Shown here: positions 1 through 64,000 of the stretch, one piece after another
How positions within the stretch are numbered: the first letter of the stretch is position 1
Layout of the letters: every line of letters starts with the position of its first letter
Assembly: GCF_051903065.1 (NCBI RefSeq)
Contig: NZ_CP178438.1
Length of the DNA stretch: 64,000 bases
DNA from: Escherichia coli
GTDB taxonomy: Bacteria; Pseudomonadota; Gammaproteobacteria; Enterobacterales; Enterobacteriaceae
Reading direction: 5' to 3' (one strand)
Program-made: the position numbers and the translations under genes
The notes under the pieces: model-generated
Databases searched by the model: none
What the model saw: the letters and a program-made list of their open reading frames with translations, nothing else
Told to the model about the DNA's origin: nothing

Positions 1-87
1 TTCACCGCAATGACGTATACCAAAAGCAAAACGTTTAAAACCGAAAATGGTGCCCGTCGCTGGCTGGAAAGAAACTCAGGTGAGTGA
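1..87 (+). CDS. ydfA: 3' end of a small prophage ORF (ydfA-like), truncated by the window edge
   Basis: Frame-1 open from position 1 to TGA at 85-87 (…MTYTKSKTFKTENGARRWLERNSGE*). Position immediately upstream of ydfB/ydfC/dicF matches the K-12 Qin dicA-ydfABC-dicF-dicB arrangement as I recall it. Confidence 0.4.
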   Translation, partial: FTAMTYTKSKTFKTENGARRWLERNSGE

Positions 88-88
88 T

Positions 89-217
89 ATGGATTTCGAC
101 ACAATCATGGAAAAGGCTTACGAAGAATACTTCGAAGGCCTTGCCGAAGGCGAAGAAGCTCTCAGCTTCAGTGAGTTTAAACAGGCGCTTTCCAGTTCGG
201 CAAAATCTAACGGCTGA
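89..217 (+). CDS. ydfB: small prophage protein, 42 aa
   Basis: ATG at 89, 42 codons (MDFDTIMEKAYEEYFEGLAEGEEALSFSEFKQALSSSAKSNG), TGA at 215-217. Below the 60-aa track cutoff. Size and position fit ydfB. Confidence 0.5.
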   Translation: MDFDTIMEKAYEEYFEGLAEGEEALSFSEFKQALSSSAKSNG

Positions 218-246
218 TAAGCGAAACAGCACCGCGAGGAATCAGT

Positions 247-465
247 ATGCAGAAACGAGAACCCGTCATCATCGCGCCAGACTATACCGATGATGAACTT
301 TATGAGTGGATGCGCCAGAAAATTAATGCAGCGCAGGATCTGAAATGGGCTAATGAAGCCAGGGCTAAGCAGGCTGAAAATCTGTCCGCTCTGGAGCAGG
401 ATATCACCAATCTGGAAAAAGCAGCGGCATTAAGCATTGCCAGAATGATTACATACCCGCGTTAG
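247..465 (+). CDS. ydfC: small prophage protein, 72 aa
   Basis: ORF track 247..465 (MQKREPVIIAPDYTDDELYEWMRQ…). Size and position immediately upstream of dicF fit ydfC. Confidence 0.6.
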   Translation: MQKREPVIIAPDYTDDELYEWMRQKINAAQDLKWANEARAKQAENLSALEQDITNLEKAAALSIARMITYPR

Positions 466-805
466 TAGCTAATCAACAAAGCTAAGGTTAGTAATTAAGG
501 AGTTCTCCACGGGTGAGGTGGAGTGCGTGCGCCGGACACGGGTGCGCATCCGGAACTGACAGTTTACTGAAAGGATATTTCCCTGAAAAGTCAGACCATA
601 ACGCGAAAGCGCACGGCGAGGTAGCTGGTTCATAGATAGCCTGTCGTTAAATTTTCATCGACCGTGCGCTTCCGGTTGTGGCAACCCGCGAAATGGCGCG
701 GCGGTAAGTATGGCGGGGTTATTCCTTCCCCGTTGAGGACACCGGGTTGTCAGGTTGACCATACGCTTAAGTGACAACCCCGCTGCAACGCCCTCTGTTA
801 TCAAT

Positions 806-863
806 TTTCTGGTGACGTTTGGCGGTATCAGTTTTACTCCGTGACTGCTCTGCCGCCCTTTTT
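806..863 (+). ncRNA. dicF: DicF antisense sRNA (ftsZ translation inhibitor) with intrinsic terminator
   Basis: Sequence tttctggtgacgtttggcggtatcagttttactccgtgactgctctgccgcccttttt: ggcgg (821-825) pairs with ccgcc (853-857), followed by a T-run at 859-863. Matches the DicF sequence as I recall it and sits between ydfC and dicB. Confidence 0.7.
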
Positions 864-1032
864 AAAGTGAATTTTGTGATGTGGTGAATGCGGCTGAGCG
901 CACGCGGAACAGTTAAAACCAAAAACAGTGTTATGGGTGGATTCTCTGTATCCGGCGTTAATTGTTAACTGGTTAACGTCACCTGGAGGCACCAGGCACT
1001 GCATCACAAAATTCATTGTTGAGGACGCGATA

Positions 1033-1056
1033 ATGAAAACGTTATTACCAAACGTT
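1033..1056 (+). pseudogene. dicB: dicB 5' fragment (first 8 codons, MKTLLPNV) interrupted by IS1
   Basis: ATG at 1033, atg aaa acg tta tta cca aac gtt = MKTLLPNV, the N-terminus of the cell-division inhibitor DicB. The IS1 inverted repeat begins at 1057. Confidence 0.7.
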
Positions 1057-1071
1057 GGTAATGACTCCAAC

Positions 1072-1575
1072 TTATTGATAGTGTTTTATGTTCAGATAAT
1101 GCCCGATGACTTTGTCATGCAGCTCCACCGATTTTGAGAACGACAGCGACTTCCGTCCCAGCCGTGCCAGGTGCTGCCTCAGATTCAGGTTATGCCGCTC
1201 AATTCGCTGCGTATATCGCTTGCTGATTACGTGCAGCTTTCCCTTCAGGCGGGATTCATACAGCGGACAGCCATCCGTCATCCATATCACCACGTCAAAG
1301 GGTGACAGCAGGCTCATAAGACGCCCCAGCGTCGCCATAGTGCGTTCACCGAATACGTGCGCAACAACCGTCTTCCGGAGCCTGTCATACGCGTAAAACA
1401 GCCAGCGCTGGCGCGATTTAGCCCCGACATAGCCCCACTGTTCGTCCATTTCCGCGCAGACGATGACGTCACTGCCCGGCTGTATGCGCGAGGTTACCGA
1501 CTGCGGCCTGAGTTTTTTAAGTGACGTAAAATCGTGTTGAGGCCAACGCCCATAATGCGGGCTGTTGCCCGGCAT
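1072..1575 (-). CDS. insB: IS1 transposase InsB (expressed as InsAB' by -1 frameshift)
   Basis: 167-aa [30 protein letters not shown]…, recognisable as IS1 InsB. Confidence 0.95.
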
Positions 1576-1769
1576 CCAACGCCATTCATGGCCATATCAA
1601 TGATTTTCTGGTGCGTACCGGGTTGAGAAGCGGTGTAAGTGAACTGCAGTTGCCATGTTTTACGGCAGTGAGAGCAGAGATAGCGCTGATGTCCGGCGGT
1701 GCTTTTGCCGTTACGCACCACCCCGTCAGTAGCTGAACAGGAGGGACAGCTGATAGAAACAGAAGCCAC
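1494..1769 (-). CDS. insA: IS1 InsA (repressor / N-terminal part of transposase)
   Basis: 91-aa [46 protein letters not shown]…, recognisable as IS1 InsA with its zinc-finger-like CxxC…CxxC. Confidence 0.95.
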
Positions 1770-1824
1770 TGGAGCACCTCAAAAACACCATCATACACTA
1801 AATCAGTAAGTTGGCAGCATCACC

Positions 1825-2928
1825 GCAAAACAGTTTCCCTCCTCACGCAATCTGGAAAAATTTGGTGAGGCCCGACAAGATTTAACCATAAAAGAACTGG
1901 CTGAAAAATTTCTGGCACTGAAAGAAACTGAAGTCGCCAAAACATCACTCAACACATACCGTGCCGTCATCAAAAATATCCTAAGCATAATCGGTGAAAA
2001 AAATCTTGCCTCATCGATTAATAAAGAAAAATTACTGGAGGTTCGTAAAGAGCTACTGACTGGATACCAGATCCCCAAAAGTAACTATATTGTTACACAA
2101 CCAGGGAGATCGGCTGTAACTGTAAATAATTACATGACAAATCTTAACGCCGTGTTCCAGTTTGGTGTTGATAACGGTTACCTGGCAGATAATCCGTTTA
2201 AGGGGATCTCGCCATTAAAGGAATCAAGAACCATTCCGGATCCTCTTTCGCGGGAGGAATTTATCCGTCTTATCGATGCGTGCAGAAATCAGCAAGCAAA
2301 AAATTTATGGTGTGTTTCTGTTTATACTGGCGTTCGCCCTGGTGAGCTGTGTGCACTTGGATGGGAGGACATAGATCTGAAAAATGGAACAATGATGATC
2401 AGGAGAAATTTAGCAAAAGACCGTTTCACGGTACCAAAAACACAGGCGGGAACCAATCGGGTCATTCATCTTATTAAGCCAGCAATCGACGCTCTCCGGA
2501 GTCAGATGACATTAACGAGACTGAGCAAAGAGCATATCATTGATGTTCACCTCAGAGAGTATGGCAGAACAGAAAAACAAAAATGCACCTTTGTTTTTCA
2601 ACCTGAAGTATCAGCGAGAGTAAAAAATTATGGTGACCATTTTACCGTTGACTCAATAAGGCAGATGTGGGACGCAGCGATAAAACGTGCCGGACTCCGC
2701 CATCGAAAATCATATCAGTCGAGACATACTTATGCCTGCTGGTCGCTGACTGCTGGTGCTAACCCGGCATTTATAGCAAACCAGATGGGCCATGCAGATG
2801 CGCAAATGGTATTTCAGGTATACGGAAAATGGATGTCTGAAAACAATAATGCACAGGTAGCTTTGTTAAATACACAGTTAAGCGAGTTTGCCCCAACCAT
2901 ACCCCATAACGAAGCAATGAAAAATTAA
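1825..2928 (+). pseudogene. intQ: prophage tyrosine integrase, 5'-truncated (open frame of 368 codons continues from the IS1 junction; no start codon until 2134)
   Basis: Reading frame open from the IS1 end to TAA at 2926-2928. C-terminal catalytic domain motifs are visible (…GVRPGELCALGWEDIDL…, …HLIKPAIDAL…, …SRHTYACWSLTAGANPAFIANQMGHAD…). The N-terminus is missing. Confidence 0.8.
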
Positions 2929-3115
2929 TTTAATATTTATCAAATAGTTGACACGTATGACTCTTGAAATCCATAAATTCAAGCGCAGTGCCCAGCCATC
3001 CCGATACTGCTGCTTTCACCAAATCCTTAGTGCTTCTTTCGTGTTTTTCTATTGTCATAATGGTTATCTCTAAAAAAGAGGTAAGATGCGTACTACTTAC
3101 TCGCCGTTATTGGTA

Positions 3116-4135
3116 TTATTCAGAAAAAGTGAGTAAGACTTTGCAGCAATGTTTTTGATCCTGTTCAAATAAACTAATGGCATCAGCAACATGCTGGAAA
3201 TCAAACGTATGGGTAATTAATTTTTCTGGTTTAATTAACCCTTTACTTAACCAGTCGATAACGACCGGAAATTTATTTGCATTTAAGCGTGAAGAGAAAA
3301 TAGAGAGTTCTTTTCCGGTAATTCCTTGCTGAATCACTTCAGACGGTTCACTGGAGAAGCCCATCAATACAATACGTGCCGCTGGAGAAGCCAGCGTTAC
3401 GGCCTCTTTCAGGATAGAAGGATGACAAGCCGCATCAATAATTAATGTCGGCTTTATGCCTTTTTCAGCGAAAATCTCGCCAAGCGGTGTCTGGCTGTTA
3501 TTAATCACCCAGTCAGCCCCGCTCTCTTTCGCTTTTTCCAGTCGTTCATCAATGCGATCGGCAACAATCACATTTTTAACGTTATAGACGCCTTTTAATA
3601 CCTGAACGATCGTCAGGCCGATTGGACCGGCACCATAAACCAGAACGGTATCATTTTCAGTCGGTTGACCATGTCCGGTTACGTTAGCCGCAATGGTAAA
3701 AGGTTCGATCATCACCGCATATTGATCGGCCACTGCTTCAGGAATTTTCCACGCATTTTTTGCCGGAACCACAGCATATTCACTGAAACCACCGTCAACA
3801 TGCACACCTAATACAGCGAGTGTCGTACAAACGTTCGGCTTACCTATAGAGCACGGATAGCAATGACCACAGCTGACCACCGGATCGACAGCAACACGTT
3901 CACCGACTCTGGCGCTTTCCACACCTTCACCCACCGCATCAATGACGCCAAAGAATTCATGTCCAATGACGCGCGGATATTTCGCAAAAGGATTATGCCC
4001 ACGATAAATATGGCTATCTGAACCACAAATTCCGGCAAGTTTTACTTTTACTCGAACTTCACCCGCTGACGGGGTGGGTATTTCACGTTCGATAATCGCC
4101 AGTTGATTCGGTTTTTCAATTAAAATGCTTTTCAT
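3116..4135 (-). CDS. rspB: Zn-dependent alcohol/polyol dehydrogenase-like starvation-sensing protein
   Basis: Start set at the MKSILIEKPNQL Met. GHEF and Cys-rich Zn-binding motifs and a Rossmann GAGPIG are present. Confidence 0.9.
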   Translation of the reverse strand: MKSILIEKPNQLAIIEREIPTPSAGEVRVKVKLAGICGSDSHIYRGHNPFAKYPRVIGHEFFGVIDAVGEGVESARVGERVAVDPVVSCGHCYPCSIGKPNVCTTLAVLGVHVDGGFSEYAVVPAKNAWKIPEAVADQYAVMIEPFTIAANVTGHGQPTENDTVLVYGAGPIGLTIVQVLKGVYNVKNVIVADRIDERLEKAKESGADWVINNSQTPLGEIFAEKGIKPTLIIDAACHPSILKEAVTLASPAARIVLMGFSSEPSEVIQQGITGKELSIFSSRLNANKFPVVIDWLSKGLIKPEKLITHTFDFQHVADAISLFEQDQKHCCKVLLTFSE

Positions 4136-4146
4136 TAACTTACTCC

Positions 4147-5361
4147 TTACCAGTTCCACAGCGTGCCATCTTCCAGACGTGCGACTGGTAGATAAGCAGG
4201 TTCATAGGGATATTTCGCCGCCAGCTTTTCATCGAATTCGATACCAAGACCCGGTTTGTCTCCCGGATGCATATAGCCGTTATCGAAAGTCCAGTTGTGC
4301 GGGAAGACTTCGAGCATTTGTTCGGAATAACCCATGTATTCCTGGACACCGAAATTGGGGACCCACAGATCAAAGTGCAGCGCCGCAGCCATGCAGACTG
4401 GTGACAAATCGGAAGGACCGTGTGAGCCAGTACGTACCTGATACAACGAAGCAAAATCGGCAATCCGGCGCATACCGGTAATTCCGCCTGCATGGGTCAG
4501 CGTGGTGCGGATATAATCGATGAGTTGCTCTTCAATCAGTTGTTTGCAGTCCCAGATGCTGTTGAAGACTTCACCCACAGCGATGGGTGTGACGGTATGT
4601 TGGCGAATGAGACGGAAGCATTCCTGGTTTTCCGCAGGCGTCGGGTCTTCCATCCAGAACATGCGATAATCTTCAATGCTTTTACCAAAGCGCGCCGCTT
4701 CAATAGGCGTTAAGCGATGGTGCATGTCATGCAGCAAATGTTCATTAAAACCAAACTTGTTACGTACCGCGTCAAACAATTTCGGCATGAAATCGAGGTA
4801 TTTCTCCGTCGACCACAGCTGCTCTTCCGGCCACTGTCCTTTGGTTGCGGGTTCATAAGCCAGACCTTTACCTTTCGACATGCCGTAGGTGGTTTTCATA
4901 CCAGGGATTCCGCACTGCACGCGGATGGCTTTGAATCCCAGCTCCTGATGACGGGCATAATCATCCAGAGCTTCATCAATACTGTGACCGGTGGTATGGC
5001 AATAAACCATCACCCCTTCACGAGATGCGCCGCCGAGTAACTGGTAAAGCGGCATGTTGGCAGCTTTGGCTTTAATATCCCACAGCGCCATATCAACCGC
5101 TGAAATGGCCGACATCGTAACCGGACCGCGACGCCAGTAAGCACCTTTATAGAAAAACTGCCAGATATCTTCGATACGGTGCGCATCGCGACCAATAAGC
5201 TGCGGACAAAGGTGATCCTGCAAATAAGAGGCCACGGAAAGCTCACGTCCATTGAGGGTGGCATCCCCAAGGCCCGTAATACCGTCCTCAGTGGTGATTT
5301 TTAATGTGACGAAATTACGCCCCGGACAGGTAACAAAAACTTCAGCCTTTACGATCTTCAT
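4147..5361 (-). CDS. rspA: enolase-superfamily dehydratase (mannonate dehydratase-like) starvation-sensing protein
   Basis: Start set at [17 protein letters not shown]…. Forms a tandem operon with rspB. Confidence 0.9.
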
Positions 5362-5566
5362 GTTCGATTCCTTGCATCGCTTGTCGTGATGCATGAAATC
5401 TACGCAACTGAGCTACTACCATACAAGTATGAAGATCAAAAAAAGCCAGAGTGATCACAAAAAAAGGCGTATATTTGCGCTGTGAATGGTTGACAAAAGA
5501 TGAAATAGAATACCTTTTATCAGCTGACACTTCCTCGTATCTTATTGATAAAATGGATTTATGTTC

Positions 5567-5893
5567 CTACGTACGCCCCCAGCCCGCAACAATGATCAAC
5601 ATGCCGCAAAGCGCAATCAACGCCCCCGTCCAGTCATAAAGAGTCAGTTTCACGCCATCCACAACGCGCAGCCACATCAACGCCGTGCAGACATAAACGC
5701 CACCATAAGCCGCGTAAACACGCCCACTCGCCGCAGGATGCAACGTTAACAACCAGACAAACAGAGCCAGTGAAATCCCCGCCGGAAGCAACAGCCAGAT
5801 ACTGGCGTTTCGTTTTAACCACAACCAGGGCAGAAAGCATCCAATAATTTCACACAGCGCAGTAGCAAAAAATAGTAACGTTGTTTTAATCAT
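5567..5893 (-). CDS. ynfA: UPF0060 small inner-membrane protein
   Basis: Hydrophobic 108-aa product starting [18 protein letters not shown]. Confidence 0.85.
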
Positions 5894-6027
5894 CTTTGTC
5901 ACTTATTGACATCATGTATAGTTATAGGGCGACATAATATCATCAATATAAACACCCTCTTGGTACGTTTTGCGTCCGCAGTGGATGGTGTAGAATCACC
6001 TTTAATCATTCACACAGGGAATGAATT

Positions 6028-6369
6028 ATGAAAATCACTCTCAGCAAACGAATCGGCCTGCTCGCTTTTCTGCTGCCTTGCGCACTGGCATTGAGCACAA
6101 CTGTTCATGCCGAAACTAACAAACTGGTGATTGAGTCTGGCGACAGTGCACAAAGCCGCCAGCACGCCGCTATGGAAAAAGAGCAATGGAATGACACGCG
6201 CAATCTGCGTCAGAAAGTGAATAAACGCACTGAAAAAGAGTGGGATAAAGCCGACGCCGCTTTTGATAACCGCGATAAATGTGAGCAAAGCGCCAACATC
6301 AATGCCTACTGGGAGCCCAATACTTTGCGCTGCCTGGACCGTCGAACTGGCCGCGTTATTACCCCCTAA
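6028..6369 (+). CDS. ynfB: secreted/periplasmic protein of unknown function (UPF0482)
   Basis: 113 aa with an N-terminal signal peptide ([28 protein letters not shown]). Confidence 0.85.
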
Positions 6370-6403
6370 CCTGTTATTGATTTAAGGAATGTAAGGACAC
6401 GTT

Positions 6404-6964
6404 ATGCCAAGCGCCCACAGTGTTAAGCTACGCCCGCTGGAGCGTGAAGATTTACGCTATGTACATCAACTCGACAATAACGCCAGTGTGATGCGTTACT
6501 GGTTTGAGGAACCCTACGAAGCCTTTGTTGAACTCTCTGATCTGTATGATAAGCATATTCACGATCAGAGCGAACGACGCTTTGTGGTGGAATGTGACGG
6601 CGAAAAAGCCGGTCTGGTGGAGTTGGTGGAAATTAACCATGTACATCGCCGCGCAGAATTTCAGATAATTATCTCCCCGGAGTATCAGGGGAAAGGTCTG
6701 GCAACCCGTGCCGCCAAATTAGCAATGGACTATGGCTTCACCGTTCTCAATCTCTATAAGCTGTATCTGATCGTCGATAAAGAGAATGAAAAAGCGATTC
6801 ACATTTACCGCAAGCTTGGCTTTACGGTTGAAGGTGAATTGATGCATGAGTTCTTTATTAATGGTCAATATCGTAATGCCATTCGCATGTGTATATTCCA
6901 GCATCAGTATCTGGCAGAGCACAAAACACCGGGTCAGACTCTCCTGAAGCCGACCGCACAATAG
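6404..6964 (+). CDS. speG: spermidine N1-acetyltransferase (GNAT family)
   Basis: 186 aa, [23 protein letters not shown]…; recognisable as SpeG. Confidence 0.95.
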
Positions 6965-6966
6965 CA

Positions 6967-7677
6967 TTAATAATAATCGATTGTATTTTTGATGGTGTAA
7001 ACCCGTTCGACGGCGGGTTTTACTCCTTCATCAACAATGATTAGCTGACAGTCCACCGGATTGGCGTGACTGTCATATTCACAGCTCTGTTTTACATTAC
7101 CAACCCGTTGATTGTTCAGTAAAGTAACCGCTGTGTAATCTAATTTTTTGATCGGATCCGTTGATGGCGTGGCGCTGACAGATAATGTTTTGTCGTTACT
7201 TTTCGTGGTTTTACCTAGCGGATACCCCTGATCATCATAGCGATATTCCATCTGCATCTGTTTGCTGCTGGCTTTAATCACGAAGCCATTATCATCGGTT
7301 TCCCAACTCACCCCGGCGGAAGGTAATTCCGCTAGCTGGCATTTTCCCTGTAAACGTACTCTCTTCTCCAGCGTCTCAGCATCACGGTAATAATTGGCGT
7401 CCAGTACCAGAGCGACCACGGTATTATTTTCCAGATCCAGTAATTCGAGTGAATCAAAACAGCCTTCTTCCGACAAAGTCCCCGAAACACGTTTCGTCAC
7501 TTCACCTTGCTCATCCATTAATGTCTGAGTGAAATCTTTTACCGGACCACGCAGCGGATCAAAATCGAATTCATTAGAGAAACTGGCCATCTCAGGGGTA
7601 AATGAAAGTGTTACCTCTGTGCGGTCACATCCTGTGAGGAATATCGCGAGTAAGCATGGTAGTAATTTGTATTTCAC
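6967..7677 (-). CDS. ynfC: lipoprotein of unknown function (UPF0257)
   Basis: GTG start inferred at 7677 (…VKYKLLPCLLAIFLTGCD, lipobox LTGC). The track ORF has an upstream in-frame ATG, so the true start is uncertain. Confidence 0.8.
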   Translation of the reverse strand: MKYKLLPCLLAIFLTGCDRTEVTLSFTPEMASFSNEFDFDPLRGPVKDFTQTLMDEQGEVTKRVSGTLSEEGCFDSLELLDLENNTVVALVLDANYYRDAETLEKRVRLQGKCQLAELPSAGVSWETDDNGFVIKASSKQMQMEYRYDDQGYPLGKTTKSNDKTLSVSATPSTDPIKKLDYTAVTLLNNQRVGNVKQSCEYDSHANPVDCQLIIVDEGVKPAVERVYTIKNTIDYY

Positions 7678-7784
7678 AACAGTCACCAGAGAGTAGAGAT
7701 GATTCTCAATCATAGTAGCAAATACAGTACTTTACACGTTAAATGCTATGCTTAAAGAAGTTATCTTCGCGTAAGGAGCTTATG

Positions 7785-8090
7785 ATGAAACTCTCAACCT
7801 GCTGTGCCGCGCTTCTGCTCGCCCTCGCCTCACCCGCGGTACTCGCCGCGCCGGGATCCTGTGAGCGCATACAGAGCGATATATCACAGCGCATTATCAA
7901 TAATGGCGTACCCGAAAGCAGCTTCACGTTAAGTATTGTACCCAATGACCAGGTTGATCAGCCTGATTCCCAGGTCGTCGGGCATTGTGCTAATGATACG
8001 CATAAAATTCTCTACACCCGCACCACCAGCGGTAACGTCTCTGCTCCCGCGCAGTCTACCCAGGATGGCGCGCCTGCCGAACTGCAGTAA
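7785..8090 (+). CDS. ynfD: secreted protein of unknown function (DUF1161)
   Basis: Start at the second Met of MMKLSTCCAALLLALASPAVLA (signal peptide); 101 aa. Confidence 0.8.
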   Translation: MKLSTCCAALLLALASPAVLAAPGSCERIQSDISQRIINNGVPESSFTLSIVPNDQVDQPDSQVVGHCANDTHKILYTRTTSGNVSAPAQSTQDGAPAELQ

Positions 8091-8174
8091 TACATTATCG
8101 ACTGAACGCCGGATACGACGCATCCGGCGATTTGAACATATAACATAACCCACCTTATTACTCATACCCTTCTA

Positions 8175-8188
8175 TTGATATGGATTAA
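8175..8188 (+). promoter_or_regulatory. candidate FNR-type site (TTGAT-N4-ATTAA) upstream of ynfE
   Basis: ttgatatggattaa matches TTGAT-N4-ATCAA with one mismatch, about 100 bp upstream of the ynfE start. The ynfEFGH operon is known to be anaerobically expressed. Confidence 0.35.
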
Positions 8189-8287
8189 TAATTCTTAACC
8201 CAAAATGGGTAGACTCCCTCTATTGTTAGCGCGCTAAATATTCAATATATAAACTTTTATATAACGATAAAGAACAGGGAGTGAGTT

Positions 8288-10714
8288 ATGTCCAAAAATG
8301 AACAAATGGTGGGCATCAGCCGCAGAACACTCGTTAAATCTACCGCGATAGGTTCTCTGGCGCTGGCTGCAGGCGGTTTTTCTTTACCGTTTACCCTGCA
8401 CAGTGCAGCAGCAGCGGTACAACAGGCCCGCGAAAAAGTGGTCTGGGGTGCCTGTTCTGTCAACTGTGGTAGCCGCTGTGCACTTCGTCTACATGTTAAA
8501 GATAATGAAGTGACCTGGGTGGAAACTGACAATACCGGCAGCGATGAGTACGGCAACCATCAGGTACGCGCCTGTTTGCGCGGTCGCTCCATCCGCCGGC
8601 GTATTAATCATCCCGATCGCTTGAATTACCCAATGAAACGCGTGGGCAAACGCGGCGAAGGCAAATTCGAACGGATTAGCTGGGATGAAGCCCTGGATAC
8701 TATCGCCAGTAGCCTGAAGAAAACCGTCGAACAATATGGCAATGAGGCTGTATATATTCAGTACTCTTCGGGGATCGTTGGCGGCAATATGACCCGCTCT
8801 TCGCCATCAGCCTCGGCGGTCAAACGCCTGATGAACTGCTACGGCGGTTCACTCAATCAGTATGGCTCCTACAGCACCGCACAAATTTCCTGTGCCATGC
8901 CCTACACCTACGGCAGTAATGATGGCAACAGCACCACGGATATTGAAAACAGCAAGCTGGTCGTGATGTTTGGTAACAACCCGGCAGAAACCCGCATGAG
9001 CGGCGGTGGCATCACTTATCTTCTTGAAAAAGCGCGCGAGAAATCGAACGCCAAAATGATTGTTATCGATCCGCGATATACCGATACGGCTGCTGGTCGT
9101 GAGGATGAATGGCTTCCTATTCGCCCGGGCACCGATGCCGCGCTGGTTGCGGGGATTGCCTGGGTATTGATTAACGAAAATCTCGTTGATCAACCTTTTC
9201 TCGATAAATACTGCGTCGGCTATGACGAAAAAACCTTACCCGCAGATGCACCCAAAAATGGTCACTATAAAGCCTATATTCTTGGTGAAGGTGATGATAA
9301 CACAGCGAAAACGCCGCAGTGGGCTTCGCAAATTACCGGTATCCCGGTGGACCGTATCATCAAACTGGCGCGTGAAATTGGCACAGCAAAACCCGCTTAT
9401 ATCTGCCAGGGCTGGGGGCCGCAACGCCAGGCAAACGGCGAGCTGACTGCACGCGCTATTGCTATGTTGCCTATTTTGACGGGCAATGTCGGCATCAGCG
9501 GCGGAAATAGTGGCGCGCGTGAATCGACCTATACCATTACCATAGAGCGACTGCCGGTGCTGGATAATCCGGTCAAAACGTCAATTTCCTGCTTCAGTTG
9601 GACAGATGCTATCGATCATGGTCCGCAAATGACGGCAATCCGCGACGGCGTCCGCGGCAAAGATAAACTGGATGTGCCCATTAAGTTCATCTGGAACTAC
9701 GCGGGAAATACCCTGGTTAATCAGCATTCTGACATCAACAAAACGCATGAAATTCTGCAAGACGAATCGAAATGCGAAATGATTGTGGTCATCGAAAACT
9801 TTATGACCTCATCGGCAAAATATGCCGACATTCTGCTGCCAGACCTGATGACCGTTGAGCAGGAAGATATTATTCCTAACGACTACGCCGGTAACATGGG
9901 ATATCTCATTTTCCTCCAGCCTGTCACCAGCGAAAAATTCGAACGCAAACCGATTTACTGGATCCTGAGTGAAGTCGCGAAACGTCTTGGACCTGACGTC
10001 TATCAAAAGTTCACAGAAGGTCGTACGCAGGAACAATGGTTACAACATCTGTACGCCAAAATGCTTGCCAAAGATCCGGCGTTACCGTCTTACGACGAAC
10101 TGAAAAAAATGGGTATCTATAAGCGTAAAGATCCCAATGGTCATTTTGTCGCCTACAAAGCATTTCGTGACGACCCCGAGGCAAATCCACTTAAAACACC
10201 TTCCGGTAAGATTGAAATTTATTCCAGCAAGCTGGCGGAAATTGCCCGTACCTGGGAACTGGAAAAAGATGAAGTGATAAGCCCACTGCCAGTTTATGCC
10301 TCTACCTTTGAAGGCTGGGACTCACCTGAACGTAGAACCTTCCCACTGCAACTGTTTGGTTTCCATTACAAATCCCGTACTCACTCGACCTACGGCAATA
10401 TTGATCTCCTGAAGGCTGCCTGCCGTCAGGAGGTGTGGATCAACCCTATAGATGCGCAGAAACGTGGGATTGCCAACGGCGATATGGTGCGGGTGTTTAA
10501 CCATCGTGGCGAAGTTCGGCTACCAGCCAAAGTGACACCACGTATTCTCCCTGGAGTTAGCGCTATGGGCCAGGGAGCCTGGCACGAGGCCAATATGTCT
10601 GGCGATAAAATCGACCATGGAGGCTGTGTGAATACGCTAACCACTCTGCGCCCTTCACCACTGGCGAAGGGAAACCCGCAGCATACGAATCTGGTCGAGA
10701 TCGAAAAAATATAA
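8288..10714 (+). CDS. ynfE: Tat-exported molybdopterin (bis-MGD) oxidoreductase catalytic subunit, DmsA paralog (selenate reductase)
   Basis: 808 aa with twin-arginine signal (SRRTLVKSTAIGSLALAAGG) and an N-terminal Cys cluster (CSVNCGSRC). Confidence 0.95.
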   Translation: MSKNEQMVGISRRTLVKSTAIGSLALAAGGFSLPFTLHSAAAAVQQAREKVVWGACSVNCGSRCALRLHVKDNEVTWVETDNTGSDEYGNHQVRACLRGRSIRRRINHPDRLNYPMKRVGKRGEGKFERISWDEALDTIASSLKKTVEQYGNEAVYIQYSSGIVGGNMTRSSPSASAVKRLMNCYGGSLNQYGSYSTAQISCAMPYTYGSNDGNSTTDIENSKLVVMFGNNPAETRMSGGGITYLLEKAREKSNAKMIVIDPRYTDTAAGREDEWLPIRPGTDAALVAGIAWVLINENLVDQPFLDKYCVGYDEKTLPADAPKNGHYKAYILGEGDDNTAKTPQWASQITGIPVDRIIKLAREIGTAKPAYICQGWGPQRQANGELTARAIAMLPILTGNVGISGGNSGARESTYTITIERLPVLDNPVKTSISCFSWTDAIDHGPQMTAIRDGVRGKDKLDVPIKFIWNYAGNTLVNQHSDINKTHEILQDESKCEMIVVIENFMTSSAKYADILLPDLMTVEQEDIIPNDYAGNMGYLIFLQPVTSEKFERKPIYWILSEVAKRLGPDVYQKFTEGRTQEQWLQHLYAKMLAKDPALPSYDELKKMGIYKRKDPNGHFVAYKAFRDDPEANPLKTPSGKIEIYSSKLAEIARTWELEKDEVISPLPVYASTFEGWDSPERRTFPLQLFGFHYKSRTHSTYGNIDLLKAACRQEVWINPIDAQKRGIANGDMVRVFNHRGEVRLPAKVTPRILPGVSAMGQGAWHEANMSGDKIDHGGCVNTLTTLRPSPLAKGNPQHTNLVEIEKI

Positions 10715-10774
10715 CCCACTACAACCATAAATTCTGGCATGACATTTTGTTTGAAAAGCAATAAGTGAGTAATG

Positions 10775-13198
10775 ATGAAAATCCATACCACAGAGGCGCT
10801 CATGAAGGCTGAAATCAGCCGTAGAAGTCTGATGAAAACCTCCGCACTTGGCAGTCTTGCGCTGGCAAGCAGTGCTTTCACTCTGCCATTTTCCCAAATG
10901 GTCCGGGCGGCACAGGCTCCGGTAGAAGAGAAAGCGGTCTGGAGTTCCTGCACCGTTAACTGCGGGAGCCGCTGTCTGTTACGTTTGCATGTGAAAGATG
11001 ACACCGTGTACTGGGTGGAGTCTGATACGACAGGTGACGACGTCTACGGTAATCATCAGGTTCGAGCGTGTTTACGCGGGCGCTCTATCCGCCGACGGAT
11101 GAATCATCCTGATAGGTTGAAATATCCCATGAAGCGCGTCGGCAAGCGCGGTGAAGGTAAATTTGAACGGATAAGTTGGGACGAAGCCCTGGATACCATC
11201 AGTGATAATCTTCGGCGGATCCTAAAAGATTACGGCAATGAGGCTGTACATGTCCTGTACGGAACAGGTGTAGATGGCGGAAACATCACCAACTCAAACG
11301 TCCCGTACCGTCTGATGAACTCTTGCGGTGGTTTTCTCAGTCGCTATGGCAGCTACAGTACCGCACAGATCAGTGCCGCAATGAGTTATATGTTCGGTGC
11401 CAATGATGGCAACAGCCCGGATGATATCGCCAATACGAAACTGGTCGTTATGTTCGGAAATAACCCGGCAGAAACGCGGATGAGCGGTGGTGGTGTCACT
11501 TACTACGTCGAGCAAGCCCGCGAACGTTCAAACGCACGCATGATCGTCATCGATCCACGTTATAACGACACAGCTGCCGGGCGTGAAGATGAATGGCTGC
11601 CCATTCGCCCTGGCACCGATGGCGCACTGGCCTGTGCGATTGCCTGGGTGCTGATTACTGAAAACATGGTCGATCAGCCATTTCTCGACAAATATTGTGT
11701 TGGTTACGATGAAAAAACGCTGCCCGCCAACGCACCACGTAACGCGCATTATAAAGCCTATATTCTGGGCGAAGGGCCTGACGGCATAGCTAAAACGCCG
11801 GAATGGGCAGCAAAAATCACCAGCATTCCGGCAGAAAAAATTATCCAGTTGGCACGAGAGATCGGTTCAGCAAAACCTGCTTATATTTGTCAGGGTTGGG
11901 GGCCACAACGACATTCCAACGGCGAGCAAACATCCCGCGCTATTGCCATGCTTTCCGTTCTCACCGGTAACGTCGGCATAAACGGCGGCAACTCAGGTGT
12001 ACGCGAAGGTAGCTGGGATCTGGGGGTAGAATGGTTCCCGATGCTTAAGAATCCTGTTAAAACGCAGATTTCCGTCTTTACATGGACAGATGCCATCGAC
12101 CATGGTACGGAAATGACCGCGACCCGTGATGGTGTTCGTGGAAAAGAAAAACTGGATGTCCCCATCAAGTTTTTATGGTGCTACGCCAGTAACACATTGA
12201 TCAATCAACATGGCGACATCAATCACACCCATGAGGTGCTTCAGGATGACAGCAAGTGCGAGATGATTGTTGGCATTGACCACTTCATGACGGCCTCGGC
12301 TAAGTATTGCGATATCCTGTTGCCCGACCTGATGCCAACAGAGCAAGAAGACCTTATCTCTCATGAATCTGCAGGGAATATGGGCTATGTGATCCTCGCC
12401 CAACCCGCAACCTCAGCAAAATTTGAACGCAAACCCATCTACTGGATGCTGAGTGAAGTCGCCAAACGCTTAGGACCGGACGTTTATCAAACCTTTACTG
12501 AAGGTCGCAGTCAGCATGAATGGATCAAATATCTCCATGCGAAAACGAAGGAACGTAACCCTGAGATGCCCGACTACGAGGAGATGAAAACGACCGGGAT
12601 CTTTAAGAAAAAATGCCCGGAAGAACACTACGTCGCTTTCCGCGCATTCCGTGAAGATCCACAGGCAAACCCGTTGAAAACACCTTCGGGGAAAATCGAA
12701 ATTTATTCTGAACGACTGGCGAAGATTGCAGATACCTGGGAATTGAAAAAAGATGAAATTATTCATCCCCTTCCTGCGTATACCCCAGGTTTTGATGGCT
12801 GGGACGATCCCCTGCGGAAAACCTATCCACTGCAGTTAACGGGCTTCCACTACAAAGCGCGTACCCACTCCAGCTACGGCAATATTGATGTGTTACAGCA
12901 GGCCTGCCCACAAGAGGTGTGGATCAACCCCATTGATGCTCAGGCTCGCGGTATCCGTCATGGCGATACCGTGCGGGTATTTAACAATAATGGAGAAATG
13001 CTGATTGCCGCAAAAGTGACTCCGCGTATTCTGCCTGGCGTTACCGCCATCGGGCAAGGTGCGTGGCTTAAAGCGGATATGTTTGGTGACCGGGTCGATC
13101 ACGGCGGCAGTATTAATATTCTGACCTCTCACCGCCCTTCACCGCTGGCAAAGGGAAACCCGTCGCACAGCAATCTTGTCCAGATCGAAAAGGTTTAA
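10775..13198 (+). CDS. ynfF: Tat-exported molybdopterin oxidoreductase catalytic subunit, tandem paralog of ynfE
   Basis: Start at MKIHTTEALMKAEISRRSLMKT…. Aligns along its full length with the ynfE product. Confidence 0.95.
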   Translation: MKIHTTEALMKAEISRRSLMKTSALGSLALASSAFTLPFSQMVRAAQAPVEEKAVWSSCTVNCGSRCLLRLHVKDDTVYWVESDTTGDDVYGNHQVRACLRGRSIRRRMNHPDRLKYPMKRVGKRGEGKFERISWDEALDTISDNLRRILKDYGNEAVHVLYGTGVDGGNITNSNVPYRLMNSCGGFLSRYGSYSTAQISAAMSYMFGANDGNSPDDIANTKLVVMFGNNPAETRMSGGGVTYYVEQARERSNARMIVIDPRYNDTAAGREDEWLPIRPGTDGALACAIAWVLITENMVDQPFLDKYCVGYDEKTLPANAPRNAHYKAYILGEGPDGIAKTPEWAAKITSIPAEKIIQLAREIGSAKPAYICQGWGPQRHSNGEQTSRAIAMLSVLTGNVGINGGNSGVREGSWDLGVEWFPMLKNPVKTQISVFTWTDAIDHGTEMTATRDGVRGKEKLDVPIKFLWCYASNTLINQHGDINHTHEVLQDDSKCEMIVGIDHFMTASAKYCDILLPDLMPTEQEDLISHESAGNMGYVILAQPATSAKFERKPIYWMLSEVAKRLGPDVYQTFTEGRSQHEWIKYLHAKTKERNPEMPDYEEMKTTGIFKKKCPEEHYVAFRAFREDPQANPLKTPSGKIEIYSERLAKIADTWELKKDEIIHPLPAYTPGFDGWDDPLRKTYPLQLTGFHYKARTHSSYGNIDVLQQACPQEVWINPIDAQARGIRHGDTVRVFNNNGEMLIAAKVTPRILPGVTAIGQGAWLKADMFGDRVDHGGSINILTSHRPSPLAKGNPSHSNLVQIEKV

Positions 13199-13208
13199 GG
13201 AGTAGCCC

Positions 13209-13826
13209 ATGACCACACAATATGGATTTTTTATCGATTCCAGCCGCTGTACTGGCTGTAAAACCTGCGAACTGGCGTGCAAAGATTTTAAAGATCTTGG
13301 CCCGGAAGTCAGTTTCCGCCGTATTTATGAATATGCTGGCGGCGACTGGCAGGAAGATAATGGCGTCTGGCACCAGAACGTGTTCGCTTATTATCTCTCC
13401 ATCTCCTGTAACCATTGCGATGACCCCGCATGTACAAAAGTCTGCCCCAGCGGCGCAATGCATAAGCGTGAAGATGGCTTTGTGGTGGTTGATGAAGATG
13501 TTTGTATCGGCTGCCGCTACTGCCACATGGCTTGTCCGTACGGCGCACCACAGTACAATGCTGAAAAAGGGCACATGACGAAGTGCGATGGTTGTTATTC
13601 GCGCGTCGCCGAGGGGAAACAACCCATATGTGTCGAATCCTGCCCGCTGCGTGCACTTGAGTTCGGTCCAATTGAAGAGCTGCGCCAGAAGCACGGCACT
13701 CTTGCTGCCGTCGCGCCACTGCCGCGCGCGCATTTCACAAAACCCAATATCGTTATCAAACCTAACGCCAACAGCCGCCCGACCGGCGATACCACTGGTT
13801 ATCTGGCTAATCCGGAGGAAGTGTAA
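13209..13826 (+). CDS. ynfG: 4Fe-4S ferredoxin-type electron-transfer subunit (DmsB paralog)
   Basis: Four Cys clusters (CTGCKTCELAC, CNHCDDPACTKVCP, CIGCRYCHMACP, CDGC…CVESCP). Confidence 0.95.
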   Translation: MTTQYGFFIDSSRCTGCKTCELACKDFKDLGPEVSFRRIYEYAGGDWQEDNGVWHQNVFAYYLSISCNHCDDPACTKVCPSGAMHKREDGFVVVDEDVCIGCRYCHMACPYGAPQYNAEKGHMTKCDGCYSRVAEGKQPICVESCPLRALEFGPIEELRQKHGTLAAVAPLPRAHFTKPNIVIKPNANSRPTGDTTGYLANPEEV

Positions 13827-13827
13827 A

Positions 13828-14682
13828 ATGGGAAATGGATGGCATGAATGGCCACTGGTTATCTTTACCGTATTGGGTCAATGCGTAGTAGGCGCGCTGA
13901 TTGTTAGCGGAATTGGCTGGTTCGCCGCCAAAAATGACGCAGACCGTCAGCACATTGTTCGTGGCATGTTTTTCCTCTGGCTGTTGATGGGCATCGGGTT
14001 TATTGCCTCTGTCATGCACCTGGGATCGCCACTGCGGGCGTTTAACTCGCTGAATCGAATCGGAGCTTCTGGTCTGAGTAACGAGATTGCTGCCGGTTCC
14101 ATATTTTTTGCCGTTGGCGGACTATGGTGGCTGGTGGCGGTCATCGGTAAAATGCCGCAAGCGTTGGGGAAACTCTGGTTACTTGTCAGCATGGCGCTCG
14201 GCGTCATTTTCGTCTGGATGATGACCTGCGTGTATCAAATCGACACTGTGCCAACCTGGCATAACGGTTACACTACGCTGGCTTTCTTCCTGACGGTATT
14301 GTTGAGTGGTCCAATACTTGCTGCCGCAATTCTGCGGGCAGCCCGCGTTACATTTAATACCACACCATTTGCCATCATTAGCGTTCTGGCGCTGATCGCT
14401 TGTGCCGGGGTGATTGTGCTGCAAGGTTTGTCTCTGTCGTCTATTCACTCATCCGTGCAACAAGCCAGCGCACTGGTACCAGATTACGCCTCCTTACAGG
14501 TCTGGCGTGTGGTATTGTTATGCGCAGGTCTAGGATGCTGGCTTTGTCCGCTCATACGTCGCCGTGAACCTCACGTTGCCGGACTTATTCTGGGGTTAAT
14601 CCTCATTCTTGGCGGTGAGATGATCGGGCGTGTGCTCTTTTATGGCCTGCACATGACGGTAGGAATGGCTATTGCAGGTTAA
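13828..14682 (+). CDS. ynfH: membrane anchor subunit (DmsC paralog)
   Basis: ATG at 13828, directly after the ynfG stop. Polytopic hydrophobic 284-aa product starting MGNGWHEWPLVIFTVLGQ. The track ORF is an artefactual 5' extension overlapping ynfG. Confidence 0.9.
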   Translation: MGNGWHEWPLVIFTVLGQCVVGALIVSGIGWFAAKNDADRQHIVRGMFFLWLLMGIGFIASVMHLGSPLRAFNSLNRIGASGLSNEIAAGSIFFAVGGLWWLVAVIGKMPQALGKLWLLVSMALGVIFVWMMTCVYQIDTVPTWHNGYTTLAFFLTVLLSGPILAAAILRAARVTFNTTPFAIISVLALIACAGVIVLQGLSLSSIHSSVQQASALVPDYASLQVWRVVLLCAGLGCWLCPLIRRREPHVAGLILGLILILGGEMIGRVLFYGLHMTVGMAIAG

Positions 14683-14724
14683 CAAATTGGTGCGGGGCAA
14701 CCCGCACATTTCAGGATGTTAGGA

Positions 14725-15339
14725 ATGACCCATTTTTCACAGCAAGATAATTTTTCTGTCGCGGCGCGCGTGTTGGGCGCGCTGTTTTATTACGCTCCAG
14801 AGAGTGCTGAAGCCGCACCTCTGGTTGCGGTACTCACCAGTGACGGCTGGGAAACTCAGTGGCCTCTACCAGAAGCGTCATTAGCGCCGCTGGCGACGGC
14901 TTTTCAGACACAGTGTGAAGAGACTCTCGCCCAGGCCTGGCAGCGTTTGTTTGTCGGCCCGTGGGCACTGCCGTCTCCGCCGTGGGGATCGGTCTGGCTG
15001 GATCGCGAATCTGTGCTGTTTGGCGATTCAACATTGGCACTTCGTCAGTGGATGCGCGAGAAAGGCATTCAGTTTGAAATGAAGCAAAATGAACCGGAAG
15101 ATCATTTTGGTTCATTGCTGTTGATGGCTGCGTGGTTGGCGGAGAATGGTCGCCAGACAGAATGCGAAGAATTGCTGGCATGGCACCTTTTTCCCTGGTC
15201 AACACGTTTTCTTGACGTTTTTATCGAAAAAGCAGAACACCCTTTCTACCGTGCACTGGGTGAACTGGCTCGCTTAACGCTGGCGCAATGGCAATCACAA
15301 CTGTTAATTCCTGTCGCGGTTAAACCATTCTTTCGATAG
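14725..15339 (+). CDS. dmsD: Tat proofreading chaperone for DMSO-reductase-family enzymes
   Basis: Start at MTHFSQQDNFSVAARVLGALFYY…; 204 aa; last gene of the ynfEFGH-dmsD operon. Confidence 0.9.
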   Translation: MTHFSQQDNFSVAARVLGALFYYAPESAEAAPLVAVLTSDGWETQWPLPEASLAPLATAFQTQCEETLAQAWQRLFVGPWALPSPPWGSVWLDRESVLFGDSTLALRQWMREKGIQFEMKQNEPEDHFGSLLLMAAWLAENGRQTECEELLAWHLFPWSTRFLDVFIEKAEHPFYRALGELARLTLAQWQSQLLIPVAVKPFFR

Positions 15340-15532
15340 GATCACTGTAATATTGCCGGATGGTGACGATTACGCGCGATTCGGCAACAATACGTTACAG
15401 TGTCACGTTTTTTGTCTCTTAAAGCACGCACTGCTTTTGCAGCTGGCCTCTTTTGCCGCAAAATAGTCGCCCGTGTTTCATTGCCCATTTCTGCTCATGC
15501 ATCATCTACACACCTATCCGGATCTGCGCACT

Positions 15533-16789
15533 ATGTTCCGCCGTCTGCTTATCGCAACAGTCGTCGGTATTCTCGCGGCCTTTGCCGTTGCCGGGTTTCG
15601 TCATGCGATGCTGCTACTGGAGTGGTTGTTCCTCAATAATGACTCCGGCAGTCTGGTCAATGCAGCGACAAACCTTTCCCCTTGGCGACGGCTGCTAACT
15701 CCGGCGCTCGGCGGACTGGCGGCGGGTTTGTTGCTGATGGGCTGGCAGAAATTTACCCAGCAACGCCCTCATGCGCCGACCGATTATATGGAAGCGTTGC
15801 AAACCGAGGGTCAGTTTGATTACGCAGCAAGCCTGGTTAAATCGCTTGCCTCTCTGCTGGTAGTAACCAGCGGCAGTGCAATTGGTCGCGAAGGTGCGAT
15901 GATTCTTTTAGCTGCCCTTGCCGCCTCCTGTTTTGCCCAACGTTTTACGCCACGCCAGGAGTGGAAATTATGGATCGCCTGTGGGGCCGCGGCGGGAATG
16001 GCTGCGGCCTATCGTGCCCCGCTTGCTGGCAGTTTATTTATAGCCGAAGTGCTGTTTGGCACTATGATGTTGGCCTCTCTCGGCCCGGTGATTATTTCCG
16101 CCGTCGTGGCATTGCTGGTTAGCAATCTGATTAATCATAGCGACGCGTTACTCTACAGCGTACAACTCTCAGTGACGGTTCAGGCTCGTGACTATGCGCT
16201 GATTATCAGTACAGGTGTGCTGGCAGGTCTGTGCGGACCACTGTTGTTAACGTTAATGAACGCCTGTCATCGTGGATTTGTAAGTCTCAAGCTTGCGCCG
16301 CCCTGGCAACTGGCACTGGGCGGCTTAATCGTGGGTCTGCTTTCCCTGTTCACACCTGCAGTGTGGGGCAACGGCTATAGCACCGTACAATCCTTTTTAA
16401 CCGCCCCGCCACTGTTAATGATCATTGCCGGGATCTTCCTCTGTAAACTGTGTGCCGTGCTGGCGAGTAGTGGTTCCGGCGCGCCCGGTGGTGTCTTTAC
16501 ACCGACGCTATTTATCGGTCTTGCCATTGGCATGTTGTATGGTCGTAGCCTGGGATTATGGTTCCCTGATGGCGAAGAAATTACGCTTTTACTCGGATTG
16601 ACCGGGATGGCGACACTGTTGGCGGCAACCACGCACGCGCCGATTATGTCGACGTTGATGATATCTGAAATGACCGGGGAGTATCAGCTACTCCCCGGTT
16701 TATTGATTGCCTGCGTAATTGCGTCGGTAATTTCGCGGACGTTACACCGTGACTCTATCTACCGCCAGCACACTGCGCAGCATAGCTAA
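15533..16789 (+). CDS. clcB: ClC-family voltage-gated chloride channel / H+-Cl- antiporter
   Basis: Start at [17 protein letters not shown]. ClC motifs GSAIGREG and GxFxP (GGVFTP) are present; 418 aa. Confidence 0.9.
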
Positions 16790-17437
16790 GCGGATGTATT
16801 GCCCCAGTTCACGCTGTTCGGCGCGCGGCAGATAAGGCAGTTCACCAATGAGCGGTGCCGGAAGTTTTTTACCGAGCACATCAATGATTTCCGCATAATG
16901 CGCCAGTCCTGGGTTGATTCGGTTAGCCACCCAGCCAATGAGCGGCAGCCCGTCGTTGGCAATCGCCTGAGCTGTTAGCAGTGCATGGTTAATGCAACCT
17001 TCCTGAATACCGACAACCATCAACACCGGCAGTTGTTCCTGCACCACCCATTCAGAGAGTGGACGCAAATCATTCATCAGACTGCGCCAGCCGCCAGTCC
17101 CTTCTACCACGACATGATCGACTTTTTCGGTCAGGTTTGCCAGGCCGTTTGAAATGAGGGTGTAATTGATTGGGCAACTGTGCGCCACGCTACTTTCTTC
17201 TTCGCTTAACGCGATAGGATTAACTGCTTCATAAGGCAGTTCGATGGTTGAAACACTCTGCAACACCAGGGCATCTTTATTACGCAGCCCTTCGGGTGTC
17301 TCTTTGCTCCCCTTCGCTACGGGTTTATATCCCGCAACCGTTTTTCCCTGGGAGGCTAACGCTTGTAGCAATGCGCGGGAAACCACCGTTTTCCCTACAG
17401 AAGTGTCTGTACCGGTAATAAAGAAACGCTTCAGCAT
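16742..17437 (-). CDS. ynfK: dethiobiotin synthetase paralog (BioD2)
   Basis: Start at [18 protein letters not shown] (P-loop); 231 aa. The 3' end overlaps the clcB 3' end by 48 bp on the opposite strand. Confidence 0.9.
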
Positions 17438-17561
17438 CACTAACTCCACCGTTATGCTTCACAAATATAAACCAGGAAAATAATTAACCTTGAAAGTCTA
17501 AGTTATGCTTTCCTGGCCCAAATTGAGATAGCGCAAATTTTGGTAGAACAGTTAAAAAATG

Positions 17562-18782
17562 TTAACCCTGCAACAGACGAATCAACAAAGAACCGTTATA
17601 CATCGCGTCTTTTACCAGCGCAGCGCCTGCCATCGTACCCTGGTTAGAAAACTGAGTACTCTCAACGCTAATGTGCTGACTATACGCAGGAAGGGCCTGC
17701 TGACGGATGCTATCTGAGATGACCGGGAAGAGGATATCTGCCGCTTTACTTAACGGTGAGCCAATCAGTATTTTTTGTGGGTTAAATAAATTCACCATGA
17801 TGGCAAGAATGCGCCCTACATGCGCGCCCACCCCGGTAATGATGTCTTTTGCCAGCAGATCGCCGCGCAATGCCGCCTGACACAATGAGTCCACGGTTAA
17901 CGGTTGCCCATGTAACATCGAGCTCATGGATTGATTGAGACGCAGCTGTGCCAGCTCAAGAATACTGTCCACACTGGCGATGGTTTCGAGGCAGCCGTGG
18001 TTCCCGCAATAACAGCGTTTACCATATGGGTCTACCTGTGTGTGACCTATTTCCACGAGGCTACTGCTGCCTGCGTGTAGCAGATGACCATCGGTAATGA
18101 CGCCCGCCCCCACGTTGTGATCGATAACCACCTGAATCACATCGCGCGCCCCGCGTGAGGCACCAAACAAGGCCTCTGCCATCGTCCATGCGCTGATATC
18201 ATGCTGTATATAAACCGGAACGCCGGTATGCTGCTCCAGAGCCTCGCCGAGCGGCATCTCTTTTACATCCTCGTAGAACGGCATGCGATGTACAATGCCA
18301 TTTTCCGTATCAATAATTCCCGGCAGGGTTATGGCAATCGAAGTTAGACGCTCAAGTTTTTTCTGGTGGCGGATAAAAAACTGATCGATATGGGAAATGA
18401 TACGATCCAGCAATGGCGAGTCATCTTTTAACGCCAGTTCCTGCGACTCTTCCACCACCAGTTTGCTGCTCAGATCGCGCAGAGCAAGGAAAATCTCCCC
18501 GCGACTAATGCGCAGAGAAAGATAGTGCCAGGCTTCAGTTTCAACCACCAGCCCCACCGCCGGACGGCCACGGTTCCCCGCTTCTTTGATTTCCAGCTCT
18601 TGCACCAGGTGTGCTTCGAGCATCTCACGGACAATTTTAGTGATACTGGCAGGAGCCAGCTGCGCCAGACGGGAAAGATCGATACGCGAGACTGGACCAA
18701 GCTGATCAATCAGGCGATAAACCGCGCCCGCGTTGGTCTGCTTTATTTGATCAATGTGCCCAGGCTGGTTTTCAGCAACCAC
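17562..18782 (-). CDS. mlc: ROK-family global repressor of PTS/glucose uptake genes (Mlc/DgsA)
   Basis: 406 aa, MVAENQPGHIDQIKQTNAGAVYRLI… with the ROK Zn motif CYCGNHGCLE. Confidence 0.95.
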   Translation of the reverse strand: MVAENQPGHIDQIKQTNAGAVYRLIDQLGPVSRIDLSRLAQLAPASITKIVREMLEAHLVQELEIKEAGNRGRPAVGLVVETEAWHYLSLRISRGEIFLALRDLSSKLVVEESQELALKDDSPLLDRIISHIDQFFIRHQKKLERLTSIAITLPGIIDTENGIVHRMPFYEDVKEMPLGEALEQHTGVPVYIQHDISAWTMAEALFGASRGARDVIQVVIDHNVGAGVITDGHLLHAGSSSLVEIGHTQVDPYGKRCYCGNHGCLETIASVDSILELAQLRLNQSMSSMLHGQPLTVDSLCQAALRGDLLAKDIITGVGAHVGRILAIMVNLFNPQKILIGSPLSKAADILFPVISDSIRQQALPAYSQHISVESTQFSNQGTMAGAALVKDAMYNGSLLIRLLQG

Positions 18783-18794
18783 CGCATACTCCCT

Positions 18795-18817
18795 ATATTT
18801 TCGCGCTCCGAAATAAT
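18795..18817. promoter_or_regulatory. candidate Mlc/NagC-type operator (TTTCG-N5-CGAAA palindrome) in the mlc promoter region
   Basis: tatattttcgcgctccgaaataa is a 23-bp AT-flanked palindrome immediately upstream of the mlc start. mlc is known to be autoregulated. Confidence 0.4.
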
Positions 18818-18916
18818 CTGTAGGCTATGGTGAAGCACTTCAATACGTGTCGTCAAATTTTTACTTAGGCATGTGATTAACAGCACATTTTTCGGGCTTT
18901 TTCGCTGAAATTTCCC

Positions 18917-19810
18917 TCACCTGAGAGCATTCAGCAGATGAATACGAAAGTTACGCGCAGCTGGACTTTGTTCATGATGTTTCGGCCAGACCAACCACAT
19001 TTCAGAAACCGCATCCTCTTCAGCAATCGGCACCCAGCGCATTTCGTTGAGCTGAACACGTTTAAATGACGCAGGCAAAATTGAAACACCCAGACCGGCG
19101 GAAACCAGACCGATGATGGTCATTGCCTCGCCCACCTCCTGAGTGATGACGGGCGTCAAATGGTAACGTCGCATCAGCCCGAGAATATCGTCATACAGCC
19201 CTGTCCCGACGTGCGGATCAAAAAAGACAAAGGGTTCTTTCGCCAGTTCAGCCAGCGTTACATTCGGGTTATTTGCCAGGGGATGATCGTGCGGGATCAT
19301 CGCCATAAGCGGTTCATGGACGATGACTGCGTGTTCAAGCGTCTCCGGTAACGCTGTGTTACGCAGCAATCCCATATCCAGCGTTCCTTCAATGAGCGGA
19401 GCGATTTGCTCGCGAGTGTTCATTTCGCGGGTTTGTAAATGGACATCGGGATAATCTCGGCGAAACAGCGATAACGTATCGGACACCGCCCGAATAAAAG
19501 GAGCCGACGAAGTAAAACCAATGCGCAACTCCCCCGCTTCACCCTGATGCAGTCTTTCAGCGCGAGCGGCAGCGTCATCCACCATAGACAGGATTTGCCG
19601 ACTATCTGCAAGAAACTGTTTTCCTGCTGCCGTCAGCAATACACTGCGATTGGTTCGTGCCAGCAGTCGGGCACCAATTTGTTGCTCCAGCGCCTGAATC
19701 TGCTGACTTAGCGGCGGTTGCGAAATATTCAGGCGGGCAGCGGCGCGCCCGAAATGCAGCTCTTCCGCAACAGCAACAAAGTAACGCAGATGACGAAGTT
19801 CAATATTCAT
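18917..19810 (-). CDS. ynfL: LysR-family transcriptional regulator
   Basis: 297 aa with N-terminal HTH (RHLRYFVAVAEELHFGRAAARLNISQPPLSQQIQALE). Confidence 0.9.
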   Translation of the reverse strand: MNIELRHLRYFVAVAEELHFGRAAARLNISQPPLSQQIQALEQQIGARLLARTNRSVLLTAAGKQFLADSRQILSMVDDAAARAERLHQGEAGELRIGFTSSAPFIRAVSDTLSLFRRDYPDVHLQTREMNTREQIAPLIEGTLDMGLLRNTALPETLEHAVIVHEPLMAMIPHDHPLANNPNVTLAELAKEPFVFFDPHVGTGLYDDILGLMRRYHLTPVITQEVGEAMTIIGLVSAGLGVSILPASFKRVQLNEMRWVPIAEEDAVSEMWLVWPKHHEQSPAARNFRIHLLNALR

Positions 19811-19916
19811 ATTTAAAACATCTTATTTGAGATTATTAATATATTAGACAGAACAATTCGATTTTCCTACCCTATGTATAAGCCTGATCCACAGGCACAT
19901 TTAGCAAGGATTTCAA

Positions 19917-21170
19917 GTGAGCCGTACTACAACTGTTGATGGCGCTCCGGCAAGCGACACTGACAAGCAAAGCATTTCTCAGCCAAATCAATTTATTAAA
20001 CGCGGTACGCCGCAATTTATGCGCGTCACCCTGGCGCTGTTCTCTGCCGGACTGGCAACATTTGCACTTCTCTATTGTGTGCAGCCTATCCTTCCGGTGC
20101 TTTCGCAGGAGTTTGGCTTAACGCCCGCGAACAGTAGTATTTCACTGTCCATTTCCACGGCGATGTTGGCTATTGGTTTGCTGTTTACTGGCCCCCTATC
20201 CGATGCCATTGGTCGCAAACCAGTGATGGTCACGGCGCTACTGTTGGCCTCCATTTGTACGTTACTTTCGACAATGATGACCAGCTGGCACGGCATTTTG
20301 ATTATGCGCGCCTTGATTGGGCTTTCGTTAAGTGGCGTGGCAGCTGTTGGCATGACTTATCTTAGCGAGGAAATCCATCCCAGTTTCGTGGCCTTTTCGA
20401 TGGGGTTGTATATCAGCGGCAACTCAATTGGCGGCATGAGCGGACGCTTAATTAGCGGTGTCTTCACGGACTTTTTCAACTGGCGAATTGCTCTGGCGGC
20501 TATCGGTTGTTTCGCGCTAGCCTCGGCGTTGATGTTCTGGAAAATCCTCCCGGAATCACGCCATTTTCGCCCGACTTCGCTGCGACCTAAGTCGTTGTTT
20601 ATCAACTTTCGTCTGCACTGGCGTGACCGGGGATTACCGTTATTGTTCGCAGAAGGCTTTTTGCTGATGGGGTCGTTCGTCACGCTGTTTAATTACATCG
20701 GCTATCGGTTGATGCTCTCCCCCTGGCATGTCAGTCAGGCCGTGGTTGGCTTATTATCGCTGGCTTATTTGACCGGTACATGGAGCTCACCCAAAGCCGG
20801 AACCATGACCACCCGCTATGGGCGTGGTCCAGTGATGTTGTTTTCGACGGGGGTTATGCTGTTTGGTTTACTGATGACCTTATTCAGCTCGCTGTGGCTG
20901 ATCTTTGCCGGAATGTTACTCTTCTCAGCAGGATTCTTCGCAGCCCACTCAGTTGCCAGCAGCTGGATCGGCCCCCGCGCAAAACGCGCTAAAGGCCAGG
21001 CCTCCTCGCTGTATCTGTTCAGTTACTATCTGGGGTCGAGTATTGTCGGGACGCTGGGTGGTGTTTTCTGGCATAACTATGGCTGGAACGGCGTCGGCGC
21101 ATTTATTGCTCTGATGCTGGTCATTGCTCTGCTGGTCGGGACGCGTTTGCATCGTCGTCTGCACGCCTGA
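19917..21170 (+). CDS. ynfM: MFS transporter
   Basis: GTG start at 19917; 417 aa; 12-TM-like hydrophobic profile. Divergent from ynfL. Confidence 0.85.
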   Translation: MSRTTTVDGAPASDTDKQSISQPNQFIKRGTPQFMRVTLALFSAGLATFALLYCVQPILPVLSQEFGLTPANSSISLSISTAMLAIGLLFTGPLSDAIGRKPVMVTALLLASICTLLSTMMTSWHGILIMRALIGLSLSGVAAVGMTYLSEEIHPSFVAFSMGLYISGNSIGGMSGRLISGVFTDFFNWRIALAAIGCFALASALMFWKILPESRHFRPTSLRPKSLFINFRLHWRDRGLPLLFAEGFLLMGSFVTLFNYIGYRLMLSPWHVSQAVVGLLSLAYLTGTWSSPKAGTMTTRYGRGPVMLFSTGVMLFGLLMTLFSSLWLIFAGMLLFSAGFFAAHSVASSWIGPRAKRAKGQASSLYLFSYYLGSSIVGTLGGVFWHNYGWNGVGAFIALMLVIALLVGTRLHRRLHA

Positions 21171-21172
21171 AA

Positions 21173-21212
21173 AATAAGTCCGGACTGCGGTAAATACCCG
21201 TCCGGACTTATT
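21173..21212 (+). terminator. stem-loop downstream of ynfM (aataagtccggac…gtccggacttatt)
   Basis: 13-bp perfect inverted repeat directly after the ynfM stop. The downstream T-tract is weak, so it may be a REP-like element rather than a classic intrinsic terminator. Confidence 0.45.
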
Positions 21213-21593
21213 GCCTACTCAAACCAACGTTAATAGCCATCCTAAAATAGACGAAGCGCCAGCCAATTCCCGCAGCGCGTCTAGCGTCATCAGGATTATA
21301 AGTACCCAAATAAACGGATTCATTTTGCTGTGTGTCATTTATTACTGATGCGCAGTTATTCTACCGCTTTGTAAGTAGTAAAATAGTTAACCCGATCAAG
21401 ACTACTATTATTGGTAGCTAAATTTTCCTTAAGTCACAATACGTTATTATCAACGCTGTAATTTATTCAGCGTTTGTACATATCGTTACACGCTGAAACC
21501 AACCACTCACGGAAGTCTGCCATTCCCAGGGATATAGTTATTTCAACGGCCCCGCAGTGGGGTTAAATGAAAAAACAAATTGAGGGTATGACA

Positions 21594-21902
21594 ATGAAAA
21601 AAGTATTAGCTCTGGTTGTTGCCGCTGCTATGGGTCTGTCTTCTGCCGCCTTTGCTGCAGAGACTGCGACCACACCTGCTCCGACTGCGACGACCACCAA
21701 AGCAGCACCGGCGAAAACTACACATCATAAAAAACAGCATAAAGCAGCACCTGCCCAGAAAGCGCAGGCGGCTAAAAAGCATCATAAAAATGCGAAAGCT
21801 GAACAGAAAGCCCCAGAACAAAAAGCGCAGGCAGCGAAGAAACACGCCAAGAAACACAGCCATCAGCAACCGGCAAAACCTGCTGCACAACCCGCAGCGT
21901 AA
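21594..21902 (+). CDS. asr: acid shock protein (periplasmic, Lys/Ala/His-rich, low complexity)
   Basis: Start at [21 protein letters not shown] (signal peptide); 102 aa with repeated [10 protein letters not shown](A/H)K motifs. Confidence 0.9.
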
Positions 21903-21994
21903 GTTTTCAACAGTAATGCTGGCGCGCCCCCTCGCGCCTGAAAATTACGGTGCTAAGCGGGTAACGTTTAGCACCGCCTTTAGCGGAGGGTAGT

Positions 21995-22078
21995 ATGGTG
22001 GGCCGTTATCGCTTTGAGTTCATTCTTATCATCCTTATTTTATGCGCACTGATTGCCGCCCGTTTTTATCTTTCCTGA
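21995..22078 (+). CDS. ydgU: small hydrophobic protein, 27 aa
   Basis: ATG at 21995: MVGRYRFEFILIILILCALIAARFYLS*. Single predicted TM segment; below the track cutoff. Position between asr and ydgD fits ydgU. Confidence 0.55.
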   Translation: MVGRYRFEFILIILILCALIAARFYLS

Positions 22079-22177
22079 CTGTAGTTATCTGATTTTACTC
22101 CCACTTTCATCCCGTCCCGTCTATAGTATTTATGAGGGTTTGCTTTTAATAATCATAATTACCCACCAGAGTGTGAT

Positions 22178-22999
22178 ATGCGTACAACCATTGCTGTAGT
22201 GTTGGGTGCAATTAGTTTGACGTCTGCTTTTGTGTTTGCAGATAAACCAGACGTTGCCAAATCGGCAAACGATGAGGTCAGCACCCTGTTTTTTGGTCAT
22301 GATGATCGTGTGCCAGTGAATGACACGACCCAATCACCGTGGGATGCGGTTGGGCAACTGGAAACGGCCAGCGGCAATTTATGTACGGCGACGCTGATTG
22401 CACCCAATCTGGCATTAACGGCAGGACACTGTTTATTGACACCTCCAAGGGGTAAAGCCGATAAAGCAGTGGCGCTGCGTTTTGTGTCAAATAAAGGTCT
22501 TTGGCGCTATGACATCCACGACATAGAAGGCCGCGTTGATCCGACACTGGGAAAGCGGTTAAAAGCAGATGGGGATGGTTGGATTGTACCTCCCGCAGCC
22601 GCGCCGTGGGACTTCGGATTGATTGTGCTACGTAATCCCCCTTCTGGCATTACGCCGTTGCCGTTATTTGAGGGAGATAAAGCCGCGCTTACCGCCGCAT
22701 TAAAAGCGGCAGGTCGTAAAGTGACTCAGGCAGGATACCCTGAAGATCATCTCGATACGTTGTACAGTCATCAAAACTGTGAAGTGACTGGCTGGGCGCA
22801 AACGTCGGTGATGTCACATCAGTGCGATACCTTGCCGGGTGACAGCGGTTCGCCTCTGATGTTGCATACCGATGACGGCTGGCAATTAATTGGGGTGCAA
22901 AGTTCGGCTCCTGCCGCGAAAGATCGCTGGCGCGCCGATAACCGGGCCATTTCTGTTACCGGTTTTCGCGACAAGCTGGATCAACTGTCGCAAAAATAA
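22178..22999 (+). CDS. ydgD: secreted trypsin-like serine peptidase (S1 family)
   Basis: Signal peptide; catalytic motifs TAGHC (His) and GDSGSPL (Ser). Confidence 0.9.
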
Positions 23000-23007
23000 T
23001 GTTCAAA

Positions 23008-23031
23008 CGCTGCCCGACTGTGCGGGCAGCG
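23008..23031. terminator. bidirectional hairpin between convergent ydgD and mdtI
   Basis: cgctgcccg-actgtg-cgggcagcg, a 9-bp stem located between the two stop codons. Confidence 0.5.
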
Positions 23032-23037
23032 TGTTCA

Positions 23038-23367
23038 TCAGGCAAGTTTCACCATGATCATTCCAGCCAACAGCAAGACCAGGCCAATCCAGCCTTTACG
23101 ATTTAACCGTTGACCAAACAAGATCCAACCTGCGGCTAACGTGGCGGCAATACCAAACCCGCCCCACAATGCATAAGCGACAGACAAGTCGATCCCTTTA
23201 ACGGCCTGAGAAAGCGCACTAAAGGCAGCCAGCACCGCCGCCAGGGAGAGCAAGCCAAATATTTTGCGACGAAAGCCGTCAGAAAATTTCAAAAAGACGT
23301 TAGCAACGATTTCCAGCACGATTGCCAATGCCAGCCAGGCGGCGTGAACCCATTCAAACTGCACCAT
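23038..23367 (-). CDS. mdtI: SMR-family spermidine exporter subunit
   Basis: 109 aa, 4-TM SMR-like; 14-bp overlap with mdtJ upstream. Confidence 0.9.
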
Positions 23368-23719
23368 GGTTCACCTCCAGTTCAGGTTTACGCGCTTTAC
23401 GGGTACCTGATTTTATCAACACAATCCCGGCGACCAGGGTGGTTAACCCGGCAATTTTCATCAGCGATAAACTTTCGTCGAATAACAAAACGCTAAACAA
23501 GGTAATAAATAAAATACCGATACCTTCCCACAGCGCATAAGCTACGCCTAAGGCGATTTTTTTAACGGCGAAAGAGAGAAATATATACGACAGAGAAATC
23601 ATCACCAGCATTAAAATAAAGCCGCCATTTCCCTCACTGACGCTCGCCCATTTCATGGACAGCGTACCGGTAATTTCTGTAGCAATAGCCAGACCTAATA
23701 AAATCCAATAAATATACAT
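23354..23719 (-). CDS. mdtJ: SMR-family spermidine exporter subunit
   Basis: 121 aa, 4-TM SMR-like; first gene of mdtJI. Confidence 0.9.
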
Positions 23720-24130
23720 TGTCCTTCTCCTGCAAGAGAATTATTTTAATTTTCGCTTAATTCAGCGAAACCAAAGTAAAGTGGTCAAGCCCCGCGCTTA
23801 GCGCAAGCTTTGGCAGAAGAAAGGACTAAAGCGCGTTGCGCCAGTGCTGCTCACCTACGAGCAAGATAGTGGATGAGGTACGAAGATGGGTAAATGTAGA
23901 AAATAACGTCCTGAACAAATTGTCCATAATATTACAATTATCCGCAGTGTTGCTTCTCGTCATCGCGGATGATAATTGTCCTCGGTAGTTGAACACGCCT
24001 GATTTGTATCATAGCTTAAGAATTAACTCAAAATATTTTCATTTCTTTACCTGAGCGGTTTGATTTTCGTTATGATGACGGAGCGAAAAAGACATTATTA
24101 TTAGCAAAGGAAGAAAAAACGGGGACAAGC

Positions 24131-25165
24131 ATGGCAAAGCCGATCATCACGCTCAATGGCCTAAAAATCGTCATTATGTTGGGAATGCTGGTCATTATTC
24201 TCTGCGGTATCCGTTTTGCCGCCGAGATCATCGTGCCGTTTATTCTCGCATTATTTATTGCTGTTATTCTTAACCCGCTGGTGCAACACATGGTCCGCTG
24301 GCGAGTGCCGCGTGTACTGGCGGTGTCGATTTTGATGACCATCATCGTGATGGCTATGGTGTTGCTGTTAGCTTATCTGGGTTCCACGCTCAACGAGTTG
24401 ACGCGGACGTTACCGCAATATCGCAACTCTATTATGACGCCGCTGCAAGCTCTTGAGCCGTTGTTGCAACGCGTAGGGATTGACGTCTCAGTTGACCAAC
24501 TGGCGCATTACATTGATCCGAACGCGGCGATGACGTTGCTCACCAACTTATTGACGCAGTTATCTAATGCCATGTCATCAATATTTTTATTGCTGCTGAC
24601 GGTGCTGTTTATGCTGCTCGAAGTGCCACAATTGCCCGGAAAATTTCAGCAAATGATGGCGCGTCCGGTTGAAGGGATGGCGGCGATTCAGCGTGCGATT
24701 GACAGTGTGTCTCATTATCTGGTGCTGAAAACAGCCATCAGCATCATCACCGGCCTGGTCGCATGGGCGATGCTCGCCGCCCTCGATGTTCGCTTCGCTT
24801 TTGTCTGGGGATTGCTGGCCTTTGCGCTTAATTACATCCCTAATATTGGTTCAGTTCTCGCGGCAATCCCCCCTATCGCTCAGGTACTGGTGTTTAATGG
24901 CTTCTACGAAGCGTTGTTGGTGCTGGCGGGATATCTGCTGATTAATCTGGTCTTCGGCAATATTCTGGAGCCACGCATCATGGGGCGTGGGCTGGGACTT
25001 TCCACATTGGTGGTATTTTTGTCGTTGATTTTTTGGGGATGGTTGTTAGGACCGGTGGGTATGCTGCTTTCCGTGCCGTTAACAATTATTGTCAAAATTG
25101 CGCTTGAACAAACAGCGGGAGGTCAAAGCATCGCCGTTCTGTTAAGCGATCTCAATAAAGAGTGA
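24131..25165 (+). CDS. tqsA: AI-2 exporter family inner-membrane transporter (PerM/YdgG family)
   Basis: 344 aa, polytopic. Confidence 0.9.
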
Positions 25166-25186
25166 CGGCCTCCGCAGAGGCCGTCA
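25163..25186. terminator. bidirectional hairpin between convergent tqsA and pntB
   Basis: tgacggcctc-cgca-gaggccgtca, a 10-bp perfect stem. Confidence 0.55.
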
Positions 25187-25189
25187 GGG

Positions 25190-26581
<1,392 letters not shown>

Positions 26582-26588
26582 TTACCCC

Positions 26589-28184
<1,596 letters not shown>

Positions 28185-28644
28185 TCATGTACGAGCTAAA
28201 TGTTACTCCGTTAAAATAAATTAGTAACAAACGCCCTATAACGTACTGAAAATTATGCCTGTGATCTAGCGCCAAAAATCAGTATTTCGGCGTGAACTCG
28301 CAAAATATTAACGATTCAGCCGTGATAGTGGGATAAACACCTTAGAACGCCGGATAAAGACTGATAATTGTCTTCGACGGTCGGGTAAAACGAGACATCG
28401 CCCCGGCACGAATCACTACTTAACATTAAATTAACTTATACAATTCAGTTGCTTCAGTAGTAATGATGCTGATACGGCTGTTTTTTAAGCATAGACGGTC
28501 ATTTGAGCAGGATTAAAAATGACTTAAGGAATGTGATATGAAAAATGACGCAGACAGTTACACCGTTTAAATGCAATAATCAGCCACGTTTCTCGTTAAT
28601 AACAATACCAGTACCTGGTTTGCGCAAGGCGAAGGATTATTTTT

Positions 28645-29589
28645 ATGAAGCTTAAGAACACCCTCCTGGCGTCGGCACTGCTTTCTGCTACGGCATTCTC
28701 CGTTAACGCAGCAACAGAACTGACACCGGAGCAAGCGGCAGCGGTTAAACCTTTTGACCGTGTAGTGGTTACCGGTCGTTTTAATGCTATTGGCGAAGCG
28801 GTGAAAGCCGTTTCTCGTCGCGCAGATAAAGAAGGTGCCGCCTCTTTTTATGTTGTCGACACTTCTGATTTTGGTAACAGCGGTAACTGGCGTGTGGTCG
28901 CTGACCTCTATAAAGCCGATGCTGAAAAAGCAGAAGAAACAAGTAATCGCGTAATTAACGGTGTTGTCGAACTGCCGAAAGATCAGGCTGTTCTGATTGA
29001 ACCGTTTGACACGGTCACCGTCCAGGGCTTCTATCGTAGCCAGCCAGAAGTCAATGATGCCATCACCAAAGCGGCAAAAGCGAAAGGTGCCTACTCTTTC
29101 TACATCGTTCGTCAAATCGATGCCAACCAGGGCGGCAACCAGCGTATTACTGCATTCATCTATAAAAAAGATGCTAAGAAACGTATCGTCCAGAGCCCGG
29201 ATGTGATCCCGGCAGATTCCGAAGCAGGACGTGCAGCTCTGGCTGCCGGTGGCGAAGCCGCGAAGAAAGTTGAGATCCCGGGTGTTGCGACTACCGCATC
29301 ACCAAGTTCTGAAGTCGGTCGCTTCTTTGAAACCCAGTCATCAAAAGGCGGGCGTTACACCGTCACGCTCCCGGATGGCACTAAAGTCGAAGAACTGAAC
29401 AAAGCGACCGCAGCGATGATGGTCCCGTTCGACAGCATCAAATTCTCTGGCAACTACGGCAACATGACCGAAGTCTCCTATCAGGTTGCGAAACGTGCCG
29501 CGAAGAAAGGTGCTAAGTATTACCACATCACCCGCCAGTGGCAGGAACGTGGTAATAACCTGACCGTCAGCGCAGATCTGTATAAATAA
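28645..29589 (+). CDS. ydgH: periplasmic protein with three tandem DUF1471 (YdgH/BhsA/McbA) domains
   Basis: Signal peptide; three internal repeats (…VTGRFNAIGEAVKAVSRRADKEGAASFYVV…, …VQGFYRSQPEVNDAITKAAKAKGAYSFYIV…, …FSGNYGNMTEVSYQVAKRAAKKGAKYYHIT…). Confidence 0.9.
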   Translation: MKLKNTLLASALLSATAFSVNAATELTPEQAAAVKPFDRVVVTGRFNAIGEAVKAVSRRADKEGAASFYVVDTSDFGNSGNWRVVADLYKADAEKAEETSNRVINGVVELPKDQAVLIEPFDTVTVQGFYRSQPEVNDAITKAAKAKGAYSFYIVRQIDANQGGNQRITAFIYKKDAKKRIVQSPDVIPADSEAGRAALAAGGEAAKKVEIPGVATTASPSSEVGRFFETQSSKGGRYTVTLPDGTKVEELNKATAAMMVPFDSIKFSGNYGNMTEVSYQVAKRAAKKGAKYYHITRQWQERGNNLTVSADLYK

Positions 29590-29607
29590 CTATTCAGTTA
29601 CTCCTAT

Positions 29608-29639
29608 AAGGCGGCTTGATGCCGCCTTTCGCATTTTTA
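29608..29639 (+). terminator. intrinsic terminator downstream of ydgH
   Basis: aaggcggc-ttgat-gccgcctt followed by tcgcattttt. Confidence 0.6.
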
Positions 29640-29774
29640 GTCACAAATTTCCCTGCGACCATTGCATGCAGACACATCTCTTCGTAAAATCCCGCGCTTC
29701 AGTGGCAAACTCCATTTTTATGCGTTTTGCCCTAATATTTATTCTTCTTATCACGTTTTAATCACTGGATATCG

Positions 29775-31157
29775 ATGGAAAAGAAACTGGGACTGAGCGC
29801 ACTCACCGCGCTGGTATTAAGCTCAATGCTGGGCGCGGGTGTTTTCAGTCTGCCGCAAAATATGGCGGCAGTTGCCAGCCCGGCAGCACTGCTCATCGGC
29901 TGGGGTATTACTGGCGCTGGCATTTTATTGCTGGCCTTTGCCATGCTGATCCTCACGCGCATTCGTCCCGAACTTGACGGCGGTATCTTTACCTATGCCC
30001 GCGAAGGGTTTGGCGAGCTAATCGGCTTTTGTTCCGCATGGGGATACTGGCTGTGCGCGGTCATCGCCAACGTCTCCTATCTGGTGATCGTTTTTTCCGC
30101 GTTAAGCTTTTTTACGGACACGCCGGAATTGCGCCTGTTTGGCGATGGTAATACCTGGCAATCGATAGTCGGTGCATCGGCTTTATTGTGGATTGTTCAC
30201 TTTTTGATCCTGCGCGGGGTGCAAACCGCTGCCAGCATTAACCTGGTGGCGACACTGGCAAAATTGTTGCCGCTGGGTCTGTTTGTTGTGCTGGCGATGA
30301 TGATGTTCAAACTGGATACCTTCAAGCTCGACTTCACCGGACTTGCACTTGGCGTACCCGTGTGGGAACAGGTGAAAAACACCATGCTGATCACCCTGTG
30401 GGTTTTCATTGGTGTGGAAGGTGCCGTGGTTGTTTCTGCGCGTGCGCGTAATAAACGTGATGTTGGCAAAGCGACACTGCTGGCGGTTCTCTCCGCTCTG
30501 GGCGTTTACTTGCTGGTAACGCTGCTTTCGCTGGGAGTGGTGGCACGTCCTGAACTGGCTGAAATTCGTAACCCGTCAATGGCCGGTCTGATGGTGGAAA
30601 TGATGGGACCGTGGGGCGAAATCATCATCGCTGCCGGTTTGATCGTTTCCGTTTGCGGCGCGTACTTAAGCTGGACCATCATGGCGGCAGAAGTTCCGTT
30701 CCTGGCTGCCACTCATAAAGCATTCCCACGCATTTTTGCGCGCCAGAACGCACAAGCTGCGCCATCCGCCTCACTGTGGTTGACCAACATCTGCGTGCAA
30801 ATTTGTCTGGTACTCATCTGGCTGACCGGTTCCGATTACAACACGTTGCTGACCATCGCCTCAGAAATGATTCTGATGCCCTATTTCCTGGTGGGCGCGT
30901 TCTTGCTGAAAATCGCAACCCGTCCACTGCATAAAGCGGTAGGTGTCGGTGCCTGCATTTATGGCTTATGGTTATTGTACGCCTCTGGTCCAATGCACTT
31001 GCTGTTATCCGTTGTTCTGTATGCACCGGGGCTGCTGGTTTTCCTGTATGCGCGCAAAACGCATACACATGATAATGTACTGAACCGTCAGGAAATGGTG
31101 CTGATTGGCATGCTGTTAATTGCCTCAGTTCCGGCGACCTGGATGCTGGTGGGATAA
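29775..31157 (+). CDS. ydgI: APC-family amino-acid antiporter (putative arginine:ornithine antiporter, ArcD-like)
   Basis: 460 aa, polytopic. Confidence 0.85.
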   Translation: MEKKLGLSALTALVLSSMLGAGVFSLPQNMAAVASPAALLIGWGITGAGILLLAFAMLILTRIRPELDGGIFTYAREGFGELIGFCSAWGYWLCAVIANVSYLVIVFSALSFFTDTPELRLFGDGNTWQSIVGASALLWIVHFLILRGVQTAASINLVATLAKLLPLGLFVVLAMMMFKLDTFKLDFTGLALGVPVWEQVKNTMLITLWVFIGVEGAVVVSARARNKRDVGKATLLAVLSALGVYLLVTLLSLGVVARPELAEIRNPSMAGLMVEMMGPWGEIIIAAGLIVSVCGAYLSWTIMAAEVPFLAATHKAFPRIFARQNAQAAPSASLWLTNICVQICLVLIWLTGSDYNTLLTIASEMILMPYFLVGAFLLKIATRPLHKAVGVGACIYGLWLLYASGPMHLLLSVVLYAPGLLVFLYARKTHTHDNVLNRQEMVLIGMLLIASVPATWMLVG

Positions 31158-31193
31158 CGTTCATCCCATCGTTGGATAGCAAAGGAGATAACG

Positions 31194-31916
31194 ATGGGTA
31201 AAACCCAGCCCTTGCCAATATTAATTACTGGCGGAGGTCGTCGCATCGGCCTCGCCCTCGCATGGCATTTCATTAATCAAAAGCAACCGGTGATTGTCAG
31301 CTATCGGACACACTATCCAGCCATTGATGGACTGATTAATGCAGGTGCGCAGTGTATTCAAGCTGATTTTTCGACCAACGACGGTGTGATGGCGTTTGCC
31401 GATGAAGTACTAAAAAGCACCCATGGTCTGCGTGCTATTTTGCATAACGCCAGTGCGTGGATGGCGGAAAAACCGGGTGCGCCACTGGCCGACGTACTGG
31501 CTTGCATGATGCAGATCCACGTTAATACCCCATACCTGCTCAACCATGCGCTGGAAAGATTACTGCGTGGGCACGGACACGCCGCCAGCGATATCATTCA
31601 CTTTACCGATTATGTAGTGGAGCGCGGTAGCGACAAACATATTGCGTATGCTGCAAGCAAAGCGGCACTGGATAATATGACCCGCTCGTTTGCCCGCAAG
31701 CTGGCACCGGAAGTGAAAGTGAATTCTATTGCGCCATCGCTGATCCTGTTTAATGAACATGATGATGCCGAATATCGACAACAGGCGCTGAATAAATCAC
31801 TGATGAAAACCGCGCCTGGCGAGAAAGAAGTGATCGACCTGGTCGATTACTTACTTACCAGTTGCTTTGTCACCGGACGCAGTTTCCCACTTGATGGCGG
31901 TCGTCATCTGCGTTAA
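31194..31916 (+). CDS. folM: SDR-family dihydromonapterin/dihydrofolate reductase
   Basis: 240 aa with the N-terminal dinucleotide-binding motif TGGGRRIG. Confidence 0.9.
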   Translation: MGKTQPLPILITGGGRRIGLALAWHFINQKQPVIVSYRTHYPAIDGLINAGAQCIQADFSTNDGVMAFADEVLKSTHGLRAILHNASAWMAEKPGAPLADVLACMMQIHVNTPYLLNHALERLLRGHGHAASDIIHFTDYVVERGSDKHIAYAASKAALDNMTRSFARKLAPEVKVNSIAPSLILFNEHDDAEYRQQALNKSLMKTAPGEKEVIDLVDYLLTSCFVTGRSFPLDGGRHLR

Positions 31917-32248
31917 TGCAGCTTTATCCAGCATATAATCAACACCCATGCGCTTATCCCCCAACACGCAACAGAACCAACAAAAGCGGCGGGCAAGCGC
32001 ATCATTCCGGTGAAATACCACAGCGACACCAGGTAAACAAAATAGGGAATAATCGACCACATACTAAAAATGATGGTTGCGCGTAAGGCTTCAATGCCGC
32101 GTTCGCTGGCAACAATATAATGCGCGATAAGCGCAAAGGTCGGGAAAAGTGGAATCAGCCCGGCGATATAATAATTTTTCGTTTTTGCTAAAACACCAAT
32201 CAACAGCACTACCAGCGCACCGAGCGCGGCTTTGATTACCAGCCCCAT
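31913..32248 (-). CDS. ydgC: GlpM-family small inner-membrane protein
   Basis: 111 aa, hydrophobic. Convergent with folM; the stop codons overlap by 4 bp. Confidence 0.85.
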   Translation of the reverse strand: MGLVIKAALGALVVLLIGVLAKTKNYYIAGLIPLFPTFALIAHYIVASERGIEALRATIIFSMWSIIPYFVYLVSLWYFTGMMRLPAAFVGSVACWGISAWVLIICWIKLH

Positions 32249-32376
32249 CTTTTTACCTTAACACTTCCATAACAAGTCATCAGTAGAATACCTGATGAAA
32301 ACTTGTTTAGAAACGATTGATAGTAAGTAAAAACAGCGCGGTGTATTGTGACGTTTTTATATCTACCGTGAATGTT

Positions 32377-33096
32377 ATGAACACTATCGTATTTGTGGAA
32401 GATGATGCGGAAGTCGGTTCACTGATTGCCGCGTACCTGGCAAAACATGATATGCAGGTTACCGTAGAGCCGCGCGGCGACCAGGCCGAAGAAACCATTT
32501 TGCGAGAAAATCCGGATTTGGTGTTACTCGACATCATGCTACCAGGCAAGGACGGCATGACCATTTGTCGTGATTTACGCGCAAAGTGGTCCGGACCGAT
32601 TGTTCTTCTAACCTCTCTCGATAGCGATATGAACCACATCCTGGCACTGGAAATGGGTGCCTGCGACTATATTCTCAAAACGACGCCCCCTGCTGTTTTG
32701 TTAGCGCGTTTACGTTTGCATTTGCGTCAGAATGAGCAAGCCACGCTGACCAAAGGTCTTCAGGAAACGTCACTGACTCCCTACAAAGCCCTGCATTTCG
32801 GCACGTTGACCATCGATCCTATCAACCGCGTAGTCACCCTGGCTAACACTGAAATCTCGCTCTCGACAGCTGATTTCGAATTATTGTGGGAATTAGCTAC
32901 CCATGCCGGGCAAATCATGGACCGCGATGCATTGCTGAAAAATTTACGCGGCGTCAGTTATGACGGCCTGGATCGTAGCGTGGACGTGGCTATTTCGCGG
33001 TTAAGAAAAAAACTGCTCGATAACGCCGCTGAACCTTATCGCATTAAAACTGTGCGTAACAAAGGCTATCTTTTTGCGCCTCATGCATGGGAATAA
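32377..33096 (+). CDS. rstA: OmpR-family response regulator
   Basis: Start at MNTIVFVEDDAEVGSL…; receiver domain (LLDIMLPGKDG) plus winged-helix domain. The track ORF is 5'-extended. Confidence 0.9.
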   Translation: MNTIVFVEDDAEVGSLIAAYLAKHDMQVTVEPRGDQAEETILRENPDLVLLDIMLPGKDGMTICRDLRAKWSGPIVLLTSLDSDMNHILALEMGACDYILKTTPPAVLLARLRLHLRQNEQATLTKGLQETSLTPYKALHFGTLTIDPINRVVTLANTEISLSTADFELLWELATHAGQIMDRDALLKNLRGVSYDGLDRSVDVAISRLRKKLLDNAAEPYRIKTVRNKGYLFAPHAWE

Positions 33097-33099
33097 GCG

Positions 33100-34401
33100 A
33101 TGAAAAAACTGTTTATCCAGTTTTACCTGTTATTGTTTGTCTGCTTCCTTGTGATGTCTCTGCTGGTTGGGTTGGTGTACAAATTTACCGCCGAACGCGC
33201 GGGCAAACAGTCGCTGGATGATTTGATGAACAGTTCGCTGTATCTGATGCGCAGCGAATTGCGTGAGATCCCCCCACATGACTGGGGTAAGACGCTGAAA
33301 GAGATGGATTTAAATCTCTCTTTCGATCTGCGAGTCGAGCCACTGAGTAAATACCATCTTGATGATATTTCCATGCACCGGCTGCGTGGCGGCGAAATTG
33401 TCGCCCTGGACGATCAGTACACGTTTTTGCAACGTATCCCGCGCAGCCACTACGTGCTGGCAGTTGGTCCTGTTCCTTATCTTTATTATCTCCATCAGAT
33501 GCGATTGCTGGATATCGCCCTGATCGCTTTTATTGCTATTTCCCTCGCCTTTCCGGTGTTTATCTGGATGCGTCCGCACTGGCAGGATATGTTAAAACTG
33601 GAAGCAGCGGCGCAACGATTTGGCGATGGGCATCTCAATGAACGTATCCACTTTGATGAGGGTTCGAGCTTTGAACGACTTGGTATCGCATTTAACCAGA
33701 TGGCGGACAATATCAACGCCTTGATTGCCAGCAAAAAACAGCTTATTGACGGTATCGCTCACGAACTGCGAACACCGTTAGTGCGCCTGCGTTATCGACT
33801 GGAGATGAGCGATAACCTGAGCGCCGCCGAATCCCAGGCGTTGAATCGTGATATCAGTCAACTTGAAGCTTTAATTGAAGAGCTGCTGACTTATGCCCGA
33901 CTCGATCGCCCACAAAACGAGCTTCATCTTAGCGAACCAGACCTGCCGTTGTGGCTGTCAACGCATCTGGCAGATATTCAGGCAGTAACGCCCGATAAAA
34001 CGGTACGGATAAAAACGCTCATGCAAGGCCATTATGCGGCGTTGGATATGCGCTTAATGGAGCGCGTGCTGGATAATTTGCTCAATAACGCCCTGCGCTA
34101 CTGCCATTCAACGGTTGAAACCAGCCTGCTACTGTCGGGGAATAGAGCGACATTAATTGTTGAGGATGATGGCCCAGGGATTGCCCCAGAAAACCGCGAA
34201 CATATCTTTGAACCTTTTGTTCGCCTCGATCCCAGCCGGGATCGCTCAACCGGCGGCTGCGGGCTGGGGCTGGCAATTGTCCACTCTATAGCACTGGCAA
34301 TGGGCGGTACGGTTAATTGTGACACCAGCGAACTGGGTGGTGCCCGCTTCTCGTTTAGCTGGCCGTTATGGCATAACATCCCGCAATTTACCTCTGCTTG
34401 A
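33100..34401 (+). CDS. rstB: sensor histidine kinase
   Basis: 433 aa; HAMP plus H-box (HELRTPL) plus ATPase domain. Confidence 0.9.
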   Translation: MKKLFIQFYLLLFVCFLVMSLLVGLVYKFTAERAGKQSLDDLMNSSLYLMRSELREIPPHDWGKTLKEMDLNLSFDLRVEPLSKYHLDDISMHRLRGGEIVALDDQYTFLQRIPRSHYVLAVGPVPYLYYLHQMRLLDIALIAFIAISLAFPVFIWMRPHWQDMLKLEAAAQRFGDGHLNERIHFDEGSSFERLGIAFNQMADNINALIASKKQLIDGIAHELRTPLVRLRYRLEMSDNLSAAESQALNRDISQLEALIEELLTYARLDRPQNELHLSEPDLPLWLSTHLADIQAVTPDKTVRIKTLMQGHYAALDMRLMERVLDNLLNNALRYCHSTVETSLLLSGNRATLIVEDDGPGIAPENREHIFEPFVRLDPSRDRSTGGCGLGLAIVHSIALAMGGTVNCDTSELGGARFSFSWPLWHNIPQFTSA

Positions 34402-34443
34402 CACTACGCGCACGGTGGTCAAGTCACCACCACTGTGCTATAA

Positions 34444-36806
<2,363 letters not shown>

Positions 36807-36918
36807 GGCCTGCTCCTCACCTGATTAATTTTTTCTTTCTGTTTTGCTTTCGTTAAGTAACTTTTAGCTCACTCATTATTTACTATTTGATAACAAATGT
36901 TTGGTCTTTCGTGCCATG

Positions 36919-36943
36919 TAAAAAAACCGCCCCGAAGGGCGGC
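36919..36943 (-). terminator. intrinsic terminator downstream of fumA
   Basis: Minus strand reads gccgcccttcggggcggttttttt, a GC stem with GNRA-like loop and a T7 tract. Confidence 0.75.
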
Positions 36944-36948
36944 TCTGT

Positions 36949-38595
36949 TTATTTCACACAGCGGGTGCATTGTGTGAGTTGTATCTGCTGGAAGAAGTCA
37001 TTTCCTTTATCATCCACAAGGATAAACGCCGGGAAATCTTCCACTTCAATTTTCCAGATGGCTTCCATTCCCAGTTCCGGATATTCAACACATTCCAAGC
37101 TCTTAATACTTCCCTGCGCCAATACAGCGGCCGGACCACCGATACTGCCAAGGTAGAAGCCACCGTGTTTTTTACAGGCATCCGTCACCTGCTGGCTGCG
37201 GTTGCCTTTCGCCAGCATGATCATACTTCCGCCCTGCGCTTGCAGTTGATCGACATAAGAATCCATCCGTCCGGCGGTCGTTGGGCCAAGAGAACCGGAG
37301 GCATAACCTTCCGGCGTTTTGGCCGGACCCGCGTAGTAAATCGGATGATCTTTGATGTACTGCGGCAGCCCTTCACCGTTATCCATCCGCTCTTTCAGTT
37401 TGGCGTGAGCAATATCACGACCGACGATAATCGTGCCGTTAAGCGATAAGCGTGTAGAAACGGGATACTGCGACAACTGTGCGAGGATCTCTTTCATCGG
37501 ACGGTTAAGGTCAACGCGCACCGCTTCGCCTTCTCCCGCTTTGCGCAGCTCTTCCGGGATATATTTGCCTGGATTATGTTCCAGTTTTTCGATCCAGATC
37601 CCCTGACGGTTGATCTTCGCTTTGATATTACGGTCAGCAGAACAGGAGACGCCCATACCGACCGGGCAGGATGCGCCGTGACGTGGCAGGCGAATCACGC
37701 GGATGTCGTGAGCGAAGTATTTACCACCAAACTGCGCACCCAGACCAAGATTTTGCGCTTCGATCAGCAATTCTTTTTCCAGTTCCACATCGCGGAACGC
37801 CTGACCGTGCTCATTCCCTTCCGTTGGCAGTTCATCATAGTATTTCGCGGAAGCCAGTTTCACCGTTTTAAGGTTCGTTTCTGCAGAAGTTCCACCAATA
37901 ACGAACGCAATATGATACGGAGGACAGGCCGCCGTACCCAGCGTGCGCATCTTCTCAACCAGGTAATTTTTCAGTTTCCCCGGCGTCAGTAACGCTTTGG
38001 TTTCCTGATAGAGATACGTCTTGTTTGCCGAACCACCACCTTTGGCGATACAGAGGAATTTGTATTCGTCGCCATCAACGGCATAAAGATCGATCTGCGC
38101 TGGCAGATTGGTGCCGGTATTCACTTCTTTATACATATCCAGCGGCGCGTTTTGCGAGTAGCGCAGATTATCTTCGATAAAAGTGTTATAGACACCGCGC
38201 GCCAGCGCCGCTTCATCACCACCACCGGTCCATACACGCTGCCCTTTTTTACCAACAATAATCGCGGTGCCGGTATCCTGACAGGTTGGCAGAACGCCTT
38301 TCGCCGCGATGTCGGAGTTACGCAGGAATTGCAGCGCCACATATTTATCATTTTCGCTGGCCTCCGGGTCACGCAGAATGTCGGCCACCTGTTGTTGGTG
38401 CGCCGGACGCAGCATGAACGACGCATCATGAAACGCCTGGCGCGCCAACAGAGTTAACGCTTCGGGTGCGACTTTCAAAATCTCCTGCCCTTCAAATTCA
38501 GATACGCTAACGTGTTCGCTGGTTAGCAGGTAATACTCAGTATCATCTTTTTTGAGTGGAAAAGGAGCCTGATAATGAAAGGGTTTGTTTGACAT
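36949..38595 (-). CDS. fumA: class I (Fe-S) fumarate hydratase, aerobic
   Basis: 548 aa, [24 protein letters not shown]…. Confidence 0.95.
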
Positions 38596-38793
38596 TGTTC
38601 TCTCACTTACTGCCTGGTTTGGTTATGCTCTGGGCGGGTGTTCCGTTGCCCTGTTAAAAGCGAGTAACAATATCCTACACACTTTTTTAACAAAAACTGA
38701 GACTAGTACGACTTTTTGCGGCTCCAGGTTACTTCCCGTAGGATTCTTGCTTTAATAGCGGGATTAATTTCCACATTAAAACAGGGATTGATC

Positions 38794-39969
38794 ATGCAAA
38801 AACTCATTAACTCAGTGCAAAACTATGCCTGGGGCAGCAAAACGGCGTTGACTGAACTTTATGGTATGGAAAATCCGTCCAGCCAGCCGATGGCCGAGCT
38901 GTGGATGGGCGCACATCCGAAAAGCAGTTCACGAGTGCAGAATGCCGCCGGAGATATCGTTTCACTGCGTGATGTGATTGAGAGTGATAAATCGACTCTG
39001 CTCGGAGAGGCCGTTGCCAAACGCTTTGGCGAACTGCCTTTCCTGTTCAAAGTATTATGCGCAGCACAGCCACTCTCCATTCAGGTTCATCCAAACAAAC
39101 ACAATTCTGAAATCGGTTTTGCCAAAGAAAATGCCGCAGGTATCCCGATGGATGCCGCCGAGCGTAACTATAAAGATCCTAACCACAAGCCGGAGCTGGT
39201 TTTTGCGCTGACGCCTTTCCTTGCGATGAACGCGTTTCGTGAATTTTCCGAGATTGTCTCCCTACTCCAGCCGGTCGCAGGTGCACATCCGGCGATTGCT
39301 CACTTTTTACAACAGCCTGATGCCGAACGTTTAAGCGAACTGTTCGCCAGCCTGTTGAATATGCAGGGTGAAGAAAAATCCCGCGCGCTGGCGATTTTAA
39401 AATCGGCGCTCGACAGTCAGCAGGGTGAACCGTGGCAAACGATTCGTTTAATTTCTGAATTTTACCCGGATGACAGCGGCCTGTTCTCTCCGCTGTTGCT
39501 GAATGTGGTGAAATTGAATCCTGGCGAAGCGATGTTCCTGTTCGCTGAAACACCGCACGCTTACCTGCAAGGCGTGGCGCTGGAAGTGATGGCAAACTCC
39601 GATAACGTGCTGCGTGCGGGTCTGACGCCTAAATACATTGATATTCCGGAACTGGTTGCCAATGTGAAGTTCGAAGCCAAACCGGCTAACCAGTTGTTGA
39701 CCCAGCCGGTGAAACAAGGTGCAGAACTGGACTTCCCGATTCCTGTTGATGATTTTGCCTTCTCGCTGCATGACCTTAGTGATAAAGAAACCACCATTAG
39801 CCAGCAGAGTGCCGCCATTTTGTTCTGTGTCGAAGGCGATGCAACGCTGTGTAAAGGTTCTCAGCAGTTACAGCTTAAACCGGGTGAATCAGCGTTTATT
39901 GCCGCCAACGAATCACCGGTGACTGTTAAAGGCCACGGCCGTTTAGCGCGTGTTTACAACAAGCTGTAA
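38794..39969 (+). CDS. manA: mannose-6-phosphate isomerase, type I
   Basis: Start at MQKLINSVQNYAWGSKTALTELYG; 391 aa. Confidence 0.95.
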   Translation: MQKLINSVQNYAWGSKTALTELYGMENPSSQPMAELWMGAHPKSSSRVQNAAGDIVSLRDVIESDKSTLLGEAVAKRFGELPFLFKVLCAAQPLSIQVHPNKHNSEIGFAKENAAGIPMDAAERNYKDPNHKPELVFALTPFLAMNAFREFSEIVSLLQPVAGAHPAIAHFLQQPDAERLSELFASLLNMQGEEKSRALAILKSALDSQQGEPWQTIRLISEFYPDDSGLFSPLLLNVVKLNPGEAMFLFAETPHAYLQGVALEVMANSDNVLRAGLTPKYIDIPELVANVKFEAKPANQLLTQPVKQGAELDFPIPVDDFAFSLHDLSDKETTISQQSAAILFCVEGDATLCKGSQQLQLKPGESAFIAANESPVTVKGHGRLARVYNKL

Positions 39970-40069
39970 GAGTTTACTGAAAAAATTAACATCTCTTGCT
40001 AAGCTTATTAAAGGCTTATAACACCTTCAGGCGGCCAGTCCGCCTGATTTCATTTTATGGATAATCATT

Positions 40070-41578
40070 ATGAATAAATCGCTGGTAGCGGTAGGCGTCA
40101 TTGTTGCGCTAGGCGTAGTCTGGACAGGCGGCGCATGGTATACAGGCAAGAAGATTGAAACCCATCTCGAAGAGATGGTCGCGCAGGCGAACGCGCAACT
40201 CAAACTGACCGCTCCTGAATCCAACCTGGAAGTGAGTTATCAAAACTATCATCGCGGCGTATTCAGCAGCCAGTTGCAACTGTTGGTGAAACCCATTGCC
40301 GGGAAAGAAAATCCGTGGATTAAAAGCGGTCAGAGCGTCATCTTCAACGAATCGGTTGATCATGGTCCCTTCCCCCTTGCCCAGCTTAAAAAACTGAACC
40401 TGATCCCATCGATGGCATCAATTCAAACCACGCTGGTCAATAACGAAGTAAGCAAACCACTGTTTGATATGGCAAAAGGTGAAACGCCTTTTGAGATTAA
40501 CTCCCGCATTGGTTACAGCGGTGATTCCAGTTCCGATATTTCGCTCAATCCGCTGAATTACGAGCAAAAGGATGAAAAAGTCGCCTTTAGCGGCGGCGAG
40601 TTCCAGTTAAATGCGGACAGAGACGGCAAAGCTATCTCCCTTTCCGGGGAGGCGCAAAGTGGTCGGATAGACGCAGTTAACGAATACAACCAGAAAGTGC
40701 AGTTGACCTTTAATAATCTGAAAACCGACGGTTCCAGCACGCTGGCAAGTTTTGGTGAGCGCGTAGGAAACCAAAAACTGTCACTGGAAAAAATGACCAT
40801 TTCAGTGGAAGGCAAAGAACTGGCACTGCTGGAAGGCATGGAGATCAGCGGTAAATCGGATCTGGTCAATGACGGTAAAACGATCAATAGCCAACTGGAT
40901 TACTCGCTAAACAGCCTGAAGGTACAGAATCAGGATCTGGGCAGCGGCAAGCTGACTTTAAAAGTCGGCCAAATTGATGGCGAAGCCTGGCATCAGTTTA
41001 GCCAGCAATATAACGCGCAAACTCAGGCGCTGCTGGCACAGCCAGAAATTGCCAACAATCCCGAACTTTATCAGGAGAAAGTGACGGAAGCCTTCTTTAG
41101 CGCCCTGCCGCTGATGTTGAAAGGCGATCCGGTGATTACTATCGCGCCACTAAGCTGGAAAAACAGTCAGGGTGAAAGTGCGCTGAATCTGTCGCTGTTC
41201 CTGAAAGATCCGGCAACGACTAAAGAAGCGCCGCAAACGCTGGCGCAGGAAGTAGATCGTTCGGTTAAATCTCTGGATGCGAAACTGACCATTCCGGTGG
41301 ATATGGCAACTGAGTTGATGACTCAGGTAGCGAAGCTGGAAGGTTATCAGGAAGATCAAGCGAAAAAACTGGCGAAACAGCAAGTTGAAGGTGCATCAGC
41401 AATGGGGCAGATGTTCCGTCTGACCACCTTGCAGGACAATACCATCACCACCAGCCTGCAATATGCTAACGGTCAGATAACGTTAAATGGGCAGAAAATG
41501 CCACTGGAAGATTTCGTTGGTATGTTTGCAATGCCGGCATTAAACGTTCCGGTCGTACCCGCTATTCCGCAGCAGTAA
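40070..41578 (+). CDS. ydgA: DUF945-family protein with N-terminal membrane anchor or signal
   Basis: 502 aa, MNKSLVAVGVIVALGVVWTGGAWYTGKK…. Confidence 0.85.
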   Translation: MNKSLVAVGVIVALGVVWTGGAWYTGKKIETHLEEMVAQANAQLKLTAPESNLEVSYQNYHRGVFSSQLQLLVKPIAGKENPWIKSGQSVIFNESVDHGPFPLAQLKKLNLIPSMASIQTTLVNNEVSKPLFDMAKGETPFEINSRIGYSGDSSSDISLNPLNYEQKDEKVAFSGGEFQLNADRDGKAISLSGEAQSGRIDAVNEYNQKVQLTFNNLKTDGSSTLASFGERVGNQKLSLEKMTISVEGKELALLEGMEISGKSDLVNDGKTINSQLDYSLNSLKVQNQDLGSGKLTLKVGQIDGEAWHQFSQQYNAQTQALLAQPEIANNPELYQEKVTEAFFSALPLMLKGDPVITIAPLSWKNSQGESALNLSLFLKDPATTKEAPQTLAQEVDRSVKSLDAKLTIPVDMATELMTQVAKLEGYQEDQAKKLAKQQVEGASAMGQMFRLTTLQDNTITTSLQYANGQITLNGQKMPLEDFVGMFAMPALNVPVVPAIPQQ

Positions 41579-41587
41579 TTCACAGCC

Positions 41588-41625
41588 AAAACGCCGGAGG
41601 TTTTTCTCTCCGGCGTTATTTCTTA
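41588..41625. terminator. bidirectional terminator between convergent ydgA and uidC
   Basis: aaacgccggag-gtttttctct-ccggcgtt with T-runs on both sides. Confidence 0.6.
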
Positions 41626-42888
41626 CTTCAGCATAAAGTCATACTGAATACTCATTTTCACATCCCAGTAATTCAGGCGATCGCCCAGCGTACTGCCATC
41701 GCGCTTTTCCCGCCCTTTATCGGCAGCAAGAAAGAAATTCATCCCCTGTAACGGCCCTTCGCTGACCCGATAGTTCATACCACCTAAGATACCCGCGCCT
41801 TCAATCCGCACATCTCGTTTACTGGATTCATAGCCGCGAGTCACAATCGGTGCAAATGTCAGCGTAAATTGCGGGGTTAAACGATAGTTGACGCCCAATT
41901 GCCAGGACTGCATTCCTTCACGGTTACGATCAAGACTTAATGAAAAGGGATAGCCAATGTCGGTATCCACCACGGCACCATTCATTGCATGGCGCAAATA
42001 ACCACCACTGCCAAATACGCTTCCCCACGGCGCATTCCAGGTCAATTGTCCACTGACCAACGCCGTTTCATTGGGCTGGCTGGTATTACGACTTAAACCT
42101 TCGAGCTGCGCGTAAAAGCCTAGCAACTCCCCTTTCAACGTATAATTCGGGTCGAGAGGTATGCTTTTCTCGAGAATACTTTGTATCTGATTGGAAACAT
42201 CTTTCTGTACCGATGCCCCCAGAGAATAGCGACTGGTATCATCATGCCAACTGGCGGCTAAAAAAGAACGTGCGCGATGTTTATCGTATTTTCCCGTCTG
42301 GCTGTTATACACCCCTTCATCACGAATACCGGTTGTTGAATCAGTCCATAAAAATACTCGTGAACGCCACATTCCCCACAGATCAATATTTGGCGTTAAA
42401 GCCCAATAACCTAATGCTCCTTCAGAAACTGTCGGTAATGTACGTTGCGAACTGCCAGCCATTAACGGAATACGATAAGGTAAGCTACCATAACTATAAT
42501 CCGTCCCGAAGCGACCTAATTTAAGCAGGCTATTTTCACTGGGTTTTATTTTTACTGCCCCGAAGGCAAAGCCAAAACTTTTATCACCATCAAGATACCA
42601 CCGGGTACTCATATCAGCACGAGCACCTAATTTATAAACATAATACGCTCCGCCTTCAACGCCAATAATATTGGAATAATAACCACTATTGAAATCGAGC
42701 AATCCTCCCTGTACCCATGCGTAAATATCTCTTCCCGCGCCAGCACTGGGCTTATCAGCCCTGCGCAATTCGTTTTTCAGTCTGATGCGTAGTCCCGCTT
42801 CATCGTCAGCCAGTTGCGCCGCGTAAGCAGAGGTAAGGCCAGAGGCAGCCGTCAGGCAAATAACCGCCATGGCCACTATTTTTCTCAT
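41623..42888 (-). CDS. uidC: outer-membrane porin for glucuronides
   Basis: 421 aa; signal peptide; beta-barrel-like with a C-terminal aromatic residue. Confidence 0.9.
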   Translation of the reverse strand: MRKIVAMAVICLTAASGLTSAYAAQLADDEAGLRIRLKNELRRADKPSAGAGRDIYAWVQGGLLDFNSGYYSNIIGVEGGAYYVYKLGARADMSTRWYLDGDKSFGFAFGAVKIKPSENSLLKLGRFGTDYSYGSLPYRIPLMAGSSQRTLPTVSEGALGYWALTPNIDLWGMWRSRVFLWTDSTTGIRDEGVYNSQTGKYDKHRARSFLAASWHDDTSRYSLGASVQKDVSNQIQSILEKSIPLDPNYTLKGELLGFYAQLEGLSRNTSQPNETALVSGQLTWNAPWGSVFGSGGYLRHAMNGAVVDTDIGYPFSLSLDRNREGMQSWQLGVNYRLTPQFTLTFAPIVTRGYESSKRDVRIEGAGILGGMNYRVSEGPLQGMNFFLAADKGREKRDGSTLGDRLNYWDVKMSIQYDFMLK

Positions 42889-42926
42889 AGTTGCACCTTT
42901 GATGTTCTGATTATTTTTATTGAATA

Positions 42927-46169
<3,243 letters not shown>

Positions 46170-46498
46170 CTGTGTTGCACACAGTTATCTGTGAGAAACC
46201 CATGGAAGAGAAATGGAAATAAAAAGAACTGACACCGCGATCAAAAAACCAAAAACTGCAATACCCACAGCGTGATATAGATCGCATTAATCTTTAAAAC
46301 GGCGTTGACAGAAGCCACAAAATAAGCAACCGAACGTTCGTTCGAGCATATTGGGAACGATAAACTCTCATGACATATGGCTACAGTGAATATTTTAGGG
46401 AGGAATTCCCCGCTCCGGCGAGATTGTATTTTGTACAGGGAAATTAAAGTATGAAACGCGGGCTCAGTTGTCACCAGCCCGCGGAAAGAGAGAGAGAA

Positions 46499-47089
46499 TC
46501 AGGATGCGGTTAAGATACCGCCAATCATCGCGCGTAATCCCTGAGCAAACGACACTTCACGCGCCAGGTCTTCCGCTTCGATATCGGCCAGTACACCGTA
46601 GGTCAGATCCAGCAGTAAACGTGAAGTCATTGCCGTGTTGATGTCTGGGCTTATCTCGCCTTTTTGCTGGGCATCACGCATCCGCTGAGCAACAAATTCA
46701 GTGATCGTCATATGCTTATTTTTAAGCATGGCGGCGACCTGTGGGTTACGCATCCCTTCCGCCATAATTTCGACCACCAGCGCCCGTTGCCCAAAGGCTT
46801 CATGGGTGAGAGAGACAATAGACTCGACCATATAGTCAACAAAATGAATCCCTTCAATCGGTTCCCGGAAACGGGCCAGCGCCCTCTCCTGGTCCTGTAA
46901 GATAATCGCCTGAATCAAGGCTTCTTTGGAGATGAAATGGTGATAGAGCGTCCCGGGACTAATGGCGCAAGATTTACAGATGGCTTTCATCGAGGCACTG
47001 TGAAATCCATTTTCTGAAAAAATCTCTCTGGCAGCATTGAGGATCCGGGTCCGTGTCGGTTGTGCTTCAGTCTGCATGTTATCCATCAT
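46499..47089 (-). CDS. uidR: TetR-family repressor of the uid (gus) operon
   Basis: 196 aa with N-terminal TetR HTH. Confidence 0.9.
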   Translation of the reverse strand: MMDNMQTEAQPTRTRILNAAREIFSENGFHSASMKAICKSCAISPGTLYHHFISKEALIQAIILQDQERALARFREPIEGIHFVDYMVESIVSLTHEAFGQRALVVEIMAEGMRNPQVAAMLKNKHMTITEFVAQRMRDAQQKGEISPDINTAMTSRLLLDLTYGVLADIEAEDLAREVSFAQGLRAMIGGILTAS

Positions 47090-47202
47090 TAAACCATTAT
47101 AGTTAGCGTGAATAACTAGTTTACCGCGTTGTCAGGTGAGCGCCTATCATTGCTGTTGAATAGTGCGAAGGCACACTCTATTCGTTTACTTTTCATCCAG
47201 TA

Positions 47203-47216
47203 ATTGGTTAACCAAT
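47203..47216. promoter_or_regulatory. perfect 14-bp palindrome ATTGGTTAACCAAT upstream of uidR (candidate autoregulatory operator)
   Basis: attggttaaccaat, about 115 bp upstream of the uidR start. Confidence 0.35.
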
Positions 47217-47317
47217 AGCCGTGATTTGGCTGCCAGTTGTTTAGCAGAGACGTTGATGAATTGCACACGCTATCCCGGTAAACAACACATACGGCTGTTT
47301 ACCGGTTCGTTAGTGTA

Positions 47318-48085
47318 TTAATTGAGCTCCTGTACCCCACCACCGGAGACGGTGAGAATTTGTCCGCTTACCCAGCTGGCTGCAGGCGAGCAAAGGAACA
47401 GAGCTGCGTTAGCAATATCTTGCGGTTGGCCCAGACGTCTGATCGGCGTGTGCTGTAACATTTTTTGTTCAATTTCTGGTGTAATAACGGATTTCAGGGC
47501 ATCGGTTAATATTGCCCCCGGCGCAATGCCATTTACCCGAATATTTTTTTCACCCAGGTCAAACGCCATATTTCTGACCAGATGACTGGCCGCAGCTTTA
47601 GATGATGCATAGGAAGTCATGTTTATATTTTTATTTTCTGCCGCCATAGAAGTGATGGTCAGAATAACGCCACCGCCATTTTTTTCCATTTCTGGCGCAA
47701 CAAGTTGTGACAGATGGAAAAAAGAAAACACATTCAGTTCATAAGCACGGCGAAAATCCGCCATTGGCATATCAAACGGTTTAGGTCCACCGCCACCGGC
47801 GTTGTTAACCAGAATATCAACTTTACCCAGCTTACTGATAGCAAAGTCTGCCAGTGCAGAGAGTTCCTGTTCGGAAGTAATATCACAACGGCAGGCAAAT
47901 GCCTGACCACCCAGTTGTTGAATTTCGTCTACAACATGGTTAGCTGCGTCGGCGTTAATATCACTGACCACCACAGATGCGCCAGCTGTCGCGAATGTAA
48001 TGGCGATTTCTTTACCAATACCTGCACCCGCACCTGTGATGATGGCGCATTTTCCGTCGAGTCTCAGGTTGTCAGAATTAAACAC
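47318..48085 (-). CDS. hdhA: 7-alpha-hydroxysteroid dehydrogenase (SDR family)
   Basis: 255 aa with TGAGAGIGKE and the catalytic YASSKAA motif. Confidence 0.95.
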   Translation of the reverse strand: MFNSDNLRLDGKCAIITGAGAGIGKEIAITFATAGASVVVSDINADAANHVVDEIQQLGGQAFACRCDITSEQELSALADFAISKLGKVDILVNNAGGGGPKPFDMPMADFRRAYELNVFSFFHLSQLVAPEMEKNGGGVILTITSMAAENKNINMTSYASSKAAASHLVRNMAFDLGEKNIRVNGIAPGAILTDALKSVITPEIEQKMLQHTPIRRLGQPQDIANAALFLCSPAASWVSGQILTVSGGGVQELN

Positions 48086-48196
48086 ATAAACCTCCTGTGA
48101 ACTTCAGTAAAAATAAAAGGCACCGCCTGTGTGCCACATTTTTTATCATTAACCTTGAGGAAAGGACACTACCAGGTATAGCAGATAAAGAGAGGA

Positions 48197-49243
<1,047 letters not shown>

Positions 49244-49255
49244 GATTATGTGACA

Positions 49256-50992
<1,737 letters not shown>

Positions 50993-51001
50993 GGATAAGA
51001 T

Positions 51002-52174
51002 ATGTTCGATTTTTCAAAGGTCGTGGATCGTCATGGCACATGGTGTACGCAGTGGGATTATGTCGCTGACCGTTTCGGCACTGCTGACCTGTTACCGTTC
51101 ACGATTTCAGACATGGATTTTGCCACTGCCCCCTGCATTATCGAGGCGCTGAATCAGCGCCTGATGCACGGCGTGTTTGGCTACAGCCGCTGGAAGAACG
51201 ATGAGTTTCTCGCGGCTATTGCCCACTGGTTTTCCACCCAGCATTACACCGCCATCGATCCTCAGTCGGTGGTGTATGGCCCTTCTGTTATCTATATGGT
51301 CTCAGAACTGATTCGTCAGTGGTCTGAAACAGGTGAAGGCGTGGTGATCCACACACCCGCCTATGACGCATTTTACAAGGCCATTGAAGGTAATCAGCGC
51401 ACAGTAATGCCCGTTGCTTTAGAGAAGCAGGCTGACGGCTGGTTTTGCGATATGGGCAAGCTGGAAGCCGTGTTGGCGAAACCAGAATGTAAAATTATGC
51501 TCCTGTGTAGCCCACAGAATCCTACCGGGAAAGTGTGGACGTGCGATGAGCTGGAGATCATGGCTGACCTGTGCGAGCGTCATGGTGTGCGGGTTATTTC
51601 CGATGAAATCCATATGGATATGGTTTGGTGCGAGCAGCCGCATATTCCCTGGAGTAATGTGGCTCGCGGAGACTGGGCGTTGCTAACGTCGGGATCGAAA
51701 AGTTTCAATATTCCCGCCCTGACCGGTGCTTACGGGATTATAGAAAATAGCAATAGCCGCGATGCCTATTTATCGGCACTGAAAGGCCGTGATGGGCTTT
51801 CTTCCCCTTCGGTACTGGCGTTAACTGCTCATATCGCCGCCTATCAGCAAGGCGCGCCATGGCTGGATGCCTTACGCGTCTATCTGAAAGATAACCTGAC
51901 GTATATCGCAGATAAAATGAACGCCGCGTTTCCTGAACTCAAGTGGCAGATCCCGCAATCCACTTATCTGGCCTGGCTTGATTTACGTCCGTTGAATATT
52001 GACGACAACGCGTTGCAAAAAGCACTTATCGAACAAGAAAAAGTCGCGATCATGCCGGGGTATACCTACGGTGAAGAAGGTCGTGGTTTTGTCCGACTCA
52101 ATGCCGGCTGCCCACGTTCGAAACTGGAAAAAGGTGTGGCTGGATTAATTAACGCCATCCGCGCTGTTCGCTAA
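51002..52174 (+). CDS. malY: PLP-dependent C-S lyase (cystathionine beta-lyase activity), MalT-interacting
   Basis: 390 aa; aminotransferase class I/II fold. Confidence 0.9.
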   Translation: MFDFSKVVDRHGTWCTQWDYVADRFGTADLLPFTISDMDFATAPCIIEALNQRLMHGVFGYSRWKNDEFLAAIAHWFSTQHYTAIDPQSVVYGPSVIYMVSELIRQWSETGEGVVIHTPAYDAFYKAIEGNQRTVMPVALEKQADGWFCDMGKLEAVLAKPECKIMLLCSPQNPTGKVWTCDELEIMADLCERHGVRVISDEIHMDMVWCEQPHIPWSNVARGDWALLTSGSKSFNIPALTGAYGIIENSNSRDAYLSALKGRDGLSSPSVLALTAHIAAYQQGAPWLDALRVYLKDNLTYIADKMNAAFPELKWQIPQSTYLAWLDLRPLNIDDNALQKALIEQEKVAIMPGYTYGEEGRGFVRLNAGCPRSKLEKGVAGLINAIRAVR

Positions 52175-52277
52175 CCCCAATTGCGCAACGTAAAAAATCG
52201 TTGCGCAATCGTGGATTTTTACCCTGCTTTGTTTTTATAATGGTGCGCACTTTTATATCCAGAAAAAGAGTGCGACC

Positions 52278-53279
52278 ATGATTGATACCACCCTGCCATT
52301 AACTGATATCCATCGCCACCTTGATGGCAACATTCGTCCCCAGACCATTCTTGAACTTGGCCGCCAGTATAATATCTCGCTTCCTGCACAATCCCTGGAA
52401 ACACTGATTCCCCACGTTCAGGTCATTGCCAACGAACCCGATCTGGTGAGCTTTCTGACCAAACTTGACTGGGGCGTTAAAGTTCTCGCCTCTCTTGATG
52501 CTTGTCGCCGCGTGGCATTTGAAAACATTGAAGATGCAGCCCGTCACGGCCTGCACTATGTCGAGCTGCGTTTTTCACCAGGCTACATGGCAATGGCACA
52601 TCAGCTGCCTGTTGCAGGTGTTGTTGAAGCGGTGATCGATGGCGTACGTGAAGGTTGCCGCACCTTTGGTGTGCAGGCGAAGCTTATCGGCATTATGAGC
52701 CGAACCTTCGGCGAAGCCGCCTGTCAGCAAGAGCTGGAGGCCTTTTTAGCCCACCGTGACCAGATTACCGCACTTGATTTAGCCGGTGATGAACTTGGTT
52801 TCCCGGGAAGTCTGTTTCTTTCTCACTTCAACCGCGCGCGTGATGCGGGCTGGCATATTACCGTCCATGCAGGCGAAGCTGCCGGGCCGGAAAGCATCTG
52901 GCAGGCGATTCGTGAACTGGGTGCGGAGCGTATTGGACATGGCGTAAAAGCCATTGAAGATCGGGCGCTGATGGATTTTCTCGCCGAGCAACAAATTGGT
53001 ATTGAATCCTGTCTGACCTCCAATATTCAGACCAGCACCGTGGCTGAGCTGGCTGCACATCCGCTGAAAACGTTCCTTGATCATGGCATTCGTGCCAGCA
53101 TTAACACTGACGATCCCGGCGTACAGGGAGTGGATATCATTCACGAATATACCGTTGCCGCGCCAGCTGCTGGGTTATCCCGCGAGCAAATCCGCCAGGC
53201 ACAGATTAATGGTCTGGAAATGGCTTTCCTCAACGCTGAGGAAAAACGCGCTCTGCGAGAAAAAGTTGCAGCGAAGTAA
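52278..53279 (+). CDS. add: adenosine deaminase
   Basis: 333 aa, [21 protein letters not shown]…. Confidence 0.95.
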
Positions 53280-53285
53280 CAAAAA

Positions 53286-53316
53286 TGGATGGTGCAAATT
53301 GCACCATCCCCTTTTC
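53286..53316. terminator. hairpin terminator between convergent add and ydgJ
   Basis: ggatggtgcaa-a-ttgcaccatcc followed by ccttttc. Confidence 0.6.
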
Positions 53317-54355
53317 ACGCAAGGCACAAAGTCGCGCGATGTTTGGCGGATTCGATGCCCAGCTCAATCAACTCCATTACCTGGATTGCCTGGCTTGCCG
53401 GAACCGGATTTTCACCATCGCCATTTAATGCATCACGAATAGCCGCATAGTAAGCCGGATAATTCCCAGGCACCGTCAACAGCGTTTCTTCGACACGTTC
53501 CTCACCTTCCACGCGGGTAAGTACACCATCACGCATATCGTAGCCCCAGTCTTCCTGCGGCAGACGCTCGCCATTTTTCAGACGTTCTTCCTGTGGATCG
53601 AGGCCATATTTCACATAACTGCCTCGGGAGCCATGCACGATATAACGTGCTGACTCAGCGGCTGCCAGCATGGTACCGTGTAAAATGACTCGCCGCTGCG
53701 GATAGGACAAGATGGCGTGGAAATAATCGGTCGACTGCGCTCCGGGCCGTAACTGTGCCAAATCTACCGTCATGCTGACCGGTAAACCAAATAGCGTAAT
53801 GGCCTGATCAAGAAGATGTGGTGCTAAATCGTACCAGATACCGCTGCCTGGGCCGCCCTGTTCACGCCAACGATCGCGCACCTGCGGACGGAAGCGGTCA
53901 AAATGAGACTCAAAGTAAGCAACTTCACCCAGCACGCCTTCCGCGAGCAAACCTTTTAGCGTCAAGAAATCGCTATCCCAACGACGGTTATGGAATACAG
54001 ACAGCACACGCCCCAGGCTTTTTGCCAGCGCATCCAGCTCTCGCGCTTGTGACAGTGTCACGGTAAAGGGTTTATCAACGACCACATGTTTACCCGCCTC
54101 AAGCGCTGCTTTGGCTAACGGGAAATGGGTATCGTTGGGTGTAGGAATGACAATCAGGTCTATGTTGGGATCGTTAAACAGATGCTTCGGCTCAGAGACA
54201 ACCGTAACCGTTGGCCAGTCGGCTTTTACTTTTGTTTCATCGCTGCTGGAGATTACCGCCAGTTCCAGCCCGGGCGTGCCCGCAATCAGGGGCGCATGGA
54301 AGGTTTTGCTCGCATAACCATACCCAATCAACCCAACACGGATGTTGTCGCTCAT
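53315..54355 (-). CDS. ydgJ: Gfo/Idh/MocA-family NAD(P)-dependent oxidoreductase
   Basis: Start at MSDNIRVGLIGYGYASKTFHAPLI (Rossmann); 346 aa. Confidence 0.9.
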   Translation of the reverse strand: MSDNIRVGLIGYGYASKTFHAPLIAGTPGLELAVISSSDETKVKADWPTVTVVSEPKHLFNDPNIDLIVIPTPNDTHFPLAKAALEAGKHVVVDKPFTVTLSQARELDALAKSLGRVLSVFHNRRWDSDFLTLKGLLAEGVLGEVAYFESHFDRFRPQVRDRWREQGGPGSGIWYDLAPHLLDQAITLFGLPVSMTVDLAQLRPGAQSTDYFHAILSYPQRRVILHGTMLAAAESARYIVHGSRGSYVKYGLDPQEERLKNGERLPQEDWGYDMRDGVLTRVEGEERVEETLLTVPGNYPAYYAAIRDALNGDGENPVPASQAIQVMELIELGIESAKHRATLCLA

Positions 54356-54597
54356 GTCATTGCCTCTCATTGAAGTATGATGGCTATTTGACACTATCCT
54401 TTACCCTCGCTCAACAGTTTAATAACCTGCCAGCAATAAGGTATGTTGTTTAACTTAAGTCAAAAAAATAGCGAATTTTCCAACGACAAAAGCTAAATAT
54501 CGCAAAAACCTCAGTAAAAATCTTGCTGGAGCTATTATTGCTAAGTAACATTTACCCCCTGAAGTTAATGGATCAATCAACAGAGATGTGAGTTGTA

Positions 54598-54723
54598 ATG
54601 AATCGTCTTATTGAATTAACAGGTTGGATCGTTCTTGTCGTTTCAGTCATTCTTCTTGGCGTGGCGAGTCACATTGACAACTATCAGCCACCTGAACAGA
54701 GTACTACGGTACAACACAAGTAA
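54598..54723 (+). CDS. blr: small membrane protein, 41 aa (divisome-associated; affects beta-lactam resistance)
   Basis: ATG at 54598: MNRLIELTGWIVLVVSVILLGVASHIDNYQPPEQSTTVQHK*. Below the track cutoff. Confidence 0.7.
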   Translation: MNRLIELTGWIVLVVSVILLGVASHIDNYQPPEQSTTVQHK

Positions 54724-54995
54724 GCTCTGCGCTTGTAGAGCGACATGCTGCCCGTCCGGGTGCATGTTTTCACTTGTCGGATATTAAACCAGGAATTTAT
54801 TATCTTGTTCGGTGTTGTTGGTGATTGTCAGGGATAGTAAAGCGCGTTACTCTTTTCATAGCAGTTTTTCATCCCTGAATATTTGCCATCAGCGCATTCT
54901 TATTATTGTAATAACACAAGCGTTCACTTTTGGTGAAATTTTATCATCACTAATAATACCTACCCCTTTGGTATTAATTATTTTATGGACCTTTT

Positions 54996-55211
54996 ATGAC
55001 TGTTCAGGACTACTTATTAAAATTTCGCAAAATCAGTTCACTCGAAAGTCTGGAAAAACTCTACGACCATCTTAATTACACCCTGACGGATGATCAGGAA
55101 CTGATCAATATGTATCGTGCTGCCGATCACCGTCGCGCAGAGCTGGTTTCTGGCGGGCGTTTGTTTGACCTCGGCCAGGTACCGAAGTCCGTCTGGCACT
55201 ATGTTCAATAA
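54996..55211 (+). CDS. cnu: Hha/YmoA-family nucleoid-associated protein (oriC-binding, H-NS partner)
   Basis: 71 aa, [26 protein letters not shown]…. Confidence 0.9.
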
Positions 55212-55296
55212 AGAAAGTAGCGATCGGTTATAAAAGCCTTATAATAACGCCCCTAAAATTAGATTTGCCTGTTTGCGTCGCTATTCTGGAGAACCT

Positions 55297-55737
55297 ATGA
55301 CCACCACAACGCCACAACGTATTGGAGGCTGGTTGCTTGGCCCGTTGGCCTGGCTTTTAGTCGCTCTGTTAAGTACGACGCTGGCGTTGTTGCTGTATAC
55401 CGCTGCGTTATCTTCTCCGCAAACATTTCAAACGCTCGGCGCACAAGCACTGACGACACAAATCTTATGGGGCGTTTCTTTTATTACTGCTATCGCCATG
55501 TGGTATTACACACTGTGGTTGACCATCGCTTTCTTTAAACGTCGGCGTTGTGTTCCTAAACACTATATTATCTGGCTGCTTATTTCCGTATTGCTGGCAG
55601 TAAAAGCGTTCGCTTTTTCACCCGTGGAAGATGGCATAGCCGTTCGCCAGTTGCTGTTTACTTTGTTGGCAACCGCATTGATCGTCCCCTATTTCAAACG
55701 CTCGTCGCGGGTGAAAGCGACGTTTGTGAATCCGTAA
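55297..55737 (+). CDS. ydgK: inner-membrane protein of unknown function
   Basis: Start at MTTTTPQRIGGWLLGP; 146 aa. Confidence 0.8.
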   Translation: MTTTTPQRIGGWLLGPLAWLLVALLSTTLALLLYTAALSSPQTFQTLGAQALTTQILWGVSFITAIAMWYYTLWLTIAFFKRRRCVPKHYIIWLLISVLLAVKAFAFSPVEDGIAVRQLLFTLLATALIVPYFKRSSRVKATFVNP

Positions 55738-55813
55738 TAACCTTACAGTTAACCTGTTGTCGCCTGCTCTGGATTAACGGATAATAGGCGGCTTTTTTAT
55801 TTCAGGCCGAAAA

Positions 55814-56394
55814 ATGACTGACTACCTGTTACTGTTTGTTGGAACTGTACTGGTCAATAACTTTGTACTGGTCAAGTTTCTCGGTCTCTGTCCGTTTATG
55901 GGAGTTTCCAAAAAGCTGGAAACCGCGATGGGCATGGGGCTGGCAACAACGTTTGTGATGACGCTGGCGTCTATTTGCGCCTGGCTTATCGATACGTGGA
56001 TTTTGATCCCACTTAATCTGATTTACCTGCGCACCCTGGCATTTATTCTGGTGATTGCTGTGGTCGTGCAGTTCACCGAGATGGTGGTGCGCAAAACCAG
56101 CCCGGTGCTTTACCGTTTGCTGGGGATTTTTTTGCCGCTTATCACCACCAACTGTGCCGTGCTCGGCGTGGCGTTGCTGAATATCAATCTCGGGCACAAT
56201 TTCTTGCAGTCGGCGCTGTACGGTTTTTCCGCCGCTGTCGGTTTTTCGCTGGTGATGGTTCTCTTCGCAGCCATCCGCGAACGCCTTGCTGTGGCTGATG
56301 TCCCGGCACCTTTTCGCGGTAATGCCATTGCGTTAATTACCGCAGGTCTTATGTCTCTGGCCTTTATGGGCTTTAGTGGTTTGGTGAAGTTGTA

Positions 56395-56395
<1 letters not shown>
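55814..56395 (+). CDS. rsxA: Rnf/Rsx ion-translocating oxidoreductase subunit A
   Basis: 193 aa, polytopic; first gene of the rsx operon. Confidence 0.95.
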
Positions 56396-59284
<2,889 letters not shown>

Positions 59285-60343
59285 ATGGTATTCAGAATAG
59301 CTAGCTCCCCTTATACCCATAACCAGCGCCAGACATCGCGCATTATGCTGTTGGTGTTGCTCGCAGCCGTGCCAGGAATCGCAGCGCAACTGTGGTTTTT
59401 TGGTTGGGGTACTCTCGTTCAGATCCTGTTGGCGTCGGTCAGTGCTCTGTTAGCCGAAGCTCTCGTACTCAAACTACGCAAACAGTCGGTAGCCGCCACG
59501 TTGAAAGATAACTCAGCATTGCTGACAGGCTTATTGCTGGCGGTAAGTATTCCCCCCCTCGCGCCATGGTGGATGGTCGTGCTGGGTACGGTGTTTGCGG
59601 TGATCATCGCTAAACAGTTGTATGGCGGTCTGGGGCAAAACCCGTTTAATCCGGCAATGATTGGTTATGTGGTCTTACTGATCTCCTTCCCGGTGCAGAT
59701 GACCAGCTGGTTACCGCCACATGAAATTGCGGTCAACATCCCTGGTTTTATCGACGCCATCCAGGTTATTTTCAGCGGTCATACCGCCAGTGGTGGTGAT
59801 ATGAACACGCTACGCTTAGGTATTGATGGCATTAGTCAGGCGACACCGCTGGATACATTTAAAACCTCTGTCCGTGCCGGTCATTCGGTTGAACAGATTA
59901 TGCAATATCCGATCTACAGCGGTATTCTGGCGGGCGCTGGTTGGCAATGGGTAAATCTCGCCTGGCTGGCTGGCGGCGTATGGTTGCTATGGCAGAAAGC
60001 GATTCGCTGGCATATTCCCCTCAGCTTCTTAGTAACGCTGGCGTTATGCGCAACGTTGGGCTGGTTGTTCTCACCAGAAACACTGGCAGCACCGCAAATT
60101 CATCTGCTGTCTGGAGCGACCATGCTCGGCGCATTCTTTATTTTGACTGACCCGGTTACCGCTTCTACGACCAATCGTGGTCGTCTTATTTTCGGCGCGC
60201 TTGCGGGCTTATTAGTCTGGTTGATCCGCAGTTTCGGCGGCTATCCTGACGGCGTGGCTTTTGCCGTCCTGCTGGCGAACATCACGGTTCCTCTGATCGA
60301 TTACTACACGCGTCCGCGCGTCTACGGCCATCGCAAAGGGTAA
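59285..60343 (+). CDS. rsxD: Rnf/Rsx subunit D
   Basis: 352 aa, polytopic; ATG directly follows the rsxC stop. Confidence 0.95.
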
Positions 60344-60346
60344 ACC

Positions 60347-60967
60347 ATGCTGAAAACTATCCGAAAACACGGCATTACGTTAGCGCTATTTGCAGCGGGT
60401 TCAACAGGGTTAACTGCGGCCATCAACCAGATGACCAAAACGACGATTGCTGAACAGGCCAGTCTGCAACAAAAGGCGTTATTTGATCAGGTGCTGCCAG
60501 CCGAACGCTATAACAATGCGCTGGCACAGAGTTGCTATCTGGTAACTGCGCCAGAGTTAGGTAAAGGTGAGCATCGGGTTTACATCGCCAAACAGGATGA
60601 CAAACCGGTAGCCGCCGTTCTGGAAGCAACCGCGCCAGATGGCTATTCCGGTGCGATTCAGCTGCTGGTGGGAGCCGATTTTAACGGCACGGTACTTGGT
60701 ACGCGCGTGACAGAGCACCACGAAACGCCAGGGCTTGGCGATAAAATCGAACTGCGCCTTTCTGACTGGATCACCCATTTTGCGGGTAAAAAAATCAGTG
60801 GTGCGGATGATGCGCACTGGGCGGTGAAGAAAGATGGTGGTGATTTCGACCAGTTCACCGGCGCGACGATTACTCCCCGCGCGGTGGTTAATGCGGTAAA
60901 ACGCGCCGGATTGTACGCTCAGACGTTACCGGCACAACTTTCTCAACTTCCTGCCTGTGGAGAATAA
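60347..60967 (+). CDS. rsxG: Rnf/Rsx subunit G (FMN-binding)
   Basis: 206 aa. Confidence 0.95.
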
Positions 60968-60970
60968 AGC

Positions 60971-61666
60971 GTGAGCGAAATTAAAGACGTTATTGTTCAG
61001 GGGTTGTGGAAAAACAACTCTGCGCTGGTCCAGTTGCTCGGCCTTTGTCCTCTGTTGGCGGTCACGTCCACTGCCACTAACGCTCTGGGTTTAGGACTTG
61101 CGACTACGCTGGTACTGACGCTGACCAACCTGACCATTTCGACGCTGCGTCACTGGACGCCAGCCGAGATCCGCATTCCCATTTACGTGATGATCATCGC
61201 CTCGGTGGTCAGCGCTGTACAGATGCTGATCAACGCCTACGCCTTTGGCCTGTATCAATCATTAGGGATTTTTATTCCGCTGATTGTCACTAACTGTATC
61301 GTTGTGGGCCGCGCTGAAGCCTTCGCCGCCAAAAAAGGTCCGGCGCTTTCGGCACTGGACGGCTTTTCAATTGGTATGGGCGCAACCTGCGCTATGTTCG
61401 TGCTGGGTTCACTACGCGAAATTATCGGCAATGGCACATTGTTTGACGGTGCAGATGCGCTGTTAGGTAGCTGGGCAAAAGTATTACGCGTGGAGATTTT
61501 CCACACCGACTCCCCTTTCCTGCTGGCGATGCTGCCACCAGGTGCATTTATTGGCCTGGGACTGATGCTGGCAGGAAAATACCTGATTGATGAAAGAATG
61601 AAAAAGCGCCGTACTGAAGCAGCTGCCGAACGTGCATTGCCAAACGGTGAAACAGGGAATGTCTGA
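60971..61666 (+). CDS. rsxE: Rnf/Rsx subunit E
   Basis: 231 aa; paralogous to rsxA. Confidence 0.95.
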
Positions 61667-62301
61667 TGAACAAAGCAAAACGCCTGGAGATCCTCACTCG
61701 CCTGCGTGAGAACAATCCTCATCCCACCACCGAGCTTAATTTCAGTTCGCCTTTTGAATTGCTGATTGCCGTACTGCTTTCCGCTCAGGCGACCGATGTC
61801 AGTGTTAATAAGGCGACGGCGAAACTCTACCCGGTGGCGAATACGCCTGCAACGATGCTTGAACTGGGCGTTGAAGGGGTGAAAACCTATATCAAAACGA
61901 TTGGGCTTTATAACAGCAAAGCAGAAAATATCATCAAAACCTGCCGTATCTTACTGGAGCAGCATAATGGCGAGGTTCCGGAAGATCGTGCTGCGCTTGA
62001 AGCCCTGCCCGGCGTAGGTCGTAAAACAGCCAACGTCGTATTAAACACTGCATTCGGCTGGCCGACTATTGCTGTCGACACGCACATTTTCCGCGTTTGT
62101 AATCGTACTCAATTTGCGCTGGGGAAAAACGTCGAACAGGTAGAAGAAAAGCTACTGAAAGTGGTTCCGGCAGAGTTTAAAGTCGACTGCCACCATTGGT
62201 TGATCCTGCACGGGCGTTATACCTGCATTGCCCGCAAGCCCCGCTGTCGCTCTTGTATTATTGAAGATCTTTGTGAATACAAAGAGAAAGTTGACATCTG
62301 A
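61666..62301 (+). CDS. nth: endonuclease III (DNA glycosylase/AP lyase, 4Fe-4S)
   Basis: 211 aa; HhH-GPD (LPGVGRKTANVVL) and C-terminal CX6CX2CX5C; 1-nt overlap with the rsxE stop. Confidence 0.95.
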   Translation: MNKAKRLEILTRLRENNPHPTTELNFSSPFELLIAVLLSAQATDVSVNKATAKLYPVANTPATMLELGVEGVKTYIKTIGLYNSKAENIIKTCRILLEQHNGEVPEDRAALEALPGVGRKTANVVLNTAFGWPTIAVDTHIFRVCNRTQFALGKNVEQVEEKLLKVVPAEFKVDCHHWLILHGRYTCIARKPRCRSCIIEDLCEYKEKVDI

Positions 62302-62307
62302 AGAAAA

Positions 62308-62340
62308 GGGGTAACACCGATTACCCCATTGATAACCTTT
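62308..62340 (+). terminator. stem-loop downstream of nth
   Basis: ggggtaa-caccga-ttacccc followed by a T-rich stretch. Confidence 0.45.
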
Positions 62341-62911
62341 CTTTATCCTCTTTTAAAACATCTTTTTAACGTCAATGATGCCATTGCTTAGCGTTATCAT
62401 CAGGTAATCCGTTTGCGGATAACCAAAAATGCAGGTTAATTGTTTTTTTAATAGCGAAATTTTCTATTCATTCGTGATCAAGATCACGATGCTGTGGCAA
62501 TGTAAAAACATTGCAAGAATCAGGTTAAAATCATTTAAATTTACACACGCAACAAATATTGACCTACAAAACATTACACTGGCTATTTTTCAGAAACTGG
62601 ACTATCTCACTAGGAAAAACGCTAAATAGCAGAACATATCGCCGTCAAGCCATCATCCCCCTCTCAATGCAGTGAAAAAATCTGCCGTTACGTTTTTTGA
62701 AAAATTTAACGCTGGATAACATTTCCCGGAATGGTTGAATTCCCCGCCTCAGTTATATGTAACAGATTATTACAAAGGACTTGTCTGAAAGTGCAAGATA
62801 GTGAACATTACCTGCCGTTTCCCCTCCCACTATAACAATTGCGCGTATGTTTTTTAGACATAACGCGAGAAAGCACCCCCGTTAATATGGGATGTAAAAA
62901 AAGAGGTAAAA

Positions 62912-64000
62912 GTGTCCACTGCAAACCAAAAACCAACTGAAAGCGTCAGTTTGAACGCTTTCAAACAACCGAAGGCGTTCTATCTCATCTTCTCGATTGA
63001 GTTATGGGAACGTTTTGGTTATTACGGCCTACAAGGAATTATGGCTGTTTACCTGGTTAAACAACTGGGTATGTCTGAAGCGGATTCAATCACCCTTTTC
63101 TCTTCCTTTAGTGCCCTGGTTTATGGTCTGGTCGCTATCGGCGGCTGGTTAGGTGACAAGGTACTGGGTACTAAACGCGTAATTATGCTTGGCGCTGTTG
63201 TGCTGGCGATTGGTTATGCTCTGGTTGCCTGGTCTGGTCACGACGCCGGTATCGTTTATATGGGTATGGCGGCTATTGCGGTCGGTAACGGCCTGTTTAA
63301 GGCTAACCCGTCTTCTCTGCTTTCTACATGCTATGAGAAAAACGACCCGCGTCTGGACGGTGCATTCACCATGTACTACATGTCCGTCAACATCGGCTCT
63401 TTCTTCTCTATGATTGCTACGCCGTGGCTGGCCGCGAAATACGGCTGGAGCGTTGCGTTTGCATTGAGCGTTGTAGGCCTGCTGATCACTATCGTTAACT
63501 TCGCCTTCTGCCAACGCTGGGTTAAACAGTACGGTTCAAAACCAGACTTCGAGCCTATCAACTACCGTAACCTGCTGCTGACCATTATTGGTGTTGTGGC
63601 ACTGATCGCTATCGCCACCTGGCTGCTGCACAATCAGGAAGTTGCGCGTATGGCGCTGGGCGTTGTTGCCTTTGGTATCGTGGTTATCTTCGGTAAAGAA
63701 GCCTTCGCGATGAAAGGTGCTGCGCGTCGTAAAATGATCGTTGCCTTCATCCTGATGCTCGAAGCCATTATCTTCTTCGTGCTGTACAGCCAGATGCCAA
63801 CGTCACTGAACTTCTTTGCGATTCGTAACGTTGAACACACCATTCTGGGCCTGGCCGTAGAACCTGAGCAGTATCAGGCACTGAACCCGTTCTGGATCAT
63901 CATTGGTAGCCCGATTCTGGCCGCTATCTATAACAAGATGGGCGATACCCTGCCGATGCCAACCAAGTTTGCAATCGGTATGGTGATGTGTTCTGGTGCG
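62912..64000 (+). CDS. dtpA: POT/PTR2-family di/tripeptide:H+ symporter (5' part; continues beyond the window)
   Basis: GTG start at 62912: [48 protein letters not shown]… (POT signature). No stop before the window end. Confidence 0.9.

Follow-up and report, generated by a model that had tools for sequence, protein, structure and literature searches.

The untranslated leader between ydfC and the DicF small RNA (sRNA) in the window, which is the whole 64,000-nucleotide stretch of Escherichia coli DNA analyzed here, is a mosaic of three modules. These modules (0, A, and B) recur independently of one another in other phages. Module B (669–798, plus strand) is very probably a real structured RNA module. 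The best explanation overall, which is offered tentatively and at a little less than even confidence, combines this structured module with control of terminator read-through. The first-pass annotation described one long non-coding leader and missed the mosaic of three independently conserved modules.

Gene context and composition of the leader

The leader (466–805, plus strand) is preceded by ydfC (247–465, plus strand; 72 amino acids), the last open reading frame (ORF) ahead of it according to the ORF list and the K-12 annotation. After the ydfC stop codon at 465, DicF is the next annotated feature, and the window differs from K-12 at two of 810 bases in this region. The operon promoter and dicA are upstream of base 1, beyond the window. 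The three-module division is based on separate blocks of blastn homology, and the leader has no annotation in K-12. The literature refers to a "long untranslated region" that contains dicF.

The earlier statement that no ORF occupies 466–805 holds for long or conserved ORFs but not for short ones called mechanically, which overlap the leader on both strands (40 and 36 amino acids on the plus strand; 54 and 49 amino acids on the minus strand). A hidden protein gene was rejected, since in homologues these ORFs lack their start codons or contain stops, a frameshift, or indels of all three length classes. The description of the leader as GC-rich applies weakly. Its GC content is 52.6%, compared with 50.1% for the window, and only 669–798 is clearly high (59.2%, versus 49.8% for 466–668). 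The two inverted-repeat strings that were quoted are both present (gcgcatccggaactg at 544–558 and ggcgcggcgg at 695–704). Fold prediction, which had been proposed as a check, gave a structure for the whole region that is modestly better than those of shuffled sequences (z = −2.34; 3 of 100 shuffles as good). No curated RNA family was found over 466–805 in a cmscan search of window positions 1–6000 against Rfam 15 (E up to 1), and ARAGORN detected no tRNA or tmRNA genes in 400–1100.

Module 0 (497–576, plus strand) consists of a Shine-Dalgarno (SD)-like AAGGAG followed by two hairpins (CUCCAC 505–510 with GUGGAG 518–523, and CCGGA 532–536 with UCCGG 549–553). Many phage contigs carry it between differing flanks, among them those of phages in which module B is absent (L006, L007, and L159). 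Its variation is limited to the loops, and in L240, L242, and L159 its candidate ORFs are interrupted by a frameshift or stops. Module A (577–668, plus strand), as defined by the alignment and the minimum free energy (MFE) fold, contains a boxB-like hairpin and the 5' part of a long stem. The hairpin (CCCUG 581–585 with CAGAC 592–596) is degenerate in the window copy, with the variants CCCUG/CAGGG and CUCUG/CAGAG found elsewhere. The long stem pairs GCGCACGG (609–616) with CCGUGCGC (662–669). In addition, CCAUAAC (596–602) of module A can pair with GUUGUGG (675–681), which is a rival to stem P1 of module B. The idea, suggested by inspection by eye, that module A is a diverged tandem copy of module B (GCGCACGG/CCGUGCGC versus GUAUGG/CCAUAC) was rejected, as the covariance model does not support it.

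DicF and the downstream region

The sequence that follows the leader (806–863, plus strand) is a genuine match to DicF, as the first-pass annotation proposed. The Rfam model RF00039 matches 807–858 over its full length (1–52) with 76.7 bits (gathering score 48; E = 3e-16). The K-12 DicF annotation maps onto 806–858 with identical sequence, and the match lies between ydfC and dicB. The sRNA (806/807–858) does end in an intrinsic terminator, with a hairpin at 821–857 and a U-run at 859–863 (T859–T863 in the DNA). A simple terminator scan skipped this hairpin, the loop of which is above the limit of the scan; the hairpin is visible in the Rfam alignment. An AU-rich single-stranded linker (799–806, plus strand) contains the published RNase E cut that forms the DicF 5' end, and the K-12 5' end maps to 806.

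According to two publications, DicF is cut from a ydfABC-dicF-dicB-ydfD transcript; its 5' end is generated by RNase E, and its 3' end is formed either by the terminator (53 nt) or by RNase III (72 nt) (PMC5069750 and PMC9438474, citing Faubladier 1990). The suggestion of a processed operon transcript that releases DicF is right and was already published (Faubladier 1990, via PMC5069750 and PMC9438474); the processing of DicF from a long leader is textbook knowledge and nothing new. Regulation of ftsZ by DicF is also described in the literature. The predicted duplex between DicF and ftsZ (duplexfold; ftsZ −28 to +26) has an energy of −38.5 kcal/mol, compared with −33.0 ± 3.8 kcal/mol for shuffled DicF (25 of 300 shuffles as good), and adds little beyond the identity with the characterized K-12 DicF.

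Downstream of DicF, the fold includes a long duplex of about 27 bp (860–1024, plus strand), in which 860–886 pairs with approximately 995–1024 and which ends just 5' of the dicB SD. The predicted fold of 860–1035 has an energy of −61.9 kcal/mol. On the basis of this model, the duplex is likely the RNase III site for the 72-nt form of DicF, the 3' end of which would be near 878. The segment 870–1010 resembles STnc100 (RF02076) with a partial match (model positions 21–154) of 34.1 bits and fails the gathering threshold of 47; sub-threshold STnc100 matches (31–39 bits) are also present in four of the five phage loci scanned. The dicB remnant (1033–1056, plus strand), recognized from the sequence and from feature names in matching genomes, retains the start codon and seven codons (MKTLLPNV). 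Its reading frame stops after codon 8, where a 768-bp IS1 (1057–1824, minus strand; identified by its InsA/InsB ORFs) truncates the gene and joins the remnant to an integrase fragment. The first-pass annotation had it that dicB is destroyed by IS1 and the adjacent DicF is retained; DicF is indeed intact. Of 5,426 E. coli genomes, only 2 have this dicB-IS1-integrase junction.

Structure of module B

Module B matches the covariance model R1 with 155.5 bits (E = 3e-48). Its core of about 115 nt (675–789, from the 5' to the 3' strand of stem P1) is modeled as a four-way junction (P1, P2, Pa/P3, and P4) with a loop-to-internal-loop pseudoknot, and all elements are on the plus strand. The closing stem P1 (675–789) pairs GUUGUGGC (675–682) with GCUGCAAC (782–789). 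It is paired in 96–97% of cells and shows compensatory pair types (CG/UA and GU/GC/AU/UA). The P2 hairpin (686–701; CCGCG 686–690 with CGCGG 697–701) is paired in 96% of cells, and its changes are one-sided only, which makes for weak support. The Pa helix (702–744; CGGU 702–705 with ACCG 741–744) was predicted by RNAalifold and encloses P3 and the 5' strand of the pseudoknot. Pa covaries as well: its U-A pair is replaced by C-G in P7-like copies and by U-G in two others, and the helix is also present in the single-sequence MFE fold.

The P3 hairpin (714–732; CGGGG 714–718 with CCCCG 728–732) varies in sequence and length with pairing kept. Its variants include CUGGG/CCCAG in phage P1 and CCCGGG/CCCGGG or CGAGG/CCUCG elsewhere, and the arm lengths of 26–35 nt cover all three mod-3 classes (29, 20, and 10 variants). 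The P4 hairpin (744–780) pairs GGGUUGUCA (744–752) with UGACAACCC (772–780). Compensatory changes are found at five of its nine pairs, such as GGGUAACCA/UGGUUACCC in Izhakiella and GUUGCCA/UGGCAAC in phage P1. The 19-nt P4 loop (753–771) is nearly invariant, and a search with the loop left free gave only two single-base loop variants. Within this loop, CCAUAC (759–764) forms the pseudoknot (708–764) with GUAUGG (708–713), which is paired in 99% of cells. The pseudoknot is compensatorily changed to GCAUGG/CCAUGC in phage P1 and contains U-G in L084 and Salmonella phage F1055 (the latter read by eye), and C-A was never seen. Support for the pseudoknot is thin and amounts to one independent compensatory event.

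Across module B, 94–96% of cells are paired, compared with 35–56% when partners are slid. Twelve pairs carry compensatory changes, and none of 500 shuffles reaches the observed values. The G-U and U-G pairs would be C-A on the other strand, which places the fold on the plus strand, and the indels in all three frames indicate that module B is not coding. The loops are better conserved than the stems. The covariation derives from few independent events amid shallow sequence diversity, with P2 and the pseudoknot weakly supported, and module B folded alone is no more stable than shuffled sequence (z = −0.94). The topology is cloverleaf-like, which is a resemblance only. A likeness to E. coli 5S rRNA (GCGCGGYGGU and UGACC..AU.C..AAGUGA) was rejected, given that the sequence and structure registers conflict and that no Rfam 5S match was obtained.

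Distribution and boundaries of module B

Copies that match R1 were found in 99 of the 100 sources searched, with scores of 83–160 bits and one copy per source. The carriers include Qin-like, cdtI/Stx2c-like, and Rac-like phages, Salmonella phage F1055, and P1/P7. Module B is also present in phages that lack DicF, including P1. When one genome per species was scanned with a pattern, prophages of five Enterobacterales genera proved to carry it. Only 61 of 50,697 phage records contain it, which makes for a narrow family; most copies are from Escherichia phages, and most are more than 95% identical. More divergent members were sought by a scan with the 3' half left free, which gave two point variants only, and by blastn with the Serratia copy, which gave no further members. 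Each locus has one copy, including those that span cro and the replication genes, and no second copy was found in the 64-kb window, K-12 Rac, or rightward operons. No Rfam match was obtained over module B in five phage loci (cmscan, E up to 0.1).

The homology to cdtI/Stx2c-type phages covers exactly window positions 675–797 and that to P1/P7 covers 686–782, with unrelated flanks in both cases. The breaks in homology are located exactly at the base of stem P1 in three unrelated backgrounds. At the level of these sequence comparisons, module B is shown to move as a unit between phage backgrounds.

Operon position and terminators

Module B is always located in a repressor-controlled early operon, almost always just 5' of an intrinsic terminator. 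Of 69 distinct downstream flanks, 66 contain a hairpin with a T-run within 150 nt past module B; these hairpins represent at least six unrelated sequences, and the spacing is 23 to 114 nt. The terminator is that of DicF in the window, an unrelated one in phage P1, and other hairpins elsewhere; the operon genes past it are dicB, kil, recE, and ban. This linkage between motif and terminator could reflect inherited synteny rather than functional coupling.

In phage P1, the module B match begins about 26 nt past the −10 element of the C1-controlled P1ban promoter and stops 4 nt short of a canonical terminator, which has a stem of 8 bp, a UUCG loop, and T6. No other terminator-like site was found on the same strand in the 2.5 kb before ban. 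In cdtI, module B is located about 280 nt past a near-consensus PL-like promoter. In pPE4, it is located about 190 nt past the operator/promoter region, and two terminators in tandem come after it. In Qin, the distance from promoter to module B is about 870 nt with three ORFs between, which counts against a read-through role. The copies in L018 and L068 lack a terminator next to them and lead into an ORF instead; in L018, a strong same-strand terminator is located about 1.3 kb downstream with further genes beyond, an arrangement in favor of a read-through role exerted over a distance.

No N gene was found between the promoter and module B in Qin, Tritos, cdtI, Stx2c, pPE4, F1055, or P1. Two N-encoding phages were examined, STEC1589 and PhiR5_2. 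Both retain modules 0 and A as well as a DicF-like hairpin and lack module B, in place of which a triloop closes stem P1. As K-12 Rac lacks both N and module B, this complementarity is anecdotal (n = 2).

Comparison with known systems

The published dicBF scheme (Faubladier 1990; Balasubramanian 2016) concerns the same locus, and its RNase E and RNase III ends and the 860–1024 duplex fit. However, the scheme treats the 340 nt before DicF as undifferentiated, whereas three modules are distinguished here, and dicB has also been lost to IS1. No description or annotation of module B was found in K-12 RefSeq or in the searchable literature on the dicF leader. In phage P1, a feature labeled "dicF-like region" (NC_005856, 68791–68892) overlaps the 3' half of module B and the terminator and is the same element; what it resembles is the leader motif rather than DicF itself. 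The Rfam DicF model has no match in phage P1, the terminator hairpin of which is unrelated, and the name of this annotation is misleading.

The put sites of phage HK022 (putL and putR) are cis-acting processive antiterminators that need no protein; they bind the zinc-binding domain of the RNA polymerase beta' subunit and suppress pausing and termination. Module B resembles put in being a folded nascent RNA in the repressor-controlled early operon of N-less temperate phages with terminators ahead. Such a setting (past an early promoter, before terminators, and without N) is seen in P1, cdtI, pPE4, Qin, Stx2c, and F1055, and the site is promoter-proximal, as for put, in P1, cdtI, and pPE4. The two differ in architecture (put is about 70 nt long and comprises two stem-loops plus a small triplex, whereas module B is a four-way junction of about 115 nt with a pseudoknot) and in number (put has copies in both leftward and rightward early operons, whereas module B has one per locus). 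Homology between them was rejected: in L009 and L010, where putL and putR were located by their inverted similarity, a search with R1 gave no hit at E up to 1. Two 8–9-mers common to put and module B (GCGCGGCGG and ACCAUGCG) were noticed post hoc, occur in another order, and were treated as chance.

In the leftward leader of phage lambda, nutL is followed by an RNase III hairpin and then by N. The locus in the window has a parallel order, namely module B, a terminator, a long RNase III-type duplex, and the first RBS and ORF, with module B in the place of the antitermination site. The lambda nut site consists of a boxA (CGCUCUUA-like) and a 15-nt boxB hairpin and is read by N encoded just downstream, whereas module B loci have no N gene and N-encoding relatives have no module B. 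Inspection by eye, with no formal scan, found neither boxA nor boxB inside 669–798, and a partial UGCUCU is located 5' of stem P1 in cdtI-type copies. EAR (eps-associated RNA) of Bacillales is a pseudoknotted multi-helix RNA of about 120 nt that is located inside an operon and promotes terminator read-through. It illustrates that such folds can perform this function, and the analogy goes no further given the different phylum and operon type; no EAR match to the leader was found in Rfam at E up to 1.

Possible functions of module B

Judging from its fold and operon position, module B may be a cis-acting element that controls terminator read-through, a proposal that we rate somewhat short of an even chance. 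The folded module, as it emerges from RNA polymerase, would act in cis on the elongation complex, and part of the polymerases would then pass the terminator into the downstream genes. In other lambdoid phages, this task falls to nutL together with N, or to putL. Terminated transcripts would give the DicF-type sRNA, and read-through transcripts would be cut by RNase III in the duplex 860–886/995–1024. A stronger version, in which module B represents a new class of protein-independent antiterminator RNA, analogous to put with an unrelated fold, in N-less lambdoid phages and P1, is rather unlikely. Under this version, RNA polymerase would be carried through the first early-operon terminator in N-less phages (Qin-, cdtI/Stx2c-, and Rac-type) and P1, and module B would set the ratio of the DicF-type sRNA to killer, recombination, or replication genes. 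The data do not require processivity, since phage P1 has a single terminator to bypass. For the same reason, the presence of several in-line downstream terminators was discarded as a sign of processivity.

Module B may instead serve as a scaffold for the biogenesis or stability of DicF-type sRNAs, or form the body of an sRNA of about 180–190 nt, an explanation that we consider unlikely. As a scaffold, it could position the AU-rich linker for "direct entry" of RNase E, block 3' exonucleases, or insulate the terminator hairpin; as a longer sRNA, it could have a trans function of its own, such as that of a protein decoy. A DicF-type terminator hairpin (GGCGG...CCGCC-U5) with variable loops or seeds does follow module B nearly always, the Qin linker with the published RNase E site is directly 3' of stem P1, and K-12 Rac has the annotated sRNA KilS at the equivalent hairpin. 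In phage P1, the promoter, module B, and terminator would likewise form an autonomous C1-controlled unit that yields an RNA of about 180 nt. However, DicF-like hairpins that include annotated sRNAs exist without module B (Rac kilS, STEC1589, and PhiR5_2), indicating that module B is dispensable for them, and the L018 and L068 copies have an ORF next rather than an adjacent terminator. Furthermore, neither cdtI nor P1 has an ORF upstream that would need protection, the linker in cdtI is short, and the near-invariant 19-nt loop and the pseudoknot suggest a specific partner more than a generic barrier.

It is quite improbable that the leader is passive and processed, with the conserved block being recently shared mosaic phage DNA with fortuitous hairpins. 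Lambdoid phages exchange short conserved boundary sequences, which is in favor of this explanation, as are the high identity of most copies, the narrow family, and the unremarkable thermodynamic stability. These points are countered by the homology breaks at the base of stem P1 in three unrelated backgrounds and by substitutions that keep pairing, with double changes at 12 pairs and no shuffle of 500 as good. In addition, P3 has been swapped for other sequences and lengths with pairing retained, and the loops are better conserved than the stems. All of this is expected of a selected fold and not of neutral hitch-hiking. A riboswitch-like attenuator, in which a metabolite or host factor bound by module B chooses between termination and read-through, is very unlikely, even though a pseudoknotted junction directly 5' of an intrinsic terminator in a leader is the classic layout. 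By inspection, no conserved complementarity or alternative pairing exists between module B and the terminator. The terminators are also unlike in sequence (with that of phage P1 unrelated) and lie at spacings of 23 to 114 nt, and no Rfam riboswitch family was matched at E up to 1. The chance of a role at the DNA level (a protein-binding site or recombination hotspot) or of a small protein is slighter still. ORFs of 36 (plus strand) and 49 (minus strand) amino acids do overlap module B, and phage annotations often have "hypothetical proteins" at this place, but the P3 arm lengths fall in all mod-3 classes and the leader ORF starts are not conserved. Moreover, read from the opposite strand, the U-G and G-U pairs would become C-A mismatches, and the compensatory changes indicate base pairing and not a linear site for protein binding.

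Significance

Module B is found in heavily studied systems, namely the Qin prophage of K-12, Stx2c-converting phages of EHEC, and phage P1 (directly past the C1-controlled ban promoter), and is unannotated and has no Rfam family. The P1 label "dicF-like region" is corrected here, as it is the leader motif and not DicF that is matched. If module B does control read-through, this would explain how kil, dicB, and recET are expressed in N-less lambdoid phages and how ban of phage P1 is expressed past a strong terminator 180 nt from its promoter. It would also provide a second natural RNA fold beside put, the one known class of phage RNA antiterminators, and would be relevant to how DicF-type sRNAs and toxic division inhibitors are balanced in the prophages of pathogenic E. 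coli.

The dicBF locus and DicF

The first 2.4 kb of the window belong to the distal portion of a Qin-type dicBF operon. The ydfC gene (247–465) is followed by an untranslated stretch (466–805) and by DicF, which lies at 807–858 according to Rfam RF00039 (76.7 bits, gathering score 48, E 3e-16) and at 806–858 by K-12 annotation, with a T-run at 859–863. Across the 810 nt from 247 to 1056 there are two base differences from K-12 MG1655, at 614 (C for T) and 657 (A for G), both in the part of the leader designated module A below; DicF itself is identical, which confirms the first-pass assignment of 806–863 to this sRNA. That dicB is destroyed while DicF stays intact also holds: dicB starts at 1033 and is broken after eight codons by IS1 (1057–1824), beyond which lies an integrase fragment. 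Sequence from the middle of a tyrosine-recombinase gene follows (1825–2928), to which the IS1 element has fused the dicB stub; ydfD and everything between are deleted. Among 5,426 complete E. coli genomes, the exact dicB'::IS1::integrase junction was present in only two, strains 23CRST027 and 23CRST031. Predicted pairing of DicF with ftsZ is only marginally better than that of shuffled controls. The operon promoter and dicA fall outside the window.

The first-pass annotation described the leader as GC-rich and free of ORFs, and as fitting a long transcript processed to release DicF. The leader is indeed untranslated, but small mechanical ORFs overlap it, two on the + strand (40 and 36 aa) and two on the − strand (54 and 49 aa). 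It is barely GC-rich (52.6%, with 50.1% window-wide): the value is 49.8% over the first 200 nt from 466, and 669–798 alone reaches 59.2%. In fold prediction, the whole region is modestly more stable than shuffled sequence (z −2.34). Processing from a long operon transcript agrees with the published scheme. According to Balasubramanian et al. (PMC5069750, citing Faubladier 1990), RNase E generates the 5' end, and the 3' end is formed either by the terminator, giving 53 nt, or by RNase III, giving 72 nt. [quoted passage not shown] The earlier observation is largely right, with three points corrected, and as stated it is already known.

For the DicF-dicB spacer (860–1029), folding of 860–1035 predicts a long duplex of ~27 bp between 860–886 and ~995–1024, the 3' strand of which stops just before the dicB Shine-Dalgarno (SD) sequence. 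The 3' end of the 72-nt DicF, near 878, would fall inside this duplex, which is probably the RNase III site that yields this form. The sequence inside the duplex (870–1010) resembles Rfam STnc100, a Salmonella sRNA family, at 34.1 bits, below the threshold of 47. Tritos, pPE4, STEC1589, and phage P1 likewise have sub-threshold matches (31–39 bits), directly after the DicF-type hairpin in the first three and ~1.2 kb further downstream in P1.

A mosaic leader

In blastn comparisons with 50,697 phage records, homology to the leader falls into separate blocks; judged from these alignments, the ydfC-dicF leader is a mosaic of modules. Module 0 (about 497–576) contains an SD-like AAGGAG and two hairpins, and is found in many phage contigs with unrelated flanks and with variation limited to the loops. 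This separately mobile block of ~80 nt, in which the SD is perfect, has other copies at L007:3001–3073 and in loci L006 and L159. Several copies have stops and a frameshift within the candidate ORFs of module 0. Phage phi367 has module 0 annotated as a 37-aa ORF overlapping the start of a PAPS-reductase gene (ATGA), and this frame has stops or a frameshift in other copies. Module A (about 577–668) comprises a boxB-like hairpin, with CCCUG/CAGGG and CUCUG/CAGAG in relatives and degenerate in the window copy, and one strand of a long stem. The outer part of this stem (596–602 with 675–681) competes for pairing with helix P1, which closes module B.

A conserved structured RNA

Module B (669–798, + strand), hereafter the motif, is by comparative evidence a discrete, conserved, structured RNA. 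An alignment of the window with Tritos, HannyBb, cdtI, pPE4, and phage P1 contains a conserved block of ~110 nt with visible compensatory changes, and a pattern from this block recovered 111 copies in loci fetched from IMG/VR and phage records. The 61 phage records with the motif include Qin-like, cdtI/Stx2c/2H10-like, Salmonella F1055, Rac-like pPE4, P7, and P1-like elements. When one genome per species was scanned, the motif turned up in Escherichia albertii, Citrobacter, Trabulsiella, Izhakiella, Serratia symbiotica, and P1-like replicons. One IMG/VR contig (L175:2409–2540) has the motif broken after P3 by sequence including GGATCACCTCCTTA, a 16S rRNA 3' end, and is most likely an assembly chimera.

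The predicted fold consists of helices P1 (675–682 with 782–789), P2 (686–690 with 697–701), Pa (702–705 with 741–744), P3 (714–718 with 728–732), and P4 (744–752 with 772–780), plus a pseudoknot (708–713 with 759–764) linking the internal loop of the Pa/P3 arm to the P4 loop. In a set of 35 diverse sequences, pairing holds in 94.4% of cells and double changes occur at 12 pairs; none of 500 shuffles matched these values, and slid partners pair at 36–56%. A model-based alignment of 59 distinct sequences gave 96.4% pairing with the same 12 double-change pairs. Helix Pa was added independently by RNAalifold and changes from U-A to C-G in P7-like copies. The strongest compensatory cases are P4 of Izhakiella (GGGUAACCA/UGGUUACCC) and, in phage P1, helix P4 (GUUGCCA/UGGCAAC), helix P3 (CUGGG/CCCAG), and the pseudoknot (GCAUGG/CCAUGC). 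Helix P1 has U-G and G-U pairs, which place the fold on the + strand, the sense strand of the operon. With the loop left free in the search, the 19-nt P4 loop was almost invariant, with two point variants only. The sequence diversity is shallow, with little variation behind P2 and the pseudoknot, and by itself the motif shows no unusual stability relative to shuffled sequence (z −0.94). With a covariance model, R1, the copy in the window scores 155.5 bits, and no other was detected in the 64 kb.

Genomic setting and terminators

Homology with other phage types ends at the base of helix P1 (675–797 for the cdtI type; 686–782 for P1/P7), so the motif travels as a cassette. In the loci examined, it always lies within a repressor-controlled early operon: ~870 nt from the promoter and behind ydfABC in Qin; ~280 nt past a near-consensus PL-like promoter, itself after cI, in cdtI/Stx2c; ~190 nt past DicA-type operators in pPE4; upstream of recombination, PAPS-reductase, and excisionase genes in Salmonella F1055 and Trabulsiella; and ~26 nt past the −10 of the C1-controlled P1ban promoter in phage P1. 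In cdtI, Rfam also places a C4 antisense RNA (68 bits) adjoining isrK (60 bits) on the rightward, antirepressor side of the immunity region (L004:540–728, minus strand). In the untranslated leader of F1055 (L158:3405–3430), ~80 nt before the motif, there is a string resembling a tRNA T-arm, GGTTCGATTCCAG, possibly left over from a tRNA or attachment site.

A hairpin with a T-run follows within 150 nt in 66 of 69 distinct downstream flanks, and two of the remaining three are real terminators overlooked by the crude hairpin/T-run rule. These hairpins belong to at least six sequence types, namely DicF and DicF-like variants with different loops. The terminator in phage P1 is unrelated, a canonical GCCCAUC-UUCG-GGUGGGC-U6 beginning 4 nt past the motif, and no further terminator-like site was found on the same strand before ban. 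Two tandem terminators are present in pPE4, where a 93-nt tandem duplication of the motif 3' end and terminator (L005:3086–3270) sets them in series before kil. The early region of this phage (vB_Apl-pPE4), with DicA, YdaT, Kil, and exonuclease VIII, as a whole resembles that of an E. coli Rac-type phage; given the Actinobacillus host on record, this is odd. At two loci (L018 and L068) the motif leads into a ribosome-binding site and ORF rather than a terminator; L018 has a strong same-strand terminator ~1.3 kb downstream, with further genes past it. In Trabulsiella, Izhakiella, Serratia, and Salmonella F1055 (L138, L144, L149, and L158:3630–3700), the long post-motif terminator hairpin encloses an SD and start codon (e.g., GGAGGAGAAGATAATG or AGGAGGAAGGCGACAGTG), which suggests a small ORF with its initiation site buried in the terminator stem.

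No N gene was found between promoter and motif in the motif-bearing operons examined; a discrete structured RNA precedes the first terminator of these N-less early operons. In the two N-encoding relatives examined, phiSTEC1589-Stx1c and PhiR5_2, modules 0 and A and a DicF-like hairpin are retained, the motif is absent, and a short loop closes the P1 stem. The complementarity of N and motif is based on these two cases. K-12 Rac has neither N nor the motif; at the equivalent hairpin, the sRNA kilS is annotated. This DicF-like terminator hairpin (L161:5406–5503, minus strand) is upstream of kilR, in the position of DicF in Qin, and is preceded by a motif-deleted leader form, GGTTGT-AAAT-AACGAC.

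Possible roles of the motif

The motif may act in cis on the transcribing polymerase, such that a fraction would read through the terminator. This fraction would set how much terminated DicF-type sRNA is made relative to downstream dicB, kil, recE, or ban mRNA, and RNase III would then cut the read-through transcripts within the long duplex that follows. The lambda leader has the order nutL, RNase III hairpin, N, and the layout of motif, terminator, and putative RNase III duplex parallels it, as well as HK022 putL. The architecture of the HK022 put sites is unlike that of the motif, and R1 did not match putL or putR, both of which were located. We regard cis-acting read-through as the most likely explanation, though a tentative one, with a chance somewhat below even.

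Alternatively, the motif may be a scaffold for biogenesis or stability, or the body of an sRNA of ~180–190 nt, for which we estimate about one chance in four. It is rather unlikely to be a passive, recently shared mosaic segment. A factor-sensing attenuator is improbable: the terminators vary, and no conserved pairing with the motif was found, which also speaks against a riboswitch with a classical expression platform. A DNA-level or coding role for the region is the most improbable; the P3 arm lengths span all three mod-3 classes, which excludes a conserved ORF on either strand.

The structured module appears to be undescribed. No description was found in the searchable literature, which treats the leader as featureless, and an earlier mention of the sequence similarity is possible. 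The K-12 RefSeq annotation has nothing over the leader, no Rfam family covers the motif, and ARAGORN reported nothing in this region. In phage P1 the element is annotated as a "dicF-like region"; the Rfam DicF model has no match in P1, and the similarity is to the leader. Taken together, and on covariation that is shallow, the motif would be a cis-acting leader RNA of phage early operons.

Follow-up and report, generated by a model that had tools for sequence, protein, structure and literature searches.

The dicB–IS1–integrase locus

The stretch of Escherichia coli DNA analysed here (the window, 64,000 nucleotides) contains, downstream of the ydfABC frames, the dicF small RNA gene, the first eight codons of dicB, a complete IS1 element, and an integrase gene that lacks its 5' end (Table 1).

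Table 1. Positions of the features around the dicB–IS1–integrase scar, in window coordinates
Feature	Position	Strand	Basis or remark
Intact dicF (small RNA gene), upstream of the scar	807..858	(+)	Rfam RF00039
dicB remnant, ATG and codons 2-8 (MKTLLPNV)	1033..1056	(+)	translation; same as the first 8 of 62 residues in the relative's DicB
IS1, complete, IS1A type, 768 bp	1057..1824	(-)	ends located; transposase genes antiparallel to dicB
Terminal inverted repeat, insB end (IRR), abutting dicB codon 8	1057..1079	.	GGTAATGACTCCAACTTATTGAT
insB frame, 167 codons from ATG	1072..1575	(-)	ORF list; reached via a -1 frameshift at AAAAAAC
insA, 91 codons	1494..1769	(-)	ORF list and translation
Terminal inverted repeat, insA end (IRL), abutting integrase codon 60	1802..1824	.	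reverse complement, GGTGATGCTGCCAACTTACTGAT
Integrase remnant, codons 60-426 and stop	1825..2928	(+)	identical to L007 12001-13104

On the left side of the element, DicF matched its Rfam model over the full length (model positions 1–52 of 52) with 76.7 bits against a gathering score of 48, and the dicF terminator is also intact, in agreement with the original prediction. The spacer between ydfC and dicF carries a private SNP at 657, where the window has A and both 23CRST027 and ECNB21-M121 have G. The dicB frame continues beyond codon 8 for 26 codons into IS1, up to a stop at 1135-1137, and would encode a 34-aa nonsense fusion. The intact DicB of the relative ECNB21-M121 (62 aa) scores 132.8 bits with NCBIfam NF049927, of which the window keeps only residues 1–8, so that the predicted inactivation of DicB can be read from the sequence.

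The element is delimited by GGTAATGACTCC... at 1057 and ...GGCAGCATCACC at 1824, which places a complete IS1 directly after dicB codon 8, as had been proposed; the ends and the translation agree on this point. The two 23-bp ends agree at 18 of 23 positions and are thus imperfect inverted repeats of the IS1 kind, and the A6C (AAAAAAC) frameshift motif is present at IS1 position 307 on the transposase strand. The element is 99.5–99.9% identical (1–4 differences) to IS1A copies in six other genomes, and the same copy in the sister genome 23CRST027, from which it differs by one base, is annotated in RefSeq as an IS1A family transposase. No further IS1 copy was found elsewhere in the window, which therefore holds no partner for an inversion or for a reciprocal product.

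The 9 bp flanking the element are CCAAACGTT on the left and GCAAAACAG on the right. They differ, as the original prediction had stated, and re-inspection revealed no direct repeat of 8–9 bp. The missing 9-bp duplication is expected of a deletion derivative and casts no doubt on the identity of the element as IS1.

The single base that distinguishes the window IS1 from the copy at the same locus in 23CRST027 lies at 1267 (IS1 position 211, InsB codon 103), where the window has A and 23CRST027 has C. The A causes a Trp-to-Cys substitution in InsB, two residues past the TDG motif, and is rare (8 of ~8,100 records). In 23CRST027 and 23CRST031, this variant is carried by another IS1 copy at a distance of about 93 kb, and the difference at 1267 could reflect either gene conversion between IS1 copies or mis-assignment of reads in assembly polishing. 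The T at IS1 position 507 is a common variant (4,283 records). A mosaic comparison of the element had too few variable sites, and the position-211 variant is also found in another IS1 of the lineage; this points to gene conversion or read mis-assignment, with no clear mosaic.

On the right side of the element, the frame that starts at 1825 reads AKQFPSS..., corresponding to codon 60 of a 426-aa integrase, and remains open to a stop at 2926-2928, in line with the proposal that an integrase frame without its N-terminus follows the element. The remnant has no start of its own, the first in-frame ATG, GTG or TTG being at 2134. In the intact integrase, the Pfam domains Arm-DNA-bind_2 and Phage_integrase span residues 4–67 and 201–392, respectively. 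Since the remnant begins at residue 60, it lacks the start codon and all but a small part of the arm-binding domain, and the product, as judged from its translation, would keep the catalytic domain.

Downstream of the integrase remnant lie rspB, rspA and ynfA, the genes that border the Qin prophage on the K-12 chromosome. Two further repeats were seen in the window. Two adjoining 2.4-kb segments at 8432-13015, which are 70–77% identical with a spacing of 2,484–2,496 bp, correspond to the paralogous ynfE and ynfF genes. A 96-bp tandem repeat (6.4 copies, 92% identity), encoding 32-residue repeats, occupies 58622-59235 in the C-terminal part of a 772-codon ORF (56966-59284), which is presumably an rsxC-like gene; the copy number of this repeat probably varies between strains.

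The deleted interval and the distribution of its junctions

Among 5,426 complete E. coli genomes, ECNB21-M121 is the closest relative whose locus is free of insertion sequences, differing by 5 SNPs in ~23 kb of flank, and its locus (L007) was used as the reference for alignment of the window flanks. The right flank (22 kb) is essentially identical in only 3 of the 5,426 genomes, namely 23CRST027, 23CRST031 and ECNB21-M121, and the genes neighbouring the locus have the same RefSeq protein accessions in ECNB21-M121 and 23CRST027. In ECNB21-M121, the locus consists of dicB (62 codons), ydfD, an 823-codon exonuclease gene, xis, and a 426-codon integrase gene adjoining rspB, with no IS1 at either endpoint of the scar. 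The exonuclease shows a partial, below-cutoff similarity to exodeoxyribonuclease VIII.

The flanks of the window are collinear with this locus up to both IS1 ends. The left flank stops at L007 8548 (1 SNP in 1,056 bp) and the right flank resumes at 12001 (4 SNPs in 22,000 bp), and the alignment that had been proposed for defining the deleted interval thus gives 3,452 bp (L007 8549-12000), which are absent from the window and have IS1 in their place. The lost DNA comprises dicB codons 9–62, ydfD, the whole 823-codon exonuclease gene, xis, and integrase codons 1–59.

The order dicB-ydfD-exonuclease-xis-int was also found in PEC422, TW10573, E8 and TUM17668. The reference arrangement, in these four genomes and in ECNB21-M121, therefore keeps the integrase gene apart from dicB codon 8, and the deletion reading of the original prediction holds. 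Because the flanks match the IS-free relative exactly to both junctions, the arrangement is no chance pattern. These results leave no doubt that an IS1-associated deletion produced the scar, which lies in a Qin-like cryptic prophage adjoining rspB.

The distribution of the scar was assessed with 130-bp probes across each junction, in the observed and in the opposite orientation, against the same 5,426 complete genomes. A simple insertion in dicB would show the right junction IS1/CCAAACGTTAATACGTCTG, and a simple insertion in int the left junction TTTTCGACTATGCAAAACAG/GGTAATGACTCC. Both exact junctions were found only in 23CRST027 and 23CRST031, which originate from human faeces in Ecuador, and in which RefSeq already lists an IS1A transposase between a partial DicB and a partial integrase, the two remnants being marked as pseudogenes. 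The window is distinct from both assemblies, and it differs from 23CRST027 at 2 positions in 7 kb (657 and 1267). None of the 5,426 genomes had IS1 at only one of the two endpoints, IS1 copies at both endpoints with the intervening DNA, or an opposite-orientation insertion at either site. The near matches of the probes were either independent events offset by 2 bp or unrelated two-piece matches.

A second insertion marks the same lineage. In 23CRST027 (L001 1629-3659), an IS903B whose transposase is frameshifted interrupts the phage replication O gene of the same prophage; this insertion is common only to 23CRST027 and 23CRST031, and the O gene is uninterrupted in ECNB21-M121. The IS903B-in-O marker revealed no closer relatives beyond the two sister genomes. 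In the literature, we found no paper linking IS1 with dicB and no paper mentioning the 23CRST strains.

Target-site duplications and routes to the deletion

As a control, every IS1 copy in the retrieved loci was mapped onto the IS-free reference. A perfect 9-bp duplication was present in 7 of 7 simple insertions (PEC422, TUM17668, two in TW10573, 23CRST022, and two in 22F46). In contrast, 3 of 3 independent copies without a duplication, those of the window lineage, E8 and a7, have adjacent DNA missing. In these loci, a missing duplication thus carries information. In E8 (L009 5510-6277), 216 bp are missing between ydfD and the exonuclease gene. This scar is hard to explain as two insertions followed by recombination, so that transposase-made adjacent deletions seem to occur in the region. 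In a7 (L003 6001-6768), an IS1B-type copy with 10 differences joins the ydfK region directly to int, and nearly the whole Qin prophage is missing.

These copies also bear on the choice of the endpoints. The int junction of a7, at ATGCAAAAC, lies 2 bp to the left of the int junction of the window. At the dicB side, 23CRST022 and 22F46 (L002 6156-6923 and L008 5099-5866) have a simple IS1 insertion with the duplication TACCAAACG, 2 bp to the left of the window junction, although in a different lambdoid prophage adjoining potC, which points to the 5' end of dicB as a site favoured by IS1. Both endpoints are thus genuine IS1 targets, with independent IS1 ends 2 bp away at each. By a rough estimate, two coincidences within 2 bp are unlikely to arise by chance even with 50–100 independent IS1 events in this 5-kb segment across the collection, a formal probability being biased because the genomes with 2-bp-offset junctions were found through their likeness to the query. 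The coincidences at both endpoints suggest a local target preference of IS1.

The dicB site is A+T-rich (67% versus 54.5% in the region), and 12 bp upstream of it lies an IHF-like motif that deviates at a single position, but nothing comparable was found at the int site. As no convincing motif is common to both sites, A+T-richness or an IHF-like motif was rejected as the cause of the hot spots.

The lineage carries about 36 IS1 copies, compared to a median of 10 in the genomes having any. One of these, in 23CRST027 at ~1.911 Mb (L011 3821-4588), interrupts an autotransporter gene of the ESPR/ECSE_1600 type and also lacks a duplication (TAAGCGGTT versus GCACCTGGC); it is probably a second IS1-associated deletion.

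The original prediction had left two routes to the scar side by side, an IS1-mediated adjacent deletion and an inter-IS recombination. Its common part, a deletion mediated by IS1, stands. The final sequence is the same under both routes and does not tell at which endpoint the original insertion took place, and the data do not separate the two. We favour the former, a single IS1 insertion followed by an IS1-promoted adjacent deletion, with a probability of roughly 0.55. On this route, an IS1 from the IS1-rich genome would first insert at one of the endpoints, in dicB or in int, and generate a 9-bp duplication. The transposase would then join the other IS1 end to a target ~3.4 kb away in the same molecule, by intramolecular replicative transposition in the deletion orientation (an 'adjacent deletion'). 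IS1 and one original junction would be kept, and the intervening DNA would be released as a circle and lost. The intermediate with IS1 at one endpoint is one that we infer, and it was not seen in the 5,426 complete genomes.

Several lines of evidence argue for an adjacent deletion over recombination. The route needs two rare steps since the split from the IS-free relative, compared to three for recombination, and the 216-bp scar of E8 suggests that transposase-made deletions occur in the same region. Adjacent deletions begin exactly at the IS end and stop at a transposition target, as documented for IS1/Tn9 (reviewed in PMC9330008), and the scar shows the same traits: the missing interval starts precisely where IS1 ends, the element itself is kept, and no duplication flanks it. 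In addition, the time-series cases of the long-term evolution experiment were resolved as insertion followed by adjacent deletion, with an earlier IS at the same place in 14 of 14 IS-associated deletions without duplication, although this precedent concerns IS150 and not IS1 (PMC11708052).

The second route is somewhat less probable but deserves serious consideration. Two same-orientation IS1 insertions, the first directly behind dicB codon 8 and the other at int codon 59/60, would be followed by RecA-dependent recombination between the 768-bp repeats, which would remove the interval together with one IS1. The product would be a single IS1 flanked on the left by the remaining half of the dicB duplication and on the right by that of the int duplication, as seen in the window. 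The sites themselves are plausible primary targets, each being at most 2 bp from independent IS1 insertion sites in other strains. IS1 insertions are frequent in the 5-kb segment (PEC422, TUM17668, twice in TW10573, and E8), the genome carries about 36 copies, and two copies coexist in the segment in TW10573, though in opposite orientations. However, this route demands three events, compared to two, since a relative separated by only 5 SNPs in 23 kb was still free of IS, and none of the 5,426 complete genomes has both copies, or either copy alone, at the exact positions. Nor could a mosaic pattern be shown at the few informative sites of the IS1, which differs from the 23CRST027 copy by one base.

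A one-step origin, in which IS1 would move into the break of a forming 3.4-kb deletion, with no prior IS1 and no staggered cut of the target, appears improbable. Capture of an IS by a break has been proposed, but is unproven, for some mutations that combine an IS with a rearrangement (Ngan et al. 2024, PMC11708052), and an IS at the centre of the deletion, the missing duplication, and a nearest relative free of IS at both endpoints fit that description. Both junctions, however, are 2 bp from independent IS1 sites, which argues for a choice directed by the transposase and not for an arbitrary break. The E. coli B cases were all resolved as insertion followed by adjacent deletion (PMC11708052), and the divergence from the IS-free relative is sufficient for several successive events.

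An assembly artefact, in which the assembler would have fused two IS1 copies and left out the intervening DNA, is very unlikely. Repeats of this size break short-read assemblies, about 36 such copies are present, and the single IS1 SNP between the window and 23CRST027 could reflect mis-assignment of reads between copies, but the same junctions and the same deletion occur in the independently deposited complete chromosomes of 23CRST027 and 23CRST031, as well as in the window. Finally, a simple IS1 insertion into a locus where the integrase frame already adjoined dicB codon 8 is refuted by the arrangement in the relative, the alignment of the flanks and the duplication controls, since no genome joins dicB codon 8 to int codon 60 without IS1, all versions that are IS-free or otherwise interrupted read dicB-ydfD-exonuclease-xis-int, and a simple insertion would carry a 9-bp duplication, as all seven controls do.

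Comparable scars and consequences for the prophage

K-12 carries a similar scar in its Qin prophage, ydfE'-IS2E(insD7)-'intQ (b1577-b1579), which affects the same module at the same site by rspB. The gene order in K-12 is dicB-ydfD-ydfE-insD-intQ, and K-12 matches the ECNB21-M121 locus at L007 8301-9760 and 11945-13395, with an IS2E remnant replacing the 2,184 bp of 9761-11944. The original prediction had proposed an alignment with genomes carrying an intact dicB-ydfD-ydfE-intQ region; K-12 is no such intact reference, as it has an IS2E-associated deletion of its own. As in the window, the 3' part of the exonuclease gene, xis and the 5' end of the integrase gene are lost in K-12, which leaves ydfE and intQ as pseudogenes, and the prophage would be unable to excise. 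The two scars differ in the element, which is a 706-bp IS2 fragment in K-12 and a complete IS1 in the window, and in extent: in K-12, dicB and ydfD are spared and 40 integrase codons are gone, whereas in the window the deletion takes dicB codons 9–62, ydfD and 59 integrase codons. The K-12 and window scars are independent, parallel events. Outside the IS2E remnant, K-12 (L004 4386-5845) and ECNB21-M121 (L007 8301-9760) share a 1,460-bp stretch of 100% identity that runs from dicF into the 5' part of the exonuclease gene, and are 99.3% identical on the integrase side.

The IS1 scars of a7 and E8 resemble that of the window in affecting the same prophage, in having no duplication, and in the missing adjacent DNA. 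They differ in size, a7 having lost nearly all of Qin around an IS1B-type copy and E8 only 216 bp, and they arose as independent events in unrelated lineages.

Outside this prophage, the scar resembles the classical IS1-promoted adjacent deletions, which are reportedly attributed to Reif and Saedler in 1975. The classical deletions in gal and Tn9 have the same exact IS1 terminus, an intact IS1, a distal end at a transposition target, and no duplication (PMC9330008). The starting insertion was known in those cases, whereas for the window the intermediate was not observed and the mechanism is deduced from the final sequence. The Lenski long-term experiment likewise yielded IS elements beside deletions without a duplication, which were resolved there by a time series (PMC11708052). 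Those cases concern IS150 in E. coli B in the laboratory, in contrast to the window, which presents IS1 in a natural lineage of human-gut isolates without a time series.

As judged from the sequence, DicB and YdfD would no longer be made in this lineage, while dicF and the dicA/dicC control region appear to stay intact, dicA and dicC being annotated as intact in the sister genome 23CRST027. The scar would thus deprive the lineage of a division inhibitor (DicB) and a lysis protein (YdfD), both prophage toxins, and leave it DicF. With Xis and the arm-binding domain of the integrase lost, the Qin-like prophage would also be expected to be unable to excise.

The scar is a new allele of a textbook phenomenon, and its remnants are already known as annotated pseudogenes in the public sister genomes. 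For annotation, it offers a textbook case in which a missing target-site duplication flags a deletion. It can also serve as a clean marker of the clone to which 23CRST027 and 23CRST031 belong, with little importance beyond this lineage. Together with the scars of K-12 (IS2) and of a7 and E8 (IS1), it indicates that insertion sequences have eroded the dicB-to-int module in Qin-like prophages several times, in independent events.

Follow-up and report, generated by a model that had tools for sequence, protein, structure and literature searches.

The integrase-proximal junction of a Qin/mEp460-type lambdoid prophage in the 5' coding region of Escherichia coli ydfJ

Prophages at ydfJ and their nearest relatives

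The ydfJ gene of Escherichia coli is a very common hot spot for prophage integration, one that Stx phages and effector-carrying phages use too, and exact att coordinates at this gene therefore help both in delimiting prophages and in designing PCR assays of site occupancy. In strain K-12 MG1655 the site is taken by the cryptic prophage Qin (NC_000913.3 1632277..1652745), whose right junction, running from intQ to rspB and including ynfP, has the same insertion point in ydfJ and the same 11-bp core as the junction described here. The latter lies in the window, which is the whole stretch of 64,000 nucleotides of E. coli contig NZ_CP178438.1 that was analysed. The limits of the annotated Qin feature run from base 1 of the attL core to the last base before the attR core, and according to Ramisetty and Sudhakari 2019 the integration of Qin at the ydfJ 5' end cost this gene its promoter and 28 codons for its N-terminus (PMC6379469). 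Since the limits of MG1655 Qin match the core and an att site in ydfJ has been published, the junction is an ordinary, already known feature. The 3' end of int and the phage arm of MG1655 Qin are nearly identical to those of the window, with a few SNPs, and the host flank is identical. The two differ in the source of the damage that they have suffered, which is an IS2 fragment at intQ and its neighbours in K-12 as against IS1 and an adjacent deletion in the window. They also differ in the length of the ynfP-type reading frame, which encodes 36 aa in K-12 Qin and 42 aa in the window, and in the size of the prophage, which is 20.5 kb for K-12 Qin against ~58 kb, with head and tail genes, in 23CRST027, the closest complete genome.

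A second set of relatives comes from pathogenic strains. The PPydfJ prophages of STEC/EPEC in Nakamura et al. 2021 are lambda-like, integrated in ydfJ, carry T3SS effector loci and form clusters (PMC8112680), and a figure legend there gives the att of ydfJ prophages as 18 or 19 bp, from an alignment of attP, attB, attL and attR (PMC8112680, S7 Fig legend). At the present locus the att sequences in their extended form are CTTGAAATCCATAATTCA (18 bp, attP) and CTGGAAATCCATAAATTCA (19 bp, attB), with which the published sizes are consistent, the match being drawn from the lengths stated in that legend.

How widely is the site occupied? A probe of 91 bp from attB matches without interruption in 2,012 of the 5,426 complete E. 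coli genomes and is mostly split in two places elsewhere. At least about half of the complete E. coli genomes thus have an occupied ydfJ site, a share comparable with the 48% reported earlier for the occurrence of Qin (PMC6379469).

The same integrase end and attachment site are also carried by free phages. In mEp460_ev081, Tritos, PhiR42_1 and HannyBb the 3' end of int together with attP is found at 98.8-99.0% identity, and their Int shares 99% identity with that of the window over residues 60-426. The attP sites of these phages are unrecombined, with a distal arm that begins TTCACAGGTG... at the place where the window has ydfJ sequence, and in mEp460_ev081 the integrase-proximal arm and the core match the window exactly. 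Tritos carries one substitution in its attP core, GAAATGCATAA instead of GAAATCCATAA (about 2067-2077 of the stretch examined), the arms being otherwise identical where aligned, and a mismatch placed inside the overlap should have an effect on integration into ydfJ.

A further system for comparison is phage lambda, which has a C-O-C' core with a 7-bp overlap and a system made up of Int, Xis, IHF and arm-type sites. The present locus is like lambda in having a tyrosine integrase that is transcribed toward the adjacent att and a short identical core between inverted half-sites, and the likeness would extend to the arms, with an IHF consensus in one of them and repeated motifs in tandem in both, as far as these can be recognised from sequence. 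It is unlike lambda in the sequence of the core and in the target, which is inside ydfJ here and in the gal-bio interval for lambda. Furthermore, TG[CT]CCCA, the candidate for the arm motif, bears no relation to that of lambda, and the proximal arm here overlaps the coding end of int. The coordinates of the features that are discussed below are collected in Table 1.

Table 1. Features at and around the prophage junction, in window coordinates.
Feature	Position	Strand	Description
IS1, truncating the integrase gene	1057..1824	-	768 bp; ends readable; InsA/InsB ORFs
Truncated tyrosine integrase, intQ-type	1825..2928	+	Pfam Phage_integrase, E=2.9e-18
Candidate arm-type Int sites, tandem pair	2889..2906	+	inside the 3' coding end of int
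Phage-derived arm, int stop to core	2929..2965		37 bp, 24% G+C
Chimeric 42-aa ORF, equivalent of K-12 ynfP	2930-3058	-	ydfJ codons 1-31 plus phage codons 32-42
Candidate IHF-binding site TATCAAATAGTTG	2938..2950	+	perfect match to WATCAANNNNTTR
Probable 21-bp core-type site	2963..2983		inverted half-sites and 7-bp spacer, read from sequence
64-codon ORF, judged no gene	2964..3158	+	antisense to ydfJ 5' fragment and rspB 3' end
att core GAAATCCATAA	2966-2976		11 bp; same in attP, attB, attL and attR
Native rspB-ydfJ intergenic spacer	3059..3115	-	57 bp of host DNA; alignment with strain C1
rspB, Zn-dependent oxidoreductase	3116..4159	-	first intact host gene past the junction; Pfam ADH_N and ADH_zinc_N

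The attachment core and the border between phage and host

The segment 2929-3158 is almost certainly the integrase-proximal P-O-B' junction of a Qin/mEp460-type lambdoid prophage that has inserted near the start of the ydfJ coding sequence, just downstream of rspB, and no evidence contradicting this assignment was met. Central to it is a four-way comparison of att sites, in which attP is taken from mEp460_ev081, attB from the intact ydfJ of strain C1, attL from the far junction of the prophage in 23CRST027, and the remaining junction from the window. Left of the core the window agrees with attP, and right of the core it agrees with attB. In the same way, the attP of mEp460_ev081 is made up of the left flank of the window, the core and the right flank of attL, and attB of the left flank of attL, the core and the right flank of the window. 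When attL, attB and attR are aligned, GAAATCCATAA is the sole segment common to all three, and it is present in the attL of 23CRST027 and MG1655 and in the attR of the window and MG1655, with flanks that are recombinant as expected. All 30 of the 30 bases compared immediately to the left of the core are those of the mEp460_ev081 attP and are unrelated to intact ydfJ, and a longer alignment carries the attP identity of the phage arm back to the int stop. The sequence-only reading of this DNA had reported that no att repeat is recognisable at the junction, a view that is overturned by the core shared among attP, attB, attL and attR, but its statement that the partner copy lies beyond the window holds, as GAAATCCATAA occurs only once within it (expected by chance, 0.03 copies).

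The partner junction was read from 23CRST027 (NZ_AP045789.1), not from the genome of the window; window 1-3200 aligns with this chromosome from end to end, across the IS1 as well, at 99.9% identity. Its far junction adjoins a ydfJ pseudogene annotated 'missing N-terminus', and the distance between the two copies of the core is 57.9 kb. Outside the window, the Qin-like prophage of 23CRST027 has its portal gene interrupted by an element of ~12 kb (about 5091-16942 of the stretch examined), which carries an integrase of its own along with genes for a primase, SSB, a major capsid protein, head decoration and a small terminase, and looks like a capsid-forming phage satellite inside the prophage.

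The border itself is fixed by the empty site. Strain C1 has no prophage here, its gene order being ydfI-ydfJ-rspB-rspA with an intact ydfJ of 455 aa, and the window is identical to it from 2966 to 3170, the end of the aligned stretch, and unrelated to it left of 2966. An alignment with prophage-free E. coli was the check that had been proposed from the sequence, where the prophage/chromosome junction was expected in the interval between integrase and rspB; that expectation is met, with a boundary at 2965/2966 that is not moved elsewhere. The population tells the same story, in that megablast with window 2700-3400 finds a match running through the integrase, the interval and rspB in 2,670 of 5,426 complete E. 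coli genomes. In other sampled genomes the match starts at query 264-271 (window 2963-2970) and extends rightward only, and most of the sampled genomes without the junction match annotate 'ydfJ: MHS family MFS transporter' at this place. The main value of the result is correct annotation, with the prophage ending at 2965/2966 and the supposed spacer recognised as a disrupted host transporter gene.

The likeness between attP and attB reaches imperfectly beyond the core, as CTKGAAATCCATAA(A)TTCA, and around it the half-sites CTTGAAA (2963-2969) and ATTCAAG (2977-2983) flank the spacer TCCATAA, with CTTGAA and TTCAAG forming perfect reverse complements. This segment is probably a core-type site with a layout resembling the C-O-C' of lambda, and strand exchange must fall within the 11-bp identity. 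The junction adjoins the tyrosine integrase gene, the stop of which is 37 bp before the core.

These elements can be put together in a mechanism. A lambda-type tyrosine integrase inserted the phage into the 5' coding region of ydfJ by recombination between attP and attB within GAAATCCATAA, leaving one copy of the core at 2966-2976 and the other at the far end of the prophage. To the left of 2966 the DNA is that of the phage, namely the int 3' end and the AT-rich 37-bp arm, and from 2966 rightward that of the host, comprising ydfJ codons 1-31, the 57-bp spacer and rspB. The insertion splits ydfJ, with a 5' fragment that keeps the start codon and reads into phage DNA as the 42-aa ORF. By analogy with lambda, Int would bind the inverted core-type half-sites around the overlap region, and accessory sites may be provided by the IHF consensus in the arm and by the TG/ACCCCA motifs that stand in tandem near the end of int. 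Finally, since the IS1-associated deletion has removed xis along with codons 1-59 of int, the prophage's own enzymes would no longer be able to use the junction.

The phage arm, the integrase and the state of the element

The arm between int and the core contains, with TATCAAATAGTTG, a putative IHF site that ends 15 bp before the core. The pattern WATCAANNNNTTR has 8 matches in the 64 kb against 3.0 expected, one of them in the 37-bp arm. A diverged relative of the site is available for comparison in E. coli O157:H7 TX 376-2 (4220-4420 of the stretch examined), where a truncated integrase is followed by unrecombined attP-like sequence. There the core is succeeded by a distal arm that is related to that of mEp460 for ~150 bp, and then by a dinI-like gene and IS elements, and this prophage remnant is not integrated by way of this att site. 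Its attP-like sequence keeps the IHF consensus (TATCAATTAGTTA), and it is the bases just after it that change.

Candidate arm-type sites for Int are found farther from the core. The motif TG[CT]CCCA occurs in four copies in the attP of mEp460_ev081, at -77, -66, +130 and +141 and on one strand, within the region from -300 to +400 of the core, and with a motif derived after the data were seen, as this one was, shuffled sequences have a mean of 0.1 copies and none of 2000 reaches 4. The diverged O157 attP-like sequence has the motif at the same four places. The tandem pairs are consistent with arm-type Int sites, and the proximal pair appears in the window as TGCCCCA (2889-2895) and TACCCCA (2900-2906), 11 bp apart. 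The second of these differs by a G-to-A SNP (TGCCCCA to TACCCCA) that also turns residue 418 of Int from Met to Ile, such that a single base would matter for a candidate binding site and for the Int protein alike.

A near-copy of the attachment sequence lies within the int coding region at 2838-2858, where 18 of the 21 bases of TGAAAACAATAATGCACAGGT agree with the core of attP and its distal flank (TGAAATCCATAATTCACAGGT), a score that 0 of 300 shuffles reach; by eye, the agreement falls to 13 of 21 in the diverged O157 attP-like sequence. This near-copy may be a secondary Int site or else a coincidence preserved by coding constraint, and it could serve as an extra site for Int binding, for instance in autoregulation. 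A description of the tandem TG[CT]CCCA pairs, the IHF site or the 7-7-7 core was not met in the papers searched, though none was specifically sought.

The integrase of the window retains residues 60-426 out of the 426 aa of mEp460_ev081 Int, 364 of these 367 residues being identical by BLASTP, and the 59 N-terminal residues that are missing hold the arm-binding domain. RefSeq annotates the same int gene in 23CRST027 as 'incomplete, missing N-terminus', and the IS1 there as an IS1A-family transposase. The insertion sequence abuts codon 8 of dicB on its left and codon 60 of int on its right, and no target-site duplication is found at it, the 9 bp at its two ends being different. Intact relatives carry an exonuclease, an excisionase and a full int at the position of IS1, and in comparison with them the 3' part of dicB, ydfD, the exonuclease gene, xis and the 5' end of int have gone. 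Beyond this gap, in the dic region of Qin, the small RNA DicF is present at 807-858 (+), as a full-length match to Rfam RF00039 with 76.7 bits.

Because xis and the N-terminal domain of Int are absent, self-excision is unlikely, and the prophage has probably been locked in place since the IS1-associated deletion. Could the junction nevertheless still work as an excision site, with Int and Xis supplied in trans by a resident or infecting phage of the mEp460 type? Phages with a 99% identical Int exist, and there is little or no damage to the core, the IHF-like site or the proximal arm motifs, although one of these motifs is altered here by the G-to-A change to TACCCCA. Such rescue by a helper is judged unlikely, and it would in any case complement, and not conflict with, the assignment of the segment as the junction of a ydfJ prophage.

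The host side of the junction and its small reading frames

The first 31 codons of ydfJ, which encodes an MHS-family transporter, occupy 2966-3058 on the minus strand, with the ATG at 3058-3056, and the insertion point is around codons 28-31. Reading on into the phage arm gives the 42-aa ORF, whose phage part, codons 32-42 and the stop, is 2930-2965. Its product would have the sequence MTIEKHERSTKDLVKAAVSGWLGTALEFMDF followed by KSHTCQLFDKY, of which residues 1-31, MTIEKHERSTKDLVKAAVSGWLGTALEFMDF, are identical to those of the intact YdfJ (455 aa) of strain C1. The first 34 residues show one mismatch to K-12 YnfP, T for A at position 34, and K-12 ynfP (b4534) is the same ORF with an earlier stop, at 36 aa, owing to SNPs in the phage arm. 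YnfP of K-12 has been detected by chromosomal epitope (SPA) tagging (PMC6001520), and a K-12 ynfP mutant is reported to recover more slowly from nitrogen starvation (bioRxiv 10.1101/2020.03.30.016519). By extension from K-12 YnfP, whose C-terminus differs, the 42-aa ORF may also be translated. A YnfP-type peptide with a function of its own, built from the YdfJ N-terminus and a strain-variable phage tail (36 or 42 aa in all), would fit the slower recovery reported for the K-12 mutant, but that this peptide, and likewise the att anatomy with its near-copy, is functional can be put forward only as a tentative and rather doubtful proposal.

On the plus strand the interval is crossed by the 64-codon frame that opens with TTG at 2964-2966, a codon whose first two bases come from the phage arm and whose third is the start of the core. 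Might this be a real gene at the prophage border, either a moron or one created by the junction? The frame is indeed open and its TTG start is a product of the junction, yet the frame also exists in the empty site, where it does not begin until a GTG eight codons later and stays open for 56 codons, so its openness is independent of the phage. No Shine-Dalgarno-like sequence is visible upstream of the TTG, no promoter-like site was found for it in the scan of 2850-3250, and it runs antisense to the start of ydfJ/ynfP and to the 3' end of rspB. Pfam gives no match for it, nor for the 42-aa ORF on the other strand, and no gene is annotated on the plus strand at this position in the RefSeq records examined. 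A genuine gene here is very improbable, and the frame is regarded as a chance antisense one. The sequence-only reading had described a 64-codon frame that overlaps the rspB 3' end and lacks recognisable features, and had left it without annotation; this description is accurate, and the decision was right. The ORF that is worth annotating is the ydfJ 5' fragment of ynfP type on the minus strand.

The layout of the interval had also been given correctly in that reading. The stop codon of the integrase frame is at 2926-2928 and that of rspB at 3116-3118 (-), which leaves a gap of 187 bp with a G+C content of 37.4% against 50.1% for the whole window, as AT-rich as had been stated. Nor is there a tRNA or tmRNA gene anywhere in the 64-kb window (ARAGORN, 0 genes), again as had been reported, and an Rfam scan of window 1-3400 matched only DicF, far from the junction. 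The phage integrated here into a protein-coding gene and not into one for a tRNA or tmRNA. What does not hold is the treatment of the interval as an anonymous spacer, for the first part of the ydfJ coding sequence makes up 93 bp of this AT-rich DNA and the insertion is intragenic. That reading also passed over the minus-strand ORF at 2930-3058.

The low G+C content (37%), which is often seen in phage arms, might be taken to mean that all 187 bp are phage DNA and that the boundary is elsewhere, for example at or past the rspB stop. There is next to no chance of this, as 2966-3170 is base for base that of prophage-free C1 with its intact 455-aa ydfJ, which confines the phage-specific part to 2929-2965, and the alternative is refuted by the C1 alignment and by that of attL, attB and attR. 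Equally negligible is the idea that the 11-bp repeat is the target-site duplication of a transposition-like insertion by a Mu-like phage or an IS: a direct repeat of 11 bp flanking an inserted element is formally compatible with it, but this idea is ruled out by the presence of the core in the attP of free phage, where it pre-exists integration beside a tyrosine integrase and an excisionase gene, while the similarity between attP and attB continues imperfectly past the core (CTKGAAATCCATAA(A)TTCA), the insertion position is the same in thousands of genomes and intact relatives encode no transposase beside the junction.

The rspB-proximal part of the interval, the 57 bp between rspB and ydfJ, is unchanged in prophage-free strains. 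A terminator or structured element between these two genes was considered and dropped, since a scan of window 2850-3250 contained no promoter-like or terminator-like sites and the RNA fold of the spacer is not better than that of shuffled sequences (z=0.09). The annotated length of rspB is 1020 bp in all matching genomes, which places its start ~24 bp inside the ORF that is listed as extending to 4159.

Follow-up and report, generated by a model that had tools for sequence, protein, structure and literature searches.

The ynfEFGH-dmsD operon of Escherichia coli is among the operons directly activated by FNR, from a site at −40.5 (Myers et al. 2013, PMC3688515). Table S6 of that study gives the entry "TTGATATGGATTAA ynfE +" under an FNR ChIP-seq peak, with a PatSer score of 13.01; sigma-70 occupancy at ynfE goes from 27 to 709 anaerobically, and the fnr mutant/wild type ratio of ynfE expression is 0.027, that is, expression is 37-fold lower in the mutant (PMC3688515). 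The start sites used by these authors come from EcoCyc and from Kim et al. 2012. Later papers credit Xu, Busby and Browning 2009 with the finding of FNR activation together with phospho-NarL repression; both effects have been reproduced for the ynfE promoter with a reporter (PMC6561318). Weight-matrix scanning and start-site mapping for this promoter are already in the literature. The paralogous operon dmsABC is a second described system close to this one; its P1 promoter has a class II FNR site, is repressed by NarL and carries a ModE operator in the leader. Control of dmsA by ModE and FNR is stated in PMC12096835.

The stretch of E. coli DNA analyzed here, 64,000 nucleotides long and called the window below, contains the same locus as the K-12 ynfEFGHI (ynfEFGH-dmsD) promoter. 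From the RefSeq annotation of identical and near-identical E. coli records, the part under study is the spacer between ynfD and ynfE. The ynfD CDS (7785–8090, + strand, with its TAA stop at 8088–8090) encodes a DUF1161 protein and the ynfE CDS (8288–10714, + strand) a selenate/tellurate reductase subunit, both as given by RefSeq annotation and the ORF list; the Shine-Dalgarno sequence of ynfE, GGGAG, is at 8277–8281. A 701-base query matched several E. coli chromosomes at 100% identity and had matches in 5383 of 5426 complete genomes. The MG1655 counterparts are ynfD at 1657565–1657870 and ynfE at 1658069–1660495. From 8150 through the ynfE ATG the window does not differ from MG1655; the differences from K-12 are confined upstream, to three positions in a hairpin loop, a few flanking positions and a 1-nt indel, so that nothing of substance distinguishes the promoter of the window strain from that of K-12.

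An 84-bp stretch of this spacer contains two unrelated elements, an FNR operator and a REP-derived hairpin. We regard it as highly probable that the first is the FNR operator of the FNR-activated, NarL-repressed promoter of ynfEFGH-dmsD and the second a REP remnant, which most likely serves as a 3′ stem-loop of ynfD.

The hairpin downstream of ynfD

The hairpin is found at 8107–8129 on the + strand, beginning 16 nt past the ynfD stop codon, with an 8-bp stem (8107–8114 paired with 8122–8129) and a 7-nt loop (8115–8121, ACGACGC). The sequence gccggatacgacgcatccggc occupies 8108–8128, and the flanking C and G complete the 8-bp stem. The initial annotation had placed this hairpin at about 8105–8127; the structure is indeed present, with the coordinates off by 1–3 nt. 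Its RNA fold has an energy of −13.7 kcal/mol (z = −2.9), none of 200 shuffles being as stable, and the pattern GCCGGAT-N3-30-ATCCGGC occurs once in the 64-kb window where 0.02 occurrences are expected. An Rfam scan of 7600–8500 at E ≤ 1 gave no match.

Judged by alignment, the hairpin is what remains of a Y-type REP in inverted orientation from which 9 internal nt were deleted. Because the window has no local REPs to compare, the malE-malF BIME of MG1655 was used as reference. Against this BIME the alignment can be written TGTAGGCCGGA[caaggcgt]T[c]ACGCCGCATCCGGC, with deletions totaling 9 nt; set beside its last REP, TGTAGGCCGGACAAGGCGTTCACGCCGCATCCGGC-ATTT, the hairpin reads TGAACGCCGGA--------T-ACGACGCATCCGGCGATTT, the outer arms being retained. 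Alignment to the inverted Y REP consensus puts the lost bases in one 9-nt gap and gives agreement at 20 of 21 aligned positions, with 21–23 nt left. The REP-like composition earlier ascribed to the hairpin is borne out: apart from a single internal deletion it aligns to a real REP, and full REPs are present at this spot in sister species.

The score of the BIME alignment was equaled by 3 of 2000 shuffles and, when random hairpins were made with the stem composition kept, again by 3 of 2000. Under the lenient gap penalties used, other 45-nt pieces of the window, several of them coding, score equally against the BIME through gappy alignments. The score is not unique in the window, so the chief support for descent from a REP is what other Escherichia species have at this position. 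There, ynfD is followed by ~50 extra bases in Escherichia sp. E1V33, E. whittamii and E. albertii, which amount to a full REP pair collinear with the E. coli hairpin. In E1V33, 84 nt of the spacer can be aligned to the malE-malF BIME of MG1655 in reverse complement; E. coli keeps a 23-nt stump where these three sister species have the pair. The BIME-like pair sits between ynfD and the ynfE promoter (L005:1806–1895, and the same region in two further loci).

How far the hairpin is still a REP can be judged from what it shares with the malE-malF BIME. Alike are the arms GCCGGAT/ATCCGGC, the ACGxCGC edge and the extragenic spot just after a gene, and with these go descent at the same position. 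Unlike the REPs of the BIME, the hairpin is 9 nt shorter and has no partner REP. Its palindrome does not reach the full length of ~35 nt, and the GTAG head is gone, TGTAGGCCGG in the REP being replaced by CTGAACGCCGG in the hairpin (GTAGG to GAACG). Nor does it occur in many copies per genome: a 40-nt hairpin query hit 1 place in the median E. coli genome and never more than 3, by a BLAST search that is insensitive to diverged copies. The hairpin is absent from all of the non-Escherichia loci compared. By these comparisons it is a REP derivative, not an intact member of the REP family; an inverted Y-type REP would have been stripped of 9 internal bases, of the GTAG head and of the partner REP, leaving the outer 8-bp GC-rich stem.

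The window is otherwise nearly free of canonical REPs. A search of the window for the canonical REP consensus with 3 mismatches allowed gave 0 matches, and a search for REP tails gave 1 weak match; the exception is a degenerate REP-like sequence, AGGCTCATAAGACGCCCCAGCGTCGCCATAGTGCGTT, at ~1310–1345, whose counterpart in the malE-malF BIME, by alignment, is the Z-type REP. That no REP is annotated between ynfD and ynfE is uninformative, because the MG1655 RefSeq record lists none even at malE-malF.

Possible roles of the hairpin

REPs protect the 3′ ends of mRNAs and attenuate read-through. By analogy, the hairpin is likely to be a 3′ stem-loop of the ynfD mRNA. As the last part of the ynfD transcript, it would shield that mRNA from 3′ exonucleases, and the stem-loop would also dampen read-through into the oxygen-regulated ynfE promoter. 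Liang, Rudd and Deutscher are said to have described, in 2015, effects of REPs on translation when they are within 15 nt of the stop codon; the ynfD stem is just beyond that range, because it starts 16 nt past the stop codon. As to the 3′ ends of ynfD transcripts, the supplements of Adams 2021 mention neither ynfD nor ynfE, and searching full texts for ynfD turned up nothing pertinent.

A competing interpretation, quite possible though not the one we favor, is that the hairpin is a functionless relic, a decayed REP that is still recognizable and has no role for either ynfD or ynfE. The GTAG head, 9 internal bases and partner REP have all been lost, no locus outside Escherichia has the element, and the right arm has already changed in Escherichia sp. 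MOD1. There is also no U-tract, and Enterobacter and Klebsiella, in which we found no comparable hairpin after ynfD, manage without one. The distribution of variants argues the other way. Among eight E. coli sequences, which cover every identity class in the spread listing of the 40-nt BLAST search, variable positions number 0 of 16 in the stem, 4 of 7 in the loop and 9 of 45 in flanking non-coding sequence, the stem thus standing at none against 13 of 52 neighboring non-coding positions (hypergeometric p ~0.02 by our own estimate from these eight sequences). The arm change of MOD1, the single one seen, preserves pairing as a G-U wobble. Hairpin-templated repair, as well as selection, could leave the stem invariant.

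The loop at 8115–8121 is highly variable within E. coli, being found as ACGACGC, ACGACAC, ATGACAA and GCGACAC, and the version in the window strain lengthens the palindrome to 11-nt arms. This variability may reflect template switching within the quasi-palindrome.

A further point against a mere relic comes from other genera. In Citrobacter, Salmonella, Silvania, Leclercia and Kosakonia, differing strong GC hairpins lie between the ynfD stop codon and the FNR site; these have perfect stems such as CCCTCCG..CGGAGGG, CCCCCG..CGGGGG and CCCCCTG..CAGGGGG. In ten loci from other genera they lie 30–45 nt upstream of the FNR site, and in Leclercia the hairpin is followed by TTTGTTTTGAT, so that its T-run merges with the left half-site for FNR. 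RNAalifold was uninformative on the multi-genus hairpins, because MAFFT had set two groups of sequences out of register. The occurrence of unrelated hairpins at the same place in five genera suggests that a stem-loop ending the ynfD message is useful, and the comparison suggests that in Escherichia a REP may have taken over the place of the ynfD 3′ hairpin.

These hairpins of other genera might equally be cited in favor of an ordinary Rho-independent terminator of ynfD whose likeness to a REP is due to chance, an explanation that we consider unlikely. In common with intrinsic terminators, the hairpin is a GC-rich stem-loop soon after a stop codon (8 bp, starting 16 nt past the stop, with ATTT next). 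It differs from them in having no U-tract: the GC-rich stem is followed directly by ATTTGAAC, with just 3 T residues, and a consensus scan for intrinsic terminators gave 0 matches at the hairpin. The absence of a T-tract had already been remarked in the initial annotation, correctly. Nor would chance account easily for both arms and the loop edge being collinear with a real REP, in the malE-malF BIME as well as against the consensus, or for full REPs at this place in sister species.

Much less probable still is an operator function, in which a dimeric regulator of ynfE or ynfD would bind the palindrome CGCCGGAT..ATCCGGCG as DNA. The window strain does have 11-nt arms with 91% complementarity, located 46 bp upstream of the FNR site; the inner part, however, is not the same in K-12 and further strains (ATGACAA, ACGACAC, GCGACAC), the element is gone from every other genus though the promoter is conserved, and REP ancestry accounts for the palindrome.

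The ynfE promoter

The FNR site, TTGATATGGATTAA, is at 8175–8188 and is the 14-mer published by Myers et al. 2013; its center at 8181.5 is ~40.5 nt upstream of the transcription start, a class II position. It had been described beforehand as TTGAT-ATGG-ATTAA at 8175–8188, one mismatch away from consensus, and this was accurate: the coordinates are exact and 9 of the 10 specified positions agree. For the FNR weight-matrix scan that the initial annotation proposed, we built the matrix from the 62 other ChIP-bound sites of Table S6 of Myers et al. 2013, with the ynfE site excluded. The ynfE site scores 13.4 bits on this matrix, second best in the 64-kb window, and exceeds 16% of the 62 ChIP-bound training sites. 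With ~1.0 match this good expected by chance in every 64 kb, the sequence match by itself is not beyond chance. The next-best matches to the matrix in the window, at 62474–62487, 45446–45459, 56174–56187 and 26752–26765, are the tppB, uidA, rsxA/rsxB and pntA/pntB sites, which are predicted and are unbound in ChIP-seq (Myers et al. 2013, PMC3688515); since these four are unbound, the motif alone proves little.

The assignment to FNR becomes convincing through where the site lies, how it is conserved, and the binding and expression results already published. The suggested anaerobic control of ynfEFGH-dmsD is borne out by the published ChIP-seq, sigma-70 occupancy and fnr-mutant expression; the published position of −40.5 is not far from the −41.5 that had been expected, and the dependence on FNR is 37-fold. 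That TTGAT-N4-ATTAA is here a chance match or the site of another member of the CRP family, with control of ynfE by FNR being indirect, is barely credible, for although a match as good is expected about once per 64 kb and the four other best matches of the window are listed as unbound, there is an FNR ChIP-seq peak at this site, in class II position and with 37-fold FNR dependence, and the site is kept across genera at a fixed distance.

The sole plausible −10 hexamer, read from the sequence, is TAGACT at 8210–8215 on the + strand, conserved as TAGACT or TAAACT. The position of a −35 element is occupied by AATAAT (8187–8192), with no recognizable −35, and a consensus scan of 7600–8400 found no consensus sigma-70 promoter. 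This is expected, because a class II promoter is activator-dependent. From the center of the FNR site at 8181.5 to TAGACT is 28.5 nt, which predicts a site position of −40.5 or −41.5. By spacing, transcription would start at the A at 8222 (+ strand), 7 nt past the −10 hexamer; such a start puts the FNR site at −40.5, in agreement with Myers et al. 2013. In the supplements of Kim et al. 2012, neither ynfE nor the expected start-site coordinate is present.

A scan for NarL sites had likewise been proposed, and by pattern scanning we found two perfect NarL heptamers in the region, TACTCAT at 8159–8165 (+ strand) and ATGGGTA at 8205–8211, against a background of 0.64 per kb. The second belongs to a 7-2-7-like inverted repeat at 8196–8211, TAACCCA-AA-ATGGGTA, whose right half it forms; this element is absent from the initial annotation. 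Centered at about −18.5 and overlapping the −10 hexamer, it matches TACYYMT-NN-AKRRGTA at 12 of 14 positions, with the right half perfect and the left half at 5 of 7. TACTCAT at 8159–8165 is specific to E. coli and of uncertain significance; not being conserved outside E. coli, it was set aside as the main NarL operator. The repeat at 8196–8211 is most likely the operator for repression by NarL, a putative assignment drawn from its pattern and place.

To follow these elements across genera, 80 genomic loci with relatives of YnfD were gathered, most of which have ynfD adjoining a ynfE-like gene. In ~50 of the 80 the top match to the FNR matrix is 100–108 nt upstream of the ynfE ATG and reads TTGAY-N4-ATTAA, so that the T in ATTAA, nominally a mismatch to consensus, is itself conserved across loci. 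An alignment of 21 taxa has TTGA invariant and TTAA nearly so, at a fixed distance to the ATG. In 45 of 57 Enterobacteriaceae loci the 7-2-7 element, 7–8 nt past the FNR site, agrees with the pattern at 12 or more of 14 positions, and in 11 of the 57 it is perfect (14 of 14); only 0.1% of shuffles reach 12 of 14. The order shared in these ~57 loci is FNR site, 7 nt, NarL 7-2-7-like element and −10 hexamer, and conservation of the elements at fixed offsets implies that this layout is old and has been conserved.

Among the eight E. coli sequences compared, the FNR 14-mer is unchanged, and a few strains carry single substitutions, located in the NarL element or the −10. Across the positions equivalent to 8194–8214, the −10 of strain AR_0058 is TAGATT instead of TAGACT and the left half of its NarL element has CCCC instead of CCCA; in strain EC21Z-147 the right half is ATAGGTA instead of ATGGGTA. 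Upstream of ynfE in five Klebsiella loci, the sequence at the FNR position is TTGACCAGGGATAA, scoring 3–5 bits, with the right half-site degraded (GATAA). This decay of the half-site hints that oxygen control may be altered in Klebsiella.

The ynfE leader and its likeness to dmsA

Two further elements are found between the promoter and the ynfE ATG. The first is a perfect 12-bp palindrome, TTAGCGCGCTAA, at 8226–8237 (~+5 to +16), just past the presumed start; its ATTAGC core is conserved in most of the genera aligned. The second is a candidate ModE-like operator, CAATATATAAACTTTTATATAACG (TATAT-N7-TATAT), in the ynfE leader at 8243–8266 (~+22 to +45). It is the single occurrence of TAYAT-N7-TAYAT in the window, where by our estimate ~0.5 such cores are expected, and it has both pentamers and the right-hand ATAACG, with CA instead of CG in the left flank. 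In shape it corresponds to the MG1655 elements upstream of modA (CGTTATATTGTCGCCTACATAACG) and moaA (CGCTATATACATGATTACATAGCG), which we take to be ModE operators. The Salmonella version, CGCTATAGATATCAATATATAGCG, fits the ModE pattern better and is near-identical in Citrobacter braakii and C. youngae.

Comparison with dmsABC P1, the promoter of the paralogous operon, extends over more than the FNR site. When 8150–8293 is set against the region upstream of dmsA in MG1655 (L091:465–665), the FNR site with its AATAATT flank, the ModE-type element and the Shine-Dalgarno sequence all align. The two promoters are alike in the FNR site with its 3′ flank (TTGATAccGAaCAATAATT and TTGATAtgGAtTAATAATT), in the 24-nt ModE-type element, which lines up in both leaders (CAATATATAAACTTTTATATAACG with CGATGTATACAAGCCTATATAGCG of dmsA), and in a similar Shine-Dalgarno region. 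They are unlike in the spacing from the start region to the ModE-type element, and the dmsA leader is longer. These likenesses suggest that the regulatory regions of ynfE and dmsA are paralogous, the promoter having perhaps been duplicated along with the operon.

The literature searched, with the genomic SELEX study of ModE lying outside the search, yielded no link between ModE and ynfE. That SELEX study is reportedly by Kurata et al., from 2013, and may already record such a link.

Discussion

The locus identity, the binding of FNR and dependence on it, and the repression by NarL were already known, being either published or directly evident from the records matched. What sequence comparison adds is the conserved layout of the promoter across genera and the REP ancestry of the hairpin. 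The operator for NarL, and any function of the hairpin, we infer from the sequence.

Taken together, these elements are best read as follows. Without oxygen, an FNR dimer binds TTGATATGGATTAA ~40.5 bp upstream of the start, a class II position, and from 8175–8188 recruits RNA polymerase; the promoter offers a usable −10 but no −35. When nitrate is present, phospho-NarL represses the ynfE promoter; if bound at 8196–8211, an element placed between FNR site and −10 hexamer that overlaps the latter, it would compete with polymerase.

We advance one further proposal in two parts, and tentatively, since we think it rather doubtful: that 8243–8266 is a working ModE operator, with a paralog in the dmsA leader and better preserved in Salmonella and Citrobacter, and that in the Escherichia lineage an inserted REP replaced an ancestral GC-hairpin terminator of ynfD, its stump being kept for this task.

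The raw sequence alone led back to a published promoter, and the significance of this beyond bookkeeping is small. The added value is modest and comparative, consisting of a conserved layout that includes the "imperfect" T of ATTAA and of an origin traced for the hairpin. The ModE-like element offers a cheap hypothesis to those who work on molybdoenzyme regulation or on gut biosensors based on the ynfE promoter; if it is true, the selenate/tellurate reductase operon would be under molybdate control in addition to that by FNR and NarL.

Follow-up and report, generated by a model that had tools for sequence, protein, structure and literature searches.

The neighbouring genes ynfE and ynfF, carried on a 64,000-nucleotide stretch of an Escherichia coli chromosome (GCF_051903065.1, NZ_CP178438.1; hereafter the window, to which all coordinates refer), are very probably ancient tandem paralogues that encode Tat-exported alternative catalytic subunits of a single selenate/tellurate reductase, the product of the ynfEFGH-dmsD operon. 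A local duplication that included the ribosome-binding site would have given rise to them before Escherichia and Salmonella separated, and the copies would since have evolved independently under purifying selection. On rare occasions, in-register homeologous crossovers may collapse the pair into one intact chimeric gene.

Two catalytic subunits on a probably shared electron-transfer module

The first gene, ynfE (8288-10714, + strand), encodes a catalytic subunit of 808 aa and was identified from the ORF list, the RefSeq annotation of a 100% identical genome, three Pfam domains and the NCBIfam YnfE model. The second catalytic subunit gene, ynfF (10772-13198, + strand), was identified from the ORF list, annotation, Pfam and the NCBIfam YnfF model. 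Its product has 808 aa when read from the first ATG (10772) and 807 aa from the RefSeq-annotated ATG (10775); the gap after the ynfE stop codon is 57 nt to the former and 60 nt to the latter. The original prediction had described two genes of about 2.4 kb, in direct tandem 60 bp apart and alignable over their full length, and this description holds for the two 808-codon reading frames. In BLASTP, YnfE and YnfF are identical at 565 of 799 positions (71%), with 85% positives, 5 gap positions and E = 0, and the alignment runs end to end (residues 10-808 against 15-808), a similarity far beyond chance.

The gene names, and the assignment to Tat-exported molybdoenzyme catalytic subunits, had also been predicted, and both are confirmed by 100% identical annotated genomes and by specific NCBIfam models. 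Both proteins carry the Pfam domains Molybdop_Fe4S4, Molybdopterin and Molydop_binding, in that order and above gathering score, and both exceed the cut-off of TIGR02166, the DmsA/YnfE/YnfF subfamily model (777.7 bits; 1399.6 for the first reading frame and 1286.5 for the second). The YnfE model NF041885 (cut-off 1675 bits) accepts the first (1795.1) and rejects the second (1481.7), as expected of a paralogue; reciprocally, the YnfF model NF041884 (cut-off 1650 bits) accepts the second (1774.6) and rejects the first (1475.3). Catalytic subunits of the DMSO-reductase family bind Mo-bisPGD and an N-terminal [4Fe-4S] cluster. The corresponding cysteine group, CxxNCGSRC, reads CSVNCGSRC in YnfE (C56/C60/C64, 8453-8479) and CTVNCGSRC in YnfF (C60/C64/C68, 10949-10975), with a conserved RACLRGRS cysteine downstream in both.

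Each N-terminus has a twin-arginine motif followed by a hydrophobic stretch, together predicted to form an export signal (ISRRTLVKSTAIGSLALA in YnfE, ISRRSLMKTSALGSLALA in YnfF); the motifs are ISRRTLVK (8315-8338) and ISRRSLMK (10814-10837). Thus the claim of a shared N-terminal Cys cluster stands, but calling the signal peptides near-identical overstated the case: by our own count the stretch from the RR motif to LPF agrees at 17 of 26 positions, and the n-regions ahead of the motif (9 residues in YnfE, 14 in YnfF) are unrelated. The same lack of relationship has been remarked on for the n-regions of Salmonella YnfE and YnfF (PMC5203670).

A 5.5-kb query around the pair is 100% identical to annotated E. 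coli chromosomes, in which the gene order is ynfD, ynfE, ynfF, ynfG, ynfH, dmsD, clcB. The window has the layout of a YnfEFGH-DmsD operon, with the catalytic genes followed by ynfG, ynfH and dmsD (13209-15339) and with matching Pfam families throughout. All three downstream genes lie on the + strand: ynfG (13209-13826; annotation, Fer4_11 and related Pfam families) encodes a presumably shared four-cluster iron-sulfur electron-transfer subunit, ynfH (13828-14682; annotation, Pfam DmsC, E = 4.5e-128) a presumably shared membrane anchor of the DmsC family, and dmsD (14725-15339; annotation, Pfam Nitrate_red_del, literature) a Tat-proofreading chaperone. Judging by this layout, YnfE and YnfF would be alternative heads on one YnfG/YnfH/DmsD module, in which YnfG would transfer electrons through its iron-sulfur clusters, YnfH would serve as the quinol-oxidising anchor in the membrane and DmsD as the signal-peptide chaperone. 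The result would be two isoenzymes facing the periplasm and reducing selenate and tellurate.

Upstream of ynfE, an FNR-like half-site pair, TTGATatggATTAA (8175-8188, + strand), departs from the FNR consensus TTGAT-N4-ATCAA at one position and is a candidate site for anaerobic activation of the operon promoter; ynfEFGHI is presumably under FNR control. The spacer between the two genes (10715-10774, + strand) contains ynfF's own ribosome-binding site, AAGTGAGTAATG, which is homologous to that of ynfE, GAGTGAGTTATG. An AGTGAG motif precedes both E. coli genes as well as the ynfF orthologues of Salmonella, C. amalonaticus and Pseudocitrobacter. Since the motif stands before both genes, the duplicated unit took in the ribosome-binding site.

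The spacer is also the region from which published regulation of ynfF is known: RyhB represses a ynfF(-60..+24)-lacZ fusion, and dmsA is likewise a RyhB target (PMC4666370). RNA duplex folding predicts a RyhB pairing site over the Shine-Dalgarno sequence and start codon of ynfF (10755-10775, + strand), where nt 39-57 of RyhB would pair over 17 bp around a 2-nt bulge (dG -20.8 kcal/mol). The mean for shuffled targets was -11.3 +/- 3.0, and 0.4% of them reach the observed value. For this we folded the core region of RyhB, as the full-length RNA gave over-extended duplexes. The predicted duplex is weaker for ynfE (-17.9) and stronger for dmsA (-29.5). In this folding model the gap between ynfF and ynfE is modest, and it is not enough on its own to account for the specificity reported for RyhB.

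What the operon does is known only from genetics in the literature, which attributes selenate/tellurate reductase activity to it (Lubitz & Weiner 2003, Guymer et al. 2009 and Fujita et al. 2021, as these works are represented in PMC5203670, PMC12096835 and PMC12724226). Its product is a membrane-bound selenate reductase that faces the periplasm; in Salmonella, YnfE is the main selenate-reducing catalytic subunit and YnfF makes a small contribution, and DmsD binds the signal peptides of YnfE, YnfF and DmsA (PMC5203670). Dependence on the Tat pathway is likewise documented in published work. The E. coli proteins have been called paralogous isoenzymes, and selenate reduction is abolished by deletion of ynfEF (PMC12724226). 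Tellurate reduction is attributed to ynfEF by a reference within PMC12096835. The question raised by the original prediction, whether the two subunits have diverged in substrate specificity, is legitimate, already in the literature and answered in part. Divergence would lie in the signal-peptide n-region and, according to the published data, in regulation (RyhB acting on ynfF) and in activity (YnfE dominant in Salmonella selenate reduction).

Age and independent evolution of the copies

Codon-aligned, ynfE and ynfF are 69% identical in DNA, with 78%, 83% and 46% identity at codon positions 1, 2 and 3, and their longest common exact run is 17 nt. Nei-Gojobori distances give a saturated pS of 0.72 and a dN of 0.215. 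The original prediction had implied a recent duplication and had named low identity as the evidence that would speak against it; a recent origin is ruled out by these codon-position identities and distances, and Salmonella has orthologues of both genes. Orthologue identity between E. coli and Salmonella is 88.5% for YnfE and 92.5% for YnfF. Because both orthologues occur in Salmonella, the duplication is older than the Escherichia/Salmonella split.

A quartet of the E. coli and Salmonella genes shows no sign of gene conversion since that split: orthology is supported by 262 nucleotide sites, conversion by 68 and the control pattern by 62 (136, 2 and 3 at amino-acid sites). Ongoing conversion between the copies was rejected on this basis, the conversion pattern being no commoner than the control. 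A rival account would make the pair a recent duplication kept alike by gene conversion, and hence an active hot spot of deletions and amplifications. The genes do match in length and orientation and are separated by 57 nt, as such an account would have it, and in-register deletions do exist (see below). We nevertheless consider it scarcely credible: synonymous sites are saturated, no identical run exceeds 17 nt, Salmonella has both copies, and the quartet counts give conversion no excess.

Strong purifying selection acts on both genes where they occur: the E. coli-Salmonella comparison gives a dN of 0.082 for ynfE and 0.053 for ynfF, and dN/dS within E. coli is 0.03-0.07 (0.07 for ynfF).

We scanned species-representative genomes and considered 80 of 560 loci with YnfE-type genes (79-96% identity), from Enterobacteriaceae, Yersiniaceae and Budvicia. 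Among these 80 of 560 loci, ynfF orthologues occur in few genera: a true orthologue (89-92% identity) lies directly 3' of ynfE in S. enterica subsp. arizonae and diarizonae, Citrobacter amalonaticus and Pseudocitrobacter faecalis. Most other Enterobacteriaceae at these loci, Escherichia whittamii included, have a single E-type gene followed by ynfG-ynfH-dmsD, which indicates that one copy is dispensable in many lineages. At some of the 80 loci the E-type gene is followed by dmsD alone, and in several Yersiniaceae by a DmsA-type gene.

Methods disagree on where the duplication belongs in the phylogeny. In a neighbour-joining tree the F clade (100% bootstrap) is sister to all Enterobacterales E-type genes (99%) on a long stem, and F groups with E and not with DmsA-type genes (100%). 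Polarised-site counts conflict with this position, as F carries 6-7 of 8-11 residues derived in Enterobacteriaceae E-type proteins. The E. coli paralogues themselves are nearly equidistant (71.6% E-F, 68.6% E-DmsA, 67.3% F-DmsA), and informative triplet sites number 98 for F+E, 74 for E+DmsA and 64 for F+DmsA. Together, the few genera and the shared derived residues hint at an origin within Enterobacteriaceae with early acceleration, possibly misplaced by neighbour-joining. A mosaic origin of YnfF from YnfE and DmsA was also rejected: sliding windows gave no clear blocks, and apart from the N-terminal window and a single short internal segment YnfF was nowhere closer to DmsA.

These data bear on a second alternative, in which ynfF came by horizontal insertion between ynfE and ynfG from a distant DmsA-family gene, and no local tandem duplication took place. 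The patchy distribution of ynfF among the 80 of 560 loci, its long and basal stem branch, its near-equidistance from YnfE and DmsA, and an F-G junction that resembles the ancestral E-G junction of single-copy species would all fit such an event. It is quite unlikely, however, given that F groups with E and not with DmsA-type genes at full bootstrap, that most of the Enterobacteriaceae-specific derived E-type residues are present in F, that the same AGTGAG ribosome-binding motif precedes both genes, and that the 80 of 560 loci include no potential donor with a closer relative. An old local duplication remains our preferred reading of the pair.

Rare fusions and commoner losses in E. coli

We surveyed 5426 complete E. 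coli genomes. The E-F junction is kept in 5289 of them (97.5%), at 5291 places in total. With the junction single in these genomes and only two extra places, tandem amplification of ynfE-ynfF was not seen by the junction query in the 5426 genomes. In SCU-176, which has two ynfE places, the locus is normal. This near-universal single junction, without tandem amplification, again speaks against a deletion/amplification hot spot.

Deletions were sought with a split query (window 6288-8787 plus 12699-15198), whose halves are joined into one place only where 0.9 kb or more of the intervening sequence has been lost. A joined place was found in 24 of the 5426 genomes, and 10 of these 24 had lost exactly one 2484-bp unit, leaving an intact 808-codon hybrid gene. 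Painting at sites that differ between ynfE and ynfF gave a clean E-to-F switch in the hybrids, and these ten genomes comprise the two junctions described below as types 1 and 2. The original prediction had proposed checking genomes for fusions or single-copy variants, and such a check turns up four rare types of ynfE'-'ynfF chimera, all with crossovers on the + strand. In type 1 (JCC-EE 7, FELIX_MS533) the crossover falls in a 14-nt run, AACCCGGCAGAAAC, at ynfE nt 691-704 (8978-8991), with its partner in ynfF at 11462-11475. The crossover interval of type 2 (ECONIH4, CAVP776 and the 0H15-0H26 strains) is ynfE nt 1147-1156 (9434-9443). Type 3 (P0005; loci L095 and L096) crosses in a 9-nt run at nt 1021-1029 (9308-9316) and type 4 (P0006; loci L097 and L098) in a 6-nt run at nt 1288-1293 (9575-9580). 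An exact-sequence look-up of the chimeric proteins placed type 2 on 68 contigs and type 1 on 2. Types 3 and 4 are 808-residue proteins of the same protein cluster, encoded in single-copy ynfD-chimera-ynfG-ynfH-dmsD loci.

At least four independent in-register events must thus have occurred. Each crossover sits at a very short identical run inside sequence of about 70% identity, and the chimeras would have formed by homeologous recombination or template switching. Out-of-register deletions are no rarer than in-register ones. The other deletions examined were all out of register or internal: ynfE nt 1497 is joined to ynfF nt 185 in one case and nt 834 to ynfF nt 282 in another, ynfE nt 1070 is joined to ynfG nt 15, and an in-frame deletion internal to ynfE removes nt 954-2233. 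The minimal efficient processing segment for RecA is about 25 bp of uninterrupted identity, and the pair falls short of an efficient substrate, with a longest identical run of 17 nt and 69% DNA identity. The predicted role as a substrate for homologous recombination therefore survives only weakly: deletion occurs (four chimera types; 10 of 5426 complete genomes), but amplification was seen in none of the 5426. The pair is nearly inert to homologous recombination because its nucleotides have diverged by 31% and no identical run exceeds 17 nt.

A tentative proposal, to which we give slightly less than an even chance, is that recurrent in-register homeologous recombination between sequences 31% diverged, at identical runs of 1-14 nt, makes intact chimeric reductases with a YnfE N-terminal and a YnfF C-terminal part, in at least four events, with one product in a circulating lineage (68 public contigs) and E. 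whittamii perhaps adding a fifth. The single-copy operon of E. whittamii may be a fusion product with its crossover at the extreme 3' end. If so, fusion of paralogues would be a normal route of gene-number reduction in the ynf operon. If the chimeras are active, they would be ready-made domain swaps for mapping the differences between YnfE and YnfF, and with these four natural chimeras one could look for the part of the protein that determines substrate preference.

Loss of one copy is far commoner through a ynfF pseudogene or a ynfE island than through fusion. Query coverage of at least 80% was found for ynfF in 4739 of the 5426 genomes and for ynfE in 5111. About 555 genomes, of ST131 type, retain parts of ynfF without nt 717-1297. 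In JJ1887 the gene lacks nt 717-1297 and nt 2072-2345 through two internal deletions and carries a pseudogene annotation; a genome labelled O25b:H4-ST131 encodes the same YnfE protein as JJ1887 and has a ynfF pseudogene that is similarly shortened and frameshifted. For ynfE, a 6.56-kb element with a site-specific integrase lies inside the gene in 145 genomes, flanked by a 15-bp direct repeat (nt 1397-1411). The gene is already among the integrase-interrupted genes of PMC7192596.

Such losses could suggest that ynfF is a redundant copy drifting to loss from an operon that works with YnfE alone. The ynfF pseudogenes in about 555 genomes (one of them labelled ST131), the lone E-type gene of most Enterobacteriaceae and E. 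whittamii among the 80 of 560 loci, and the minor part of YnfF in Salmonella selenate reduction (PMC5203670) point in that direction. We regard this as unlikely all the same. In the E. coli-Salmonella comparison ynfF has changed less than ynfE, in both dN (0.053 vs 0.082) and protein identity (92.5% vs 88.5%); its within-species dN/dS is 0.07, and it is full length in 4739 of 5426 genomes. Moreover, ynfE is lost too (145 island insertions, and in-frame deletions elsewhere), and ynfF is under RyhB control of its own (PMC4666370). Two maintained alternative subunits remain the better account.

For E. coli populations, tandem paralogues of about 70% DNA identity are effectively stable, yet occasionally fuse. 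Either copy can be lost in successful lineages, as in ST131-type strains without a functional ynfF and in the 145 genomes with a split ynfE, and studies that assume ynfE or ynfF in every strain should allow for lineage losses.

Relation to known reductases

The pair is a known, studied and annotated set of paralogues in its ordinary state, and the window, which represents the normal condition, changes little in that picture. It belongs to the same system as the YnfEFGH-DmsD selenate (tellurate) reductase of E. coli and Salmonella, with identical gene order and no differences in the window; the 71% identity published for Salmonella YnfE and YnfF is the value found in this E. coli pair (PMC5203670). 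Our additions to that system are the chimeras, the ST131-type ynfF pseudogene and a picture of where operons with one or two copies occur, and they do not amount to a new kind of system.

Like the ynf reductase, DmsABC has a three-subunit architecture with the same domain set, the DmsD chaperone and Tat export. Sequence identity of DmsA is 69% with YnfE and 67% with YnfF, and RyhB targets dmsA as well (PMC4666370). Unlike the ynf system, DmsABC has one catalytic subunit, is encoded at another locus and has DMSO and other S- and N-oxides as physiological substrates. Operons of Yersiniaceae (Serratia, Rahnella and Ewingella; loci L070, L075, L078, L080, L081 and L084-L086), in which a ynfE-type gene is followed by a dmsA-type gene and dmsBCD, share the arrangement of two tandem catalytic genes before one iron-sulfur subunit, one anchor and one dmsD. 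Their second gene, however, is DmsA-like and not YnfF-like (in Rahnella it shares 82% identity with E. coli DmsA). NarGHJI/NarZYWV and other duplicated E. coli molybdoenzymes are likewise old paralogous isoenzymes with the same cofactor chemistry and overlapping use of chaperones. In the case of NarGHJI/NarZYWV the whole operon was duplicated at a second locus, whereas in ynf the catalytic subunit alone was duplicated, within one operon.

Disruption of ynfE by an integrase element

In one comparison locus from another E. coli genome (L006), ynfE is split by a 6.56-kb element (L006:10412-16974) that carries several hypothetical genes alongside the gene for a site-specific integrase of 524 aa. 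In window coordinates the insertion lies at 9684-9698 (nt 1397-1411 of ynfE), and a 15-bp direct repeat, AGT[T/C]CATCTGGAACT, lies on both sides of the element. The integrase end and junction were identified in 145 of the 5426 complete E. coli genomes surveyed; two versions of this stretch occur, one matching the query at 100% identity and the other at about 92%. Comparison with the paralogous position in ynfF indicated that the integration site is not conserved there. ynfE has already been listed among integrase-interrupted genes (PMC7192596). A further common allele disrupting ynfE is suggested by the frequency of a truncated, 353-aa YnfE fragment (P0003), which was found on 360 public contigs.

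The L006 genome also carries exonuclease, excisionase and integrase genes at the position of the integrase next to rspB in the window, and thus the first part of the window probably contains a prophage end. The window's own gene, encoding a tyrosine-type recombinase/integrase, lies at about 2000-2928 (L001:1-929), adjoining rspB and upstream of the ynf region. An inverted repeat (GCCGGATacgacgcATCCGGC; window 8103-8130), a hairpin of REP-like or terminator-like type, lies just 3' of ynfD, before the promoter region of ynfE.

Shortened ynfF genes and the ynfF start codon

About 555 complete genomes have a ynfF pseudogene (for example, at the comparison loci L007:4001-5573 and L099:5592-7084). 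Two internal stretches are deleted from the pseudogene of E. coli JJ1887: nt 717-1297 (equivalent to window 11488-12068) and nt 2072-2345 (window 12843-13116). A genome labelled O25b:H4-ST131 encodes a ynfF pseudogene shortened in much the same way, and therefore the 'ynfF' expression reported for the ST131 strain EC958 (PMC12096835) may be that of a pseudogene. In the window, ynfF begins with ATGATG (10772-10777). The first ATG lines up with the ynfE start when measured from an AGTGAG motif common to both genes; RefSeq places the start at the second ATG (807 aa).

Single-copy and mixed operons in other genomes

Escherichia whittamii has only one ynfE-type gene (L009:7001-9460), which is 96% identical to E. 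coli YnfE and abuts ynfG. Over its final codons and the junction beyond them, the sequence matches the ynfF-ynfG junction of E. coli exactly. Either ynfF was lost via a 3'-end crossover in the common AGATCGAAAA run, or the single copy is the ancestral state.

Among the matches listed, many Enterobacter, Lelliottia, Yokenella and Intestinirhabdus loci have dmsD directly after a ynfE-type gene (L010, L013, L017, L024, L034, L035, L038 and others), and no ynfG or ynfH was detected near them. An Enterobacteriaceae-type ynfE locus (84% identity) also occurs in CACSKA010000003.1 (L059), titled 'Chryseobacterium sp. 18061', an assembly that is probably mislabelled or contaminated.

Loci with both ynfE-type and DmsA-type genes come from Serratia, Rahnella, Ewingella and Budvicia diplopodorum (L070, L075, L078, L080, L081, L084, L085, L086 and L088). 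In the listed matches from the first three genera, the ynfE-type gene is followed by the DmsA-type gene before one B-C-D set, and in Rahnella the DmsA-type copy shares 82% identity with DmsA of E. coli. Budvicia diplopodorum has two successive sets, a ynfE-type gene with ynfG and ynfH, then a DmsA-type gene with ynfG, ynfH and dmsD.

Follow-up and report, generated by a model that had tools for sequence, protein, structure and literature searches.

The convergent genes clcB and ynfK of Escherichia coli share the last 48 bp of their coding sequences. This overlap is very probably genuine and ancient, since sequence comparison across the Enterobacteriaceae points to two real genes with authentic C-termini that limit each other's choice of codons. 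A conserved hairpin within clcB probably marks the 3' end of the ynfK mRNA. The overlap itself is already part of the public annotation and, being present in every E. coli annotation and belonging to a well-described class, it changes little on its own. What is added here is its family-wide conservation, the constraint that the codons of the two genes can be seen to place on each other, and a hairpin, conserved within clcB, that is a candidate for the 3' end of ynfK. The pair thereby offers a clean worked example in which both tails appear to be real and the mutual constraint on codons can be seen directly.

Position and register of the overlap

The analysed window is a stretch of 64,000 nucleotides of E. 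coli contig NZ_CP178438.1, in which the following features were placed.

15533–16789, plus strand: clcB coding sequence with the K-12-type start MFRRLL, 418 aa; stop TAA at 16787–16789
16742–17437, minus strand: coding sequence of ynfK, also known as bioD2 and, in K-12 RefSeq at present, as bidA; a paralog of dethiobiotin synthetase with 231 aa
16742–16789, both strands: tail-to-tail coding overlap of 48 bp, ClcB 404–418 plus stop against YnfK 217–231 plus stop
16742–16744, minus strand: ynfK stop TAA, which is the ClcB Leu404 codon TTA (ORF listing and sequence)
16787–16789, plus strand: clcB stop TAA, which is the YnfK Leu217 codon TTA (sequence and translation of both strands)
16760–16762, plus strand: ClcB Tyr410 codon TAC, which is the YnfK Val226 codon GTA (HMMER alignment to ClcA)

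The initial annotation had described a 48 bp convergent overlap at 16742–16789 in which the last 16 codons of clcB and of ynfK are encoded on opposite strands of the same DNA. The overlap is borne out by the ORF listing, by the sequence and by RefSeq, both in an identical strain and in K-12, and the translations agree, with 15 sense codons and a stop contributed by each gene. The two frames are exact antisense codons, position 1 lying opposite position 3 and position 2 opposite position 2, so that the TAA of each gene is the reverse complement of a leucine codon TTA of its partner. RefSeq/PGAP has the identical 48 bp overlap in a strain whose identity to a 1,001-base query (window 16300–17300) is 100% and where clcB runs from 2198 to 3490 on the plus strand and bioD from 3443 to 4138 on the minus strand. 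The same overlap is found in the RefSeq record of K-12 MG1655 (clcB 1665315–1666571, plus; bidA 1666524–1667219, minus), which has no base differences from the window across the overlap or the hairpin described below. The locus was found in 5420 of 5426 complete E. coli genomes. Shared 3' coding nucleotides, recognised homologs and lengths that agree with those of orthologs place clcB–ynfK among the convergent overlapping pairs.

With regard to the upstream ends and the names, the start of clcB is ambiguous: K-12 RefSeq places it at 15533 (418 aa) and PGAP, in the identical strain, at 15497, 36 nt earlier (430 aa). The NCBIfam ClcB profile extends 11 positions N-terminal of the K-12 start. The K-12 gene b1593 (window 16742–17437) is now named bidA in RefSeq, with the product 'dethiobiotin synthetase BidA'; a literature search found no paper behind this gene name.

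The two proteins and their C-termini

The gene identities given in the initial annotation hold, as both proteins score above curated cut-offs. ClcB reaches 860 bits against the NCBIfam profile NF002437 (cut-off 425), in an alignment that runs to the end of the profile. The Pfam domain Voltage_CLC (PF00654) covers ClcB residues 60–402 and profile positions 1–346 of 346, ending before the overlap. Ungapped HMMER alignments pair ClcB 402 with ClcA 437 and ClcB 5–410 with residues 36–445 of 1kpl (Salmonella ClcA), and they align ClcB Tyr410 with ClcA Tyr445, known from structural work on CLC proteins as the central chloride-site tyrosine at the start of helix R. This residue is encoded by TAC or TAT in all 64 loci with clcB. 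ClcB combines a complete Voltage_CLC domain with the central anion-site tyrosine of helix R, as befits a member of the CLC family. Compared with the E. coli CLC Cl-/H+ exchanger ClcA, ClcB aligns through the Tyr445 position; ClcA, however, extends 28 residues past this tyrosine and ClcB only 8. Likewise, the NCBIfam 'ClcB-like' profile has 577 positions, of which ClcB reaches position 433 only.

YnfK matches the TIGR00347 bioD profile with 135 bits (cut-off 83) and the E. coli BioD structure 1a82 with E = 2.9e-65, YnfK 3–220 aligning onto BioD 2–224, that is, up to the last residue of BioD. Since the alignment stops at YnfK 220, residues 221–231 are a paralog-specific tail; the two proteins align over the whole fold, but YnfK alone has these 11 extra C-terminal residues. 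The P-loop GTDTSVGKT occupies residues 9–17, with G15, K16 and T17 invariant. This full-length fold match together with an N-terminal P-loop GxxxxGKT assigns YnfK to the BioD family, its activity being a prediction. The Pfam AAA_26 domain ends at residue 207, before the overlap. An AF2 monomer model of YnfK has a mean pLDDT of 91, with values of about 49 or less for residues 221–231, and in this model the tail is outside the BioD fold. Whether or not clcB is present, the tail has an evolutionary rate about four times that of the rest of YnfK, and at least 84% of the loci in either group keep L224, D227, R228 and A231.

Conservation beyond chance

In this register, a stop codon is generated in one gene only by TTA, CTA or TCA in its partner. 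Together these three codons have a share of 4.3% in clcB and of 3.0% in ynfK, and the probability that a run of 15 codons stays open is about 0.5–0.6. Open frames of this length are therefore unremarkable by themselves, and the feature that exceeds chance is their conservation and not their length.

To sample the family, one genome per species was scanned with YnfK, which yielded 80 Enterobacteriaceae loci; with YnfK as the query, the sample consists of loci that bear ynfK. YnfK is 231 aa long and stops at the same codon in 80 of 80 species. An overlap of at least 27 bp (range 27–66 bp) was found in each of the 64 species with intact clcB, distributed as follows.

48 bp: 32 species, in Escherichia, Klebsiella, Kluyvera, Raoultella and others
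45 bp: 15 species, in Citrobacter and Salmonella
66 bp: 13 species, in Enterobacter and Leclercia
39 bp: 1 species
27 bp: 3 species (loci L004, L065 and L072)

Thus, it is the position of the clcB stop that shifts between genera, the ynfK stop being fixed. In all 64 species, ClcB ends 1–14 residues past the conserved tyrosine and, as it always reaches at least one codon beyond this residue, the overlap is never shorter than 27 bp. In the ortholog alignments, neither gene terminates upstream of the overlap in any ortholog, an outcome in keeping with the initial annotation.

Some individual loci deserve mention. L004 (E. coli E69), L065 and L072 have an in-frame clcB stop directly after Tyr410-Arg/His; it appears that a ClcB ending one residue past the tyrosine is tolerated, or else that these copies are inactive. 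In one E. coli O166:H15 genome (L002; NZ_AP041805.1 1759234–1767331), clcB and the 3' part of ynfK have been lost, bioD is flagged by PGAP as 'missing C-terminus', and an autotransporter gene and hipBA occupy the place. Locus L037 (CACSKA010000003.1), titled 'Chryseobacterium sp. 18061', has an Enterobacteriaceae-type ynfK–clcB arrangement with a YnfK 88% identical to that of E. coli, and this assembly is probably mislabelled or contaminated.

Codon cross-constraint revealed by loss of clcB

clcB is absent from 12 of the 80 loci, and a further 4 retain only a 3' fragment or a pseudogene; YnfK has 231 aa in all of them. The lineages without clcB provide a natural experiment, in which the choice of stop codon, the rare arginine and valine codons and the forced leucine codons relax.

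ynfK stop (opposite ClcB Leu404): with clcB (64 loci), TAA 51 and TAG 13; without clcB (12 loci), TGA 8
YnfK 226 (opposite ClcB Tyr410): with clcB, GTA 58 and ATA 6; without clcB, GCC, GCG or GTT 9
YnfK Arg228 (opposite ClcB Ser408): with clcB, AGA 38 and CGA 19; without clcB, CGT 4, CGC 4 and CGG 1
YnfK Ala231: with clcB (64 loci), GCG 57; without clcB (12 loci), GCC 7

With clcB present, the ynfK stop is TAA or TAG, and hence the antisense codon is always leucine (TTA or CTA). As the codons lie exactly opposite each other, each gene restricts those of its partner. Going by these counts, Tyr410 and Ser408 of ClcB force the rare codons GTA/ATA and AGA/CGA on YnfK and, conversely, the ynfK stop forces a rare leucine codon (TTA or CTA) on ClcB Leu404. 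Without clcB, alanine is among the replacements of Val226 GTA, and the amino acid at Arg228 is retained. The retention of tail amino acids through synonymous change indicates that the YnfK tail is under purifying selection of its own at the protein level. The constraint of the DNA in two frames, proposed in the initial annotation, is thus seen in the codon choices that shift after the loss of clcB.

A conserved hairpin within clcB

A stem-loop to which the initial annotation does not refer follows ynfK on its own strand, inside the coding sequence of clcB.

16673–16699, minus strand: stem of 11 bp with a loop of 5 nt, within the clcB codons T-G-E-Y-Q-L-L-P-G, 42–70 nt downstream of the ynfK stop

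The stem has 7 GC pairs and folds at about -21 to -21.5 kcal/mol in E. coli and its relatives, and the 102 nt downstream of ynfK have a fold z-score of -3.5. In an alignment of 65 sequences, 93% of cells are standard pairs, as against 19–44% with the partners slid. At pair 19–33, 35 sequences have C-G and 18 have G-C, and this pair couples a replacement between E and Q in ClcB with a synonymous CTC/CTG switch in a leucine codon; the other variation is mostly G-U wobble. The covariation consists of this one clear pair only, and there may be few evolutionary events behind it. Codon usage within the stem departs from the local clcB background: threonine is ACC in 61 of 61 cases against 28%, proline CCC in 61 of 61 against 14%, glycine GGG in 51 of 61 against 25% and glutamate GAG in 19 of 20 against 29%.

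The stem also outlasts its host gene. It is retained in the clcB pseudogene or fragment loci L012, L022, L050 and L053 and, flanked by deletions, in Trabulsiella (L046) and Lelliottia (L074), which have no clcB. In other clcB-less loci (L040, L044, L014 and L017), canonical terminators directly follow ynfK, and some of these may belong to the new convergent neighbour. The stems of the Citrobacter loci L017 and L014 were considered as retained copies of the hairpin and were not counted, as only one arm matches; these stems may be terminators of separate origin that ynfK has in common with the convergent ABC-transporter gene. This neighbour, a three-gene ABC transporter operon whose ATPase starts with MIKLENLTKQF, is the convergent one in L014, L017, L033, L044, L060 and L074, all clcB-less, in which a hairpin-bearing spacer lies about 50–155 nt downstream of the ynfK stop, before the operon. 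The spacer hairpin may be a shared bidirectional terminator.

Next to the tail of the hairpin, window positions 16664–16666 encode ClcB Ser385 (TCT) in the motif MI(C/S)EMTG. This residue is cysteine (TGT/TGC) in K-12 and in all other 64 aligned species, and the serine is strain-specific.

The end of the ynfK transcript

The ynfK gene is directly activated by FNR and induced anaerobically. As there is no intergenic spacer, its transcript must end inside clcB, and a Rho termination region is reported at this site.

16732, minus strand (K-12 1666514): top coordinate of the Rho termination region, 10 nt past the ynfK stop

Supplementary file 2 of Adams et al. 2021 (eLife e62438) classifies the region as 'primary' for ynfK and 'antisense' to clcB, with upstream and downstream reads of 85 and 11 without BCM and of 292 and 159 with BCM. 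The Rho score is 4.2 (p = 1.5e-6), a coarse measure taken over 800 nt windows in a single aerobic condition. The Term-seq tables of the same study list no 3' end for ynfK or clcB; for ynfK, this is probably due to its FNR-dependent induction being anaerobic.

On the ynfK strand, the hairpin has the GC-rich stem-loop of an intrinsic terminator but lacks an uninterrupted U-tract, the tail being UCAUUUCAG. A consensus terminator scan did not call it a terminator on the minus strand, where canonical T-runs were confined to loci that lack clcB, L017 and L014 among them; the same scan flagged the stem (16672–16700) on the plus strand only. Strong intrinsic termination at the hairpin was rejected because this U-tract is weak and the read-through is BCM-sensitive. 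When 15300–17700 was scanned permissively against Rfam, the only match was at chance level (E = 0.99, with 22 bits where the gathering score is 55).

In Dar and Sorek 2018, Rho-terminated E. coli transcripts are described as ending just downstream of stable stems without a U-tract, and such stems as protecting against 3' exonucleases. By analogy, the clcB hairpin is probably a protective stem or a weak terminator that would form the stable 3' end of the ynfK mRNA, and it may have some intrinsic-terminator activity. Rho would stop ynfK transcription inside the antisense clcB, and the embedded stem would define and stabilise the 3' end. The Rho termination region suggests that read-through of ynfK into antisense clcB is normally curtailed and not exploited. 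The fuller proposal, that the 3' end of the ynfK mRNA is encoded within the convergent clcB and is kept across the Enterobacteriaceae by synonymous choice in clcB, has in our judgement an even chance of being right. If it is, some 120 bp of DNA would be under three layered constraints, those of two proteins and one RNA structure, and the repeated natural loss of clcB would be a ready-made system in which to measure codon constraint between overlapping genes.

Alternative explanations

Three other readings were weighed against these data. One holds that the overlap is an annotation artefact, with the true end of one gene lying further upstream, or with one tail being a recent read-through, devoid of function, that followed the loss of a stop codon. 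Such errors are common in annotated convergent overlaps above 60 bp, 124 of 178 of which proved to be 3'-extension misannotations in Palleja et al. 2008, and here both tails lie beyond the Pfam domains, the YnfK tail combines low pLDDT with its roughly fourfold faster evolution, and the position of the ClcB stop is variable. An artefact, however, would sit badly with a ynfK stop that is invariant in 80 of 80 species, with the survival of D227, R228 and A231 through synonymous codon change even where clcB is gone, with a ClcB that always extends at least one codon past the conserved tyrosine, keeping the overlap at 27 bp or more, and with a ClcB match that reaches the end of the curated NCBIfam profile. 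Ortholog stops, overlap lengths and clcB-less codons, as read from the aligned genomes, largely refute this reading, and we regard it as scarcely credible. A genuine overlap of two authentic coding ends is retained in what follows.

The two remaining alternatives concern the role of the hairpin and of the overlap. The hairpin could serve clcB itself, through a translational pause or mRNA stability, or could be a by-product of the peptide TG(E/Q)Y..LPG, unrelated to the 3' end of ynfK. It does lie within a conserved CLC motif, threonine and glycine, glycine and proline, and glutamate and leucine codons can be mutual complements, so the palindrome is partly driven by the peptide, and the consensus scan sees its terminator-like element on the clcB strand. 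Nonetheless, a peptide-driven palindrome does not account for codons as uniform as ACC (61/61 against 28%), CCC (61/61 against 14%) and GAG (19/20 against 29%) or for leucine CTC/CTG switches in step with the E/Q change, and a function in clcB is at odds with the persistence of the stem where clcB is deleted (L046, L074) or is a pseudogene with internal stops (L012, L022). A clcB-centred role is therefore unlikely on these grounds. More doubtful still, and in our view distinctly improbable, is that the overlap is a regulatory device by which convergent transcription or a duplex of the 3' ends lets FNR-induced ynfK lower clcB, or the reverse. Interference or antisense effects, as suggested in the initial annotation, are plausible in principle: ynfK responds to FNR and to anaerobic conditions, transcripts that read through have no spacer to cross before they become antisense to the other gene, and inhibition of Rho raises the reads past the ynfK stop from 11/85 to 159/292. 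Moreover, crosstalk between convergent 3' ends is reported for E. coli arfA and mscL, and collision of RNA polymerases at convergent pairs has been described (bioRxiv 2022.10.23.513370). Yet, in the single condition for which there are measurements, read-through is held back by Rho, the ynfK stop is followed by a stable hairpin, and the repeated loss of clcB with ynfK retained implies that ynfK is independent of its partner, which counts against such a device. A stem that would mark the end of ynfK, in a pair of real genes, is the reading preferred here.

Relation to known systems

Convergent overlapping gene pairs, of which E. coli has 75, form an established class (Rogozin et al. 2002, cited through Palleja et al. 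2008; Huvet and Stumpf 2014). Convergent pairs account for about 7% of all overlaps, and only in this orientation can long overlaps be genuine (Palleja et al. 2008). Like clcB–ynfK, the conserved convergent pairs are real genes that share 3' coding ends through movement of stop codons, with lengths that are multiples of three allowed. At 48 bp, clcB–ynfK stands at the long end of the class, below the 60 bp that define a 'long overlap'. While most long convergent overlaps are limited to very close species (Palleja et al. 2008), that of clcB–ynfK is family-wide, and its partner-loss lineages expose the cross-constraint between codons unusually cleanly.

The hairpin resembles the Rho-dependent, stem-protected 3' ends of Dar and Sorek 2018 in having a stable stem, a poor U-tract and a reported BCM-sensitive region. 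It differs from that type in that the stem sits in the coding sequence of a convergent gene and would be kept by the synonymous codons of that gene.

Recoding or deleting clcB, or editing its last 120 bp or so, would alter the YnfK C-terminus and probably the 3'-end hairpin of ynfK, a point of relevance to engineering. Bidirectional terminators at convergent gene pairs were reportedly described by Ju and co-workers in 2019. Termination by collision of RNA polymerases at convergent gene pairs has been put forward by Wang et al. (bioRxiv 2022.10.23.513370). As in pairs with bidirectional terminators, clcB–ynfK has no room for two terminators, and one palindrome could act on both strands; here, however, the element lies inside an open reading frame and 90 nt short of the clcB stop. 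Ribosomes on the clcB mRNA would translate through the hairpin, and it cannot serve as the clcB terminator. Past the clcB stop, no terminator was found for this gene on the plus strand between 16790 and 16920, which folds no better than shuffled sequences (z = +1.4) and in which the consensus scan was empty.

Origin of the overlap

Homology to other proteins extends into the overlap from both sides: YnfK 217–220 are homologous to the end of BioD, and ClcB 404–410 to the start of CLC helix R, relatives of ClcB being longer at the C-terminus. The ancestral core of each gene therefore has its end within the overlap, and each gene extends by a few codons across the core of its partner. The most likely origin of the overlap is a juxtaposition of the two 3' ends with a shift of the stop codons. 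A rearrangement or deletion would have joined these ends and eliminated the former stops, and each frame would then have stayed open as far as the first TTA, CTA or TCA of the opposite strand. With a stop only every 23–33 codons in this register, an overlap would be a near-automatic result of such an event.

An outgroup YnfK (P0125, locus L083; 65% identity) keeps the mlc–ynfK synteny, has no clcB next to it and ends in a 12-residue tail of unrelated sequence. In L083 (GCA_001238615.1, LFQL01000042.1), which lies outside the Enterobacteriaceae set, the order ynfM–ynfL–mlc–ynfK is retained, and a xanthine/uracil permease gene on the same strand as ynfK stands in the place of clcB.

Follow-up and report, generated by a model that had tools for sequence, protein, structure and literature searches.

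The mlc locus and its upstream region

The window, which is the whole 64,000-nt stretch of Escherichia coli DNA analyzed in this study, carries a 23-bp quasi-palindrome directly upstream of mlc (dgsA). The features of this region and their coordinates are collected in Table 1. The gene adjoining the palindrome encodes Mlc and not NagC. The Mlc-type RGRP linker (R71-G-R-P74) was read from its translation, and the protein passed the NCBIfam Mlc equivalog model NF049930 with 741.4 bits (cutoff 530) and failed the NagC model NF047937 with 418.4 bits (cutoff 650). The LysR-type gene ynfL, which is co-directional with mlc, ends at 18917, and the intergenic region is 134 bp long. No intrinsic-terminator-like structure was detected between the ynfL stop and mlc (18783-18916) in a scan of positions 18700-19000. 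Since the two same-strand genes lie 134 bp apart with no such structure between them, transcription of ynfL may continue into mlc.

The palindrome and its surroundings, 901 nt in all, matched O157:H7 and O145 strains with 100% identity. This stretch occurred in 5,421 of 5,426 complete E. coli genomes, where it is annotated as ynfL and mlc. One of the 5,421 matches was on a record classed as plasmid rather than chromosome. Several other features of the window were also recorded. Downstream of mlc, clcB (+) and bioD/bidA (-) are convergent and their 3' ends overlap by 48 bp (16742-16789), as they do in K-12. Positions 1-5360 hold a degraded prophage remnant with dicB, ydfD, an excisionase gene and a frameshifted integrase fragment, and an exonuclease gene of this remnant is interrupted by an IS1203 insertion. 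The rsxC gene (56966-59262) is frameshifted according to the annotation of the identical O157:H7 record.

Table 1. Features of the mlc upstream region, in window coordinates; for minus-strand motifs, positions in gene orientation are given in brackets.
Feature	Position	Strand	Description
mlc (dgsA) CDS	17562..18782	-	406 aa, GTG start, ROK-family repressor; open reading frame and RefSeq annotation
Shine-Dalgarno AGGGAG	18789..18794 (18794-18789)	-	abuts the promoter-distal edge of the operator; within the 12-nt gap
Mlc operator, 23-bp quasi-palindrome	18795..18817	-	positions -11 to +11, centre 18806
Exact inverted-repeat core TTTCG-N5-CGAAA	18799..18813	.	symmetry axis at base 18806
Conserved block AAGTGCTTCACCATAG	18825..18840 (18840-18825)	-	nearly invariant in 81 taxa; holds the weak -10-like CACCAT (18832-18827)
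Putative -35-like hexamer TTGACG	18851..18856 (18856-18851)	-	18 nt upstream of CACCAT
CRP-like site, core TGTGATTAACAGCACA (18872-18887)	18869..18890	.	one mismatch from TGTGA-N6-TCACA

In mlc orientation, the operator 23-mer is ATTATTTCGGAGCGCGAAAATAT, and the + strand of the centred 23-mer is ATATTTTCGCGCTCCGAAATAAT. The element had been pointed out in an earlier note made from the sequence alone. The coordinates in that note were exact for the centred 23-mer, and the sequence is present there. However, the string it quoted, tatattttcgcgctccgaaataa, corresponds to 18794-18816 and is shifted by 1 nt against those coordinates. Its description of a TTTCG-N5-CGAAA core with AT-rich flanks was confirmed, with A or T at 10 of 10 flank positions (+/-7 to 11). 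In the whole operator, 7 of the 11 mirrored pairs are complementary, which ties with the best of the other native sites. The operator lies upstream of mlc in gene orientation, and its distance from the GTG start had been given as 13 bp, whereas the actual gap is 12 nt (18783-18794). The sequence directly before the mlc start reads cagATTATTTCGGAGCGCGAAAATATagggagtatgcgGTG in gene orientation, and each position of the Shine-Dalgarno hexamer was kept in 75-81 of 81 taxa.

Published rules and weight-matrix test

Mlc and NagC sites are similar quasi-palindromes in which TT/AA at +/-5 and 6 are the only totally conserved positions (Brechemier-Baey et al., PMC4288165). It was also reported that +/-11 is A or T in all Mlc sites and C or G in high-affinity NagC sites, and that the RGRP motif of the Mlc linker reads the A/T at +/-11 (PMC4288165). 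The rule of Lim et al. is TT-9 bp-AA with AT-rich sequence at +/-7 to 11 and imperfect dyad symmetry (PMC1874608). The operator is a 23-bp quasi-palindrome with a single central base as its axis, and its arms are AT-rich. TT at -6 and -5 and AA at +5 and +6 (TT-N9-AA) are present in the operator and were invariant in 81 of 81 aligned taxa. With A at -11 and T at +11, the operator agrees with the Mlc rule and departs from the C/G rule of high-affinity NagC sites.

For mlc and the other genes established as Mlc targets, the K-12 promoter sequence was filtered by the strict published rule. Six K-12 sites were picked, of which ptsG has two and ptsH, manX, malT and mlc have one apiece, which agrees with the published count of 'six native Mlc sites' (PMC4288165). 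A symmetrised position weight matrix (PWM) was then built from the five non-mlc sites, namely ptsG (two), ptsH, manX and malT, so that the training set comprised only five sites. Two of the training sites have independent confirmation in published work: a ptsG training site serves as the 'Mlc-binding site' oligonucleotide in one study (PMC2936295), and the ptsH training 23-mer appears in the same register in a FITBAR table (PMC3098098).

With this PWM, built without the mlc site, 18795-18817 ranked first of 63,978 window positions. The operator scored 15.9-17.4 bits depending on the manX register, and the training sites scored themselves at 15.7-22.4 bits. The earlier note had proposed a matrix of known Mlc sites as the test of its reading, with a poor score speaking against it; the operator proved to be the top-scoring 23-mer in the window. 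A PWM score at the level of the operator was reached anywhere in 64 kb by 9-23 of 200 block-shuffled windows. The bare core pattern was matched once in the 64-kb window against an expected 0.15, and at least one match occurred in 15 of 100 shuffles. The bare palindrome on its own is only mildly unusual. From the shuffle and PWM figures, we estimate a probability of the order of 1e-4 that such a site falls by chance within the 134 bp upstream of mlc. No second operator was found within 18818-19250 (about 430 bp upstream), where the best PWM score was 8.5 bits.

Conservation of the operator across Enterobacteriaceae

One genome per species was scanned. The scan gave 80 loci with an mlc orthologue, whose proteins were 85-99% identical, from Escherichia, Citrobacter, Salmonella, Enterobacter, Klebsiella, Raoultella, Kosakonia, Leclercia and other genera. 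In all 80 loci, the best match of the non-mlc PWM in the 200 nt upstream was the same element, and its centre was 23-25 nt before a conserved GTG. Among the 81 aligned sequences, the operator columns -10 to -3 (TTATTTCG) and +5 to +9 (AAAAT) were invariant, and substitutions clustered in the central spacer (-2 G/A, +2 G/T). Position -11 was A in 29 and T in 52 sequences, position +11 was A in 74 and T in 7, and G or C was never seen at either position.

These outer positions bear on the possibility that the site is primarily a NagC operator, through which the paralogous N-acetylglucosamine repressor controls mlc. The logos of NagC and Mlc have been called 'essentially indistinguishable', and the overexpressed proteins cross-repress each other's targets (PMC4288165). 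However, this cross-regulation was absent at physiological protein levels (PMC4288165). High-affinity NagC sites have C/G at +/-11, whereas this site has A/T there in all 81 taxa, and the literature credits repression of mlc to Mlc itself. We therefore consider primary control by NagC very improbable.

The mean information content of the operator was 1.84 bits, the highest of any segment in the 81 sequences. The corresponding values were 1.68 bits for the CRP-like 22-mer, 1.47 bits for the interval between operator and CRP-like site, 0.57 bits upstream of the CRP-like site and 1.72 bits for the first 30 coding bases of mlc. Conservation covers the whole 110-bp promoter region, operator included, and for this reason conservation alone does not isolate the operator. 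Within E. coli, a 61-nt segment that covers the operator together with the core promoter and the Shine-Dalgarno sequence was mismatch-free in 5,411 of 5,421 genomes.

In five loci (L029, L030, L031, L033 and L038, from Kosakonia sp., Phytobacter spp. and an Enterobacteriaceae MAG), the core was one base shorter and lay about 12-34 nt upstream of mlc. These loci read TTTCG-N4-CGAAA or TTTCG-N4-CAAAA, and they still fit TT-N9-AA because the right arm has a run of four A's. The operators of L029 and L030 outscored the E. coli site, with 21.4 bits.

The palindrome could also act at the RNA level, as a UUUCG/CGAAA hairpin in the 5' UTR before the Shine-Dalgarno sequence that modulates translation or stability instead of, or besides, serving as an operator. 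The predicted centroid structure contains a 5-bp hairpin ending 5 nt before the Shine-Dalgarno sequence. However, the folding z-score of the UTR was +0.48, and 138 of 200 shuffled sequences folded at least equally well. The stem has 5 bp only, and the conserved AT-rich flanks out to +/-11 are unneeded for a hairpin but required by the Mlc rule. In addition, +3 and +4 are each substituted in 3 taxa among the 81 sequences, and these rare substitutions are uncompensated, with -3 and -4 invariant. On these grounds, namely folding no better than shuffled sequence, uncompensated changes and the conserved flanks, we rejected the hairpin as the main function, and we regard an RNA-level role of this kind as highly unlikely.

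Other matches in the window

The strict rule was matched three times in the window. One further match, 17769-17791 (TT-N9-AA, all flanks A/T), lies inside the mlc CDS, 1,026 bp downstream of the operator. Only 18 of 80 orthologues retain it, and the median score was 6.9 bits. We rejected it as an auxiliary or looping operator; it encodes NLFNPQKI and decays at synonymous sites, and so it looks fortuitous. The decay of this match indicates that conservation of the operator is not a generic property of the mlc locus.

The third strict-rule match, 54936-54958 (AAATTTTATCATCACTAATAATA), is about 38 nt upstream of ydgT (cnu) and was outside the eight best PWM matches; it is probably just AT-rich promoter DNA. 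The second-best PWM match in the window was 55795-55817 (TTTTATTTCAGGCCGAAAAATGA), which scored 14.4-15.5 bits with TT-N9-AA and A/T at +/-11. It overlaps the rsxA start codon in the ydgK-rsxA intergenic region. Another PWM runner-up, at 36875 between fumC and fumB, is without the invariant AA. The runner-ups at 55795 and 36875 were both rejected, as their scores fall within the range of shuffled sequence.

We also considered whether the operator itself could be an AT-rich palindrome that arose by chance in promoter DNA and has no specific binding function. The bare core turns up in 15% of shuffles, and among the three strict-rule matches the intragenic one at 17769, at least, is evidently fortuitous. 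Nevertheless, an independently built PWM ranked the site first in the window, and the site fronts the repressor's own gene. It was retained with invariant half-sites in 80 of 80 loci, whereas the look-alike at 17769 decays, and autoregulation of mlc is reported in the literature. A chance origin is accordingly extremely improbable, and the pattern of conservation in effect refutes it.

Proposed promoter layout and the CRP-like site

According to the literature, mlc has two weak promoters, P1 and P2, sigma-32 also reads P2, and CRP-cAMP regulates the mlc promoters. No consensus sigma-70 promoter was found in a scan of 18700-19000, which fits the 'very weak' mlc promoter of the literature. TTGAC of the -35-like hexamer was kept in 80-81 of 81 taxa and is followed by a freely varying 10-nt stretch. 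The conserved block downstream of it would form the P1 core and might also belong to the promoter read by sigma-32. This block is conserved beyond the apparent need of a weak sigma-70 -10 element (CACCAT). Sigma-32-like motifs, TTGAAG (18843-18838) and CACCATAG, were also noted at the block, and the reported use of the mlc promoters by both sigma-70 and sigma-32 may account for them.

From this layout, we infer that P1 starts near 18819-18820; the operator would then extend over about +3 to +25. Shin et al. reportedly placed the P2 start in 2001 about 12-13 nt downstream of the P1 start. The P2 start would then lie near 18807-18808, inside the operator, and the operator would overlap the -10 region of P2. 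Genome-wide Cappable-seq tables showed no TSS near mlc in either coordinate version. The TSS table of Kim et al. 2012 spans this part of the chromosome and likewise has none near mlc, and a Salmonella sigma-factor study contained no positional data for the mlc promoter.

The axis of the CRP-like site (18879.5) is 73.5 bp upstream of the operator centre. The CRP-like pattern alone was not above chance, with 1 found against 2.16 expected in the window. Its half-sites GTGC and TCACA were invariant in 81 taxa. The site fits the reported control of mlc by CRP-cAMP. With a P2 start near 18807, it would stand at about -72.5, a class I activating position. CRP is said to activate P2 in the work of Shin et al., and the class I position fits this activation.

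The two promoters also permit a reading at two levels, in which the palindrome is an operator in DNA and, in the P1 mRNA, forms a hairpin 5 nt before the Shine-Dalgarno sequence. The P2 mRNA would start inside the palindrome and could not form this hairpin. If this were true, the sigma-70 and the sigma-32/CRP promoters would yield transcripts of different translation efficiency. Such a double function could help to explain why C-4, G-3 and the left arm as a whole show no variation in 81 taxa, though they vary among the six E. coli Mlc sites. We consider it an improbable addition to the operator function. A related conjecture is that Mlc on the operator could form a roadblock for transcription entering from ynfL, as the scan of 18700-19000 showed no terminator between the two genes.

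The palindrome as the autoregulatory operator of mlc

Mlc represses ptsG, ptsHI, manXYZ, malT and mlc itself according to the literature, which also reports negative autoregulation of mlc and a site at mlc to which the Mlc protein binds. The autoregulation suggested in the earlier note agrees with both reports. Its proposal of a ROK-family (Mlc/NagC-type) operator was likewise upheld by the published rules, the first rank in the PWM scan and the presence of the element in 80 of 80 loci, and A/T at +/-11 marks the operator as Mlc-type. We conclude, with a probability of about 95%, that the 23-mer at 18795-18817 is the known autoregulatory operator of E. coli mlc. We take it to be the K-12 mlc (dgsA) Mlc site of Decker, Plumbridge and Boos 1998 and of Shin et al. 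2001. That the exact 23-mer would be the footprinted site is suggested by the sequence rules, the PWM and conservation. A full-text literature search with the operator sequence in both orientations gave no match, and none of the papers covered gives its coordinates.

With the palindrome as the operator, simple steric repression is the most likely mechanism. Mlc would bind the 23-bp quasi-palindrome with its helix-turn-helix reading TTATTT/AAATAA-type half-sites and its RGRP linker reading A/T at +/-11. The operator would lie just downstream of the weak P1 start and overlap the -10 region and the start of P2. Bound Mlc would thereby block RNA polymerase sterically at both weak promoters, and this block would keep the Mlc level low and self-limiting.

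While glucose is taken up, Mlc is captured by dephosphorylated EIICB-Glc (PtsG) (PMC1874608). According to the literature, this capture takes place at the membrane and leaves the mlc operator vacant, together with the operators of ptsG, ptsHI, manXYZ and malT. The conserved CRP site about 73 bp upstream would add control by cAMP, and sigma-32 can use P2.

Comparison with known Mlc and NagC operators

Since about 1998-2001, the standard model of glucose/PTS regulation in E. coli has included negative autoregulation of mlc via its operator. The mlc operator is already known and is one of the six classical Mlc operators. The value of the present analysis is that of a positive control, in which a real, experimentally established transcription-factor site was recognised from raw sequence alone. 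It also adds a modest comparative refinement: within Enterobacteriaceae the half-sites do not vary, +/-11 is always either A or T, and one operator stands at a constant spacing from the start codon.

The K-12 operator is the identical 23-mer at the same position relative to mlc, and the K-12 coordinate is the window coordinate + 1,649,782, which puts the operator at 1,668,577-1,668,599 in K-12. The flanking genes are also the same, with ynfL upstream and bioD/bidA and clcB downstream. No difference from the K-12 operator was detected, and the strain studied here is O157:H7/O145-like.

The operators ptsG O1/O2, ptsH P0, manX and malT are built like the mlc operator: they are 23 bp long, with TT-N9-AA, A/T at +/-11 and AT-rich arms. 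In ptsH, manX and malT, as at mlc, CG dinucleotides stand just inside the TT/AA. The mlc operator is single, whereas ptsG has two sites. Unlike the other native Mlc operators, it controls the gene of the repressor itself. With 15.9-17.4 bits, against self-scored training sites at 15.7-22.4 bits, it stands towards the bottom of the Mlc-site family by score.

NagC and Mlc are paralogues with near-identical helix-turn-helix motifs (PMC4288165). The NagC operators, including nagE-nagB, glmU, chiP, galP and others, have the length, the quasi-palindrome and the invariant TT/AA at +/-5 and 6 in common with the mlc operator. However, high-affinity NagC operators have C/G at +/-11, whereas the mlc operator has A/T there in every taxon examined.
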